Under the pieces are notes generated by a model, which did not search any database, was not told the origin of the DNA, and worked only from the letters and a program-made list of their open reading frames with translations. 64,000 nt of DNA from Hydrolagus colliei (Eukaryota): the NCBI GenBank assembly GCA_035084275.1, contig CM068755.1:12338001-12402000 (forward strand). Reading direction: 5' to 3'. Below, one piece after another: positions 1 through 64,000 of the stretch. Numbering within the stretch: position 1 is the first letter of the stretch; every line of letters begins with the position of its first letter. Made by a program: the position numbers and the translations under genes.

Positions 1-309
1 ATTCCATTGACAAATCCATATCTATTGGTTTCTTGCACTAAACAATAATTTGACTTTTCTACCTGTTTGTATGTGAAGAAATTACAATGCAAAGTATCTC
101 TCTCTATATTAGAGCCATAAGCAACATCGCCTACAGTACAGGAGAAATCATTATTAATATTGTTGCACAGCACAATTGTGAAGATCCACTGTTTCATGTC
201 AAGCAAATGCCCTGACTGACTCAATACTCGGTTGATGTCATTATAGAGCATTATCGGTGAGCACCTGAGCAAGGACTCAGCAGGTAGTGCCATCCTTTTC
301 ATTCCTACA

Positions 310-433
310 ACCAAAGCTATATAGAGGTGGAGAGGTAAAAATGAATAAGATTAAACTGATCGCTCTTTCCGAGAACCAAACTAGCCTGGGTACCATCGGC
401 TGAATGGCCTCCTTCTGTACTATAAAGGTTCTA
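310..433 (+). mobile_element. CR1-type LINE 3' end remnant
   Basis: Ends ...GGCTGAATGGCCTCCTTCTGTACTATAAAGGTTCTA, resembling the recalled shark-type CR1 3' terminus; homologous to the inverted copy at 38006-38142. Confidence 0.65.
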
Positions 434-659
434 AATAACTTGCAATTACCCATATGAGGCATTTGAAATGGATGTGGTCGAGGATGGTAGGGGAGAGAAA
501 AACAAATTAGAGTTAAAAAGTGAACATGATGACCTTATTGATGATCGTAGATTGGAGAGTCCTTTTCACAGATTGGGAGAGTCCCATAAGTGCAGAATAC
601 AAATGGGAACCAGGTCATATACATGTGTAGAAATTGGAGAGGTTCCAGAATTACTCAGG

Positions 660-1430
660 CATCACGTTTGCTAAGGAGAATTAGTTTGCTTTGGCTATTA
701 TCGTAATCTGGTAATCCAAATGTTTTGATTTTCCTTGAGAAAACTGCGAACACGATATTTCAAATGTAATCCCATTACCATATTACATAAAGTTAAAATA
801 ACATTTGTGGAATGGAACTCCATCTTCATGGGTCCATGGACCAGCTCACTAGTCCTCTCACACTCCTGAGATAATTTAAATTATTTTTACTATTTAGCTA
901 ATGATCTTTAATTTTTTTTGAATATGAAAATTACTCTGGCCTCCTCAAATCATATGGGCTCAATTTCTGGTTTTATTTATGTGATTACTGTGTGGTTTAC
1001 AAAGCAGCAAGTCAGTACACATCAGAAAACTTACAACTGTTTTCAACTCAAGTCTTACTCTCCTGAGACTTAATGAACAGCATTATCAAAAACAAGTCTT
1101 TTAACTGATATTTCGGTTGAATTGGCAGTTTGGCCAAAACAACGAGATTTAGCTAAAGTCATGTGACAGAAAGAAAGTGAATTTATTATCTCTTCCCCTC
1201 CACTCCAACCCCCAAAATGCCTTTTTCTTTCTTTGTGTGTGATCTTGTTTTTGATTAAAGCTGTTTTATGTTTTGCTAAAATGTACTTTACTTGGTTAAT
1301 GTGCTGGAAACCCAACTTGTTGATTAACTGTTAGAAAAGAGATATCAGTTTTTAAATTAAAGGGAATGAGCGTGTAACTTGGGTCATCTGATTTCTTCTA
1401 ATTACTACCCCCAGGTATTGTGTAAAAATA
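660..1430 (-). mobile_element. Possible very old L1/Tx1-like ORF2 remnant
   Basis: Fragmentary minus-strand motifs in the expected order: YLGVVI (~1400-1420), a KERK..GG-like segment (~1205-1235) and a frameshifted IAK.LILL (~673-705). Many stops and frameshifts. Confidence 0.25.
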
Positions 1431-3609
1431 AGTATTAAAAATTAAAGCGTATTTGCCTGCCGAGAGTCTCTCAATGTTACCTCAGTCTTGACCTCTACAG
1501 GATATTATTCATGCCACAAATGACACCAGTGGGGTGAACATCTATCAATATCTTAATCAGCAGTCTTGAATCCTCAAGTCTCATTGCTGAAGAGACAGAC
1601 GACTGTTCTTATTGCAGTTTTGTATCATTCCAGCCACTCTAATTAGAAACAGTTCAGGTGCTCCTGTCACAATGATGACAAGTTCAAATGGGCTGTGAAT
1701 GTATAAAAGCAACATAAGGTTTGCATCCCTCCAAGCATATGGGATGAGGCTGTTTGTTGCTCTTCCATGTGAAATCCTTATTGAAAGCTTGAACAGCCTA
1801 TGAATTTTAAAATAAAATTTTAGAACCCGTCTCAGCCTGCAATGGCTGGAATTTTAATGCACAACAAACAGCGATTAAAATTTGACAATCAACTTTCAAG
1901 CTGTTTTACTGAGTGACAGAGACGAGCCAGCAATATACTTGGAAGATAAAATCGAATCAAACCGAACCATTTTTTTTCCTTCAGAGAGAGGGAAATGGTC
2001 ATAATGTTTATGAAAATATTGTCAGCGTTCAGTCATATTTTACTGCAGAAATGTAGTTTGGATTAATTAAAATGAGAATAAAAACTACTCAACCTGATTC
2101 TCAGGCTACAATGGGTATAAGAAGAGGTACATGGGGTAGAATGAAAAGTGTCAGAAATGTATCTTACTCACTAAACCCTTGTTAAATATGAATGAGGCAA
2201 ACCTATCATTTGGTCTAATTTTCATTCAGGTCTGTCAAGGAGATCTTGTGCATTTTCAGTATAAAACCAGTTTTCCACCATGATGCATTCCAATGGGTGT
2301 GGTAAAAATAGTAATAATAATACTTAGCGGTAATAGAAGGAAATCCAGACTTGATCAAATAAAATGCCATTGATTGGTAATCTCACAATACTGCAACCAA
2401 ATTAAAATAGTAGTGTGCTGTATGAATGTAGCCTTGAAGGGGTTAAACTGTGAAAATTGAAAAACATTACCTCATCAGATTGGGATTTTTTTGCTGTATC
2501 TAAGTGACGCCTCTTGTTCATTTAGTTGTATATGGCGACATTAATTTATATGTAAATATAACTAATTTAATGGAATTTAATGTAAATGTTCAACATATTC
2601 CGTCGAAAGTGCACACTAAATTTTGTTTTCAAGTGTACTGGGTAAATTATAGTTCATCTTCTTCTGGGTAATCAGGAAAGTATGAGAAAAGTAGGACTAT
2701 AAACTAAATAGAAAAGTATCTGTTGTTTATCTACTGTCTGCATGGCATTGAGAGAAATGCAACCCCCAGCTTGTTTCCACTTGATTCTTTCTCTGCTTTT
2801 CTGTCATCACAGGCTTTTACTGAATGAAGATTAATGTATGGTATGAAGGAAGTCCTAATCTATCTTGGCTTTACCTTCGCTCCAGCTTGCATCGTTCGGA
2901 TCAAATAGTATATCTGTAGATTCTGACATGGACTGGGCATGAGACCAGCAAACATTTCTCAGCTTAATATGAGAGCAAATAAGAATAGAGTTGTAATCAT
3001 TTGGAATTCTATAGAATGGATTGCAAAATTAACATGTGGGTGAGATACCATTAAATACTGTGTGTTGCTTAGTAAGTAAAGTGATTTCTAAAAGTTGCCT
3101 TTGGAAACTGTAATAGACAAAAGATGAAAGAATTCAAATATACACAAACTAGAATTTCCATTTCAGGCAGATCTAATTTGGCAGTTCCATTGCAATTGAC
3201 ATGTTTTCTATGTATGAAATGAAACATAGTGAGTGGATTCCATAAGGTTTATTCAGGTGACCTAACATTGCACCGGTCAAGACATTTTTGGAGGTATGAG
3301 ATAGAATACAAACAATTTATGTTTAAAGGCATCAAAGCAATATTGAACAGATAGTTTCTTCAGGCAGATATTAGGCTTGAAATATGACATTTGAACCATA
3401 GATTTTGACAAAACTCGTGTATTAAAAAATGCTGGTTAAATATATTCATTTTATAATTTGCATTGATTCTAAATATCAATTTAATTATATATCCATTTGG
3501 TTGCCATTCATCAGCATTGATTCATCATCAATAAAAAAAAAGTATAGCTTGTCTTCAACGTTGTGTGTCAATTTCAATGTCAATTTCAGAGTGTCAAAAG
3601 CGATATATT

Positions 3610-3717
3610 AACAACAACAAAAAGTTACACTTATAAAGCGCCTTTCACTCCCGACGTGAAAGGCGCTTTATAAGTGTAATTTGTTGTTGTTGTTGTTGAG
3701 GACGTCCCAAGGCGCTG
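3610..3717. mobile_element. L2 3'-tail element with internal inverted duplication (perfect 24-bp hairpin)
   Basis: A minus-strand tail ((AAC)n...GCGCCTTTCAC ... GAGGACGTCCCAAGGCGCT) is interrupted by a plus-strand copy. Arms 3625-3648 and 3656-3679 are exact reverse complements. Confidence 0.9.
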
Positions 3718-4280
3718 AACTTCTTTTAACAAACTTTGTTTGTGATTTTTATTCTCAATCCTTAATTCTTCTTTGTTATTGTGGTATTATTTTAAAATTT
3801 GCTGTCCAACGTTTTTGTCATTGCATATCATCTTTCTGAAAAGCAGTTTTGTTTTAAAAAAAAGTATAGTGTCAACTTCAAACATATTTTTGGTCCTTAT
3901 GTTAGTTTTTGCAAGGACACAATTCTCTTTGGATTGTGTGTGGCGGAATTGTCTCACTCACATATGCTATCAGTCTCACTTGGTAGCAAGACTTGGATGG
4001 GCAGATTGAGAACAAGGATTTAGCTCTTCATCCGTTGCCCCTGCTTGTCCTTGCTTTCAGTCTGCCCGTCCAGCTAAGCCAGCCCATCAGGATGCTTGCC
4101 AGAACAGGATCTTCCTTTAGGCAACTATTCCGTTTACCAGGTTGTCATAAACTGGCTTTGTTTTTTATATGTTGCGCAAATGTTCTCAAGCAAAATTAAA
4201 ATGGCACTGATTTTCATTGCAGTGGATCATGTAACTGCAACCACTATTTATTCATCTTAAAGCCTCCGATTGTAATTATC

Positions 4281-4392
4281 ACAACAATAATCCTTGCATT
4301 TGATATAGCACCTTAGCACATCTTCCAGATGTCTCAAAGTGCTTCACAGAATGTACCGTAATGTGAATTGACTGTACATTTTGTGGGCAAGT
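4281..4392 (-). mobile_element. SINE 3' half (L2-tailed family)
   Basis: Reverse complement matches the 3' part of the full copies at 19316 and 36324 (CAGTCAATTCAC...GTGAAGCACTTTGAGACATCT...TATATCAAATGCAAGGATTATT). Confidence 0.85.
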
Positions 4393-5175
4393 CATTGCTG
4401 TTTTATACTGATGTCCTTCATTTGAATCTGAGCTGAAGACGGACCAGTATGATATGGATTGTTGCTTGTTCTATAAACACCGGTCGCCCTCAATGAAGCT
4501 ATAAATTCAATAAACAGCACTTTTGTTTTGCTTTACTGGGTTTGATAGTTCTGGCCCTGTTCAGAGCTTAGGTCCATTAACTTCAACTGTCAGACTTAGT
4601 TTGCCAGAATTCATGGTGCATATGTATATTTGCATGTATGACATGCTAAGTAAAATTACTGATAAATAATGGATGGCAAGCAGTAATTTAGAGATGGGAA
4701 TGCATTCCCAAATCAGCTTAGGGCCAATAAGTGCACAAGTGGTGCAACGATGAACTCAGAGCCAATTAGGCACTGATACATATCTGTAACATCCCAGATT
4801 GCCTATTATTTACTTGGTTTCTTTTGTGAAAAATGGCTAGCGTTGTGTCAGTGTAAATTGCCTGTACAGTGGAGGAGGTGGCTGGTAATTATGAGCAATG
4901 GCATGTAATGTCAGAGGTCTAGCATCACAATAAATATCTTAATGTGCAAGGTGTAGAACTAGAGGAAATAGTCTGTGGGTTATGCCGTAAGAACACAGCC
5001 ATTACAAACCTATCATTTTTATTAAGCACATAGAAGACAGTAAAGCACTGTAGATGTTATGTAGATAATAGATTTAGCTTATTTTAGCATACTTTCTTGT
5101 AAAATAACTATTAAATATAGGGTAAAAAAACACACAGTGTGATTCTTTCAAAAGTGCTACATATTTGCCTGTTGT

Positions 5176-5478
5176 CTTTCTTCCTGGAGGCTGCACATTC
5201 CACAGATATCACTGACATTCCAATGCCACGAGTATGGGAACTTTCTTCATCTGTTAGCCAGACAAGCACTTTGACCACAAGCGAAAGGTTGGGGGGTGTG
5301 AGGAAAGATATCACAGCTGAGCTCAATTCTGTCCTCACTTCATCTTTCCAAACTGTGCATTTTTCGGAAGTGTAACTGGATCTTGGTCACAAGTTGTCAA
5401 TTTCTCCCACCCTTAGCAGTGCGACATTGAGCCCATTGTTGATCTGGTCAAGCTGAGACCAGCGAACAACAAGACTGT
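5176..5478 (-). mobile_element. AmnSINE2-like ancient SINE, decayed
   Basis: Blocks CTTCATCTGTTAGCCAGACA, ATCACAGCTGAGCTCAATTCTGTCCTCAC and GCTGAGACCAGCGAAC are colinear with the recalled AmnSINE2 consensus and partly with 33164-33546. Confidence 0.55.
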
Positions 5479-6450
5479 AAGGTTTTACACACCAGGCATC
5501 AAAATATCAAAAAATTATATAATCATGGTTTTCTTTCATATGTACAACAGTCTTTTCTTTGCCTCATTGGAATGAAAACATGAAACGATTAAAAACAAAT
5601 TATACAATAGTACAATTACATTGGAATAGATGGAGCAACTAACAAAGTTACAAACTGTCAGGTGATTAATGTAATAAAATGTGAAATAGCGTCAGCTTTT
5701 GATATCATTGATAGTTTTGAACTGTATAATTATTTTGAAATGAGTAATGTGATTATATTTCACAAACCATATATGGCATCAAAGGATCTGAAAAGAGATC
5801 AAATGCAATGTACAACATTAATAATATTTGGAAAATATCTTGATCATTAATCTATGGAAGTTCTTCAACTTTCAGCAATTTGCCCGCTAAAATGCACATC
5901 TCTGCTCTAGCATAAGCACAGCAGGAATAAGTCTGAAATTAAAATAGGATGAAATGATTCAGATAACAGCTGTGGAGAATCTCTCTGCAAACTGTTTTAA
6001 TATTCATCTGTGCAGTGCTCCTTAAAGAGAAGTAGAAAAAGGAAATGTTTTATTGCCTTTCTTACCGAAGTTTTACATCCAAATTAAAAATGGGGGGAAA
6101 AAAAACTTTTGGAAAATGTCAGGGAATAATGATATATAGTGTTTACCCACTTGAAAAAATGCTTTCCAAATATGCAAGAGATTATGAATGATTTGCTCTG
6201 CATTGATTGCGCTGTCAATGGTTTCTTTGTAAAGCTGTTATTAACGGAAGTCACTGTCATATGTGTGCAATTGTTTGACAGATTAATATTAACCCTTTCA
6301 AGAAGCATATGTGCACACTATCACTGGATTGAAGTTACAGAAATCAGATACCGAAAATCCAGGAGTTTCCCACTCTGAAACAATTAGTAATTTTACAAAT
6401 GATTTCAGCCACTAAAGGAACACTGCCTGTGTCCTGGAGTTGGTGCAATA

Positions 6451-6665
6451 TCAGCATGGCTCTGTTGGTAGTTCTGAGTCAGTAGGTCGTGGATTCAAGC
6501 CCCACATCAGAGAACGTTTTTTGAACTCATGTAGTCAATGCAGTGCTGGGAGTCTGCATTCACTCACAAAATACTTAGTCACCTTACTCTATAGCAAACT
6601 TGTGAAGCGCTTTAAGACTTCCTTTCTGAAGCGAAATGCACTATATCAAATGTAAGGAATATTAT
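6451..6665 (+). mobile_element. DeuSINE-like element, internally deleted
   Basis: tRNA-like head (GGATTCAAGCCCCAC B-box), start of the Deu-like segment TGCAGTGCTGGGAG, then tail TGTGAAGCGCTTTAAGAC...CTATATCAAATGTAAGG. Confidence 0.7.
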
Positions 6666-8489
6666 GTGTATATTATTATACATATATAAAATTATTATAA
6701 TTGCATATTTTACCAATTCTGGAATAGTTCTGAGGATCTCCACTATGGGAGCATGAAGATGGGCTTTAAGTTGCAAAATGTAATGTTCAAATTCAGCATT
6801 ATTCAAATGGATAATATTGCCATTTATATTATATTCACAATACCATTAAATAAGTCAGATTGTGTATGAAAAAACAACTTACGTTTTAAAATAATGAAAT
6901 AACCACTGAATATAGACGACTCCAATTAAATATCGCACCTCTTTTTGCACAAGGATCAATTGTTGTGACAATTCTTTAAACTACCCGATAACCATAAATC
7001 AGAGGTCAATTATATGAGCCTTACAAATCCACTCCATTCATTTTATGCCAAATAATAAAATGTTATTTTTGCCCCTTTGACATAATTGGAGTGGCAGGTG
7101 ATGGACCTGTGCAAAACTCTCAAAACAGAAACTTTGGAGGGAAACAATTATCTTATTGTTCAGCAGCACAGTATGTGACAATGTAAGACCCCATCTCAAG
7201 TTATCTGATACACTGTCACATGCTTGTGCCATGAAATATGACATAGGTTATTCAGTAATTGAACGATGGATTACTTTTGAAGGTACAGGTGTCTTACATC
7301 GTAAATATTTATATTTGTCTGCATTGTATTTGAAATGGATGAAAACACAGCAACCTGACCCTTGTAACAGTTTTGATGAGGTTGAAACAAATTGATTAGA
7401 AATTACTGACCTACTGTAATCCTCGAAAGTACAGTAGAACAGTGGCTCTTATATTGTCAAACCAATTGGGAACAGTTATTGATGAAGAACAACTGCACGA
7501 GCCATTAATATTGATCGCTGATTGATTAGGTTAACTTTTCTGGAAGGTTGCGGACAATTGGGTAAGTGCTCTATCAAGTTAACTGTTACGAGCAATAAGT
7601 TCAGTTTCAGATGGTAGTAGATTAACTTGAGTAAATAAGGTGTTTTTACACCGATTCTGATGATTATCTTCTCAAAGCTGCTCCTGGGTCCATGTTATAG
7701 GGAGAAAGAGAAGCATCAATCAGACTAGAGCTTTTAGAAGTCAGTCAGAGTTCAGTTCATTAAACACACCCTCTTGAATGCACTAAAAACTCGAGGCAAT
7801 CAATTTAGAGAGTTGCTGTTGAGTGAAATGGACCAGTAGCCTATCAAAAGAATCATTAAATCCTGGTAATTCTTTGAACAGTGCATCCTAAATTATAATA
7901 GGATCATCATGGTGCTGATAACAACACCATCTACAAACAGCTTTTAAAAGGATTATACACTGTATTAGCTGCTATCCTTCAAATTTCTTTGCACTGCAGC
8001 TCCGAAACTTACTTATGAGAACAGAGGTAATAAAATATGCCAGAAAGCTTAACATTCTATGATAAGCCAAACACCTGCTTTTCACTTTACACATGACTTG
8101 ATGTCTTGATAACCCGATGACAGTCCATAGCAGCTCTTGTGACAGCTCAGACTCCACAGATACAGAAAGGACACTGTTCTATACCCACCTGCAGGACCTC
8201 AGCGAGAGAGAGAATGGAATCTGTAGATTTTTGTGTCATTCATTCAAAGTATTTGTAGATATTGAGTGAAACTGTATGAATATCAGTATGTTGTCTCAAG
8301 AATGTGCCGTTACCAAATCTAAACAACAAGCCACCATGAGTATTATTCTTTACTGTAATTGAATAAATCTTCTAGCACTGACAATTCTTGCATTTCTGGT
8401 TTTGCAGCAATCATTTCTTTGCTCTGAATGTTCATCAAGTATTAGCCCAAATGGCAGTCTGGTGTTTAAATGTTAAGATCATGTGTATT

Positions 8490-8727
8490 TGTGGAAAATT
8501 CTTAAATTCAGTCATGAATGGGTTTTAAACTCTTAATCGGTCTTAAATTCAGTCTTAAGTGCTCCAAGATGCCATCCGGGTTGAATGGGGCTGCACAAAT
8601 GCAAGTACCTGTAGTTAGAAATGGGAAAGATAGCATGTTATTTTGCATTTTATGAAAATAATTGGCTATCAATTAAAGACTGAATTTAAGATTTAAAAAA
8701 AACAAAAGTGAATTTTTAGACCAGGGT
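8490..8727. mobile_element. Possible DNA-transposon (MITE) remnant interrupted by a decayed L2 tail
   Basis: TCTTAAATTCAGTC occurs at 8500 and 8541 with an exact inverted copy at 8678-8691. A decayed L2 tail lies at ~8556-8612. Confidence 0.35.
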
Positions 8728-11700
8728 GGAATTTTTGGTTCCTTATTAATATTTACTTTTTTCAAAGTATTTTTACTATTTTCTTTCATTAAAATGTATT
8801 AAAAGTGGCAAGGAGATTGAGTTAACAACTGTAATTGTTTTAAAATCAATTTGTAATATGGATGCACAAATGATTCATTCATTTACATGACAATACATTG
8901 TACAGTATTGGATCTGACTGTGAGGCGCCTTTAGCAGTCATAATTTTATTTTGTTTCAGTTTTGCTGGAATACTATAGTGTTATCTTACAATTGAGGATG
9001 TGCAGAAATACCAAAATAGGCTTTTACTTGTAGCTCTTCCTGTAGCAGATTCAGATATGGTAACACTATCAGCTTCTGACAGCATTTAAATTTCCAGGTG
9101 TCTCAGACAGTGAAGCTAACATTCTGCACATACAGAATAGAACAGAATTTCTAAAACCCCTCAATTCACCCTAAATATTTCCATATTAGCTAAAGATTTA
9201 CTAAGTTTGCCAAACTGTTTACTTGTTTACAATTTGTATAAGAACACAAGAGATCATGACCATTCAAGCAAACACCTTATCACAAATCACAAGTCTTAGT
9301 CCTTTAATCGTAATCTAATGATTTTAATCAAATTGCATTCTGAATACATACTATGTATGCTTATTTTCTGGATCATGTCCCTCATCTCGAACTTCCTTTG
9401 TCCAGAGATAACTGGTTAGAGCTCCTTAAACTTCTCATTACTTTGAGCTAAAAACATGTGTTACTCTTGTCTTAAATTATTCCAAATGCTCAATCTGCTT
9501 TTAAACGTAGGGGGTTACCAAAACTGAAGAAAAAAATTGCAGCTGAATGTAATTTGAACTTGCTGATTTTAAATAATATCTTACACCGCGATCTAATTTG
9601 GATCAGAGATGTGGGCTGTTTTTAATAAGTGCTATTTGAACACTACACTTCAATCCTACAACTCCCAGGTTTCTAAGCCTTAGGGTCCTGTATTGTGCAG
9701 AGCTCTTTGTGACAAGCAATGGAATATGCAGTGATGATATGCCATTCAGAGGGTACAGAAAACAGCAAAAAGGGCAATATATGGAGACAAGCCAATTGAT
9801 GTTTTTCCAAGGTTTGAAGTTCCAAAGCCTTCATGCAGGAACCCTGCACATTATATATGGACTGAGAGGCTGAAACGTTAATCAGTCAGGTATTGTGAGC
9901 AGACAATCAGAAAACAAAAGCTTTTACTGTACAAAAGGTACCGCACTTCAGGAATACCAAGCTTTTTTTTAAGAAGGCAACAAAATTCCCTACACATTCC
10001 TGAGCTGTCAATGCATTGTGTCTATGTTTCTGACAGTTGATTCATGTGTAAATTTACATGTACTGTTGGTACCAGCTGCTGAATATGAAATGTATTCTCC
10101 CGTGCTGGCAGAGGGTACAGCTCAGACAAATCAGAAAGAACTGTCAAAAACAGATGTCCATTATGAGACCTTGCCAACAGAATTTTCTGTGTAGTCAGTC
10201 AGGATAAGATTTTCCATTAGGGGGGAGGATTGCGAGAATGAGGTGGGGTACATCATATTTAAACAATGCTTAGCAAAGCTATGTGACAGCTCGGATAATG
10301 CTTGCTTGGTCACTTAGTAAGTTGGTTTCCGACTATTACAAAGGTCAATCCGAATGAGAATTATACAATGTTGCAGAAATGCTGCAGGAAACAAAAAGCC
10401 CTTCAAAGGTATTCTTCAGTAATATTAAAGAATGGAAGCCCAATTTTGATGCATTCAATTGTTGCTACATCAAAGTAGAATGTGACTTACAATTTTGTAT
10501 TGCACGGTCATTTATGACTTACTGTGTTACTATTTCAGAACAATTTGCAAACTGCAGTACTGTATATCAGCTTTTTTTTTGATGAGTCCAGTGATCTGGC
10601 TTCAATAACTCTACCTGTTGAGTTGTTTCTGCTATTGGTGTGAATAATTACTTGTACAGGGAATTGTAATTGGTGTAGCAATCTTGTTGCACCGTTTCCT
10701 GCTCTTGCCCCTTGCTCCTCGTCCTGGCTCACTTGTCCGGTTCTAATGAAGGCCATTTGATTCATCACAAAGAGTGGTAACTGTACTTTCCGATCCAATT
10801 CTTTCAGATAGCTCCAATTGTACTCACTGATTATTGGTAGGTAATAGGTGACATCAATACTGCATGACTTGAATGGACCACAAATGAGCAATTTCTTTCC
10901 TTCAAAGATCAGATTTAAATACTAAAGCTGCGTCACATATTATCAGAACTGCTTGAGCTCTCTCTCATCAGACCCAGAAAAAATATTTTTGAGCATGGGA
11001 AAAGGAAAGTCATCTTCTACCAAATCAAATAAAGAGAACAGAATTGTCCAATATGGTAATAACAGTATGAAATCTCATTGGTTCCCGAATGCCTGACCCT
11101 AACTTCATTCATTCTACCTCTAGAGATGATTTATATCCAATCGTATCATTCGGAATGAAATCTGACCATTTATGACCTTGAATAATTCTTTGACAAACTG
11201 AACTTTTGCAGGGTCAGGGAACCTACGAATGGGTTTGCTTCAGCCAATCACTGACTGAGAGCTAAATAGTGAAGGATATCCATGTTGTCCATCTGCTGAA
11301 GCCACTTGATTTCCTGTTTCTCATCCCTTTAGGCACCTACAAGGCCAACAATTAATTGGGATCTGTTCATGCTGCTGTTCAGTGAGGTGAAATGTGTGGG
11401 AGAGTTCCCTGATGTGCTCTGAATAGTGTTCACGATTGCACTACACAAAACAGTACAATTCCTGTGAGTGTTGGAATAACAGAGCCGTGTCCATCAACAA
11501 AGTGGATTAAAAGAAAAACCTTACAAAGACAACTATAGCAAGCAGAGTAAAATGTGAATGAGGTTCCTGCGTATGTCGCTAAGAGTTGTTGAGCTTAATT
11601 TTTAGAGTTTTTGCCACACACAGTGAACCATGTTAATTTCACAAAAATAGTTAATTCATAGATTTAAATGTAGAAGATTTTTCATGAATTTTGCTGAAGC

Positions 11701-12785
11701 ATGGGTATATAATTTTTGCACTTATTAAAGGTACAGCAGCAAGCTTCTATTTCAATAGACGTTCTGAACTCTCTTATTCCCATCTGTCTAGAGAACAAGA
11801 AACATCAGGCTCATCCAAAAGAATGGAGCAAATTAGACCCACAAAATAGAGAGTGAACATCTACAGTCAATTATTTCAGAGCTGATAGAAACCATTGTGA
11901 ATAAGAAGGCAATTCATGATTTCAATTGCTGTCAGGTTGCCAGTTTGACTTTATAGCAAAGTGTTCAACACGTGACGCTCTTGATATCATGGTCTACAAG
12001 TGGAGGAAATCTCCTGACGCTGAGCATGAAGTCAAAGAGGCAGCCATTAACATCTGTGCAGCCGGTTTTGATGAAGGGCCTTGTTAACCTATTTTACTCT
12101 TTCTATTCTGATTGACCTCGTCGAGTTCCACACATTTCTGTTTCCGATTTTGTTTATTTCAGATATTTAACTCACGCTGCATTTATGTTCTCAGCATTTA
12201 TCAGTTCAGATTTATGTATTGCAGCATCTGGATCACTGCAAAGCTTTTTGGCTGCAATATATCTGGGAAGCCGTTACCATCCATATGTACAGTGGAAAAA
12301 TACTATGATAAATAGGCAATAATCTTTATGCAGCATCTGTGCTAGAAGTTCTTTCTTGCCTTCAATAATCTGGGATATATCATCAAAAGAAGTAGTTTAT
12401 TCTGCTATTGACACAACTTGCGCCATCTTAAAATCAATCGAGGATTGGCTGATTTTGAGACCGACAGAGTGATAATAATCATTTTGCACCCTTCATGTCA
12501 GGGAGACATCTCAATAAGATTCCATTTGTTATGAAATCTATTACTCAAACATCACTGAAAATGTGGCTAGCATTGCAAAACTGTGGCCAGTTTACAGGCT
12601 CTGTGTCCCTTCACTTTGACACGTTTGCAGGAGCAATCAAGAAATTGAGCTGCAGATGTTGTTGAAAGAGAAACCAGGAATCAGAGTTATAAGCAAGAGG
12701 AGGAACAGTGCAATTTATTTAACGGATTGATAAATATAAATGGTATTACAACATTGTAAGTCTACACACAATTTAGACCATTTGT

Positions 12786-12958
12786 GGAGTCCTTAGCTCG
12801 TTAGAGCACTCACCTCGCAAGCAAGAGACTTGGGTTTGATTGCCAGCATGACAAAACCTTTGGCACGTTTCCTTACTCCACACACAAAATAATAGTCACT
12901 TCAATCCACAGCAGTTTGTGGCCTCTGTTGTTTTGCCCACAAATCTACAGTCAATTCA
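12786..12958 (+). mobile_element. tRNA-headed SINE, 3'-truncated and internally deleted
   Basis: GTTAGAGCACTCACCTCGCAAGCAAGAGACTTGGGTTTGATT head and TTTCCTTACTCCACAC are colinear with the 36324 copy. Confidence 0.85.
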
Positions 12959-12959
12959 A

Positions 12960-13052
12960 TGCTCCATGACCCTCGCCCCACCATTATCATTATCATCACC
13001 ACCATTGGTGGTCGAGCCTTCAGCCACTGTGCCCCCAACCTCTGGAATTCTA
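12960..13052 (+). mobile_element. L2 LINE 3' fragment
   Basis: ACCATTGGTGGTCGAGCCTTCAGCCACTGTGCCCCCAACCTCTGGAATTC translates as TIGGRAFSHCAPNLWNS, an L2 ORF2 C-terminal motif. Confidence 0.8.
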
Positions 13053-13476
13053 TCCTATAATAATCCCTCCAGATCAGAGGGATTATTGACACGTTTAGAC
13101 ACCTACAGGGCAGATAGATCTTCTAAAGAGACAATATTTTCCATTCTCACCATTGAGAGGTTATGATAAAATTGAATCCTGTGCCTAAATTATAGAGTAC
13201 ATTTATAATCCTTTAGGCAGTAGAGATATTTACCATTGGCAAATGTCACGAGTTTCTGGATAGTCTCCACACCTCTTAAACCATGTTGAATTAGGACAGC
13301 ATAAATTCTGTACAAGCTGAGTCAGACTTAGAACCCCGTGTTTATGCTCAAAGTGAATATCTAAGAGACTAAATACTCTGGTATGATGCTGTGAATGTCA
13401 ATGTCAATCCATTGTGCTCAGCCCAAACTTCTCAGGAACAGTCCTTTGGGATAAAGGAAAGGAGTTCCCATTTGTG

Positions 13477-13534
13477 AAACAACAATTACACTTGTATAGC
13501 GCTTTTCACGTCAGGAGGATATCCCAAGGCGCCT
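13477..13534 (-). mobile_element. Isolated L2 3' tail
   Basis: AACAACAATTACACTTGTATAGCGCTTTTCACGTCAGGAGGATATCCCAAGGCGC is the reverse complement of the tail consensus seen in this window. Confidence 0.85.
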
Positions 13535-14489
13535 CATCAAAACATTACGCAATTTGAAATTGCTGTATTTTGGAATTTGAAATCAGTGGAAGATCTGAAA
13601 TGTTAGATTCGTCACCAAAAGGAGCTTAAGTGCAATGTGATTTTTCTTTTTAAGTATTGTCTGCATAGACTTTTAGGAATGTGTCTGCTCATAATGAATG
13701 ATTGCACTTCTGAAAAATTGCTCCGGCATAATTGGCATCAAGAAAACTCACCAATGACCATAAGAGATATGGAACCATCATGTATCGTGCTTTGTCCTTG
13801 TTAAATTCATTCTTTCACAATATGACGCATTGATTGTCAAAAGAAAGATCTTTGGAACACCCTTTATCAATTTATTTTCCTGACGACTGGCCAGTGTTTC
13901 TGGAATAAAGCCAGTTTGAATTACTACACAATTCGTAATATCAGGCAACTGCCACTGAATTAAATCAAACAAAGCTTTAGTCAGCCCGTAAGGGTGAAGT
14001 TTGTCTTATTCCTGGAGAGGGTACTGAATGGTAGTGCCAATAAGCAGTAACGTCAGTTTCTGCTGGCATTACTTCAGTTGTAAAGTCTGAAGGCAAACTC
14101 CAAAAGCTGATTGCACTGAGCCGTAATTACTCAGAAACCACACATAAAACACAAATAATAAGAAAACCTGCATACACTCAGAATCGGAATGAAATGGGGG
14201 AATAAACATTTGGCCTGTACAGTACTGAATATGAATTGCTTTTGATTCCTTACCATTTAAATAGGCTCAACCTGCTAAAAGTAGATTTCATCTTTAACTT
14301 ATGGAGTGGATTCTTCATCATGTGTTAGATTTCAAATTTCAAATCTGTTACCCTCATTGCAATTGAACAGATGAAATTGTAGCCCAGTGAAACTTTTTTC
14401 ACATTTTTATAACATTTTAATTTGTTATTGTATTTTGTATTTGTATTTATAAAGCTAAGGCATTTTGTAAAGAATGTTTGCTATATATC

Positions 14490-14836
14490 AAATCCCTCCA
14501 TTCCTCTGCACCCCCCTACCTCTCTGACCTCCTCTCTCCTCAAACCAGCTCCCGTTGCCTTCACTCCACGGGGTCTGGCCTCCTCCATGTCCCCCGAATC
14601 CTCCGCTCCACCCTCGGCGGCCGTGCCTTCAGCCACTATGCCCCCGGAATTCCCTTCCTCACTACCTTCGCCCCACCCCCTCTTTTCTCAGCTTCAGGTC
14701 CCAGCTGAAGACCTTTCTCTTCGACCGCGCCTTTGGTCACCTTTCTACCCCTGCCCCGGTCCCGGGATTCACTATTGTGAAGCGCTCTGAGACGCCGTCC
14801 GGGGTGGAGGGCGCTATATAAATCAAAGTTGTTGTT
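14490..14836 (+). mobile_element. L2 LINE 3' fragment, relatively young (CpG-rich)
   Basis: The ORF 14478-14708 translation has SLHSSAPPYLSDLL...STLGGRAFSHYAP (L2 ORF2 C-terminus). It is followed by LKTFLF, the stem-loop tail GTGAAGCGCTCTGAGACG...GGCGCTATATAAAT and (GTT)n. Confidence 0.92.
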
Positions 14837-14997
14837 ATATAGAGCAGTGCTACATACTTATCAAACTAACTATGCTATGACTTCAACAATCCCACTGAAT
14901 CAGCTTTGATTTCTGATCATGACCTACAGAAAAGGGTGAGTTTCATCACCCGCCCCTGGGCCTATTGATTTAATTAAATCAGTGGTAATACTAGTTA

Positions 14998-15150
14998 CAA
15001 TAATCTTTACACCTGATTTAACACCTTTCAGGTCAGGTGGAGGTCTCAAAGCATTTCATAGGATTTACTGTAAAGTGATGTGACTATATTTTTATGGGTG
15101 AATGTACAAACACAATAGAACATATTCTGCAAGCAACAGCAGCGTACAAA
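14998..15150 (-). mobile_element. SINE 3' part, decayed
   Basis: GTCTCAAAGCATTTCATAGGATTTACTGTAAAG..TGACTATATTTT..GGTGAATGT is the reverse of the DeuSINE-type 3' end. Confidence 0.65.
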
Positions 15151-15406
15151 ATACAGACCATGATTAGAATTGATTTGAAGCTTTCACTCCAGAAAAGTCA
15201 AATTTACAAACGGACACAAATTAAAAGCTGCATCTTTTATTGTCTAGGAGTATTATTTGAAATTTTATTTATTGTCACACTATTATTTCATCACGGGAAA
15301 AATGCATGCATTTGACATTCTGGACATAAGAATTATTTATTTGCAGCTTAGCTGTGAGCACTTTTAAATGTGCATGGGAAGACTGAAGATCCCCAGAGTA
15401 GGTCGA

Positions 15407-15427
15407 GTCAGCAAGTGGGACAGCGCG
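15407..15427 (+). promoter_or_regulatory. Degenerate RE1/NRSE-like motif
   Basis: GTCAGCAAGTGGGACAGCGCG versus consensus TTCAGCACCNNGGACAGCGCC: the right half and spacing are canonical, but CC is replaced by AG in the left half. Confidence 0.25.
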
Positions 15428-16442
15428 ACTGTCAAAATGTAATGGTTAGCGGGGACCTGTGCAGCTGGGCGTTTTAATTAATCCTAGCAATGAAATTATA
15501 AGAGTTGTATTGCTTGCTAAATCCACAGTCAAGAAAGCAGGTTTACAGGATTTTTGCACAGATATGAATTTGTATTGTACAAGAATAACAGAAAAGTGTG
15601 TCACTGCTGCTGCATAGAAGTCTGGGGTCAGCTCCCTGTCACCTCACCATGTGTGCATTTCGTGCTCAGCGTTTTGTCAGCTCAAACTGGCAAACATTGA
15701 GTTTTGCCCAAAAAAATATTTGGAGCTATTACAGAGCATGAATTATAAATGTGCAGGGAAATGGAAGGGTGCAATGGGCCCACTTATGACACAAAAAAGG
15801 TATAAAATAATATTCAACAATGCAGTGAATGCCTTTATTCCATTTCTCTTTTATGGGAGCATCTGTTTGCTAACATTTCGGCCTGCTGCCATGTAAATAA
15901 TCACTAAATTAGTGAATGCATGTACAATTTCAGCTCGAGTATTATTACTGTCAAGTCAAACAATAAAGCCAGAGAGTGCTGAGGCTCTGTCGACTTATTC
16001 AAATGGGCAGTGTACAAAAAGAAGATTGAATCTCCAGCTTTTAAATGAGAATAAAGTTTACATTTTCATCGCTCAAGGACAAGAGGGGCATAAAACAATC
16101 CAATTTTAATTTAAATGGTTATCCATTTACAAAGAGGAAAGGTTAGTTTTTTGGAAAAAATCAGACTTAGTGGAATAAGCAATTACAAACTCTGGAATCA
16201 TTTCGACTTGTGTCTCATTGCTTTATTTGCAGATGACCCATTCATTTGAGAATGATGTGCTAGTTGTCACGTAACAAGCATTCTGTATTTTATTATTCCC
16301 AGGGCACAATGTTGTGGTCCTAACACCTATGTGATCAGTTGATTTTTTTAAAAATTGAATTAGCGATTTTTGGACACTAGTATTTCAATTGTTCACTAAT
16401 TTTCTCGGGGGGACGAATGCCAGCTTTTGATCAGTTTGACTA

Positions 16443-16946
16443 ATTTTTGCTGACACTGGCGGAGGCTGTTAGAATTGGCTAACCTTTGGATGTACATCGA
16501 CAATCTGAGGTTGCATTATGATTGATCATGTCGCCGTATTCGCCTGATAAAACCTAATCAGTGTTCAGAGCAATTTAAGTAATGAAAGCTCATTATCGGC
16601 ATTTGCCAAGTTTAAGAGTTTTTTTATGCTCTCCTACTCGTCAACCTTTAGGGACCTTATAGGATCAATCCTGTAGTATACAGAGCTTCACAGTGCCCCT
16701 GCAAACAGACAGAAAGATTTATTTTTGCTGACGTTGCTTAGACATGTATGCACCACCTAACCTTTCAATGTATATTGACAAGCTAAGGCTAGATTATGAT
16801 TGATCATGTTGGCCTCTTCATTACTTAAAACCTAATCAGTGTTCTGAGTAATTTGAGTAATGATAGCTCATTATCGGCATTTGCTGAACTTAAGAGTTTC
16901 TTTTCCTTTACTCCGTGCCAACCTTTAGAGACTCGCTAGGATCAAT
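16443..16946. repeat. Diverged direct duplication, period 278 bp (16443-16669 / 16721-16946)
   Basis: Hand alignment of 16479-16618 with 16757-16896 gives 113/140 identical with no gaps. ATTTTTGCTGAC lies upstream at the same offset and AGGATCAAT downstream at offset 277. Confidence 0.92.
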
Positions 16947-17170
16947 TTGAGAGAGAAGGTGGCCTTATGACATCCTACAAACCACACCCATCAATTAAAA
17001 ACATCCCTTGCTGACTGTTTTGTGGTTTGGACTGTGTGAAGTCACAGTTAACAAGAGCGCAAAGAATACATTGGCCTTTGCTTCAGGTATGTTTCTTAAG
17101 GCTAATAACTTGAACTCCAGTTCCATAGGAAGCTCTCCCACCCAGCACCGCAACACAACAAACAAATGCT

Positions 17171-17220
17171 GGATGTCTTCCCAATGTGAAAGGCGCTATA
17201 TAAGTGGAATTTGTTGTTGT
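17171..17220 (+). mobile_element. Isolated L2 3' tail
   Basis: GGATGTCTTCCCAATGTGAAAGGCGCTATATAAGTGGAATTTGTTGTTGT. Confidence 0.8.
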
Positions 17221-19315
17221 CATTGTGGCTCTAATGAATTTGTTCTATTAATACATAACAATTGTGTCAGATCAGTTGGGAAATAAATACCAATACAGTG
17301 TATATGGGTAATAGGTGCAAAGGTATGGTAATGAACTTATTTATGTTCTTAAAAGAACTTTAAAATACATAACATGTAACCCTGTAGCAAAATATATTTG
17401 GATAAAAGACACCCAAGCTGTTATGTGAGCAACAATGAAGAAATTGCCATTTTATTTGTGACAAATAAGACAAGTACTGCATGTAATAACCCATAAATTA
17501 CTTTGATTTGCAATCTGAGGGTAGATCAGTGTACAAAACATGTGGTACTAGCGCAACATATAGAATATCTTTTAGGGTACACCTATGAAGTACTCTTCCA
17601 TTGCAAGACATGAGCCAGTTTCAGTGCCTGGTAGGAGTGTTGAAGAATAGCATTCTCCATGCTCTGTATATTGCAATTTAGTTCAGAATTGCTTCCAACA
17701 AAGTTTAAAAAATCTGTTGTGGAGAAACACCGATTCAGCATTTAATGCATGAACAGAACTGAATGAGTTTATGAAGCATATTGCCTCTTTGGAAATGCAC
17801 AGTACAATAAGTCTTTCACTCTATGCAGACATTCTGTAAAGCACTGGAGTCTGTCACTGAACACTTGGGCATGAGTTGCCATAGAAACAGGACACATTCC
17901 AACTTATATTTTTGTTGGTTGGTATCTTTTAACACGGTAAAATATTGTCTCTGATGAATAGAAAATGCAATGTCACTCTCTGCAGTTTCTGTAAAACCTG
18001 GGTATGATTTACAAAGTTAAAACACAAACAAAAGTTGTAAATGGTGTATTTTTATATAACAATGACAAAATGACATCTGTATTTCACATCAGGAGTAACT
18101 TGAGCTTTGCTTTACAGATTGATTGAGTTCCTATCTTCTAATTCACTTCTAGCCATTGACATCGCCTGTTTGCTTCAATAATAAAGAACGTTGGATGGTA
18201 TGCATTTTGCGCATCTTTGGGTACTTTTGCCTCCGAAAAAAGTCGAGACATTTTCAATGCTGTATTACAATGGTGCTTTGCCAGTCGTGGAATGTTGCTC
18301 CCTTGACTCATGATGGAGAGAGGCTCAGATTAAGTGTTTCCACCTGTTGGAACACCAAGCATTTTTCAACCAAGGTTAACCCAAGAGCAGCATTTGGAAA
18401 TACTTTATAAAAGTACGCTAAACCTCAAGGGAGAACCCACAGCAAATCCTGCTGGTTCAATATAAGGAAATCCAACTTAATTCTGCAACTAGTGAGAAAT
18501 TCATTTGTTTTGAAGGAAGTGCCAGGGTAATTTCAACTAAACAAGATGCATCTAGGGTAGAATGTTTATTTTGGTTCATGCCTATTATGGACCCATTTAT
18601 ATTGGCAAAGATTGAAATGAAATGCCAGTTTTTTTTGCTTTATCATCAAAAGAAACTAACAGGACTAGGACCCATGTACTCTATTAATAGATTTGGGATT
18701 AACTGATGGTGGCATTTTATTATTAGAAACTAAAACAGTGTTTTTGCAAATGTAACCATACGTCCAGCCTCCCATTAACCCTGCCTTAACCTAGCCTGTT
18801 GAACCTGAATCACACTTACATTACAGTAAAAATAAACGTCGCTGTAATAACATTACTGCAAAAAATTAAATGAACTAGTTAATGGAAGGATTAAGTACTC
18901 CAAAAATATTTCTTCAGATGAAAGAACGATTAAGTATTAAATCTTTTATTCACTTGGCTCAATACTCGGAAACCAGCCAGCGATTTTAAATATGGCATGT
19001 ATCATTAATATTGAAACATTAATGAAAGTCTCATGACACTATTTGTTTCATTGTTTCAGCCAGATAGATATGGATTTAATAACTTTCTAAATAGTATTGT
19101 GTTCTTCCCCCACCCACCACCACTTTGTTTTGTGATTTGGTGCCAGGAATGGACTACTGAGAAGGGAAGTCGATCATTAATTTCAAACCAAAAATGAGAC
19201 AAATTGATTTTTTACCTGGTGGAAACAAACAGCATAAACGTAGCATGAAAAGCAATGCTTTGGGCTGTGAGTATGGAAAGCACAACACAGTTACTTTTGC
19301 AGATTCTAACCATCA

Positions 19316-19613
19316 AGCCTTGTGGAGTCAGTGGTTAGAGCACTCGCCTTGCAAGCGGGAGACCTGGGTTCAATTCCAGGCCGAGTGAAATCTTGGGCAA
19401 GTTTCCTTTATGCATATGCTTGATAATAATCCCTAAAAAAAAGAATTGTTATTTCAATCCACGACTGTTTGTGACACTGCTGTGAGCAACTGCCTGCCAC
19501 ATTTCATCCACAAAAATAATACAGTCAATTCACTTTACATATATTCCGTGAAGTGCTTTGAGACGTCTAGAAGACATGAAAGCGCTATATCAAATGCAAG
19601 GATTGTTATTACT
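19316..19613 (+). mobile_element. Full-length tRNA(Ala-TGC-like)-headed SINE with L2-type tail
   Basis: A-box-like TGGAGTCAGTGG, anticodon arm CTCGC-CTTGCAA-GCGGG, B box GGTTCAATTCC (19367-19377), body, then tail GTGAAGTGCTTTGAGACGTC...AAAGCGCTATATCAAATGCAAGG. Confidence 0.9.
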
Positions 19614-19942
19614 ACAAAAGACATTCCACAATAAGTGTCTTTGAGGAGCTGTTTTTTCTGCAAAATAGACATGATCATCAGATAGGACTGCTGGATAATT
19701 AATTTAAAAAGTAACTCCAAAGGTTTTTATTTTTAAACCCTAACTTTCTTGATGGAATTTTTTAATAAGAATGCAAGCCAGTAGCCAGGACTATCTCACA
19801 ACCTATCGCCAACCTACAGGGAACTCAACTGATTCAATGTACTTATAAGATAGAGTTTCCCCAGGTTACTAGAAATTCTACAATGATTCTTCATGAAGGA
19901 AAAAAAACATTCTGAAAGAACTACTGTATGTAAACTGTACAA

Positions 19943-19989
19943 TGTCCTCCCAGTGTGAAAACTACTATATGAAATGGAAATTCATGTTG
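19943..19989 (+). mobile_element. Decayed isolated L2 3' tail
   Basis: TGTCCTCCCAGTGTGAAAACTACTATATGAAATGGAAATT... Confidence 0.55.
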
Positions 19990-20018
19990 CATTCTTTTTG
20001 TTTGGATTTGGCACCTGA

Positions 20019-20080
20019 TAACAACAACAACAAAATTACATTGATAGAGTGCCTTTCACGTCGGGAGGACATCCCAAGGC
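20019..20080 (-). mobile_element. Isolated L2 3' tail
   Basis: (AAC)n AAAATTACATTGATAGAGTGCCTTTCACGTCGGGAGGACATCCCAAGGC. Confidence 0.88.
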
Positions 20081-20535
20081 TCCGATAAGCAAATAATCGC
20101 TTATCACTGGTGATGACTAGGCAGCGACTGACTTAAGGGACCTTAAGATCAATTCCATGTCAACAGTTTACAATTTCACCTGTTTAGCTTTCAATTCTCC
20201 CTGCATGCCACATAATATAAAATTGGCTGACCCTCTAAGGCAAAGATTGGCCTCGTGTTTCATAGTACGCAATAATGGTTCCATGCGCTGATCAATAAAA
20301 CCGTTGTGAACTAAATGAATATGTTAAAATAATGAATACAGACAATTATACTTCTGCCATCTCCTGATAGCAGTCTTGTAGTAAAGAAAAGTGCTAAAAA
20401 GTTCGCAAGGCAAATGAAGGAAAACTAAAGCAAACCTGTCTCTATAGATGATATCTTTAATGTCTGAACATTGGATATCAAAAGCTCTGTATTTAGGTTC
20501 CAAAGATCTCTAGGTTTCTAATATATCTTCTCCCA

Positions 20536-21693
20536 GCATTGTTCTTCATGGACCTGCTCTCACCTGGTTTGAGTCTTACCTTTCTTACCGTCTCCATATT
20601 GTCACCGCTAATGGCTTCTCCTCCAGCCCCCACTGTGTTACCTGTGGCATTGTTACCTGTGGCATCCCCCAGGGCTCTGTCCTTGGTTCCCTGCTTTTCA
20701 GTATTTACATGCCACAAAATCAAAATATTGGTGACATCATCCGCAGACATGGGGGCAACTTCCACATGTATGCGGATGACACCCGACTCTATCTTTCTGC
20801 CTCTACCCTTGACTTCAGGACCACTGCTGTCCTGACAGGCTGCCTGTCAGACATCAAGTCCTGGATGAGAGCTAGCTTTCTACAGTTGAATGACAACAAG
20901 ACCGAGGCCTTCCTGATTGGCTAACTCCAATGTTATCACACATCAGGCACTGATTACATCAATCTCTATGGTTGCACACTCAACCTCACCAAGACAGTCA
21001 GGAACCTAGTTGTCTTGTTTGATCCTCAACTGTCTTTTCTCACCCACATCCAAGCCATGACCCACTCTGTCTTCCCTCAATATTGCTCGACCACCACTAC
21101 CTCAACCCTCATGCCGCTGAAACCCTCATTCATTCCTTCATCACATTCAGGCTTGACTATGTCAATGCCCAACTTGCTAACTTTCTCAATTCCTCCCTCC
21201 ACAGGCTGCAAATAATCCAGAATTCTGTGACCGCTTTACTGCTCCAAGCTCCCCCATTCTTACCCGACTCCATTGGATCGCCATTATCCAGAGGAATCAA
21301 TTAAAGATCCTGGTCCTCACATTCAAAGCCCTCTGTGGCCTTGCCCCACCCTACCTCTGCAATCTCCTAACCTTCTACCAACCTGCCCACCCTCTCAGTT
21401 CACCAGGCCCCAGCCTGCTCCATGTCCCCAGATCCACCCGCCCCACTATTGGCACACGAGCCTCCAGCAACCCTGCCCCTAACCTCTGGAATTTCATACT
21501 GCAGTCCCTCCGCCTCACCACTCCCTAGCCTCCTTCAAGTCCCAGCTCAAGACTCTCCATTTTGACGGCCCCATTGGATCCCCCCTAATAACCCCACTTC
21601 CCTCCACCCTCTCCATTCCCAACCAGCGCCTTGTGACGTCCTCCTGATGTGAAAGGTGCTATACAAGTGTAATTTTGTTGTTGTTATTGTTGT
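20536..21693 (+). mobile_element. L2 (CR1/L2 group) LINE, 5'-truncated, ORF2 reverse transcriptase pseudogene
   Basis: Translates as ALTWFESYLSYR...GIPQGSVLGSLLFSIYM...FHMYADDTRLYLS...IKSWM...FLQLNDNKTEAFLIG, later ETLIHSFITFRLDYVN and RLQIIQN. Contains stops and frameshifts, an in-frame 15-bp duplication (20636-20665), and ends in the stem-loop tail plus (TTG)n. Confidence 0.97.
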
Positions 21694-21782
21694 TCTACAT
21701 TTCTGTGTCTAAACATTCTTCAACTTGAGCTAGATAATAATTAAAAGAGATCTAAATCCTTTAGTGACCTCTGAAAGGATTG

Positions 21783-21875
21783 AACAAACAATATTACATT
21801 TGCATAGCCCGTTTCACATTGGGAGGACATCTCAAAGTGCTGACAGAGCAGGGATAGGGGTGTGGGGTGTGCTGC
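21783..21875 (-). mobile_element. L2 3' end
   Basis: AACAATATTACATTTGCATAGCCCGTTTCACATTGGGAGGACATCTCAAAGTGCT followed by purine-rich 3' UTR complement. Confidence 0.75.
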
Positions 21876-22532
21876 AGAAAGCAAAACTGTGCCAGGGAGG
21901 GGGTGTGCTGTTTCATGTCGGTATTTCAAATTACCTGCAGAAAAGTCAGGAATATGTGACGCTGGTTCTGAACAACAAGGGATGATAGACTGATCCCAAC
22001 TTACCAAAGTGGTAAAAAAAAACGGAACAGATGTCAATGTTGCATCAAAGAGAATCGTCAAGTAACCTGGAGAATACACGAGAGTATTGGGAGGTTCTCT
22101 GTACTCCCTCAAGCTGCACTGGTGTGTCATTCTCTGAAGGTTTATTGAGTACTCTGAAAATATAGCACAGCTGGGAGTACATTTCCTACCTGGATTCAAC
22201 ATATTTTTTCCTTTGTTTCAAAGGCCTGGCCATATTGTTCAGTGTTCGAAGCAATTTTTCACATAGCAAATAATAGTTGGAACTATTTAACAATGGGATT
22301 AACTCTGATCACTGGCCATTTTTAACATCATTGTGCTTTTAGCCAGAATAACTCTAATGGTAATTACTTTCTATCTGCCAATGTATTGTTGGCTATAAAT
22401 CATTTACAAATGCAAAGTGACTTTTTTTTAAGAATCCTGGTATTCTAATAGTGGCAAAAAAAAATGCGATTTGAAAAAGAATCACTGATTTGGTTCTGTG
22501 TCATTATAATGTTTTTTAAAAGTACATACTGT

Positions 22533-22749
22533 ATAATAATAATAAGAAGAATCTCTGAATTTGATATAGCGCTTTTCACATGTTCTAGACATCTCAAAGT
22601 GCTTCACAGAATATACTGCAAAGTGAATTGACTGTACATATGTGGGGAAACACGGCAGCCAATTGCGCAAAGCAGTGTCCCACAAACAGTTGTTGATTGA
22701 AATGACCAATTTATTATTGGTTTTTTTGAGGGATTATTATAAGGCATAT
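22533..22749 (-). mobile_element. SINE body and tail (head missing)
   Basis: Reverse complement is colinear with ~36425-36630. Confidence 0.9.
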
Positions 22750-24031
22750 CAATGCTTTGCTTCTTTGTGTTTATTACAAAGACAAGGGAAGTTATGACCA
22801 TGAGGTCAAATGCACAAAACCAGTCAGCATGCATCATGCTTCAAATTGCAATGTTTGAAAACACTCTAAATGGAATATTGTGATTTTGTGGTATGCAATT
22901 GTCACAACCCCAATTGTGCTATAAGTGAACCCAAGTTTTAGTGTATTACTTTAGTTTGTATAGATGCTCCTTCAATAACACTTCTTGTAATGGGTGCAGA
23001 TTCCACATATATATATGGTTTGCATGATGATAATAACAGATCCATTGCAGCAAAAAGTATGGAACCCTGTTATCCCTTCTGAAGATGAAAATATAAAGGG
23101 ATATATTCTCCCATCCCTTTAAGCAATCACAAGGATTAGATAGCAGATTAGAATGAAACCAGTTGTGGTTCCTATAACAAATGGCAGCAAAGAGCACCAC
23201 CAATGAGCCAGGCAGACTCGATTTCCAGCAGATATTCAAATCATAGACAATTAGAGCGAAGAATGAGACATTTTGTTCTTTGAACCCATTGTGATTAATT
23301 CATCCACAGCAGCAATACATACTGATTGTGGTTTCTTACTCTTTCCAGTACCGTTTAGTTTTGTATCTTTTAAACTGTATATGATGGATATCCATGGTGT
23401 ACTTCCGAATGTTTTATGAAACAATTACAGAATCAATCTACACATACCAATGCTGAGAATGAACTAAAAAGATATATCTACAATACTGTGTTCGAAAATA
23501 ACAGAATTCCTTCATATCAAAAACACTCAGGCAAATTTTTGCACTCATGATTGTCTAAATCAATGCAGGGGAAATCGTTCCTCTCAACTCGTGATTTAGT
23601 TTCATATTTTGTTGTTACAGCTGCACATTAATGGGTCCATAATGTTTTGCTAATGGGCCTTCGCCATATGAACTTTGTCTTTCACATGCCGTAATTGTGC
23701 ATCTATGGAGTTTCTGACAATTTTTGAAAGTAGTCATAAAAAGTTGCAAAATTGAATTGAGCTGCACCCAACAAAATGTTTTCTAAAAGAAAAACAATCT
23801 TCACCATGGTGAAATATGGAAAAAAAAAATAGATTTAAAAATAAATCGTCCCCCTCCCTTATTCACTTTGCAGATTGCTTGTTGTGGAAACTTCTACCGG
23901 TTGATTTCAAGCAGTATAAGCTGTTGATTCTCCAGAACTGTGGCCTGCACCATTCCTTCATTTACACATAGAAGGTGTGATCTGAGGGGATGTTAGCTGG
24001 CTGATATCAGTGACCTCTTCCCATCTTTCTT

Positions 24032-24088
24032 AACAACAACAACAAAATTAAACTTGTATAGAGCCTTTCACGTCAGGATGACTTCCCC
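24032..24088 (-). mobile_element. Isolated L2 3' tail
   Basis: (AAC)n AAAATTAAACTTGTATAGAGCCTTTCACGTCAGGATGAC. Confidence 0.85.
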
Positions 24089-24912
24089 TTTCCACAAGAT
24101 TAATTTGTTAATGTTCGATGGAGTTCACCAATCTTGACAAGGCAGGCAAAACAAAAGACTGGGCTTGTAGAACTTCTGTTTGGAAGTGAATGCCGATTGA
24201 TTCATACATATTCTTACACAATTGAACCAGAGTTGGAATTGGCTCCAACAGATATGTGAAGGATTTTTCAGTAGCCAATGAATGTTTCCAACAGTGCAAA
24301 CTCTTGCTTGTCTGTTTAAATGGAGTGCCCATTATGCATTCTGTCTGAATGCATTCTGTATGGAAGAGAAACATAAACATCTCGTAGACTGGGGATTAAA
24401 AAGAAATGGAGGGAGAGTTCAAACCATTTCAGGATTGAAAATTTGAGATCTCCATTCATTCGCATCTCAATATAAGATCTCAATCTGCTTGAATGAGTAC
24501 ATAAATGTTTTTACAATTGTGACTCTCTCACCCTTCCATCTTGCAATTCTTACCACTGTGCTGTTATAGGAAACTGTTCTTAATAGATATTAGGTGATGG
24601 AAAATGTCTGTTTTGTCACAGTGTGAAAGAAATTCAGGTTAAAGGATTAATGCATACATAATGGCCTAGCTTTTCAGAAAAAATAGTTTGTACCATTGCA
24701 TAATCAGAATAAATTGCAGTGTAATGTAAAATCATTTGGAAGATAAAGAAATATAAAATACACTTTAAAAAAGTAGTTTTCCAAATAGAAAGGGCAAAGA
24801 TATTACAGAAATAGAAAATATTCAGCTGCAAAACATAGCTGAGTGTTAAGACAGCTCAAGATTCACCAAAGAAATCTATTCAAAATACCAGTACTGCAGT
24901 GTGTTTATTTGG

Positions 24913-25054
24913 AGTGGCTGTTTGTGGGACGTTGCTTTAGGTGAATTAGCTGCCTTGTTCTCCTACAACATGCAGTGACTACACATTATAATAATTTTGT
25001 GTGATATGTTTTGAGATGCCTTCCTGCCATGAAAGGCACTTGAAGAAATGCAAA
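24913..25054 (+). mobile_element. DeuSINE-type 3' part
   Basis: GCTGTTTGTGGGACGTTGCT...TTAGCTGCC...CCTACA..CAGTGACTACAC...TTTGAGATGCC...TGAAAGGCACT..AAATGCAA. Confidence 0.75.
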
Positions 25055-25617
25055 TATTTTTTTTTAGAATCATATTTGCTTTTTTAACACACCTAAAAAA
25101 CCCAGAAAACTATTCATAAATGTTGACATTCTTTATATACAGTATTACTTGGCAGGTTATATTTATTTCATTATGTTCCCTTTCTGGGCCAGTTTCCTAC
25201 TTTTTAATTTCAAGGTTATTTTAATTCCATGATAATTTCCAGTCCGCACAGAAGGGCTGAAATGTTTTTCTTCCCCATATCATGAGTTTCATTTCTGATC
25301 AGAACTGCGTGGGGATGCCAGGGAAATCAGATGGATTATGCAGCCCTTGCTACTACTTCAGAGAGAAACATTAGCTGCAGCCAACTAGATGAAGCCAAGT
25401 TAAGTATTTTAAGGGATGTAAAACGTTCTATCACATCACTTTTCTTTAGAAATCAAGGTTCTGGTCCAGTTAAAGATCTACCATTTCACTTAAAAATCTA
25501 AAATGGGTAGATATCAATTAAATATGTTATCGAGATTTTTAAGGGCATGACATTTTCCACCATTAAATGCATATTGCAAACATCAGTACATTGCACAGCA
25601 GCAGAAATTTCACAATT

Positions 25618-25785
25618 AATAATAATAATACTTGCACAATATACAGCACTTTTCATGACTTCTAGACATCTCAAAGAGCTTCACAAAATATACTGTAAAG
25701 TGAATTGACTATATTTTGGGGGCAGCCAATTGCGCACAGCAGTGTTCCACAAACAGTCTCGAATTAAAGTGACCAATTTATTCTT
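25618..25785 (-). mobile_element. SINE body and tail
   Basis: TCTAGACATCTCAAAGAGCTTCACA...GTGAATTGACT...GGCAGCCAATTGCGCACAGCAGTGTTCCACAAACAG. Confidence 0.88.
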
Positions 25786-28349
25786 TATTAAATATCTACA
25801 GGACATGTGCGACACAAAAGTTATTCTCTTCAACACTGAAGAAATTAAAAAACTAGATAGAACCTATGCTTATATGAGTTGATATCCTGCTGTAGCAATG
25901 TGGACTCATTTTACATGTGTAGATCTGGATCAGCCTGGAAGTGAAATCTCAACTGTGTTTTCATGGTATGACTAAGCGCCTGTTGTTGCATATCAGAAAG
26001 GGAAATAGCACCTTTAGTTACCTTACGATTAGCACCTTGTGTAACAAGGCAGAGAGTAGGTGAACTGTATCACATAGTTATATTTCCAAATTGACACCAA
26101 TTTAAAAATAATTGGTGGTTGCCAATGAAAGGATATATAATGGCTCTTTCACTTACCGTAAAAGACAATGCACATCTCTATCTGATACAAACAACTTGAA
26201 AAGATCAGTTGGCCACAAACTGTGGTAAGCAGAGAATATAGGGAGTTATTTTCTTCTGAACATAGGAAGTAACTTTTCGGTGTCAGTGTGATCTGGACTA
26301 TTAGTTCTATTGGCTAAAGTTGGGATGTGGCAATGTGGGTTTATAAATTACAAAGAATAAACTTGAGTTGTAAGTAAAACAACATTATAGGCAAAGAGCG
26401 ACAATTTTGCTGAAGGTAGCGAATTGAATGGAATAGACTCATACATCTCAGCTAATTTGATACAGTGAGCAAATAGAGCAGAATATCCATAGAAATTTCA
26501 AAAGAGTATGAGCCTAAGCTTTACTCCATTGTACATTTATAAATGAACCGCAATTAATGCTAGCATGTCTGGTTTTGTCAGCCACATTAAACAATAACTC
26601 TTGTAATTCATTAAGTTATCTCCTCACACTGACCTGTTTCAGCTGTTTAAATGTTCCAGTATTGATGCTGCTGGAGGTTAAATCACGGAATAGTGCTTTG
26701 GTGTCCTAGCAACTGGATATTAAAGGAAAAGAGATTATTGCTGAAGGTTAATAAAGTACTTCTGTATTGTTTTGTACCTTCACGTATTTCCCATTAAAAT
26801 CTAATCAGCTGTAGAATGCAACAAAAATCCTGTCTTCATTGTTCACAAGTCAAAATAATGTAGATTATTTTGTAGTGAAATATTCTAAAGCTACTCTTTT
26901 CACCAGCACAACTCCCTCCCCACAATGCTGGTTGGCAGGAATAAATAAATAATTCAAGACAATTTTAACATTGTGATGTTTTATGTTGTGTCTAGAATAT
27001 TACTGTTGAGCTTCAAAAGTTGCTCATTTTCTATAGCTGTCCACTCCAATTTTCAGTACAACAGGAGTACTTATAACGTTTTTACAAATTTTTTACTGAA
27101 TCAGTGCATTAAAACTGTACAGAGAAGATCAATGAGTTATAAGCAATGGTAAGATAGCATTCTCCTTGAGTCATTGACCTCATAGTTGTTTGGGTAACTT
27201 GCTGTGTGTAAAGTCCTGCCAAGTTTGCCTGCAAAAATAGTGACTAAACTTGATCTTAATTACTGTAAATGTTTTGTTATGACAGGGCACTATAAAAATG
27301 TTAATTCTCCCTATATTTCTTTGCAACTTCTCTACAAACTTTGACAAGATCTGCAGTGATTGAGTCTGACGTTGATGCCTTTTGGTGGAGAGGTACAATA
27401 TTTGCTGGTTTCCACACAGAAGAGATGAAACAGTTGACAGGAGCAGTTGCAACAGGATGAGGTAGGGGATCAGCTTGCATGCTAGACCGACAGATTCATT
27501 GTACTGTACTTCAGAATATCAATTATTTCTTTTGTTGAAACATTTTTAAATTGTTCTGGTGATGACAAAATAAGGATGTGAGCAAAGTTCATGTATCTTC
27601 CGTTTGGTTCCCAACTCTGGTACCTCTAGTACTCTTTCATTCTGGAGAACAGCCACGGATCAAAAATAAATTAGCCTCATCACTTGACCTTTGAACCAAT
27701 TAAAAACTTTTACCATGCATTTCCAGCTTGCTACCTTGAGACCTGTAATGCATAGTGCACTCTAAGGATGCAAGGGTACATAGCTCTCTCTGAAGTACAC
27801 TTACCCAGGATATGTTTATAAAGAGGTTTCTCTTGTGGTCTTGAAGTCTGTGTTGCCATTAATGATATTGATCTCTGAAGCACCTTGTGGGCATGGGTAA
27901 TGAGTACAGCGATACCATTGCCTTTTTCTATTTTACCAGAGTCAAAACTGGTTTCTTATTATCTTAGCTGTGTGTAACTTTGGCTACAGAGTTCATCTGT
28001 GATGATGCTTGTTTGTTCCCATTCAGCCCTTCAAAGTAACTGGACTAAAAGCTGAGCTACAACCCTTGAGTACTGCTCCTACATGAAACCTTTGCTGTTT
28101 GAAGTTCCTTTGCCTCTTTTGATGCCAAACCTCTATTATTACACATGTTTTTGAGCTAATTCAACTCCATTACTGAACCAGAGAAAAGGAAAGGCTTTTA
28201 TGTTAAGCTTAACCTGTTTGTAAAAACTGCTTACCAACTGATGTGAAGGACACGGCAAAAAAACAACCCTTTCATCCTCTTGGAACTCTTTGTTTAAAGC
28301 GTGTCAACATCAGGGATTTGTTTATCTGTTAAAAACACAAAACCATTAC

Positions 28350-28455
28350 TAACTCTCCATCACTCTCGCACCATCCCTTCATTTGTCTGACCTGCCTTTG
28401 TGAAGTGCACAGTGACATTATCTGCTGTGAAGGGCACCATATAAATGCAAGTTGT
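28350..28455 (+). mobile_element. Decayed L2 3' end
   Basis: Pyrimidine-rich UTR then TGTGAAGTGCAC...GTGAAGGGCACCATATAAATGCAAGTTGT. Confidence 0.6.
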
Positions 28456-28571
28456 GCTTTTTCTTGTAATTTTATTATTGTTTTTTTTTCAAGACCCCAG
28501 TCCTCGAAAAAAATACCATATCTGATTCTTGTGAAACTCACAGTTAAGCACTTGATAAACCTCACATTTTT

Positions 28572-28890
28572 ATATCCTTACATTTGGTTTAGTACCTATA
28601 ATGTTGAAATGGTTTCTGAGAGAGATTTGCTGCAGTAACTTTATTTGCAGGCAGGTTTGGCAGCCATTTTGTACACACCAATGTCCTACACTGAATTAAC
28701 AATTATTTTTACCCAGAGGTTTGTTGGCCAGGACACCAGGAGAAATTTGCTTCTCTTTTTTGACAGTTTCATTACATCTTTCACATCTAACTTGAATATA
28801 CAGGTGGGACCTTGATTTTTAATGTCTCTGACAAAGCAGTGCTCCTCCAACTCCACAGTGAAGTATCATATCCATCGATTTTATATTCTG
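28572..28890 (-). mobile_element. DeuSINE (Deu domain plus tail), decayed
   Basis: GTTGGCCAGGACACCAGGAGAA...ATCTTTCACATC..CTTGA...TTTAATGTCTC matches the reverse of the recalled Deu domain. Confidence 0.75.
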
Positions 28891-29384
28891 CAGACTTGAT
28901 AGATATACAACCACAACTTGCATGTAACTACTACCCTTTATTCTGTGTAGTGTATGTACATTCTGTCTTGCTCCCCCCCAAAAAAAAACACAGCACACAT
29001 GTTCAATCATTAACTTTTCAAAAAAAACTTGTACAAAGATAATGTACATTTACGTCCATACCCATGTCACTGGTTTCCTGGTTAAGTGACACTTTCCTAG
29101 ATTCTAGTGATTCCTTGTAATGGTGTTTAGGAGCATGAGTGAATACTAGTGTCTTTTTGTATTTGTATAATATACAAATACATCACTAGTAGGAGGTCAG
29201 GTGAGAGGGACAGGCACAAGTAAGGGATGAGAGATGCACAAATGAAAGCAATGACCTAGAAACACAAAGCAATGATACTAAAGTCTTTGCAACAACTTGT
29301 TATGTACATACCTGAGTTGCATACAACATGCCTTCATTTTGCTGTTATTCAAACCTGAGCTGTGTTGCATGGATAACTTTACCC

Positions 29385-29560
29385 TGGTATCAGGACCACC
29401 TAATCCATTTTATCCCATGGAGTATTTGATCAGCTCAATCTAGTTTAACGAGTTACTCTACATGCTCAGTTTCTTTATCATACAATGATGTGCTATTGCC
29501 CAAAAGAACCCCAAAGAGAGGGAGAATTATGACCAAAATTACCTTTAAAGATGTCAAATA
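29385..29560 (+). mobile_element. Possible ancient L1/Tx1 RT N-terminal remnant
   Basis: Frameshifted SGP...PMEY, LLPK..P...ENY and DVK motifs in the order expected for PGPDG..E / K.KDP..NYRPI / D.K. Confidence 0.2.
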
Positions 29561-29813
29561 TAATCTCACCCCAGAGCTCAAACCTGTTTGTATGTTTGTT
29601 AGATAGAATGTGTTATAAATTATAATAGCTAAATGTTCTTTCAGAATGAAACAGTATTTTTTGTGCTGTGGACAGCATAAAGAAGTATATTAGTTAAGTG
29701 TGAAAAGAACAAGATTTATCTGTGGGAATTAAAGTAAAATTTATTAATTTCTAGGAAATAATGTTGACCAGGGTATTACTTGCCATTGATACATTTTTCA
29801 ATACAGTATTGCA

Positions 29814-29861
29814 CAACAGCAACAAAATTACATTTCCAGAGCGCCTTTCATGTCAGGAGGA
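29814..29861 (-). mobile_element. Isolated L2 3' tail
   Basis: CAACAAAATTACATTTCCAGAGCGCCTTTCATGTCAGGAGGA. Confidence 0.8.
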
Positions 29862-30229
29862 TTGTACCATCAGTAATGTATTATACCTGATGTAAGTTTA
29901 ACTAGACTTGCTGTAAAGGAGCCAATTTAACATTGGCTAGATACTTGACTTCTAATGAATGAATCTTTGCAAAACAAAATGATTTGAGGACATAGGCTGG
30001 TCATTCACTAAATATTAATTCAACACGGTCTGAAAATCTGGATAAATTAACTATTTATTTATGAAAGTCAATAAATAAACCAGTGGACAAGAAGTGTCAC
30101 CAAAAGTGGTGCTTCTGTTTGCAAAGGTATCAATAACTTACGAAACGCAGATTACTGTACAACAGGCTTGACATAAATAGCTTCAGTGATGAAAAAAAAC
30201 TCCCTTGTACTATAATCACAGGATGAAAA

Positions 30230-30430
30230 GGGCAGAGGTTCAGCAAAATTGGCTAGGTCTTGTGATCATGTGACTCTGAAAGAAAAGAAAACTTTCAACA
30301 CTACTCAAATGATAAATCATGGTGACAGCAGTAGAAGATGAAAGTCAAAGGACAAAAATGGTTGACTGGATAGATAGCAAAGAAGATACAAAAGGAGCAT
30401 CAATCGAGTCCTGAAGCAAATTGTAAGAGG
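30230..30430 (+). mobile_element. Possible RTE-clade LINE C-terminal remnant
   Basis: Decayed KLA..CDHV... and VEDESQRTKM..WIDS resemble the RTE motifs L.YFGHV..EG.R.RGR...W.D. Confidence 0.3.
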
Positions 30431-30594
30431 AACATGAGAATGACCTTGGGACGATTCAATCTTTCCCCATCCTCCTCTCCTTCCTCTATATTCCTCAATG
30501 TGAAGAAATATCAGTTAGCTTCTGCTCAGCGTATGAACATAACTGAGATCAGGGACTTAATGCCATGGGAGTTGAATCCATGTCTTGGGTTCCC

Positions 30595-30661
30595 AGCGCC
30601 TTTGTTCGTTCTCCCAATGTGAAAGGCACTATCCAAATGAAATTTTGTCACATTTGGATAG
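30595..30661 (+). mobile_element. Isolated L2 3' tail with fold-back copy
   Basis: AGCGCCTT...CTCCCAATGTGAAAGGCACTATCCAAATG; CTATCCAAATG (30629-30639) is inverted at 30651-30661. Confidence 0.75.
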
Positions 30662-31344
30662 CGTACCAGGATATCGTCCCATTGGTATGGCTGTACACTG
30701 CACATCTATGCAATCAATAATTTGATTTTGCGTGATTTCTGTTGTTAAAATAGCTTTGTGTTTGTCAAGAATTTGAATATTATACAGACGGCCTTTAAAT
30801 CAATATCTGTTTTGTAATGCTATGGGCAGAATGTGCTTATGTTAATCCAGTTTCACCAATATTAGAAAGGGAGGGAGAAAAACAACCTATAACATAATTA
30901 CTCTATTTCTCATTGAAAACAGTCATTACTCATTACCTATTAACACTTCAATATTGATTCAGCTAGGATGGTTCAGTGCTGTCAACACGATGGGTCAATG
31001 TCTTGCTAAGATATTGAACACAAGCTATGTACAGCTAAATAATGATGTGTCTTGAGTTTTGACCCTTGAAGGATATGAACTCATATACTGCGGTCCATGA
31101 TAATAAGAGTTATTTGCAATAAATATGCTGCATGGGTATAAAATAAATATAATCACCTTTGTTTGAGATTTTCAATAGTGCACTGACAGAAGTGTTTAAT
31201 CCATAATATTGACCACTGTCATGCAAAATGTGAAAGAATAAAAGCTTCCTCCAAATGGAGGGCTTAGGTTTATATATGTACAACCGTTTTGTTCCAACCA
31301 ATTTCTTTTTGAGCAACTCAAAGTGACTCACTTTTTTTTACTAT

Positions 31345-31536
31345 GAAGTGTGGCGACACAGTATTTGTATGCAAATGCGGCAGTTGATTTGTGCACAGCA
31401 ACATCTTACAAACAGCCATGCAGTGAACAATCAATTTTATTTGGGGGATCATTGGTTAGAAATTTAGGAGAAACTTCCTTATCTTTTTGAATAGTGGCGC
31501 AGGTTGTTAAACGTTCATCCGAGCAGGCAGACAGGA
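31345..31536 (-). mobile_element. DeuSINE fragment
   Basis: GCGGCAG..ATTTGTGCACAGCAACATCTTACAAACAGC...GGAGAAACTTCC...TTGAATAGTG...CATCCGAGCAGGCAGAC. Confidence 0.7.
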
Positions 31537-32937
31537 TGTCTTCCGAATGTACACTAAGTGTCAGCATAAACAATGAGTACAAATTTCCAATGCAGGGACA
31601 TTTACAGTATATATGTACCACAAAGCATCTGTGCTTTACAAAATGTAAATATCACATTATTCTAAAGGATTGTGTTTAAATAACAGAAATTAAGTTTGTT
31701 ATTTTTTTCTTTAACATTCAAATTACCAGAACAGTGAATTGTTTATTTCCCATAATAGCGCCACAATGCAGAATAGCATTCAAAATTAATACAGCCTCTT
31801 AAATGAAGAATTTCCTTTGTACAGTCTATTAAAACTTAAGATGCGTATTTGCTGAATGGTAAGTGGAGCACATTTATAGCCTGTCACAAGCTTGCTGATG
31901 GCCATGTGTTTTTTATTAAACTGCCTCCCACCTTTTGCCCCTTTTGCCATTCTTCACAAGCCAGAAAGAACCAATTACAGACCACAGAGGCAGCCATTTA
32001 CCCCCTCAGCCTTTAGATTGCTATTTCCTGTCTGATATTAGCACAGCAAGCCCAAGATGATAGGTTTTAAGACCAGATGTGCCTTTTTTTTACCATAAAT
32101 TGCCTGAAAGTGAAGGCCAAGATGCCCTGAAAATGCAACAAATGTGACATTTTATGTGCAATAAAGCATTAGGAAAGTTTTTTTCTTAGAAATCCCACTG
32201 ATCTTGAGCAAAAATCTATCTCACCTGTGTTTATATAATATGATAATTGGTGTGTAGGCCTAATTCACACATTAAATGCATACCATATGGTATAAGGACA
32301 TCTCTAGGGAATGGGGAGTGGTGGTTCATGGTCAGGGTTTCCTACTGTAACTGCCTCTCTGGGTTACATTTACTTTGCAATGCCAAAGAAAACAGTTATG
32401 ATTGCAAAGATACAACCACATGCTGATTCCTAATCCCTAAAATTGTTCGCACTCCCTGAATCAGGTACAAACATTTTGAAAGCTCTCAACCACTGACTGC
32501 AATGGGTTAACAGCCACATATCAGCCTTTGTTCATTCCTTTGGATTTAGTAGACAAGCATGAGGGAAATTACCGCAAATGCTTTCAATCAAGTGCCATTT
32601 AGAATTACCGTCCAGAAGTTGCATACTGAGGAAACAAATTGACAATATTCTAGCTGACAAATTCATGCTGTATCTTTTGGGTTTTCAGGAATCCAAGGGA
32701 GTTTTAAACGGACTGTCAGAACTCGTGCTGAGTTTTATGTCTGATTTCTCTGTGTCCCTCTAAGAATACTGGAGTAATGTGGGTTATGTTCAAACTGAAA
32801 AGTTACAAATAAAAGAGGCATAATTACATCTTCCTCAAATGATGCTAGGCACTAGATATGGTTTGTGAAAAGAAATACAGTACTTAACTGCATTGAAGGT
32901 AACAATCTTGGGAGAGACGTTCACATACAAAATATGA

Positions 32938-33020
32938 GTCACTACTCTTTACATTAAATCCTGTGAAGCACTTTGAGATTGGATCCTCCCAATGTGAAAG
33001 ACATTGTATCAAATGTATAT
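32938..33020 (+). mobile_element. SINE/L2 3' tail
   Basis: CCTGTGAAGCACTTTGAGA...CCTCCCAATGTGAAAGACATTGTATCAAATGT. Confidence 0.7.
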
Positions 33021-33163
33021 ATAATTATCACTTGTTCAGTGTTGGGAAGATTTCACTAGAAATGTTGAATTTCTATTGAAGCGGGTGTTTCAATTAATTA
33101 TGCAGGCTCTTAAAAAAAGACAAAAAAATGACATCTGTTTCATCGACTATTCTCTTTCAAGTT

Positions 33164-33546
33164 AATTTCCCTCCTGCCCCAACTGAAGATGCTTTTGTGG
33201 TGCTTAAAATCTCCCGATATATACAATACCCTGACCAAAGTCATCTGTGAAACCTGAATAATTCTAAATGGGAACAAGCTATTCCATCTTGAGGAGCATT
33301 GCACAATTCTGCTGAGTTCCAGCAGTGGTCACTGGCTAGTTATCAGAAGCAGACTGTTCGTTCCCCCCCCACTGCCCCCACCCTCCTCCTTGGAGGTCAT
33401 GGCTTAGTGCCCTAATTTGTGCCCTGGCTGTGATCAGCTTACTCAGTACAGTATTTGAACCTGCAATCTTCTAGTAACATAGCTTAGTGGTAAGTAATAA
33501 GTAATACGAAATGGCCTTTAACCAGAAGGCATCTGGAGAGCTGACT
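33164..33546 (-). mobile_element. AmnSINE2-like SINE, near full length, decayed
   Basis: Reverse complement begins CAGCTCTCCAGATG and has CAGGTTCAAAT, CTGAGTAAGCTGATCACAGCCAGGGC and CTGATAACTAGCCAGTGACCACTGCTGGAA, colinear with the recalled AmnSINE2 consensus. Confidence 0.65.
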
Positions 33547-33884
33547 ACTAATATCCTTAATTGGGGTCTAATATGCGGGTTGTGTTAACCATGTGTATGC
33601 AGAGGGATTTTCAGTCGTTAATTATGTAATTAACCAATGAAAAGGATTATGGATAATTCTTTGACAACATCTCTGCCTCTTTAAGCATTGACTGCCAGCC
33701 AGAAAATTACTCTCAAAGTCACTACAATCATGATTCTTTGAGACACTTTAGGATCCTTTGTACAATAACTTATCTGCACAACTTACTATGGTGTTCAGTA
33801 CATTTAGATTCCAGTTATATTTTCGCTTCACTCAAACATATCCCCAAACCAGGAATGAAGTGAACAAACAATTTAACCTGGAGG

Positions 33885-34040
33885 TTTGCTGGTCAGGACA
33901 CCAGGAGAAACTTCCTCCATTGGTTATTGAATAATAATAATTCTTGCATTTGATATACTGTAGTACCTATCGTGTTTTCGAGATATCTCAAAGCGCTTCA
34001 GAGAATATATTGTAATGTGAATTGACAATATACTTGTAGA
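33885..34040 (-). mobile_element. Deu-domain fragment (33885-33930) abutting a SINE 3' tail (33930-34040)
   Basis: GGTCAGGACACCAGGAGAAAC, then (AAT)n TCTTGCATTTGATATA...TCTCAAAGCGCTTCAGAGAATATATTGTAATGTGAATTGAC. Confidence 0.75.
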
Positions 34041-35043
34041 CGAATCATGACACATAAGGATGTGTTGGCCAAATGGTTTGTTTGCAATGGAAATGCACAA
34101 TTATTTTTTTTGGTCAATGTATTTTTAAAGTTAACTGTGAAGCCTTCTTTTGTTTGACCTCAGTTATCTCTATGATGTGGCAGAGCACAAAGGTTCAACC
34201 ATTGCATATGATCTGTGATTTCTAAATACACTTATTCTTCACTCGTTTTTGTGTCTGAAGCTTTACCAATCCAATTCGACAGCATGACGTTAAATACCTT
34301 TCTAGGAACTGAAGATGATTTAGCATCATGCTGTTGAATAGGATTAGTAAGAATAGGCTGGGGTCTTGAAATACAGAGGATTGCATGTACCTCCCAATAT
34401 CATAGCGAAAGCACCAAACACAGATTACCATCCTAGATTTTTGGAAAGGTTTTTGATAGCTGAGATATGGTTGCACATGGCCAAATTTGATACTGATAGA
34501 TACCCTCAAAAGTAAATAAAAATCAGAAAACCGCAGAATGAATGGAACGCAGTGGTAAAAGATAAAATAACTGAAAGGTCTAATGTGCTTAGGTGGAGAA
34601 ATGCATGAAAAAATTGTGAAAATGTTCAGGGATTTGTGAACACTTGCAGATATATCAGGTGGGTGCCTTATTTGTGCAGAGTTAAACAGTACCTAATTTC
34701 TCTGGGATTATGCAAACAGAGTAAGATCCTCTGGATATAAAGTGTGCTTGTCATCGCAGATAAATGGAAGTGATATACTCATTAGTTTGGTTTGGAGACT
34801 CCTATGCATTGTGGTAGATTTTGGCGTTTGTCTGATACCAGGCTGACCAAAAACAAAACCTTACAATTTAGAAAGTTCAATATCATACTGTGAAGTACAT
34901 ACACTTCTGAACAATACGAAATGCTAATTGGTTTACAAAAGTATCATGAAAATGTCATGCGGAAGTGCTTGATTCTGAATATATTTTCAGATTTAGTCAT
35001 GAAACATGATATGATGGAACCAAGGCTGCTTTTCAAATCTCAA

Positions 35044-35238
35044 AATAATAATAATCATTATCCTTGCATTTGATATAGCGCTTTTCACATCTTCTAGATG
35101 TCTCAAAGCGCTTTACAGAATATATTGCAAAATGAATCGACAAAATGCAAAACACAGCAACCAATTGCACACAGCATTGTGTCCCACAAATAGTTGTGGA
35201 TTGAAGTGACCAATTTATTATTGTTTTCTTGGAAGATA
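35044..35238 (-). mobile_element. SINE body and tail
   Basis: CCTTGCATTTGATATAGCGCTTTTCACATCTTCTAGATGTCTCAAAGCGCTT...GTCCCACAAA...GATTGAAGTGACCAATTTATT. Confidence 0.92.
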
Positions 35239-35474
35239 ATAGTTTATCTTTCACAATAATTTATACTTTACTAAATACCATTCAGTGCAAATGGAGCTGA
35301 AATGCAATGAAACTAATTGGACAGATCAACAAAAAAGTGTAAATTACATACAATTGTCTCAAAACATGTTTTGTAATCTACCGGTAGTTATGTACTAGAT
35401 GTAAAGTCTACAAATGTGCCCGCTCTACTTGTCTGCAGAATTGTCTGCTGCTCAGCATGCTATGCATCAGACAT

Positions 35475-35528
35475 GGTGCATAGATGCTACCCTGCGTGAA
35501 GGGCGCTATATAAATTCAAGTTGTTGTT
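35475..35528 (+). mobile_element. Decayed L2 3' tail
   Basis: GCGTGAAGGGCGCTATATAAATTCAAGTTGTTGTT. Confidence 0.7.
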
Positions 35529-35672
35529 TGAACGATTTGGGGTAACCATGTGATGCGGTTACAGCTACACGCTACAGTCAGGTGCTTGGTTCACAGATAC
35601 CTCTTGGACCACTTTTTGCTGCAGCTATTATTTTCAAATAGTTGCTGAGTGTGGGTTTATTGGATGTGTTCC

Positions 35673-35721
35673 GCACACACACACACGCACACACACACAC
35701 ACACAAACACACACGCACACG
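35673..35721. repeat. Imperfect (CA)n microsatellite
   Basis: About 24 CA/CG units with interruptions. Confidence 0.95.
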
Positions 35722-36323
35722 CGTGGTGACGAGATAATTGCTCGGTGCTTGAATTGTTTTTTGTGAACGTTTCCTGCCATCTTCAACCAAAGTAATTCCT
35801 GATTCTACAGCAGTCAATTGTTGCATGTTTTGCTTCAGTACTTTTCCAGAATCTTATGCAAACAACAAACTTTACTGCGTTGCTGGCAAGTAGCAGTACT
35901 TTTCCAACTATCTATGTTTTCCCACTCGTGGGCTTATCACTGCGTAAGGCATTTTTGTGTCGCAGAAACTACAAATTGGCTGTACTTTAGGATTAATTTA
36001 AAGCAACAAATCAATAAGCAGGACTAACATATAAATTGAATGGACTTTGTTATGTTCCGCATCTATTTAGATATACCAGAGGAACACTTCCACTTTCAGA
36101 TGTTGTGAATTTCGGCAGCTGCGGAATTGTGCTCATTGAATAGCTTTGATTCACTTTAAAAACTGATAATGGTTCCACATCCTCTATATATACATTTTCT
36201 GAGCACCTATTTAATAACGTCCCCGATGCAAAAGATAGGATAAATAATATCACTTCAAAATGCATTAATGTTGTTCAGATCAAATGTTTTCTGCAATAAG
36301 GACTCCTTCATTTCAATGATTGT

Positions 36324-36630
36324 GGAGTTCCTGTAGCTCTGTAGTTAGAGCACTCACCTTACAAGAGAGAGACCTGGGTTAGTTTCCAGGCATGGCGAAA
36401 CTTTGGTCAAGTTTCCTTACTCCACACGCCTGATAATAATCCTTTAAGGAAAAAAACATTAATAAATTGGTCATTTCATTCCATGACTGTTTGTGGGACA
36501 CTGCTTTGTGCATTTGGCTGCTGTGTTTCACCCACAAATGTGCAGTCAAATCACTTTAAAGTATATTCTGAGAAGCGCTTTGAGATGTCTAGAGGATGTG
36601 AAAAGCAATGTATCAAATGTAAGGATTATT
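36324..36630 (+). mobile_element. Full-length tRNA-headed SINE with L2-type tail
   Basis: GGAGTTCCTGTAGCTCTGTAGTTAGAGCACTCACC...GACCTGGGTT head, colinear end to end with 19316-19613. Confidence 0.92.
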
Positions 36631-37859
36631 ACCACAGTATAAAGGTTTCTGTGCTTTGACTACAATAATAGTTTAATTGAGAAAATGTTACTTTGTGAGA
36701 AGGATCCTTACCAAAATAATGTGATCCGCCCTAGTGTTATGATAAAACAGCAATAATCTCCAACGTTTTCCTAGTTTTTCCTTACCTTTGACATGAGTTA
36801 CAGTACAAACCACTAAAGTTTCAATTATATATTATTTGCTGTTGAAACATGTCACTGTTTAAGTCTTCTCTTTAGAAGAAGGAGCAGCTGTTCTCCTGTC
36901 AGTAATGAAAGTTTCTCTTTTCACCCCCACCCCCCCCACCCTACTTCCCCCAACCCCTTCTCAATTATAATAGCTTAATTTGTCCATTTGTCCAGAAATG
37001 GAAATGAGGTAAGTGCTTATTACAGTATATTTAGCAACTTTCATTAAACTGAAACCTGGCAATTGCAGCCATGTTTCACCCTTCTTTTCAGCAGAATCCA
37101 AATAAGATTGATGTATATAACACTGCGAATGTGCGGGGAAGGATTCACTAGTCTTAGCCAAAAAGACCACAAATAGCCTGGCAAAACACTGGAGAGATGG
37201 ATAGCTACCATTACCTTGAATGCCACGGAGCACCTATTGCTGGAGTACAGTGGAGTGGAAGAGACTTTGTGCGTTAGGCAATCACAGAGCTTACAGACTT
37301 TCACTATTGAAACTCGGACAAGTTTAGAAATTCATTGTAAAACTTTGCTTTTCTCTTCTAATCTTGTGGACAGCAGACTGACCGTGATCAGTAAATTGTC
37401 TGTACAGACAGGGCATTTAAAGTTTGAGTCTATTCAAAAGACTGTAATCAAAATGTCCAGTTAGATTGATAATCAGTTTGAGGTTGCTCTTCCAAAGGCG
37501 GAGGCCAAATTGACTTCTTTCCATGTGAGGACAACGAGTTCTCTTCTCCCATCCATCCTTTGCCTAACCACCCTTCTGTTTTCCATTAAAGTGAAGGCGC
37601 AGTAGCATGTTTGAAATTCTGTAATACCTAATCTGCATTTTTTACTTTCGAAAGCAACAATAATAAATTTAAATTAATACTCCTACTTCATAAGTCCATA
37701 CAATCACACTAATTTTATTTGGTTGTCCCATTCCACATTCATGAAACTGACAAGGTGAATATCGCAAAAGGATTACAGCTGTTTTAACAAGAATCAACTG
37801 TATTTTTTTTGCATTGCAGGATGATGGAAAACTAAACTTTTAACTCCTACAACTATATG

Positions 37860-37980
37860 TAGTTGGGCTGAGTGGTCTGCCTCTCTGTTGTCTCTTCAGA
37901 GTTTGCTTAACTGTAAATTACTAAAAATAGATTTTTGGAACAGGCTCAAGGTACTGAATGGCCGACTCCTGTTCCTATGT
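37860..37980 (+). mobile_element. CR1-type 3' end(s)
   Basis: GGGCTGAGTGGTCTGCCTCT and ACAGGCTCAAGGTACTGAATGGCCGACTCCTGTTCCTATGT. Confidence 0.65.
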
Positions 37981-38005
37981 AAAAAATTGGATGATAAAAT
38001 GAAGA

Positions 38006-38142
38006 ATCATATCATAGAATTATGCAGCACAGAAAGAGGCCATTTGGCTCATAGAGATAGGGACCAGCTCTTTTATAAAAGCTATCCAAATCAATCCCAC
38101 TCCCTCACTCTCTCCCTATTACCCTGCAAACTTGTCCTCCCC
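38006..38142 (-). mobile_element. CR1-type LINE 3' end
   Basis: ATCATAGAATTATGCAGCACAGAAAGAGGCCATTTGGC...AGCTATCCAA.TCAATCCCACTCCC...CCCTGCAAA. Confidence 0.75.
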
Positions 38143-38889
38143 AAAATGTTGAATTAATTAAATTAGTATTACAGTTTTGAATGTTTTCTACTATTTCTTC
38201 TGTAAATGTAACATGTTAATGACCTGTTTGTTTTCAATTGAAACTATATTTTTAGTGAATTCATATTTTTATTTTATGCACATAAAAACGCTAACTCCAC
38301 ATCATGAATTTTTGCCAGCTGAAGACAGCCCTTCCCATTGATGACCTGAAACACAGCTGAATCTTCCACTTCAGCCAAGAGACGCCTTCCTAAGCTATGT
38401 TCCCCAGTTAATGCTGATGCATCCAATTTCTTGACACTCCAGTTCCGTTTGAAACACAGCAGTCATGGCTACCTGCCAACTACTGGCTTTAGCTTTCTGT
38501 TTTCAGGCAATCTTTATGACTGAGACATAATTCATGAAATATTAATTGTATAATTTGTATCATCACAATAAAATGAATAAGCGCAAAAAGAATGTTTGAA
38601 GCTAAACTCCTTGCACTTCGTTCACTTCCTTAACAGTGCATTATTGTGCATTCGATGGATAGAAAATGAAAGATAAATGAATGCATTAAGGGGCAAAGGA
38701 TTTTTGGTGAGACGTGTAAGTTTAATATTGCCTATGTGCTTTTGTTCCTTTTGGAATTCTACTGACCTTAAAAATTGAGGTATGTGGGGCATAAGCTTCA
38801 AAGCTTAAATAAAATCCTGTGTTGAACCAACAACAACAACAGGTAATAATATATTTGTGTGAGACAAGACTTTTCTCAAATTGGAAAGA

Positions 38890-39365
38890 AAACAACAACA
38901 GCTTGCATTCATATAGGATCTGTCATGCCTGATGGCATCTCAGAGCTCTGTATTTAGCAGGGTTGGACGAAGGGTCTGGCGATATATCAATATATCGGTT
39001 ATATCGATATAATTTTCATATCGATATGCCGATATCGGAATTTAAAATATATCGATATATCAAAAAATTTGATATGAAAAAAAATCAATATATCGCACAT
39101 ATCGGTATATCGTGTCCAGCGATATATATCTGTATGATGCGGACTTTTTCAACTTGCGCATCCCCGAATACGTGCACACGTCTGAATGCACATGCACCTC
39201 TGAATGCGCGTGCACCTCCTAATGCGCGCACATGTGCAGGACAAAAAAACCTGCGATATCGATATATCGGTATATGTCGATATGGGCAAATCGATATAGG
39301 AAAATTTCGATATCGACGAACCCTAGTTGGACGACAAGCAAGAGAGAAGGAGGAGGGGAAAGGGC
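38890..39365 (-). mobile_element. Decayed L2 3' end split by the hAT MITE
   Basis: AACAACAACAGCTTGCATTCATATAG...GGCATCTCAGAGCTCT lies left of the MITE and a purine-rich UTR complement lies right of it. Confidence 0.55.
38970..39325. mobile_element. Non-autonomous hAT-superfamily DNA transposon (MITE), 356 bp
   Basis: Imperfect TIRs AAGGGTCTGGCGATAT and ATATCGACGAACCCTA; perfect flanking direct repeat GTTGGACG (38962-38969, 39326-39333); many CGATAT/ATATCG subterminal motifs; CpG-rich. Confidence 0.9.
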
Positions 39366-40360
39366 TATATGTGCAGTTGACAAAACTTCATCAACAAAGC
39401 AGTGTATTACTCTTTGAACGTAGTTTAGTCGAGCGACAGTAAATGCTGGGATTTATGCTTTCAAATCCTTTCTTTTCTGAATGACAATGTAAATGGGAAA
39501 GGCTATTTCCTATTTTTTTAAACAAACATTGTTTACAAGTGATTTAAAACTAACCATTTTAGAATAAAATCACATTAGATTTTGTGTAATGAATATAATG
39601 TACACTCATAGCAACTTTGAAAAGTAAGACAAATGCATAATAAATACCCACAAGGATTTTAGCGAATGTTTCTTGCACATGCTTCTCCTTACATTTTCAT
39701 ACACTGTTATGATGCCCAAAATATCACTTAGTATAGTTCTCATGTGAGGGAAACCCACCACAGTGGTTGACTGAAGCTTAATGATAATGGCAGGCTTAAA
39801 GCATCTGTCATGGAAAGTTTCAACATCTATCAGGGAAGCTTAAAAATGTCTGTAAGGGGAAATCATAGAACATCACCCCAAAGGAAGTCCAGATGGCCAC
39901 TTGGTACCCTGATGCATCATTTGAGGCCTGCCAAGAATTCTTCACATCTAACGAAAGATAAATGGTTAAACTCTAGGAAGACTACAAATCTCAGTCTTGA
40001 TCTCAGAATTGAAGATAGCGAAAACGGTTATAGCAGGAGTGAGGTTAGAAGAGAGATATTTAAAGGTTCTGTTGCGGCATTTTGCTAAATGGTTTTGTAT
40101 CTTTAACTAGTTCAGTTCAGAACAGCTACCAAACTTCACTTCAACTGTGAAGAATATGATTTCACTATTCATTGTTCTGACATGCAGAAGAAGGTGAGAA
40201 TGAAATCCAATAGTGCCCCAGTACACTCAATTACCTTCGATAATATCAATTAATATTTAGCATTTATCTTCGAACACTAAATCTTAGCTAAATAGATTTT
40301 GTCCATAGCTTGGAAAAGATATCTGTCCCATCTGTATCTAGAATTTGTTCAGGATGGTAA

Positions 40361-40424
40361 GGATGTCCTTCTGATGTGAAAGGCACTCTATAAATGTAAT
40401 TTTGTTGTTTTTTTGTTGTTGTTG
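40361..40424 (+). mobile_element. Isolated L2 3' tail
   Basis: GGATGTCCTTCTGATGTGAAAGGCACTCTATAAATGTAATTTTGTTG...(TTG)n. Confidence 0.85.
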
Positions 40425-41129
40425 TAGGCTGAATGCCTTAGATTTCTCTTGAACTCCCAGGAGATTGGAATTTATACAAATCACCTAGAACCACCGTAAA
40501 TTGGGGTTTAGGCTTGCACTTTCCACTTCTAGATTTCACCAAAGGCTTAGAACATCAATGATGTCTTGGATTATTATAGTCCTGCTTGGAATAAACATGT
40601 CTTTAACCCCTCAGGAGGTCTTCGTAAGAGATATAAGTGCATGCTAATGACCTTGTAATAGTAACAGGCAGAATGGACTCACTGAAATTCAAATGAATGA
40701 CTCAGTTATCTAGAATGATTAGATCATGTTGACATCTGTCCCACTCTACTTCAATGGATAGAACTGTATAATAATACACATCTTACTCAGGACCCTAGGG
40801 TGGGCCCCAACAACTAATAGTGCTGGACAAATAGGAGGCTGAGACTTGGCAAACCAATTTTGTTCAGCTTGGTATCTGACACCTGCTCAAATCATTACAA
40901 TGCTGAAATGAATCCAGACTAAGATACAGGGTGTGCTATATTTGTATGGTTTCTCTATGTCTGGTATGCAATGTGTACCATTTCCTCAGAGGCAATTCTC
41001 TTACTTACCTTTTCCTAAGCAGTCAAAGTACAAGTTGGCATGATCCAACCCTTATGGACCCCTGAATGCCCGTTGGGGTACCAATGGACTTTAATCAACT
41101 AATACCCCAGGAAAATAGGAAGGTTCTTT

Positions 41130-41480
41130 TTCTATTATTGTATCACATTTGCAAATCTAATAGTTCCCAAAGTCCTCCCTTCAGAATGTGGACTTATGCA
41201 TCCTTGAGGTACACTGAACATAGCAGATCTCATTAGGGTTTGAATAATGACTAAGAATAATGACTACTTCAATAAATTGTTGAGGTCATGAACGTTAATG
41301 ACTGCATGAAAGCCCTGAAACTTTTTGAGATAATTAAGTATTTGTAATAGAGGGCTCATAGCTCTTCTGTCAAATGGACCTTCGAAATAGCTCCAGACAG
41401 TAATAAATCACTTAACTCTTCTAATAACATGATACCCCGAGGTTTACTCCAATTTATTTCTGATTTCTGTAAAGTTTAGA
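41130..41480 (-). mobile_element. Possible ancient L1/Tx1 ORF2 remnant
   Basis: Minus-strand fragments INWSK (~41443-41458) and frameshifted EGG.G.LLDL (~41152-41183) in the order expected for L1 ORF2. Confidence 0.35.
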
Positions 41481-41705
41481 AGTGTGGCCATTTTAGGGAA
41501 CCACCAGAAATTCGTCATTCTTCTGTATTGCTGAAATAAACTGGGATAGATATTTGCCAATAGCTAATTTTAAACACTTATGCAGAAACTAATAACTGCT
41601 TGATATGGTCCTTGGCTTGTGTTGGCTATATTGTGTTGGCTATCATGGTTTTTTTCAGAAAGTACCAAAATGAGTGTCTGTAACTGAGAAGGTAGAAAAG
41701 TGTCT

Positions 41706-42121
41706 CAGCCTGGCTGAGTCAGTAGCACACTCCCAAACACGTCAGAAGTGTTTCAAGCCCTACTTTGTGACTTAAATTTGTATAGCCTAGACTGATACTA
41801 CAATGCAGTGCTGGAGATATGTTGCATTGCAGGAAGTGCTGTTCGTTGGATGATACATTAAACCAAGTTCTTGACTGCCTGTTCAGGTGGATGCTAAGGA
41901 TTCCATAGAACTAGTCAAAGAGACAAGAGAATTTTTTTTATCACCGTGACCAACAATCCGTAAATACAATTAAGACTGTGTGTGCGACATTGTTGTGTCA
42001 ACAAATTGGCTGCCACATTCACCTACAAAATATAATAACTCAACTTTACGGAATATCCTGTGAAGTGCTTTAAGATGTCCTCCTCCTTTCGAAATGGTAC
42101 TGTTTAAAGTGTAAGAATTAT
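41706..42121 (+). mobile_element. Full-length Deu-domain SINE (SacSINE1/AmnSINE1-like), decayed
   Basis: tRNA-like head, Deu core TGCAGTGCTGGAG..GTTGCATTG.AGGAAGTGCTG..TTGGATGATACATTAAACCAAG...TCAGGTGGATG.TAAGGATTCCA, then AAATTGGCTGCC and the L2 tail. Confidence 0.85.
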
Positions 42122-44105
42122 ATATGATGTAATACATCTATGGGTGTTTAGATGTTGCTAATTGCAATTTATGATTTGCACCTTTAACAGCACATCTTAG
42201 TCACATTTGCACTAAAAACGAAAAACAATCATGATCAGAAATGGGATCAGAAATGGCATCAAAAACTATTTTTCAATTGTCACTTTATGTTCCGTCCTGA
42301 AATTGCCCTGTGTAACCTGAAGTCTCTTGTTCTGCTGCCTTGATGCATCAAAAACTATTGATATCAGTTTTCTTTCTCAATTCTATTTAAAATCTTGTAT
42401 TGACAATAAAACAATTGGCCCTAGAACAAGCATAGTATAAGTCCCTACAAGAATCATTGAATTTTGTAGGGAAGGGATTCAAATGTGAAAATTTTCACCT
42501 AGTAGATTGTGATAGTTTGCATTTTATTTGATTCACTTTGTGGACTGTGTTGTATTTTGATTCTTTCACCACCTGGCTGTTCCAAGGTCACTTAGTGAAC
42601 TCGCAAAATGGCCGTACTGCGATACACATATGAGCTATATATAAATATAGGTTTTACACTATTTGCTCCCTTAGCTGTGTTTCTTTAAAAAAAAGCATAA
42701 ATTATTTCTGATCAACGAACACGAATCCACCGTCGAACAGCCACTCAATGGAGAAGGCAGGGAGAAGCAATGAAGCACGGTAATGAGTAATCTTATTACT
42801 CAATGGTCTGTGGTCTGTACTGGCCTCTCAAATGCTAGAAGTGTCAGGGAGATAAATAGCAGAATGTCCCATTGAAAAATATGATTAATACCTGCCTCTG
42901 AAGATGTAGTGGAACCAGCTGGCTCGGACAGCAGTTGCATGCTGGGAAGATCCATCGGATTGCAATGGACCAGAGAGGGCAGTGCCTGGGAAAGACAAAT
43001 CATTGCAAGTGGGAGTGCAGGGTACAGTGGAACAGACAGAAGAGGTAGAGACATCCTTTGACTTCGTCAAATTATTTGCTCAGTATAAAATTAAATGATC
43101 CAAATTAGGAAAGCGAACAGTTTGAAACAGTCAAAGCTCACTTGAGTACAGGATAAATACATGAAGTATTACCTTGCCTTTCAAAGTGTAAACATGTCGA
43201 GAGGTAGGGTAGTTATTCATAGTGGAGGGTTTGGCCTCCTTTACAATGAACTTTTTTTTCCCCGCTAATGAAATGATTGATAAGATGGAAGTAGGTGCTT
43301 TAAGATGGAATTAATCATTCTGCATGGTAATTTATTCATGTGTTTCATCATCCACAGAGTGTGATGATCACCTTCCAACAAAGCAGAGGGTAAGTTCAAT
43401 GTTCACCACTGATAATATTGTGAACTTGATATCTTTTTGAGTGTTTTTTGAGAAGGATGTTTTTTGCAGACAATGCAAAACCAGAAAAACACAGAGCTGC
43501 TGCATCACATTACTGTAATCTAGGCACCACTTATCAAGCTGTTAGTTAAGAGGCAATCCTGCAATGGATGAACTGAATTAGTTTCACTACAGAACTTCTG
43601 ACCAATTCATGGGACACAGTCCAACTCCTTACCAAACCCCCCCCCCCAGAAAACAAAACTATCAAGGAGTTATCATTGATATATTTATATATGTATATAC
43701 ACACACCTGTTTGAACTTTACATAAAACAGACACTGGAGAGTCTATGTTTCTGTGTTTGTGGAACTCACAATCTGCCTTAAGCTTGGTACAACCTGTTAG
43801 CTCATTGCTTGGCTAGAATGTATTTTCAACTTCTAAGATTTCCGAATTTTGAGAAAATCCGGTTTAGTTCCACTCACTTTCAATGTAAATGGGAACAACA
43901 GTTTTCTCGCCAAATCAAAGATGGAAACCAGCTGCTTGTGCAATCTGGAATGGTCAGACAGAAGCACACCCATATTGCAGGGAAATGTACCTTTGGCGCT
44001 AATCTTACTAAGAGCAGGCATTGCATTGAAACAAAAAGTTCTGCTCTGGAACATGATAATATTTGGCTTTTTAAAAAAATAGGAACATAGGAAGAAACTT
44101 CCTTT

Positions 44106-44136
44106 AGGTAAAGTACCTAAAATAGGTACTTTACCT
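44106..44136. repeat. Perfect 14-bp inverted repeat with 3-nt loop
   Basis: AGGTAAAGTACCTA-AAA-TAGGTACTTTACCT. Confidence 0.9.
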
Positions 44137-47100
44137 GTTAACTTAATTAAACATTGTTAATTCCCACCAGAAGACCTACCTCTTTCACTGTGCCTATGGT
44201 CGCTTCCTCACCCTTCATCCTTTGGCTGGTGTTTAACCATGCTTCTGGACAGCACTACGAGATGCTATCCTGTGTTTAAATGCAGGTCATGGATATTGTT
44301 GTGGTTGACTGTAGCTATAATGTTATCATCAAAGTAAACTGAATGTAACTTTAGCTTGCAGAAAGGGGTCCTCGTGTGCATACATGATGTATATGGTTAA
44401 GTGTACCTATTAAGCAAGTGGCACAAAGTTCTACCTCTTCAATCCATCATTCATTTTAGAGTAAATGAACTACAAAGCTGGCAATTTTGCATCACAAGTA
44501 ATACAGTCAAGGCGCAAATATTACAAGCTGGCATGCCAAAAGCAAAATTAACAGCCCGCACGGAAGAAATACATGGATGGCGTCTTCTTGGCATCCATCT
44601 TATTTGCAGGAAAAAATTCAGCGTGTCAGCATCTGACATTGACAATGATGCAGGTCAAAGATTTTGTATAATACGGTGAAATTTGGCAAGGCACTTTGAT
44701 CGGGAACACCTGGGTGCTAATAAGGAAAATAAGCACGCAGTTATCTGTCAAGGTTATCTGATAGAGACTGCATCTTTAGTGGCTGCCTATTCAACTAAGC
44801 TGGCAGGTAACACTCTGGCAAGTTGTGCAAGCAAAGCAGGAGGGTTGTTTAGCAGCGGGATCCTGCATGCATGGCTTTCAGATAATTCAACGGTGTTAAA
44901 AAGTGTCAAGTATTCCATTAATTCACTTTGAGAATTGTTTGAAATATTTCAGAATGGAAGCAACAGTGTAACAGCCTGTAAAGGATCAAATTCTAATGCA
45001 CATTACAAACAGGATCAATCAATTACTAACCACAGCATCCAGAGATGAAACGGACAGTTTCTATGACAATGGCACATCATGCATATATTTTCAAAGGATA
45101 AAGCAGTCTGAGAAGTTGTTGCCTGGCTTACAAATGTGTCTTTGTTTATTTTGTTAATATTTTTCCAGCAGTATCTTGAGGGCTGAGTGAAGTGGTGTGT
45201 ATACTTTTGCATTCTTCACAATTTTTGTTTTTCAGAAGTTAATTTCAAGCAATTTGTTTTTTTTACGATACAGTATACAATTTTAGTTCTCTTTAGAGTC
45301 TTCCATTACACATTTTTATGTCACAAAATTCACATCTGCAAACCATACATTGTAATGAAGCTGTGTTTTTTAAAGTGTTGCTGCATCACATAATAGGAAA
45401 GGGATGTGTTAGAACATTGGGATATGAATGTTCCTACTGATATTAGCACTGCAAAATAACTCCATTTTTTTTTAGCGATGAGTGGAAATGGGGAACTGGC
45501 AGTTGGTATATGTTGGTTGAGTTTCTATTCTAAAGTCCAACAGTAACAATTAGGAATCCATTGCAGTCATAATGGAGGAAGGATTCCTCATGCACACATC
45601 CACACATGCACTGACACAAACACAATTGATTGTAAAGGATATATTCCAGCATTAAATGTTTTTAGTTAGCCACGTGTCTGATACATGTGGAAACCCGTAA
45701 CCATTCTTAAGAGTATCCAAACCAGGTTAGGAATTCAATGTATATATGCCACCGACATGTGAACATTTCCCTGATAGCTTGAAAGGATCAAATCAGGAAA
45801 AGCGAACTAAGTAGTTGTCCTCCTCGTATTTGGCATTGGAAAGGTGATCATTTGGTCTTCCGTCAATGGATTGAGCAATTTATAGTTGGCATCATCACCA
45901 TGTAGAGGATACAGCCACAATCTAAGTATAGCGGCCAATAGCTTTACCGAGCTTGAAACAACAGAAACAGTGTTACTTGGTTAAAGCCAAATGGTTTTGT
46001 CCATGAGTTCTTTGAAAAGTAGAATGCTTCGCCCTTCATATTCCACTCCTGTTATCCTTATCCCTCTGCAAGGCTGCTGTTGCCAAAATTAGGATTTGAT
46101 TAGCGTGAGATATTGTTGTTGCTTTGCTAAAACAATTAGTGTACAAGAGCAATTTAACCCTACTTATGGATTCTAAAGCGAGTTAATAATGGTGGTATGT
46201 GAGGTACAGCATCAGTAGTTGTCTAATATTAGTCAGCTCTGCCCTATAATAATTCATTTAATTGATCACTTACTGTTTGTGCATAAATACATGATACCTG
46301 CGACTAATTCAAAACATACCAATGTGCTTTAGCAGTCAAAACACCACAAGTACATTTAATGCCAAAACATTTTCTGTTAAAAGAGCAAATATGCAATAAA
46401 CTACCATAGACAGGGCAATTCAGCCTCAAACATTTAACTGGATAAAGGGATTGTGTTCTGCTACCTGGCTCTCCTCTTGCCTTCAGCCCTGATCCCAAAA
46501 TAGTTTAGGATTTAGGTAATTCAAGCAAAGTACCAAAACACTCAAGCACTTTTATGGCTTCTGTTGTTTTTTGTTTTCCTAGACTGGTTTTTACAAAGAT
46601 GGAGTGGGAGCCCAAACAATTAGAAGTGGAAGTAGGCAGTAAGTGGACTAAAGCAGCGTTAAAGAGAGACATTTGTTAAATAGATTGCATAAATTTGGTT
46701 TCATATTATTGGGCCTCTAAACCCATAGTAAATAATCTGTTTGGGATTAGGTAAATGTCCTGTATATTGGACCTTGGCTTTGGATTTAAATCAATGGAAC
46801 ATTAGCTTTAGTAATCTCATTGCTGATTCAAATACTACAGGATGGCTACTGAACAAGTCAACCTGACTATAATTATAGCATTTGTGGAATGGCTAAAAAC
46901 ATATTTTAACGATTTGAATTGTGTGGACATTTTCACTTTTTTCTGTGTTTGATGTTAAAATCATGCTGAATGAATAGCAGGTTGAACTGTTTGATTTGTC
47001 ATCGAATAATCAATTGGTTGATTGATCAAAATGTAATTTGCCATAACTTTTAATGCAATGTTAATGTACAAAGGTACCACATACAATTCCACTATATATG

Positions 47101-47940
47101 AGTTTTGTTATATATCTTTATAACGGCTAAAGTGTTATGATTATTATTTCGCTTAAAATCCAAGAAGTCGAAAGATAGTTCAAGATTTCAAATGCCTTGG
47201 TTCTCACATTTATTGAATATCACTATACAAAAGTTGCTGAGGAGTGAGAAGTGAGTGATGTTGAATGTAAACTCGGGGTTCACAGGTGCAAGCGGATAAG
47301 ATTTGATGATTGTTTTCTTTATTATACTTCAGCCGATCTACCTTTAAACAAGTGTCACGAAAATCAAGATATTCTCACAAAGTGAGCTAGTACCTTTCCT
47401 TCATGATAAACAGCAGCAATCATTTGGCTTATTAACAGATGTACCAGCATGGCGAATAGTTCACGTGTGCAAACAGATTTGAAAGAAAACAATGAGTTTA
47501 TTGCCCTTTATTATCTTCAGCTTAATCTCTTTAGCCTAGCAGCTTCACTGCACAGTTGGAAGACAATTAATCCTAATAATCAGGTAGCTCATGTCCATTT
47601 CTCATCTTGGCAGCTTTACTTATAATGACAAAAAAGGGAGTGTCGAGGCCAGCTGCATCTTAAAAATGTAAATGACTAAATACACTGAAGGTTGCAACAT
47701 GCTCTTGTTGACAGCAAGTTGCTTTGGCTGTGCAGCAAGTTACTTCGGATAAGTATTTTATAATACAGAAACTACTCTGCCGTTCACCGCAATCACTATG
47801 TGAGCATGTTCCAATGCAGGTGACTAACACTGCTGCATTCCAGACAAGGTCCACATCCTCTCTGTGTGAGACTTCACCCAAATTAACATATTTCACAAAC
47901 CTCTTTACGAAATGCAGTGCAGTTACAAAAAGTTCTGGAC

Positions 47941-48182
47941 AATGATCCTTGCATTTGCTATCACGCCATATGTCGGGAGCGTGTCTCAATGAGTTTCATA
48001 GGATTTACTGTAACGACTAGTGACTGTATCTTTTCAAGTGAATGTGGCACCTAATTTATGAACAACTAGTTCCTTTTAGCGATTATTGCAGTGAATGATC
48101 CATTTTTATTTGGTGGAATGTTGGCCAGGACACTGGGCCATTCTGTTATTGAACAATGGCCTATAATCTTTAACGTTTACCT
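47941..48182 (-). mobile_element. DeuSINE 3' half
   Basis: ATCCTTGCATTTG...GTCTCAA..TTTCATAGGATTTACTGTAA...ATGTTGGCCAGGACACTGGG...ATCTTTAACG. Confidence 0.75.
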
Positions 48183-50927
48183 TTAAATTATGTACGTTTA
48201 CGTCATATCTGGGAACTGGCAAGAGTTGACTGGACCTCATTGAGTTTTTTGAGCAATGCACATAGAGTTCAGTTGGGTAAACCTGCAATATATGGGAGCA
48301 ACTGGACAGTAGCTCTCTCTCTCTTGCTTACTCTCTTTTATAACTCCTCAATACAAAGTGATATAGCACCGGCAAGTGCAGCATAACAGCAGCATTAGTC
48401 ATCTAATTTGGTGAAAAGGAAATGGATTCCCTAGGCCTAAATGATTGTGTTCATTATTCTATTTTGACTGTTTCAAACTTTAAAAAAAAATTCAGACAAA
48501 ATACAGCACCTTCATTACTGTAATTGCTGTATTTTTGTTCCACTGAATGCTTAACATAATGATTCAATTTCTACAAGCCATTCATCTTTTTCACTTAGAA
48601 CTTGAACTCTGTAAGGTGAAGCAAAATGGGATGCAGGACTGGTGCCTGGGAGTTCTTGGAGTCTTTGATCAATAAAAGCGGAGTTATATTTAAAAAGGGG
48701 GAAAAACTTGGTTCACACAAATGTAGTTTGGGGTAAATTAAAGTTGAAACATTGAAGAGTTGAGTATGGGATCAGTTTTGTGATCCGTTTGATACCTTGT
48801 GGGCCAGATGTACACAACATAATCCCCTTTCCTGTGAAGCTAGGTCTGTGACACGAGATCTTAGGTTCATGGGATACCTGGTGTGTTTCCATCTACTGAC
48901 ACCTGATCTATCTTCTGGAAGTCTAATTTCAGCATTCTGACTTCACAGGCCATTGAAAGTGCATTGCATGCTGGCCATTCACGATACACAGGTCCATGTC
49001 TATTCAATGTACTAAATATCTAATGGACCATTAAAATGATCCCAATAAATTCTATCTTTAGCTATTTGCACATGGGGAAATAACCTAAATTTATTCTAAT
49101 GCACTATGTGCTGGGATCATTTGGCATTACTGCTTGAAGTAGTTTAGCAACTCAGCAGGAAGCTTGAGGCCTGGAATTCCACATAGTATTAGCCTGGTAG
49201 ACCTTCTTGTCTGAAAATTCTAGATTGCGCAGGAACTGAACGTTTTCAAATGAAGTTGAAAACTTTGCTCGAAATCAGCTGCAGTAAAATCCCGAGTTGC
49301 ACTGCAACAGATAGCATCAGACAATCAATTCCATTCCTAATGGGTAAAACCCGGAGTCAAATTGTTGCCGTAAAATCAGATTCACACTAACTTTTCACCA
49401 CTGATTTTGATGCAGAAACTACGTACAATCAATGATAAGTGTGCAGTATAAATGGAGGTGTAAGAAGAAGCTGCTGAACTGGTGATAACTGGAGTTGAGG
49501 CTGGCTAATATATCATTTACATTCCACTCATATAAGTGTGATGCTTTGTAACTCACTGTCCCTCCCAGACTACTAAATGAATCGGCATTAAAGAGGGCAT
49601 TAACACAGATGGCAAACTGAAGACCTTTGTAATGGTGAATGATAAATTAGCTTTTATTTTTGCATATTTGGTCTATTATTTGCAGCTGAGCAAAATATTT
49701 CTTGAAAAAAAACAGCTTAAAATTTGAACAGGTTTTTGAAAATGGTCAAATACTGTGTATCAAGTAACAGCTTATTTTATAAGGATATCATTGAATATTT
49801 GACTATTTGCCAAAGCGACTCCACTTTATGTTATGGAACTTTGTTATATGTTAACCCTCGAGTTTTATTCACAACTTCAAGTAAATGAAGGAATGCATTC
49901 TATGTCATTAGAAATTATCTATTATCCTACAAAAAGCAAGCATTAACTGTAGGTCTTTCCCATATCTTTGCTCACTGTCATTGAAAAAGCAAGCATATTA
50001 ATCATAATCACACAGACTAATGTTAACAATCAGTCAAACAGGCCTACAAAATGCTTCATCTAGTGTGACATAAAATTTGCCCTAATTGTGCTGATTTGTC
50101 CTGTAGGACAAACGAGACACAAACAACTGCTTGTGAAGGCACAGATGTTATTGAGTGTGAAAGGCATTTTCACTTAAAGAAATGGTTTCACAATATTATC
50201 TCAATCTTGGTATGTGGTTCTATACCAATAACATTGTGCTAGGGGTCATAAGAAGTTCCCACTGCAATAATGTCTTCTACGATGCATGTTGCAACAATCC
50301 AACGCAGCCACAGCATAACTTGTTAAGCACTAAACTGCACTCCAAAATATAAACAAAAATGGAAGAGAATGAGAGAGAGAGAAAAGACAGTAAAGTAGAT
50401 ACAGTGCAAAATAAGGGAGAGATTACGTCAGTGAGGACACAAAATAGGGCGAGGTTAGGAAAATACCAGACGTGGTGTGAGCAAATGTTTTCAGACATTG
50501 CAAATTGTACTGGCAGTTTCACAGTGGTTGATTTGTAGTAATAATCCTTGCATTTGTCAAAGCCTAATTTTGTGACATGGTAAAATATCTGGCAACATTG
50601 TCAAGTGTTTTGTAGGCAACCGATCACAACCATTCCCTGAAGGACATAAGGAGTACTGTACGACAAATTTATTCTTGAACCTAAGATTTTATTTTGGTTT
50701 TCCAATGATACTAATTGCCCTTAAAACTTTTCCTTAAGCTTCCTGTTGGGAAGTGAACTGAATATACAATTATCATTCTTAGGTCCACATTTGAATTATA
50801 AAAAAAAGATAGCAAACTTGGCAGTTCAAATGGCTCAAATGACTGTAGGTATAGCTCCTAGACAGATGGTGGTAATAAGTACTCTATAAGAACCGAGCAA
50901 GGAAGATGGATTAAAATTGGATACATT

Positions 50928-51068
50928 ATGGCTGTTTGTGTGCAACTGTTATGTGTGCCATTAGCTGCTGTGTTTGCCGACACAATACATTCACTGTCTG
51001 TGAAGCGCTTTGAGACGTCCTTCTGATGTGAGAGGCACCATATCAAGTGTACGGATCATTACTATTAT
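50928..51068 (+). mobile_element. SINE 3' part
   Basis: GGCTGTTTGTG...TTAGCTGCTGTGTTTGCC...TGTGAAGCGCTTTGAGACGTCCTTCTGATGTGAGAGGCACCATATCAAGTG. Confidence 0.85.
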
Positions 51069-53557
51069 TTTAAGACTCGCCTTGTGGCTTACGTTATTTG
51101 TATCATTGCTCAAATTATTCACAGCAAAATAAAATTGATTGAAATATGTAATGCAGTAGTTTGCAATTGGATTCATTTTCAAATAATCAGTATAGGGCCG
51201 GACATTTTTAAATGAATAGCAATTCAAATGAAATGTTGGAAGAAGCCTATAAATCTAGCATCAATGTTTAAAGTATATTGTAAGTCTTTAGAACATTCCC
51301 TTGAATTTTTTTGGCCTTGCTTTCTGCTCATTCTATCTTCAGTTTTCATGCAAGTTGAAAAAAAAGAATTTAACAGCTGTTATTTGCTTTTTTTTTCTTT
51401 TTGTAGAAACCCGGGTCACAGTTCCTTTGACAATTAGCCAGATCAAAAAACCCCCGGCAATTTCTCTCTCTTCCATTTTTTTTGTCTACACTTTAAAAAA
51501 AATATTGAGACCTTTCCACTTGTTTTCATTTGAAGTTGTTTGATTCAATCACTGTGTCACTGAGGTCATTTAGGCAGCGATAGCTAACTTGCTCATGACT
51601 GAATTTGTTGTTCAGCAGTTTTTTTTGTGTAAAATCTTCCAAAGTGACTATGCAAATGAGGCTTGTGATCTAGATATTTGGGTGATATCATTCAAAATTG
51701 CTGCAAAACTTCAGTTGTTGGAAAACTACAGTCTGGGCTGTTTGGTCTTGAAATGCAGGCAATTGATTATAAAAGGCTGAGAATGAGTTGGCCTCTGTGT
51801 TATTTAGTTGGAAAAATTTGCAGTATGATGTGATAATTATCACCCGTCTCTCTCCACCCCACCCACCCACAACCCCTGTGGATTTAGGGAGTAATATTAC
51901 TTTTGAATAATAAATCAAATCAGCTTTGTATAAAAGCTTGCATTTTGAACTTTTATACAGTAGTCTGAAAGTCAATCAGTGAAGATTACTACCAGAACAA
52001 AGAATGGTTCAAGTGTTTATGAACTATTTATCACCTAATAAATAGACAGCCTGACCAATAATTGGATAGGCAGAAACATTACAAAATAGTGCATCTTACT
52101 TCCTTCCAATAGCTTACAAATCAATTCAAACTGAAATCTTGCAAAGTTACGGAATGCAATTCATTACTACTGAAAAGATTATTATTGAAATGAATAGAAG
52201 CCTACTGATATTCAGCTACAGGTTATTGAAATACTCGTTTCTCATTCAGTGTCCAGAAAGGGAATTGAACGCAGTGTACGAACAGATGCACATAGACACT
52301 CAAACACATATTTCTTTCTCAGCAAGTTTTTTTTTCTGAAGCCAAAGCATTTTAATATTCTATTTGAGACATATTTTAAAAAGTAATTTTTCACTACACT
52401 GTTCCAGTTTTTTTTTGTCAGATTCCAGACTTTACACAAAATGTTAGGAATCCATCTAAGTAATTAAATTCATGGCTATAAGGTACAACTATTTAAAAAA
52501 TGATGAAACATCATTGATTATTTAGACTTTATTCTGCCATCATCTTAATGTTGAAGGTATCGAAGGGCACTGTTTTGTGGATAGCTGATAGAACACTGAC
52601 AATGGACTCAAAGAACATTCTGTAAAAGAAATCCCAAGGTCTTCATTTCTATCCAACATTTTTTTTTAATGGATTTGGCGCAATGTCAGGAATGCATTTA
52701 ATTTAGAAATGCTTTGTGCATCATCCTAAGCAGCTACTGACATTCAATTGATGTTTCTGGGACCCTGAAACTAGGACTGGTTCTGGCGTATGATCTATAC
52801 CTTTAGCTGGATAAAATCTAACATTTTTAGCTGATCAAGGAAACTACTGTTTCGACAAAGGAGGTATCATTTCCAGTAATGCGACTTGCAGAGAATTGAC
52901 CAAACGACTCAACTTTTCGGGGAAAGTTTGATAGGAGGAAGAAAAATTAATTTGCTGAAAATCTTTCCAGTTTCCCAATGCCTCCAGCAGTTTGCTTAAA
53001 CCACACATTCAAGACGGTATCTTTCTATGCTTTAATGGGTAAAATTAGGAAAGTTGGACTTCTGTAAAGTAGTTGAATAATTTGCAATAACTCTCAGCCA
53101 TCAGTGTTGCCCTGGTCATTCAATCACTAGATTGGAGAAGAAGAGCCTAGGGTTATCCTTGGAGGCCACAGAATAAAAGAGACCAAGCCTCCATGTAGAA
53201 AGTATAATGCATTAAATGTTGCACTTCATGCATAACACCATCTGATAGTAGGTACCGAAGTACCTACCTTTAACATCAGATAACCAGGGCATACACCATT
53301 CACTAAGTATTGGAATACGATTGTATACAATACATTTTGTTGCAGGACAAATGATGTTCAGATAATGCCACAAAACATGAGTCTAAACTTGATTTGTTTT
53401 TTAAATATAAAGTCAGAAGGACTGTGGAATTGTTAAACCCACTGAGCTGTCTATTGTTTTACATAATAAAGCGATGCCTATGATCATTTAGGGAGCTCTT
53501 GAAAATAATCTGCTTGCTGTTATGCCACTTAAACTCCCAATATGAATTGCAAGGATT

Positions 53558-53698
53558 TATTATTATCATTATTGATATAGTGCCTTTCACTCCAGGGGAC
53601 AGTCTCTAAGCGCTTCACAGCATTTACCTTAAAATGCAGTGATTGTATTTTGAAGGCAAACTCAGTAGCCGATTTGTGCATAGCAATGTCCCACAATA
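53558..53698 (-). mobile_element. SINE 3' part
   Basis: GATATAGTGCCTTTCAC...GTCTCTAAGCGCTTCACAG...GCCGATTTGTGCATAGCAATGTCCCACAA. Confidence 0.82.
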
Positions 53699-55257
53699 GA
53701 AGTACTGCACCTTTTGACTGAAAGTCACTCTCAACACTATGATGCCTCTCAGCGCAGCTGTACATTTAATGGTCATGAAGCTCAATAATTAGCAGCTGAC
53801 CGTGTCACTGTAGCACAAATTACCAAAAAGCCATCCATCCAATTTATCTCCACCCTGCGCTGAAAACTTTATTCCTGTTGTGATGTGCCATGATGTTCAT
53901 GTCACAATTAAACTTGTCAGCAGTGTGATACCAATGACAACCATTTCCATTATCTCTCATAATTAAACCTACCATATTGCAGCCACTGGATCAAGAATGA
54001 ATTACAGGAAATCTTTGGACTGTAGAGGTAGCCGGTGATAGCAGAGATTATTATCTAGACAAGAAGGCAGGATAACATACATCATACCCCTACGATGACT
54101 TTTCTTTTCAGGAGTAAGAAAATTGAGGAATGGATCATCCATTGTTTTATGATTAATCATGACCAGTGTTTGATAAGCGTCTGATTAATGCCCCAGTTAT
54201 AGGTCTGACACCGATACCCGCGGCAGAATGGTGCAAGGCGACAGCATCAGCGAATGCAAGTAGCTGAGAAATGAATAGACTGAAACATTTAATGTTAATG
54301 AAGGCAATCAGGATGGAAAAAAGACTACCAGCTCTATACTAACATTAAGCAGTATGTATAAATTTTGTTATTCACCGGTCGCCATTATATGTTGGCTCCA
54401 TGCAGGTGAAGTGACACAGGAACCCCAAGTAGACTCAGACTTCTATAAATGGTGGTACAGGCTCAGTGAGCTGAATGGCTTCCTACTGGTGCTGGTTTCC
54501 TGTGGTCCTATAAGCACAAATGGCTTTCCTTCAACCGCACCTGATTTTGGGAACTTTGAAAATAAAGAAGAGGCAATAAAGTAATTATATGAATAAGGAG
54601 TTCAATCGTATCAGCTTTTCATATGGTATGATTTGAGTGTGAGAGCGTCAGTCAGGAAAGTGAGAGAGGTAAATTAATAATAATCAGAGAGGCCCATAGT
54701 TAACAGGAATTATTTCTAGTGGAGATTATATGTGCTTTGCATATGTTTTCAGTTCCACTGAATATTATTTCCTGCACATTTCTAATGTTGAGCAATGCAT
54801 GGGAGATTTTAAAAAATCTACATCACACCTGAATAATCTCCTGAACTGAAGTATGCAATGTGCAATTCTGATATGACTCTCGTGGGGTTAATATGGTACG
54901 CTTCTTTTTTAAAAATCATTGCACTAATTTCCATGGTTTCGTTTTGTTACTTCTTCAACTTTCCTTAAAGACTTCCAGAACTGCAAGGAGTGGGGGAGGG
55001 TAGTCCAACCATTACCACAGCTCTCATTTTAATCAACTAGTATTCAAATCCCTAGTAAATTATTACTCAGGCGGAAATAGTTGTGATCATTATTTCCCCA
55101 GTGGCTGTTGTTTCGACAATGATGAATCACATATAAAACACTGTCACTGATAAACTTGTGAACTGTGATTGTGTGAGGAAGGTGCAATAATGGGATATGT
55201 GCCTTACATTACCGGGAATCATTCATTAAAGTTCTGGACAAAAAGTGTTAGGACTGG

Positions 55258-55313
55258 AACTTTTTCATTGCGGGATCTAATCTGAATTCTGTGGAGGCAT
55301 AGGTGCAGGTCAG
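55258..55313. repeat. 56-bp segment with a perfect inverted copy at 57312-57367
   Basis: AACTTTTTCATTGCGGGATCTAATCTGAATTCTGTGGAGGCATAGGTGCAGGTCAG is the exact reverse complement of 57312-57367. Confidence 0.95.
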
Positions 55314-57327
55314 CAGCTGCCATGAGCTCCTCTTACATTTATCCAACAATGCAAACTGAACTACAACCTCAGAGAAATATCCATTTAAACCATGCAGGGC
55401 TTGTGGGGGAATGGGAGGGGGGAGTGGAGTGGAGAGACTTTCTGAAATGGATCCAGGATCATTTTTACATCATAATTATTCATTCTAGCCATTAACGATG
55501 AGTATTTTGCCCGTCCCTTTATTTCAAAGATTGATCTTTGACTTAATTATTGGTAATAAGCCAATTTCCCTCCTCGGGCATTAGATGATTTAGTCACCCG
55601 TAATGGATAGCACTCAGGGTAAATAAAACATTGTTCCGAACTACGCATTTGTTTCATTCTGAATGAAATGATTTTAAATGAAACGGATAACATAAGCATT
55701 AGAAACAGAATGCTGAACGACAGGCTGTGGGATACATTCAACCTTTTATTTTTATAGAACATATGGATCCAAACTCACTAACAGGATAAACAAGAGGCAA
55801 AGCTAATGCGGCACCTTGCATTTCGATATCCTCTGTTTGTAGTGGACTTGCTGAATTGTGAGAACTCAGGACAACACACACATCAAAGCGTATATTTTCT
55901 AGTCACAGAGCAACATTTTTCATGCCCAGTTCCCTGCCTTGTAATACTGCCTCACTGCAGTCTAATCAAGCTGCATTCATTACTTTGAATCCAACACCGT
56001 TTATTTTCAAAGAATAAATTTTGCATAATAATCTTCCACCATTTATGATTTAAACCTGCATTAGTAACTGACCACAGTTCTGACCAGATCTACCTAACAG
56101 GATAAAATGACCAATTTTTATCTTTGAAATTTTCCAGAATGGAAGATGGAAACCTGTTTTGCATTCTGATTAATGTGAGCCAGCAGGTATTTGGGGAATG
56201 ACTGATGCAGGCAGCCTGACACGGTGAAAATTATTTCAAAGTTTTTTTTTGTTCTCCCGTCTTTTGAGTCAAAGATATTTCATTGCCACTTAAATTTGAC
56301 CTGGCCTATATCTATCCATTTTCCAGCCAACTGTCATCTAAGCATTCATTTCATAGGAGTGAGGGGTGAGGGGAGGAGGAGAAAAATAGTGTAACTTAAT
56401 AGTTCACTGGAGATTTATTTACCATTGACCGTTGACTGTGAACTTCCTCTTCTCACATATGTGCAGTGTCAGGTAGGGTCAAGGTGCATGTGCCAAAAAG
56501 AAGGGTAAAGCTGTAGCTGAGTACATTGAAACAAGACGCTCAAGGGTAAATTTATGGTTATGCGATCTGAGCCTGGAGGGACCCTTGCTCTAATGCTCTG
56601 TGACCATGAAAACACACTCGCTGATAATGGCTCCTAATGGCACTGCAATGTGACTGCAGTAGGCAGGTGGAGCAGGCACTCTGATGGGAGGGTAGAAACG
56701 GGGGAGGGGTAGGTCATGCTCAAGATGATAGTCTTTCTCTCCTAATTATTGTCTTTTTAGTTGCTCGGTACTGAGTGCCTAGTATTTCATAGGCGATCAG
56801 AAGTAAGCTTTGGGCATGGATCAAATAGCAGGAGCTCTGCTTTTGTTCAGCGAGTTAACTTTAGGTGTCATTTGAGCTTTGCAAACATGCTAATCTGCCA
56901 TTGCTACAGAACAGTGGTATTTTATCAAATTTAGCTATAAGTCATAAAAGGAGAAATGTCACTCCTGTTTATAGAATTTAATACGTGAATATCTGACATG
57001 GATCTTGTGCATATTCTGTTGCTGCACATTGGTAAAGATATTCTTGAAAACATAAGCAACATTATTTAATTAAGGTCGGAAACCAATAAATTGAGACATC
57101 TAAATTATTCCTCAACCTTAGCAGACTTGGATACATTCAGCCATGGTCTAAATGGTTAAATATTTGATCCATTCTTAGAGAGCTTTGCCAGAGGATATGT
57201 AGAAGATTTCATTAGCATATGACAGGTAAAGGGAAATAAGGGAGCAGAAGTGAAGGAATCCACATGAGACCTTATCGACAGCAAGTGATCTACAACCTTA
57301 GACTGTGCCTCCTGACCTGCACCTATG

Positions 57328-57441
57328 CCTCCACAGAATTCAGATTAGATCCCGCAATGAAAAAGTTGGAATGCCTTGGGACATCCTCCACAGAATTCAG
57401 ATTAGATCCCGCAATGAAAAAATTGGAATGCCTTGGGACAT
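57328..57441. repeat. 57-bp tandem duplication (2 copies, 1 mismatch) bounded by CCTCC microhomology
   Basis: Units 57328-57384 and 57385-57441; CCTCC recurs at 57442. Confidence 0.95.
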
Positions 57442-57483
57442 CCTCCCGACGTGAAAGGCACTACACAAATGTTGTTGTTGTTG
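57430..57483 (+). mobile_element. Isolated L2 3' tail
   Basis: GCCTTGGGACATCCTCCCGACGTGAAAGGCACTACACAAATGTTGTTGTTG. Confidence 0.88.
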
Positions 57484-58281
57484 GTGGTGGTGGTGTCAAA
57501 ACGGGCTGATACGATGAAAGAACTGTTGTATACTGTCAGAGGGCTTGAAGGTTTCCAAATGGTTAAGACTTTATTTTCTCGTGGTTGTGAACTTTTACTG
57601 TAGTTCTGCACTACCACGTAACACACTCAGTTTCACCTATCTTTGTAATATTCATGACCTGGAAAGACTTTCACTCTATTGGTATATGTTACCTTCAAAA
57701 ATTACAAGAGGAATCCAAGGTTTCCTTGGAGAATGAAGGACAATTATTGTGCTGACTGTTATCAAGAATTCTTAAAAATCAATGCAGAATATTTATGGCA
57801 AGATGTTCCATTCAGGAGCACTGAGTACATAATTTGTGTATTGAAACTTTCAAGTACCTGGTCCATTTGCACGTTGAAAAATCATTGCGTGTTATATATA
57901 GCTGAAGTTAAAGTTCATGGTACCTACAGAAAGTAAATGCATAACTCAGATTTGTTGGATTTAATTCAATTTTATTGATTCAGTTTGATGAATAACCACG
58001 GTTTACTGTTGTATGGATGCTTCCTAAAACTTTCCTTACTGCAATCCAAAGGCATCTTAATTGGCAAAATAAAATTCAAATCTTTATTAAGTAAGGCTTA
58101 AAATGACAATTCCAGATACACTGCAGTCAGTGCTGTCACTGAACCTGGCAGTTGAGATGGAAGTTCTGGACATAATGTTTATCCATTTACTGCAGTGGGT
58201 TGAATAAAAGCGAAAATGTTATCTCTTAACCTTTATCTCTGCAACATCTTCTATGACTGTGTTTATCTGAACTAAACTAAA

Positions 58282-58560
58282 CAATTGGCTGCCGTGTTTC
58301 ACCCACAAATATACTGTACAGTCAAGTCACTTTACAGTTAAATAAAATTTCATGACACTAATTTGAAAATGGGAGTTTCTCCTCGTATCCTGGTCAACAT
58401 TCCCCCAAACTCAGTCAATGGCTGTTTGTGGGCCATTGCTGTGGCAAATGTTACGTTCACCTACAAAATACACAGTCATTACATACACTAAATCCTGTGA
58501 AGTGCTTTGAGACATCCTCCCTACATGAAAAGCCTTATGTCCAAAACAAGGATTATTATT
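58282..58560 (+). mobile_element. Two adjacent SINE fragments (58282-58338 and DeuSINE 3' half 58369-58560)
   Basis: AATTGGCTGCCGTGTTTCACCCACAAA..CAGTCAAGTCACTTTAC, then GGGAGTTTCTCCTCGTATCCTGGTCAACATT...TGTGAAGTGCTTTGAGACATCC. Confidence 0.8.
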
Positions 58561-60284
58561 ATCTCTGGTATGGTGGACATACTAATGCAGGCTCTTTAGA
58601 CCACCTACTAACTCACTGAACAGAATTTAGAACTATTCCACATTGTGAGCTAGAGATAAAGTAACTGGCACCATGTAACTGTCTCAAAGATAACCTGCTT
58701 CTTTGATCTCAAACAGATGACTGTACATTTTTTAGGATTGTGCATCCCCTTTGCCATATAGACATAAACATTTTTAAATGTCTGGATTCTGGTTGTAATC
58801 TATTTTGCAGCAAGAAGATTCCTTCTTGTGTGATTACAAATCCAGTATATCCCATTTGTAGAGCTAAAGAGCCTGGATATACAGTATAAAGATAAACATT
58901 CAGTTCTTGTCCTCTTATAAATGCTGAAAACAAATTGAATTGAGGGTGTAATGGTACAATGGTAAACAGCAGCACATCTGCCTTCTTGTTCTGTGTTCTG
59001 CAATCACACAGCATGACATGGACTGTTTAGAATTTACATTAAACTGTGAAGATCCGATAGTGCAAATGTAAACAGAGTATTTAACATGTGATGTGACCAC
59101 AGAATAAGAGGGCCAAGTGTAAAATGAATATAAGTTGTGAGAAAACTTACTTTTCTTCCGACAGAGAAATGCATGTGTGGCATAGACAAGTGTCTTTATT
59201 TATCAAATGGAAATGACAATGTTTCTTAACAGATTTGATGTCTTAAGTACCACATCAAAATTCTGTTGAGAAAGATAATAATTTTCACTCCAGTGTGTGA
59301 AAAAAATGAGTTAAATTGGCTTGTCTTGTTCTCTGCTTTCCAACATCCTTTACTTTTTTTCCCCAAAATCCTCCTATGAAGGTGATAACAATGAATTCAG
59401 GTTTATAGGTATTTGAGAGTGAACAAACCTATTGTGGACTTCAAAAGAGGACAATAAACCAAAATATTCTGAAATAATTTAGCCAGTGGGAGCTCACAGG
59501 ATCAATTTGTATATGTTGTAGTAAAACAACAAACAGAATTATAACATATTTGTCTATAACACCTATTATCAATACAGTATGGTCTAAACCTCATCTTTTT
59601 ATGTTTAAAACACAGAGCAGATACGGCAATGCACAGATATAATTAATTACTGCACTTACAATATCAACCTGAAAAAGAACCATAACTCAGTAACAAAATT
59701 CTCACTGCATGATTTCATTATCATTTTTAATCTTACTGAAACAAATTAAAAGCACTTTTTTTGCTGAGGATAAAATAATTTGTTAAACATGATCACACGC
59801 TTTTTCCAAACGACATCAGTTAGCTCTAATACAGTAATATCGAACCTGTGAGCACCAGAACCAAAGGTAGTGAAGTGCAAAACATCTTTAAAAGTCACCG
59901 CTGTAGATTAGACCATTTGAGGTGCTCCTGAGTGCCAATATGATCTCATACTCTGTGGGGTTTGCCCTGTGTCATACTCAACAGAGGACAAAAAGAGAAC
60001 ATAAAATAAATCAGACGCAGCTTTCCCAGTTACACCATAACTAAGAGGCCAACTATGGAATGACACCAATTAGGGCAAATCCTTTGACAAAGCAGCTACA
60101 TTGCACCACTGCATTGACCATATGTGTCGGGTCATCAACATGATTCAGAGTTTAAGACTGAGGAATTGAAGTTATGCTGATAAACTTTTGGCAGTAGTGC
60201 TTTTTAAAAAAAAATTAGCTCTTTCAAAACACCAGTCACAGATTATGCATTCAGCTTTTGGGGAGTTATAGTATCCTTGCGGTG

Positions 60285-60418
60285 TATGCCATGAAAAGGA
60301 TAAACTCCCCTTTATTTTAAACAGCACTATAAGATTTTTAACACCCACCTAACAGGCAGACATGAGGACAGTTTAATGTCTTATCCGAAGGATAGCACCT
60401 TGGACAGTGCAGTAATAC
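60285..60418 (-). mobile_element. Deu-domain fragment
   Basis: AACTCCCC...GATTTTTAACACCCACCT.ACAGGCAGAC...GTTTAATGTCTTATCCGAAGGATAGCACCTTGGACAGTGCAG. Confidence 0.78.
60391..60411 (+). promoter_or_regulatory. RE1/NRSE-like motif within the Deu domain
   Basis: GATAGCACCTTGGACAGTGCA carries the AGCACC-NN-GGACAG core with canonical spacing; the first three and the last position deviate. Confidence 0.35.
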
Positions 60419-62334
60419 TCTAACCCTGTTAATGGTGTCTCAGTTGACAAAATATAGCTCATAGACAACTCAATGGACAATATGAGCATTAGAATACCAC
60501 TAGTTCAATCATTGCTTTTCCCCCATATGACAAAGCAGGAGAAGATACCTTCTACACAACCCTAGTTTTAAAACATGTTGTATTCTGTCCTTCATGTAAC
60601 AAATATCATTACTTTTCAGATCATTAAAAAGCAAGTTTTCTGGGATTCTTAAAACAAAATGAAAGGGAAACAGATTTGAAATTCACATTGCACTTAAGAA
60701 CTTGCCAAATTCTGGTTCCTTTGAAATGTTAGGAAAAGTGATTAAATGTAGACCCAGCTGGAAATCTCTCAAACAGCAAAAAGTCCAGCTATTTACAATT
60801 CCCAATTTATTTAGGTACATTTCATTTTCATTAATGTAATTCAGTAGAAGTTAAGTTGGCAGTTTTACTACATTGACCCATGTGGTTTTGTTACCGGATA
60901 TGTGCCATTAAAAGTTACTAGCCAAATTTATTCTGTAGATTTACGTCCTTTACATTACAGTGGAGTAAACCTGTAGATCAATGGTATTCAAAGAGAAAGC
61001 AAATGAGTCACTGGTCACAATGAGAAGTTTGTTTTTTATAAAGATTGGTTTCTTTGAGAATCCTACAGAAATTTGCGCTTTATAAAATCTTGTACAAAAC
61101 TAGTTGAAACATTTTTTAAGACAAAGTTTTTAAGACAAAGCTTTGTTTGGTGCTCATTCATCTGAAGAAATATTCAGAAATGGATATGTTTTAGCACTAT
61201 GAGTTAAATTGTCACACATGCACGCACATGCTGTATCTGATCCTTTATATAAAAGCTCCTACCTGAAAAATATGTTCATTTGATACAAAATTAATCACAG
61301 ACATCTGCACAGTACATCAAAAGCTGAATCAAGGCACACTTTATGATCAGAAAACCCTGGTGCATTGTGTGCGCACCTGAACAAAAGCCAGAATTGTAAC
61401 CTCAAGACAGCAGGGAAGGGAACACTGCATTCACAAAGGATAACAATTCAAGCTCAAAACAGTAAAGAATTCATCAGCATTTTCCATTTATAAAAATACC
61501 TGCGGCGAGTGTAAATCATGTCATCACAACAGCTTATTTTGAACCGAAACAAAATAATAGTTTGGGAACAAGATCTGAATATTCTGAAGTAGTTTTGGTT
61601 CACACGGTAAAAGAATAATCTGGCAAAGAGAGCTGAGCAGTTTATGTTGGAGGGAAGAAGCACAGACCAGAAAGAATTGACACAGGAGAGAATATTGTTG
61701 ATGAAAGCTTAAGCTGTGAAAATACCCTGTAAAATCCACCTGTGCTCAGATGGAATTGTGCTGGCATTTTGTTTTTGACTGAAATGGGTTTCTATTTTGT
61801 AAATCTATATTTATTGAGAGGTCTATTTATACTAACCAATCTGTGATGAAGCTGCAAACCTTTATTTTCGGATAATGCCAGAAAAAATCTTTCGGACAAA
61901 TGTCAGGAAGTTTAGAAGGTATACATAATGCCATCCAATAAAATTCAGTCAGTGATAAAAGTGCAATGTTCAAAATGCATAATCATCTAAGTTAATTGTT
62001 TGTAACAAATCCTACTAAATTACAAAAATAATGTGGTATATTATATGTTCTCTTGAGTTGCACTTTAACATTGAAGTGAGATCATGCCTTGTGTGGAGTT
62101 GCAAACAATTAAGCTAAGGATTTCAGATATAGGTAAGAGCGATAAATGTAATAAATTTAAATGAATGACTGAAAGTGGATGTAAAGTGGGTCTCAGTTTC
62201 TAATTTGACTGCTTTGGGATAGCCAGTCCTATCTTCACCTGTCTGCATCACATTGATATCATACTGTACAAAACAATTGACTCAATACAGTTAAATATAA
62301 CTGATTGTTGAATAAACAGTTCATCTCATTTTTT

Positions 62335-62490
62335 AAGGGCAACAACTGATGATCAGGTGTACTTCAACAAGTGCAGGCAGCTCTCTGATAACTCACTTTT
62401 CGCATGTTAGCCTGAACAGTAGCAAAGGATTTTTAACCATGCTGTGGATAACGGGTGAACTCAGTCCTGTTTGTACCCAACATCCATATG
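62335..62490 (-). mobile_element. AmnSINE2-like 3' fragment
   Basis: GGCAGCTCTCTGATAACTC..TTCGCATGTTAGCCTGAACAGT...CAGTCCTGT..ACCCAACATCCA. Confidence 0.45.
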
Positions 62491-62537
62491 TATATTGACC
62501 ATAAAATGAATGTTGTTGGTAAAAGCATAGAATTTCA

Positions 62538-62586
62538 TGTCCTCCTGATGTGAAAGGCGCTCTATAAATGTAATTTTGTTGTTGTT
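62538..62586 (+). mobile_element. Isolated L2 3' tail
   Basis: TGTCCTCCTGATGTGAAAGGCGCTCTATAAATGTAATTTTGTTGTTGTT. Confidence 0.88.
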
Positions 62587-64000
62587 TAAAATTCAAATAA
62601 ATTCTGAAATTAAAAAAAATTGCTTATTTTAATAAACGTTCATCTTATTTTAATCTAAGTTACTAAGAATATCCGAACCTCAACTAATTATATGATAGCG
62701 TGTCATTGTTATACAAGCACATTAAATGCAAAAATTTATTTTTTTGACTTTGTAAACTTCACATAACCTGCTTTGACGTGAATTGTGAAAACACAGATTG
62801 CTTTCCTACAACTGATAGAAATGAAAGCAAAAGATAATTTACACTAATGCTTAACACGAACAGAGCATTCAATATGAGTTACTGATCCCTATAATATCTA
62901 TGAATTGGATTCTTTATCTTTTCTCTCTTAGACAAGCTAAGTGACACTTCTTAAATAACCTCTGAGTTCATTTTGTTACAGAATTAATTAATAGTTAATT
63001 GGTGAAGAATATATGTGGAACATGTATAAAGATTCATTGCAGAAATGCTCAGACGGTACTCTACAATGATATATGGCTATATGCCTATCATAGTAAGCAG
63101 GCTAGCACAGCCTGCTTGGGTTGCACCATTCAACCATCCACAAGACCAGAATGTATATGATTTAATTTCAGTGACAAACATGTCCCATATTGAAATCACT
63201 TTGGAGATGCTAAGTTTTCCCCCCTTCCATTATATCATCTCTCATTTTTTTAAATGAAGAGGTTAAGAAAAAATAATTTTACCAGCAAAGACAGAAGACA
63301 ATGAAACCATTCACATTGTCTGATTTCCACATGAATTTCTGGATTTTAGTTAGATTTTCAAACACTGGTTTTCTCTTTGAAGTACTTAAACAGAAGGTCA
63401 CAACCACTTAAACGTCAAAGCTCTGTACTTCGTATGAAATAGAAAAAGGAATTAGCCTGCAGTTGTGTATTATTGCACAGCTACATGGAAGGTCTTTTAA
63501 ATGCGACAAATTGTGCAATAAAGAAATCAATAAATGACTATTATTTATTGTGTAATTTAACCTTCAGAATTTTACGCCAGACTCACAACTTAAGTCAGAT
63601 GGAGTGTTTTGTTTCACCTTTGGAAACTTCAACCTTTTGGTTTGATTTTGTTTGAATACTGGAAAAAACTAACTGCTCGGGTTTTAGCTGCTATATTGAA
63701 TCCACATTACTCTTTCAAATTATCCTAGGCAGTTTGAATTTAAGAACTTAATTTAAGAGTTAATAAATATAACCAAGGATTTCTATAGCAGAATTAATCC
63801 GAGTAATATACTCTTCATTTTAGTCCAACGAGATGCAAGTTTGATTTAATTTCAGCAGAAGATTACAATTAAACCATAAAAATAGCAAGGTATTGGGAAC
63901 TTAGTACAAAAAAGTATCTGTTACAGTGCTGTTTCTTCAGTTTAACTACACTTTATATAAGCTAACACACCCAACTGTGCCATTGCATTTCAAACAGCTC

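Follow-up and report, generated by a model that had tools for sequence, protein, structure and literature searches.

A probable tandem pair of anciently conserved enhancer modules in the inferred NR2F2 regulatory block of Hydrolagus colliei

Introduction

What are the two similar non-coding sequences that lie 278 bp apart in the Hydrolagus colliei genome, and on which gene would they act? They stand in a 64-kb window (the window is the whole stretch of DNA analysed, 64,000 nucleotides), and a preliminary description had read them as an undescribed element selected for motif content and phasing, either enhanceosome-like or a pair of structured RNAs. The copies are most likely two diverged DNA enhancer modules with Maf-type, PBX-HOX and homeodomain sites, and we put the probability that they form a tandem pair of conserved enhancer modules acting on NR2F2, the inferred target, at about 0.75. 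A tandem pair held since the origin of jawed vertebrates would be a natural experiment on the sites and spacings that an enhancer requires and on the persistence of duplicate enhancers. It would also supply NR2F2, which has been linked to heart defects (PMC13348845, PMC11563408), with three candidate elements.

Results

Gapless alignment of the copies at an offset of 278 bp gave 113 identical bases of 140 (16479–16618), reproducing the count of the preliminary description, and 119 of 147 (16479–16625), with a chance probability of about 1e-42. The five blocks of 12, 9, 17, 19 and 20 nt that had been called unchanged were exact in both copies. The duplicated units were longer than the core first noted, about 230 bases each, with copy 1 at 16443–16669 and copy 2 at 16721–16946; past the core, the copies shared three extra blocks on the plus strand, TTAAGAGTTT followed, across a gap of 1 nt, by CAACCTTTAG and TAGGATCAAT (16612–16669; copy 2, 16890–16946). 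Between the copies, 17 of 24 columns differed in the 24-nt spacer and 10 of 16 in the 16-nt spacer. A runs test for clustering of the differences, with boundaries picked post hoc on data already seen, gave strong support when the 24-nt spacer was included (p 1e-4) and modest support in the core alone (p 0.03–0.04).

Stop codons closed all six frames across the core, in agreement with the earlier report of no open frame, and the coding-exon reading was rejected. Among 243 window frames of at least 56 aa, Pfam returned one match above the cut-off, a piece of LINE reverse transcriptase, and among 61 selected flank frames out of 1193 it returned none; Rfam gave nothing at gathering score for the copies (best E 0.7). 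Seed-limited searches of the 1.0-Gb genome with the pair and the core as queries (E up to 10) found two matches only, where the internal repeat of a multi-copy transposon, the alternative that the preliminary description had raised against itself, should have many dispersed copies. No third copy appeared when the window and about 1.2 Mb of contig C22, which carries the pair (11.96–12.80 and 12.80–13.20 Mb), were scanned with a profile.

Each copy begins with a T-rich TGCTGAC block on the plus strand (16443–16454; copy 2, 16721–16732), identical in both and presumably of the large-Maf half-site type; TGCTGAC occurs 11 times in the window. The AAAGGTTAG block on the minus strand (16479–16487; copy 2, 16757–16765), also identical, resembles what we take to be a nuclear-receptor half-site, a speculative label. 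It is followed on the plus strand by TGATTGAT (16519–16526; copy 2, 16797–16804), which fits the PBX-HOX consensus, by a copy-2-specific spacer (16810–16825) with a third TCATTA at 16818–16823, in place of which the copy 1 counterpart (16532–16547) has GCCTGA, and by a 19-nt block around AATCAG (16548–16566; copy 2, 16826–16844). The palindrome TAATGA-N4-TCATTA (16580–16595; copy 2, 16858–16873) likely represents paired homeodomain sites. It was confirmed in both copies of this genome together with the CpG reported earlier; the CpG is absent from human and zebrafish copy 2. Our naming of Maf, nuclear-receptor and homeodomain sites is a prediction from the motifs. A 13-nt inverted match is present that would allow a template-switch origin of the copy 2 spacer; this origin is possible and unneeded, because the zebrafish version of the catalogued element CRCNE00008365 stands intermediate between the copies.

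Part of the stretch was present in 20 sequencing runs from 11 studies, of which four were possible sources and five were aligned. In each of three distant organisms, F, G and H, a single contig carried the two copies in the same order, starting at 16428, and the flank at 16153–16427 was unaligned at 80% in all three. Organism G differed from copy 1 at 20 of 207 bases (copy-to-copy difference there, 25%) and from copy 2 at 6 of 120 (copy-to-copy difference there, 20%). The orthologs are thus closer than the paralogs, and the duplication is therefore older than the split from G. None of the 20 runs is on record as RNA; the contig of X20, RNA by our guess, was unspliced like those of the DNA runs, and that of X17 had a depth of 2. 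Just upstream, 15900–15967 and 16054–16152 are more conserved non-coding blocks, with 2–3 differences per 62–68 bases in F, G and H among the differences listed; two probes did not find the block at 15900–15967 in the CONDOR or VISTA files.

In copy 1, the changes of organism G fell on 16 of the 58 columns that differ between the copies and on 10 (worst case 11) of the 169 shared columns (p 7e-5), and the enrichment in copy-different columns persisted without the 24-nt spacer (p 0.019). For these counts, 18 of 26 changes were listed, 4 more came from the alignment of F, G and H, and 9, all in the 24-nt spacer, were taken by visual reading of a loose end; the one change without a position was scored as if it opposed the hypothesis. 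There was no such pattern in copy 2, where G had changes in 0 of 14 copy-different and 3 of 46 shared columns and human in 3 of 16 and 9 of 74. The common blocks do not predict constraint in copy 2, and constraint on its "spacer" equals that on the blocks; this spacer, TTCATTACTT, is maintained in organism G, human and zebrafish. The earlier notion of scrambled spacers kept for length held for their divergence between the copies, and failed for the 16-nt spacer, which is conserved within each copy.

Elements of the enhanceosome type have fixed spacing. The motif order here is likewise fixed, and copy 2 aligns without gaps to human over 90 columns. Unlike enhanceosomes, the orthologs tolerate changes of length: among the differences listed, there is a 1-base insertion after 16528 in F and G and a loss of 6 bases near 16878–16885 in F and H, with the loose end of G similarly shortened, and the spacer between AAAGGTTA and TGCTGAC measures 24 nt in copy 1, 24 in copy 2, 25 in human and 26 in zebrafish, so phasing is loose between these two words. 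With changes of 1, 2 and 6 nt between sites, the strict phasing proposed earlier was abandoned.

Human and zebrafish sequences were taken from the supplements of Parker et al. 2011 (PMC3261376; the legend and nine text files were searched) and aligned by hand. Human CRCNE00008495 matched copy 2 at 78 of 90 gapless columns and copy 1 at 65 of 90; at 16 diagnostic columns, 13 followed copy 2 and none followed copy 1, and the zebrafish version matched copy 2 at about 75 of 89. CRCNE00008366 contained AAAGGTTA and TGTCAGC with the flanks of copy 1, and its zebrafish version agreed with copy 1 at 20 of 22 bases and with copy 2 at 17 of 22. CRCNE00008365 had the palindrome and CTGAT at an equal distance and was without the copy 2 spacer, its other columns being ambiguous; judged from the motif distance, the absent spacer and its adjacency to 8366, it corresponds to copy 1. 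By these alignments, copy 2 is the ortholog of CRCNE00008495 (about 16790–16906), and copy 1 corresponds to CRCNE00008366 (about 16444–16510) and CRCNE00008365 (about 16533–16606). The element can no longer be called undescribed, because its copies correspond to three CONDOR elements already catalogued.

The human and zebrafish orthology of each copy indicates that both copies predate the split of bony and cartilaginous fishes, and one ancestral module would have been duplicated before it. That split dates to about 450 million years ago. The words TGCTGAC, AAAGGTTA, TGATTGAT, CTGAT and TAATGA-N4-TCATTA (loop free) kept this order across copies and species, and copy 2 has the third TCATTA beyond this common set. 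TGCTGAC is present in copy 1 of organism G and in human and zebrafish 8366, which also retain AAAGGTTA. Among the differences listed for F, G and H, the AAAGGTTAG block had one change and the 19-nt AATCAG block none. In human 8495, human 8365 and zebrafish 8495 both palindrome arms are unchanged and the loops differ; zebrafish 8365 has a 1-nt change, its start being cut off. The minus-strand CTGAT occurs in both copies of human and of zebrafish, and TAATC is missing from some of them; because TAATC is altered in zebrafish copy 2 and human copy 1, it became a less likely Otx/Crx site.

As in CONDOR-type conserved non-coding elements (CNEs), the copies combine mammal–teleost conservation (human and zebrafish 8495, 8365 and 8366, aligned by hand), a non-coding sequence that is neither a known RNA nor a dispersed repeat (Rfam, frames and seed-limited genome search), and a location within a developmental gene's regulatory block (judged from MCTP2, a CpG-rich domain, an ARRDC gene and mapped NR2F2-region elements). 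Parker et al. 2011 (PMC3261376) listed the orthologs of the copies as three separate short elements. In this genome, unlike in the CONDOR entries, the whole 230-nt units still align to each other, and the three elements would therefore be one duplicated module. Their tandem-duplicate relation seems to be unremarked: we found no published description of the pair, which McEwen 2006 and the CONDOR duplication flags may mention.

Further CONDOR elements mapped to contig C22 as a collinear, reversed series: 8369 at 13.139, 8371 at 13.122, 8389 at 12.915, 8394 at 12.830, 8494 at 12.381, 8496 at 12.327 and 8499 at 12.316 Mb. A second reversed collinear series comprised 8361 (12.899 Mb) and 8364 (12.585 Mb), and each ID series runs towards the pair, at 12.354 Mb. 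Inside the window, 42843–42860 on the minus strand is an exact 18-nt match to CRCNE00008494, which we took as its ortholog; 8369 has one base change relative to this genome, so its exact pattern had no match, and no credible place was found on the contig for 8362, 8367, 8492 and 8497; 8500 likewise has no mapped position. A position of human 8365 and 8366 far from 8495, as the ID numbers might imply, was rejected, since 8361 and 8364 map as a second series leading to copy 1; the ID order, used without coordinates, suggests that the copies are adjacent in human as well, where by rough extrapolation they would lie several hundred kb 3' of NR2F2. Three further checks were negative: among 246 lamprey CNEs, none of the three elements was recognised with four probes and the ID range, which is weak evidence; among 1307 sequences of VISTA 2011, no match to probes of the human elements was seen (line-wrapped text can hide one); and no reporter test of 8495, 8365 or 8366 appeared in the VISTA 2011 file or the available Grice tables.

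The PBX-HOX consensus TGATNNAT is fitted by TGATTGAT, and the NR2F2 locus ranks with the richest in motifs of this kind (PMC4489388, PMC3261376). A conserved TGATNNAT, the mark of a Pbx-Hox CNE in Parker et al. 2011, was found in both copies here and in human and zebrafish copy 2; in copy 1 it is not inside the human–fugu conserved segments, TGATTGAT sitting between the two. Human copy 2 appears in the TGATNNAT and KR motif lists. The stricter TGATNNATKR is absent here and in zebrafish, and present in copy 2 of human and of organism G (16805 C>T). The PBX-HOX site of the preliminary description stands, with TGATTGAT conserved and human copy 2 listed as such a site. No MEIS/PREP motif CTGYCA occurs in 16340–17050, so the hindbrain syntax of Grice et al. 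2015 (PBX-HOX with a conserved CTGYCA within 100 bp) is lacking, and CRCNE00008495 is absent from their candidate table in the files searched. PBX-HOX elements without a MEIS site close by were mostly hindbrain-negative (PMC4489388), and nr2f2_8394 (human chr15) was hindbrain-positive in 60 of 90 embryos (PMC4489388, PMC3261376). The pair shares with the NR2F2 Pbx-Hox CNE enhancers nr2f2_8394 and NR2F2_27254 (PMC4489388, PMC3261376) the regulatory block and a conserved TGATNNAT, with TGATTGAT as in 8394. In contrast to these two, it is without CTGYCA and has the TGCTGAC block and the TAATGA-N4-TCATTA palindrome.

MCTP2 is the nearest identified gene, with exons at 12,136,598–12,246,793, an end 108 kb left of the pair and a first exon 72% identical to Callorhinchus MCTP2. 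To the right lie a 38-kb CpG-rich domain containing a 200-N run (C22 12.603–12.640 Mb, 250–285 kb from the pair) and an arrestin-domain (ARRDC) gene at 13.217 Mb. We take the human 15q26 gene order to be MCTP2-NR2F2-ARRDC4, the same as here; this contig also carries homeoboxes that we take to be ISL2-like and ONECUT-like. Coding exons of NR2F2 were not found in the assembly, and the target assignment therefore rests on synteny, by which we infer that the gene desert separating MCTP2 from the ARRDC gene is the NR2F2 regulatory block. MCTP2;NR2F2 is listed as a block of 57 ultraconserved elements (PMC3436827).

Comparison of C22 12.46–12.61 Mb with the MCTP1-NR2F1 interval on contig C1 gave five same-strand, collinear non-coding matches (best E 1e-43), one of which may be a repeat; three further listed matches were non-collinear or of low complexity. 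The paralogous matches at C1 43.927, 43.940, 43.969 and 44.135 Mb correspond to C22 12.465, 12.483, 12.535 and 12.614 Mb and reach 276 nt at 76%. These collinear matches, together with the mapping of nr2f2_8394 to the same desert (C22 12.830 Mb), back the identity of the NR2F2 block. The reversed order and strand of the CONDOR elements (C22 12.316–13.139 Mb) suggests an inversion, relative to human, of the whole NR2F2 desert that lies between MCTP2 and the ARRDC gene. The orientation in this genome, which matches the MCTP1-NR2F1-ARRDC block on C1, may be ancestral.

Duplicated CNEs in CONDOR are described as products of whole-genome duplication beside paralogous genes (PMC2020477). Such elements, NR2F1/NR2F2 pairs included, are likewise paralogous and conserved in jawed vertebrates (PMC2020477, PMC3595034, PMC11563408). 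The present copies, unlike them, lie 278 bp apart at one locus, and no counterpart of the module was found near NR2F1 in 560 kb on the MCTP1 side (C1 43.60–44.18 Mb; profile and BLAST, best profile E 5.3).

Discussion

The earlier interpretation survives as to old purifying selection on both copies, which is supported by conservation to F, G and H, human and zebrafish, and as to a non-coding element with a PBX-HOX-type site; novelty, spacers kept for length only, strict phasing and structured RNA did not survive. In the enhancer reading that we prefer, a single ancestral module would have been duplicated head to tail before bony and cartilaginous fishes separated, and the copies would have diverged and then each been held by selection, the copy-specific spacer included. 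The motifs present suggest that each unit would be bound by a large-Maf-type factor, a PBX-HOX dimer and paired homeodomain proteins, and that the bound units would reach the NR2F2 promoter, at a distance of about 280 kb. We tentatively name embryonic hindbrain or neural tissue as the most plausible site of activity.

A reading of the copies as two structured RNAs, or as RNA elements of an unannotated transcript, is quite improbable. Several small hairpins can be drawn, one in copy 2 (16818–16863) reaching z −3.1 in one of eight chosen windows, set around the hairpin itself, and the loop of the TAATGA/TCATTA stem varies freely. However, whole-copy folds were unremarkable (z-scores −0.15, −1.98, −0.62 and −0.79), Rfam was blank at gathering score, and 43 consensus pairs compared in two sequences had one two-sided change. 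Pairs of the first stem are broken by 16788 G>C in organism G and by 16511 T>C in F, G and H, and the human copy 2 hairpin, compared by hand, gains a G-U pair and a mismatch, uncompensated, with no equal hairpin in copy 1. The stem letters themselves are kept, beyond pairing, and known RNAs were filtered out of CONDOR (PMC2020477). Among the few sequences compared, covarying pairs and a stable fold in both copies, which a structured RNA should have, were not seen. A neutral old tandem duplication, or an internal repeat of a transposon relic, has a probability close to nil: the clustering of differences is marginal in the core (p 0.03–0.04) and the window is rich in SINE and LINE pieces, but the seed-limited search found only two genome copies, and each is conserved to human and zebrafish, with adjacent DNA unaligned even in F, G and H. 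Neutrality of the duplication is already refuted.

It is also unlikely that the pair is a silencer or acts on MCTP2, the ARRDC gene or a long non-coding gene and not on NR2F2. MCTP2 is closest, at 108 kb, for one enhancer of the human block contacts with MCTP2 as well as NR2F2 have been predicted (PMC13348845), and either sign of effect would fit these data. Against this, the reversed CONDOR series suggests that the desert was inverted together with NR2F2 relative to the flanking genes, and the paralogous desert around NR2F1 keeps non-coding matches.

Within the enhancer reading, the human–fugu segments show that different halves of each copy are retained in bony vertebrates, which hints at a division of sites; detection thresholds alone may explain it. 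It is conceivable, and on balance doubtful, that an enhancer was duplicated in place 450 million years ago and its ancestral sites were split between the copies. In that case, the half with the Maf-type and AAAGGTTA sites would persist in copy 1 of bony vertebrates and the PBX-HOX half in their copy 2, and cartilaginous fishes would keep both copies whole. If true, this would be subfunctionalisation inside one enhancer pair that belongs to the control region of a gene of congenital heart disease, and this genome would serve as a near-ancestral reference.

Several other features were observed. In the window, a LINE reverse transcriptase fragment lies at 20514–20921 and SINE/LINE tail copies are numerous and dispersed; a CpG-rich element at 38990–39325 is shared with C1 44,065,215–44,065,462 and is likely a small DNA transposon; and a tandem 57-mer has a 98% inverted copy about 2 kb away (55258–55316 versus 57309–57446). 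On C1, the NR2F1-like gene has first-exon frameshifts and a nearby 200-N run, probably assembly trouble, and one of the matches that connect the NR2F1 desert with that of NR2F2 may correspond to the 3'reg1 pair of PMC11563408. The NR2F1 interval also holds a local two-copy duplication of its own (L136:4555-4953; C1 43,724,555–43,724,953), which does not score with the profile of the pair and whose copies, 281 bp apart, share 118 nt at 82%.
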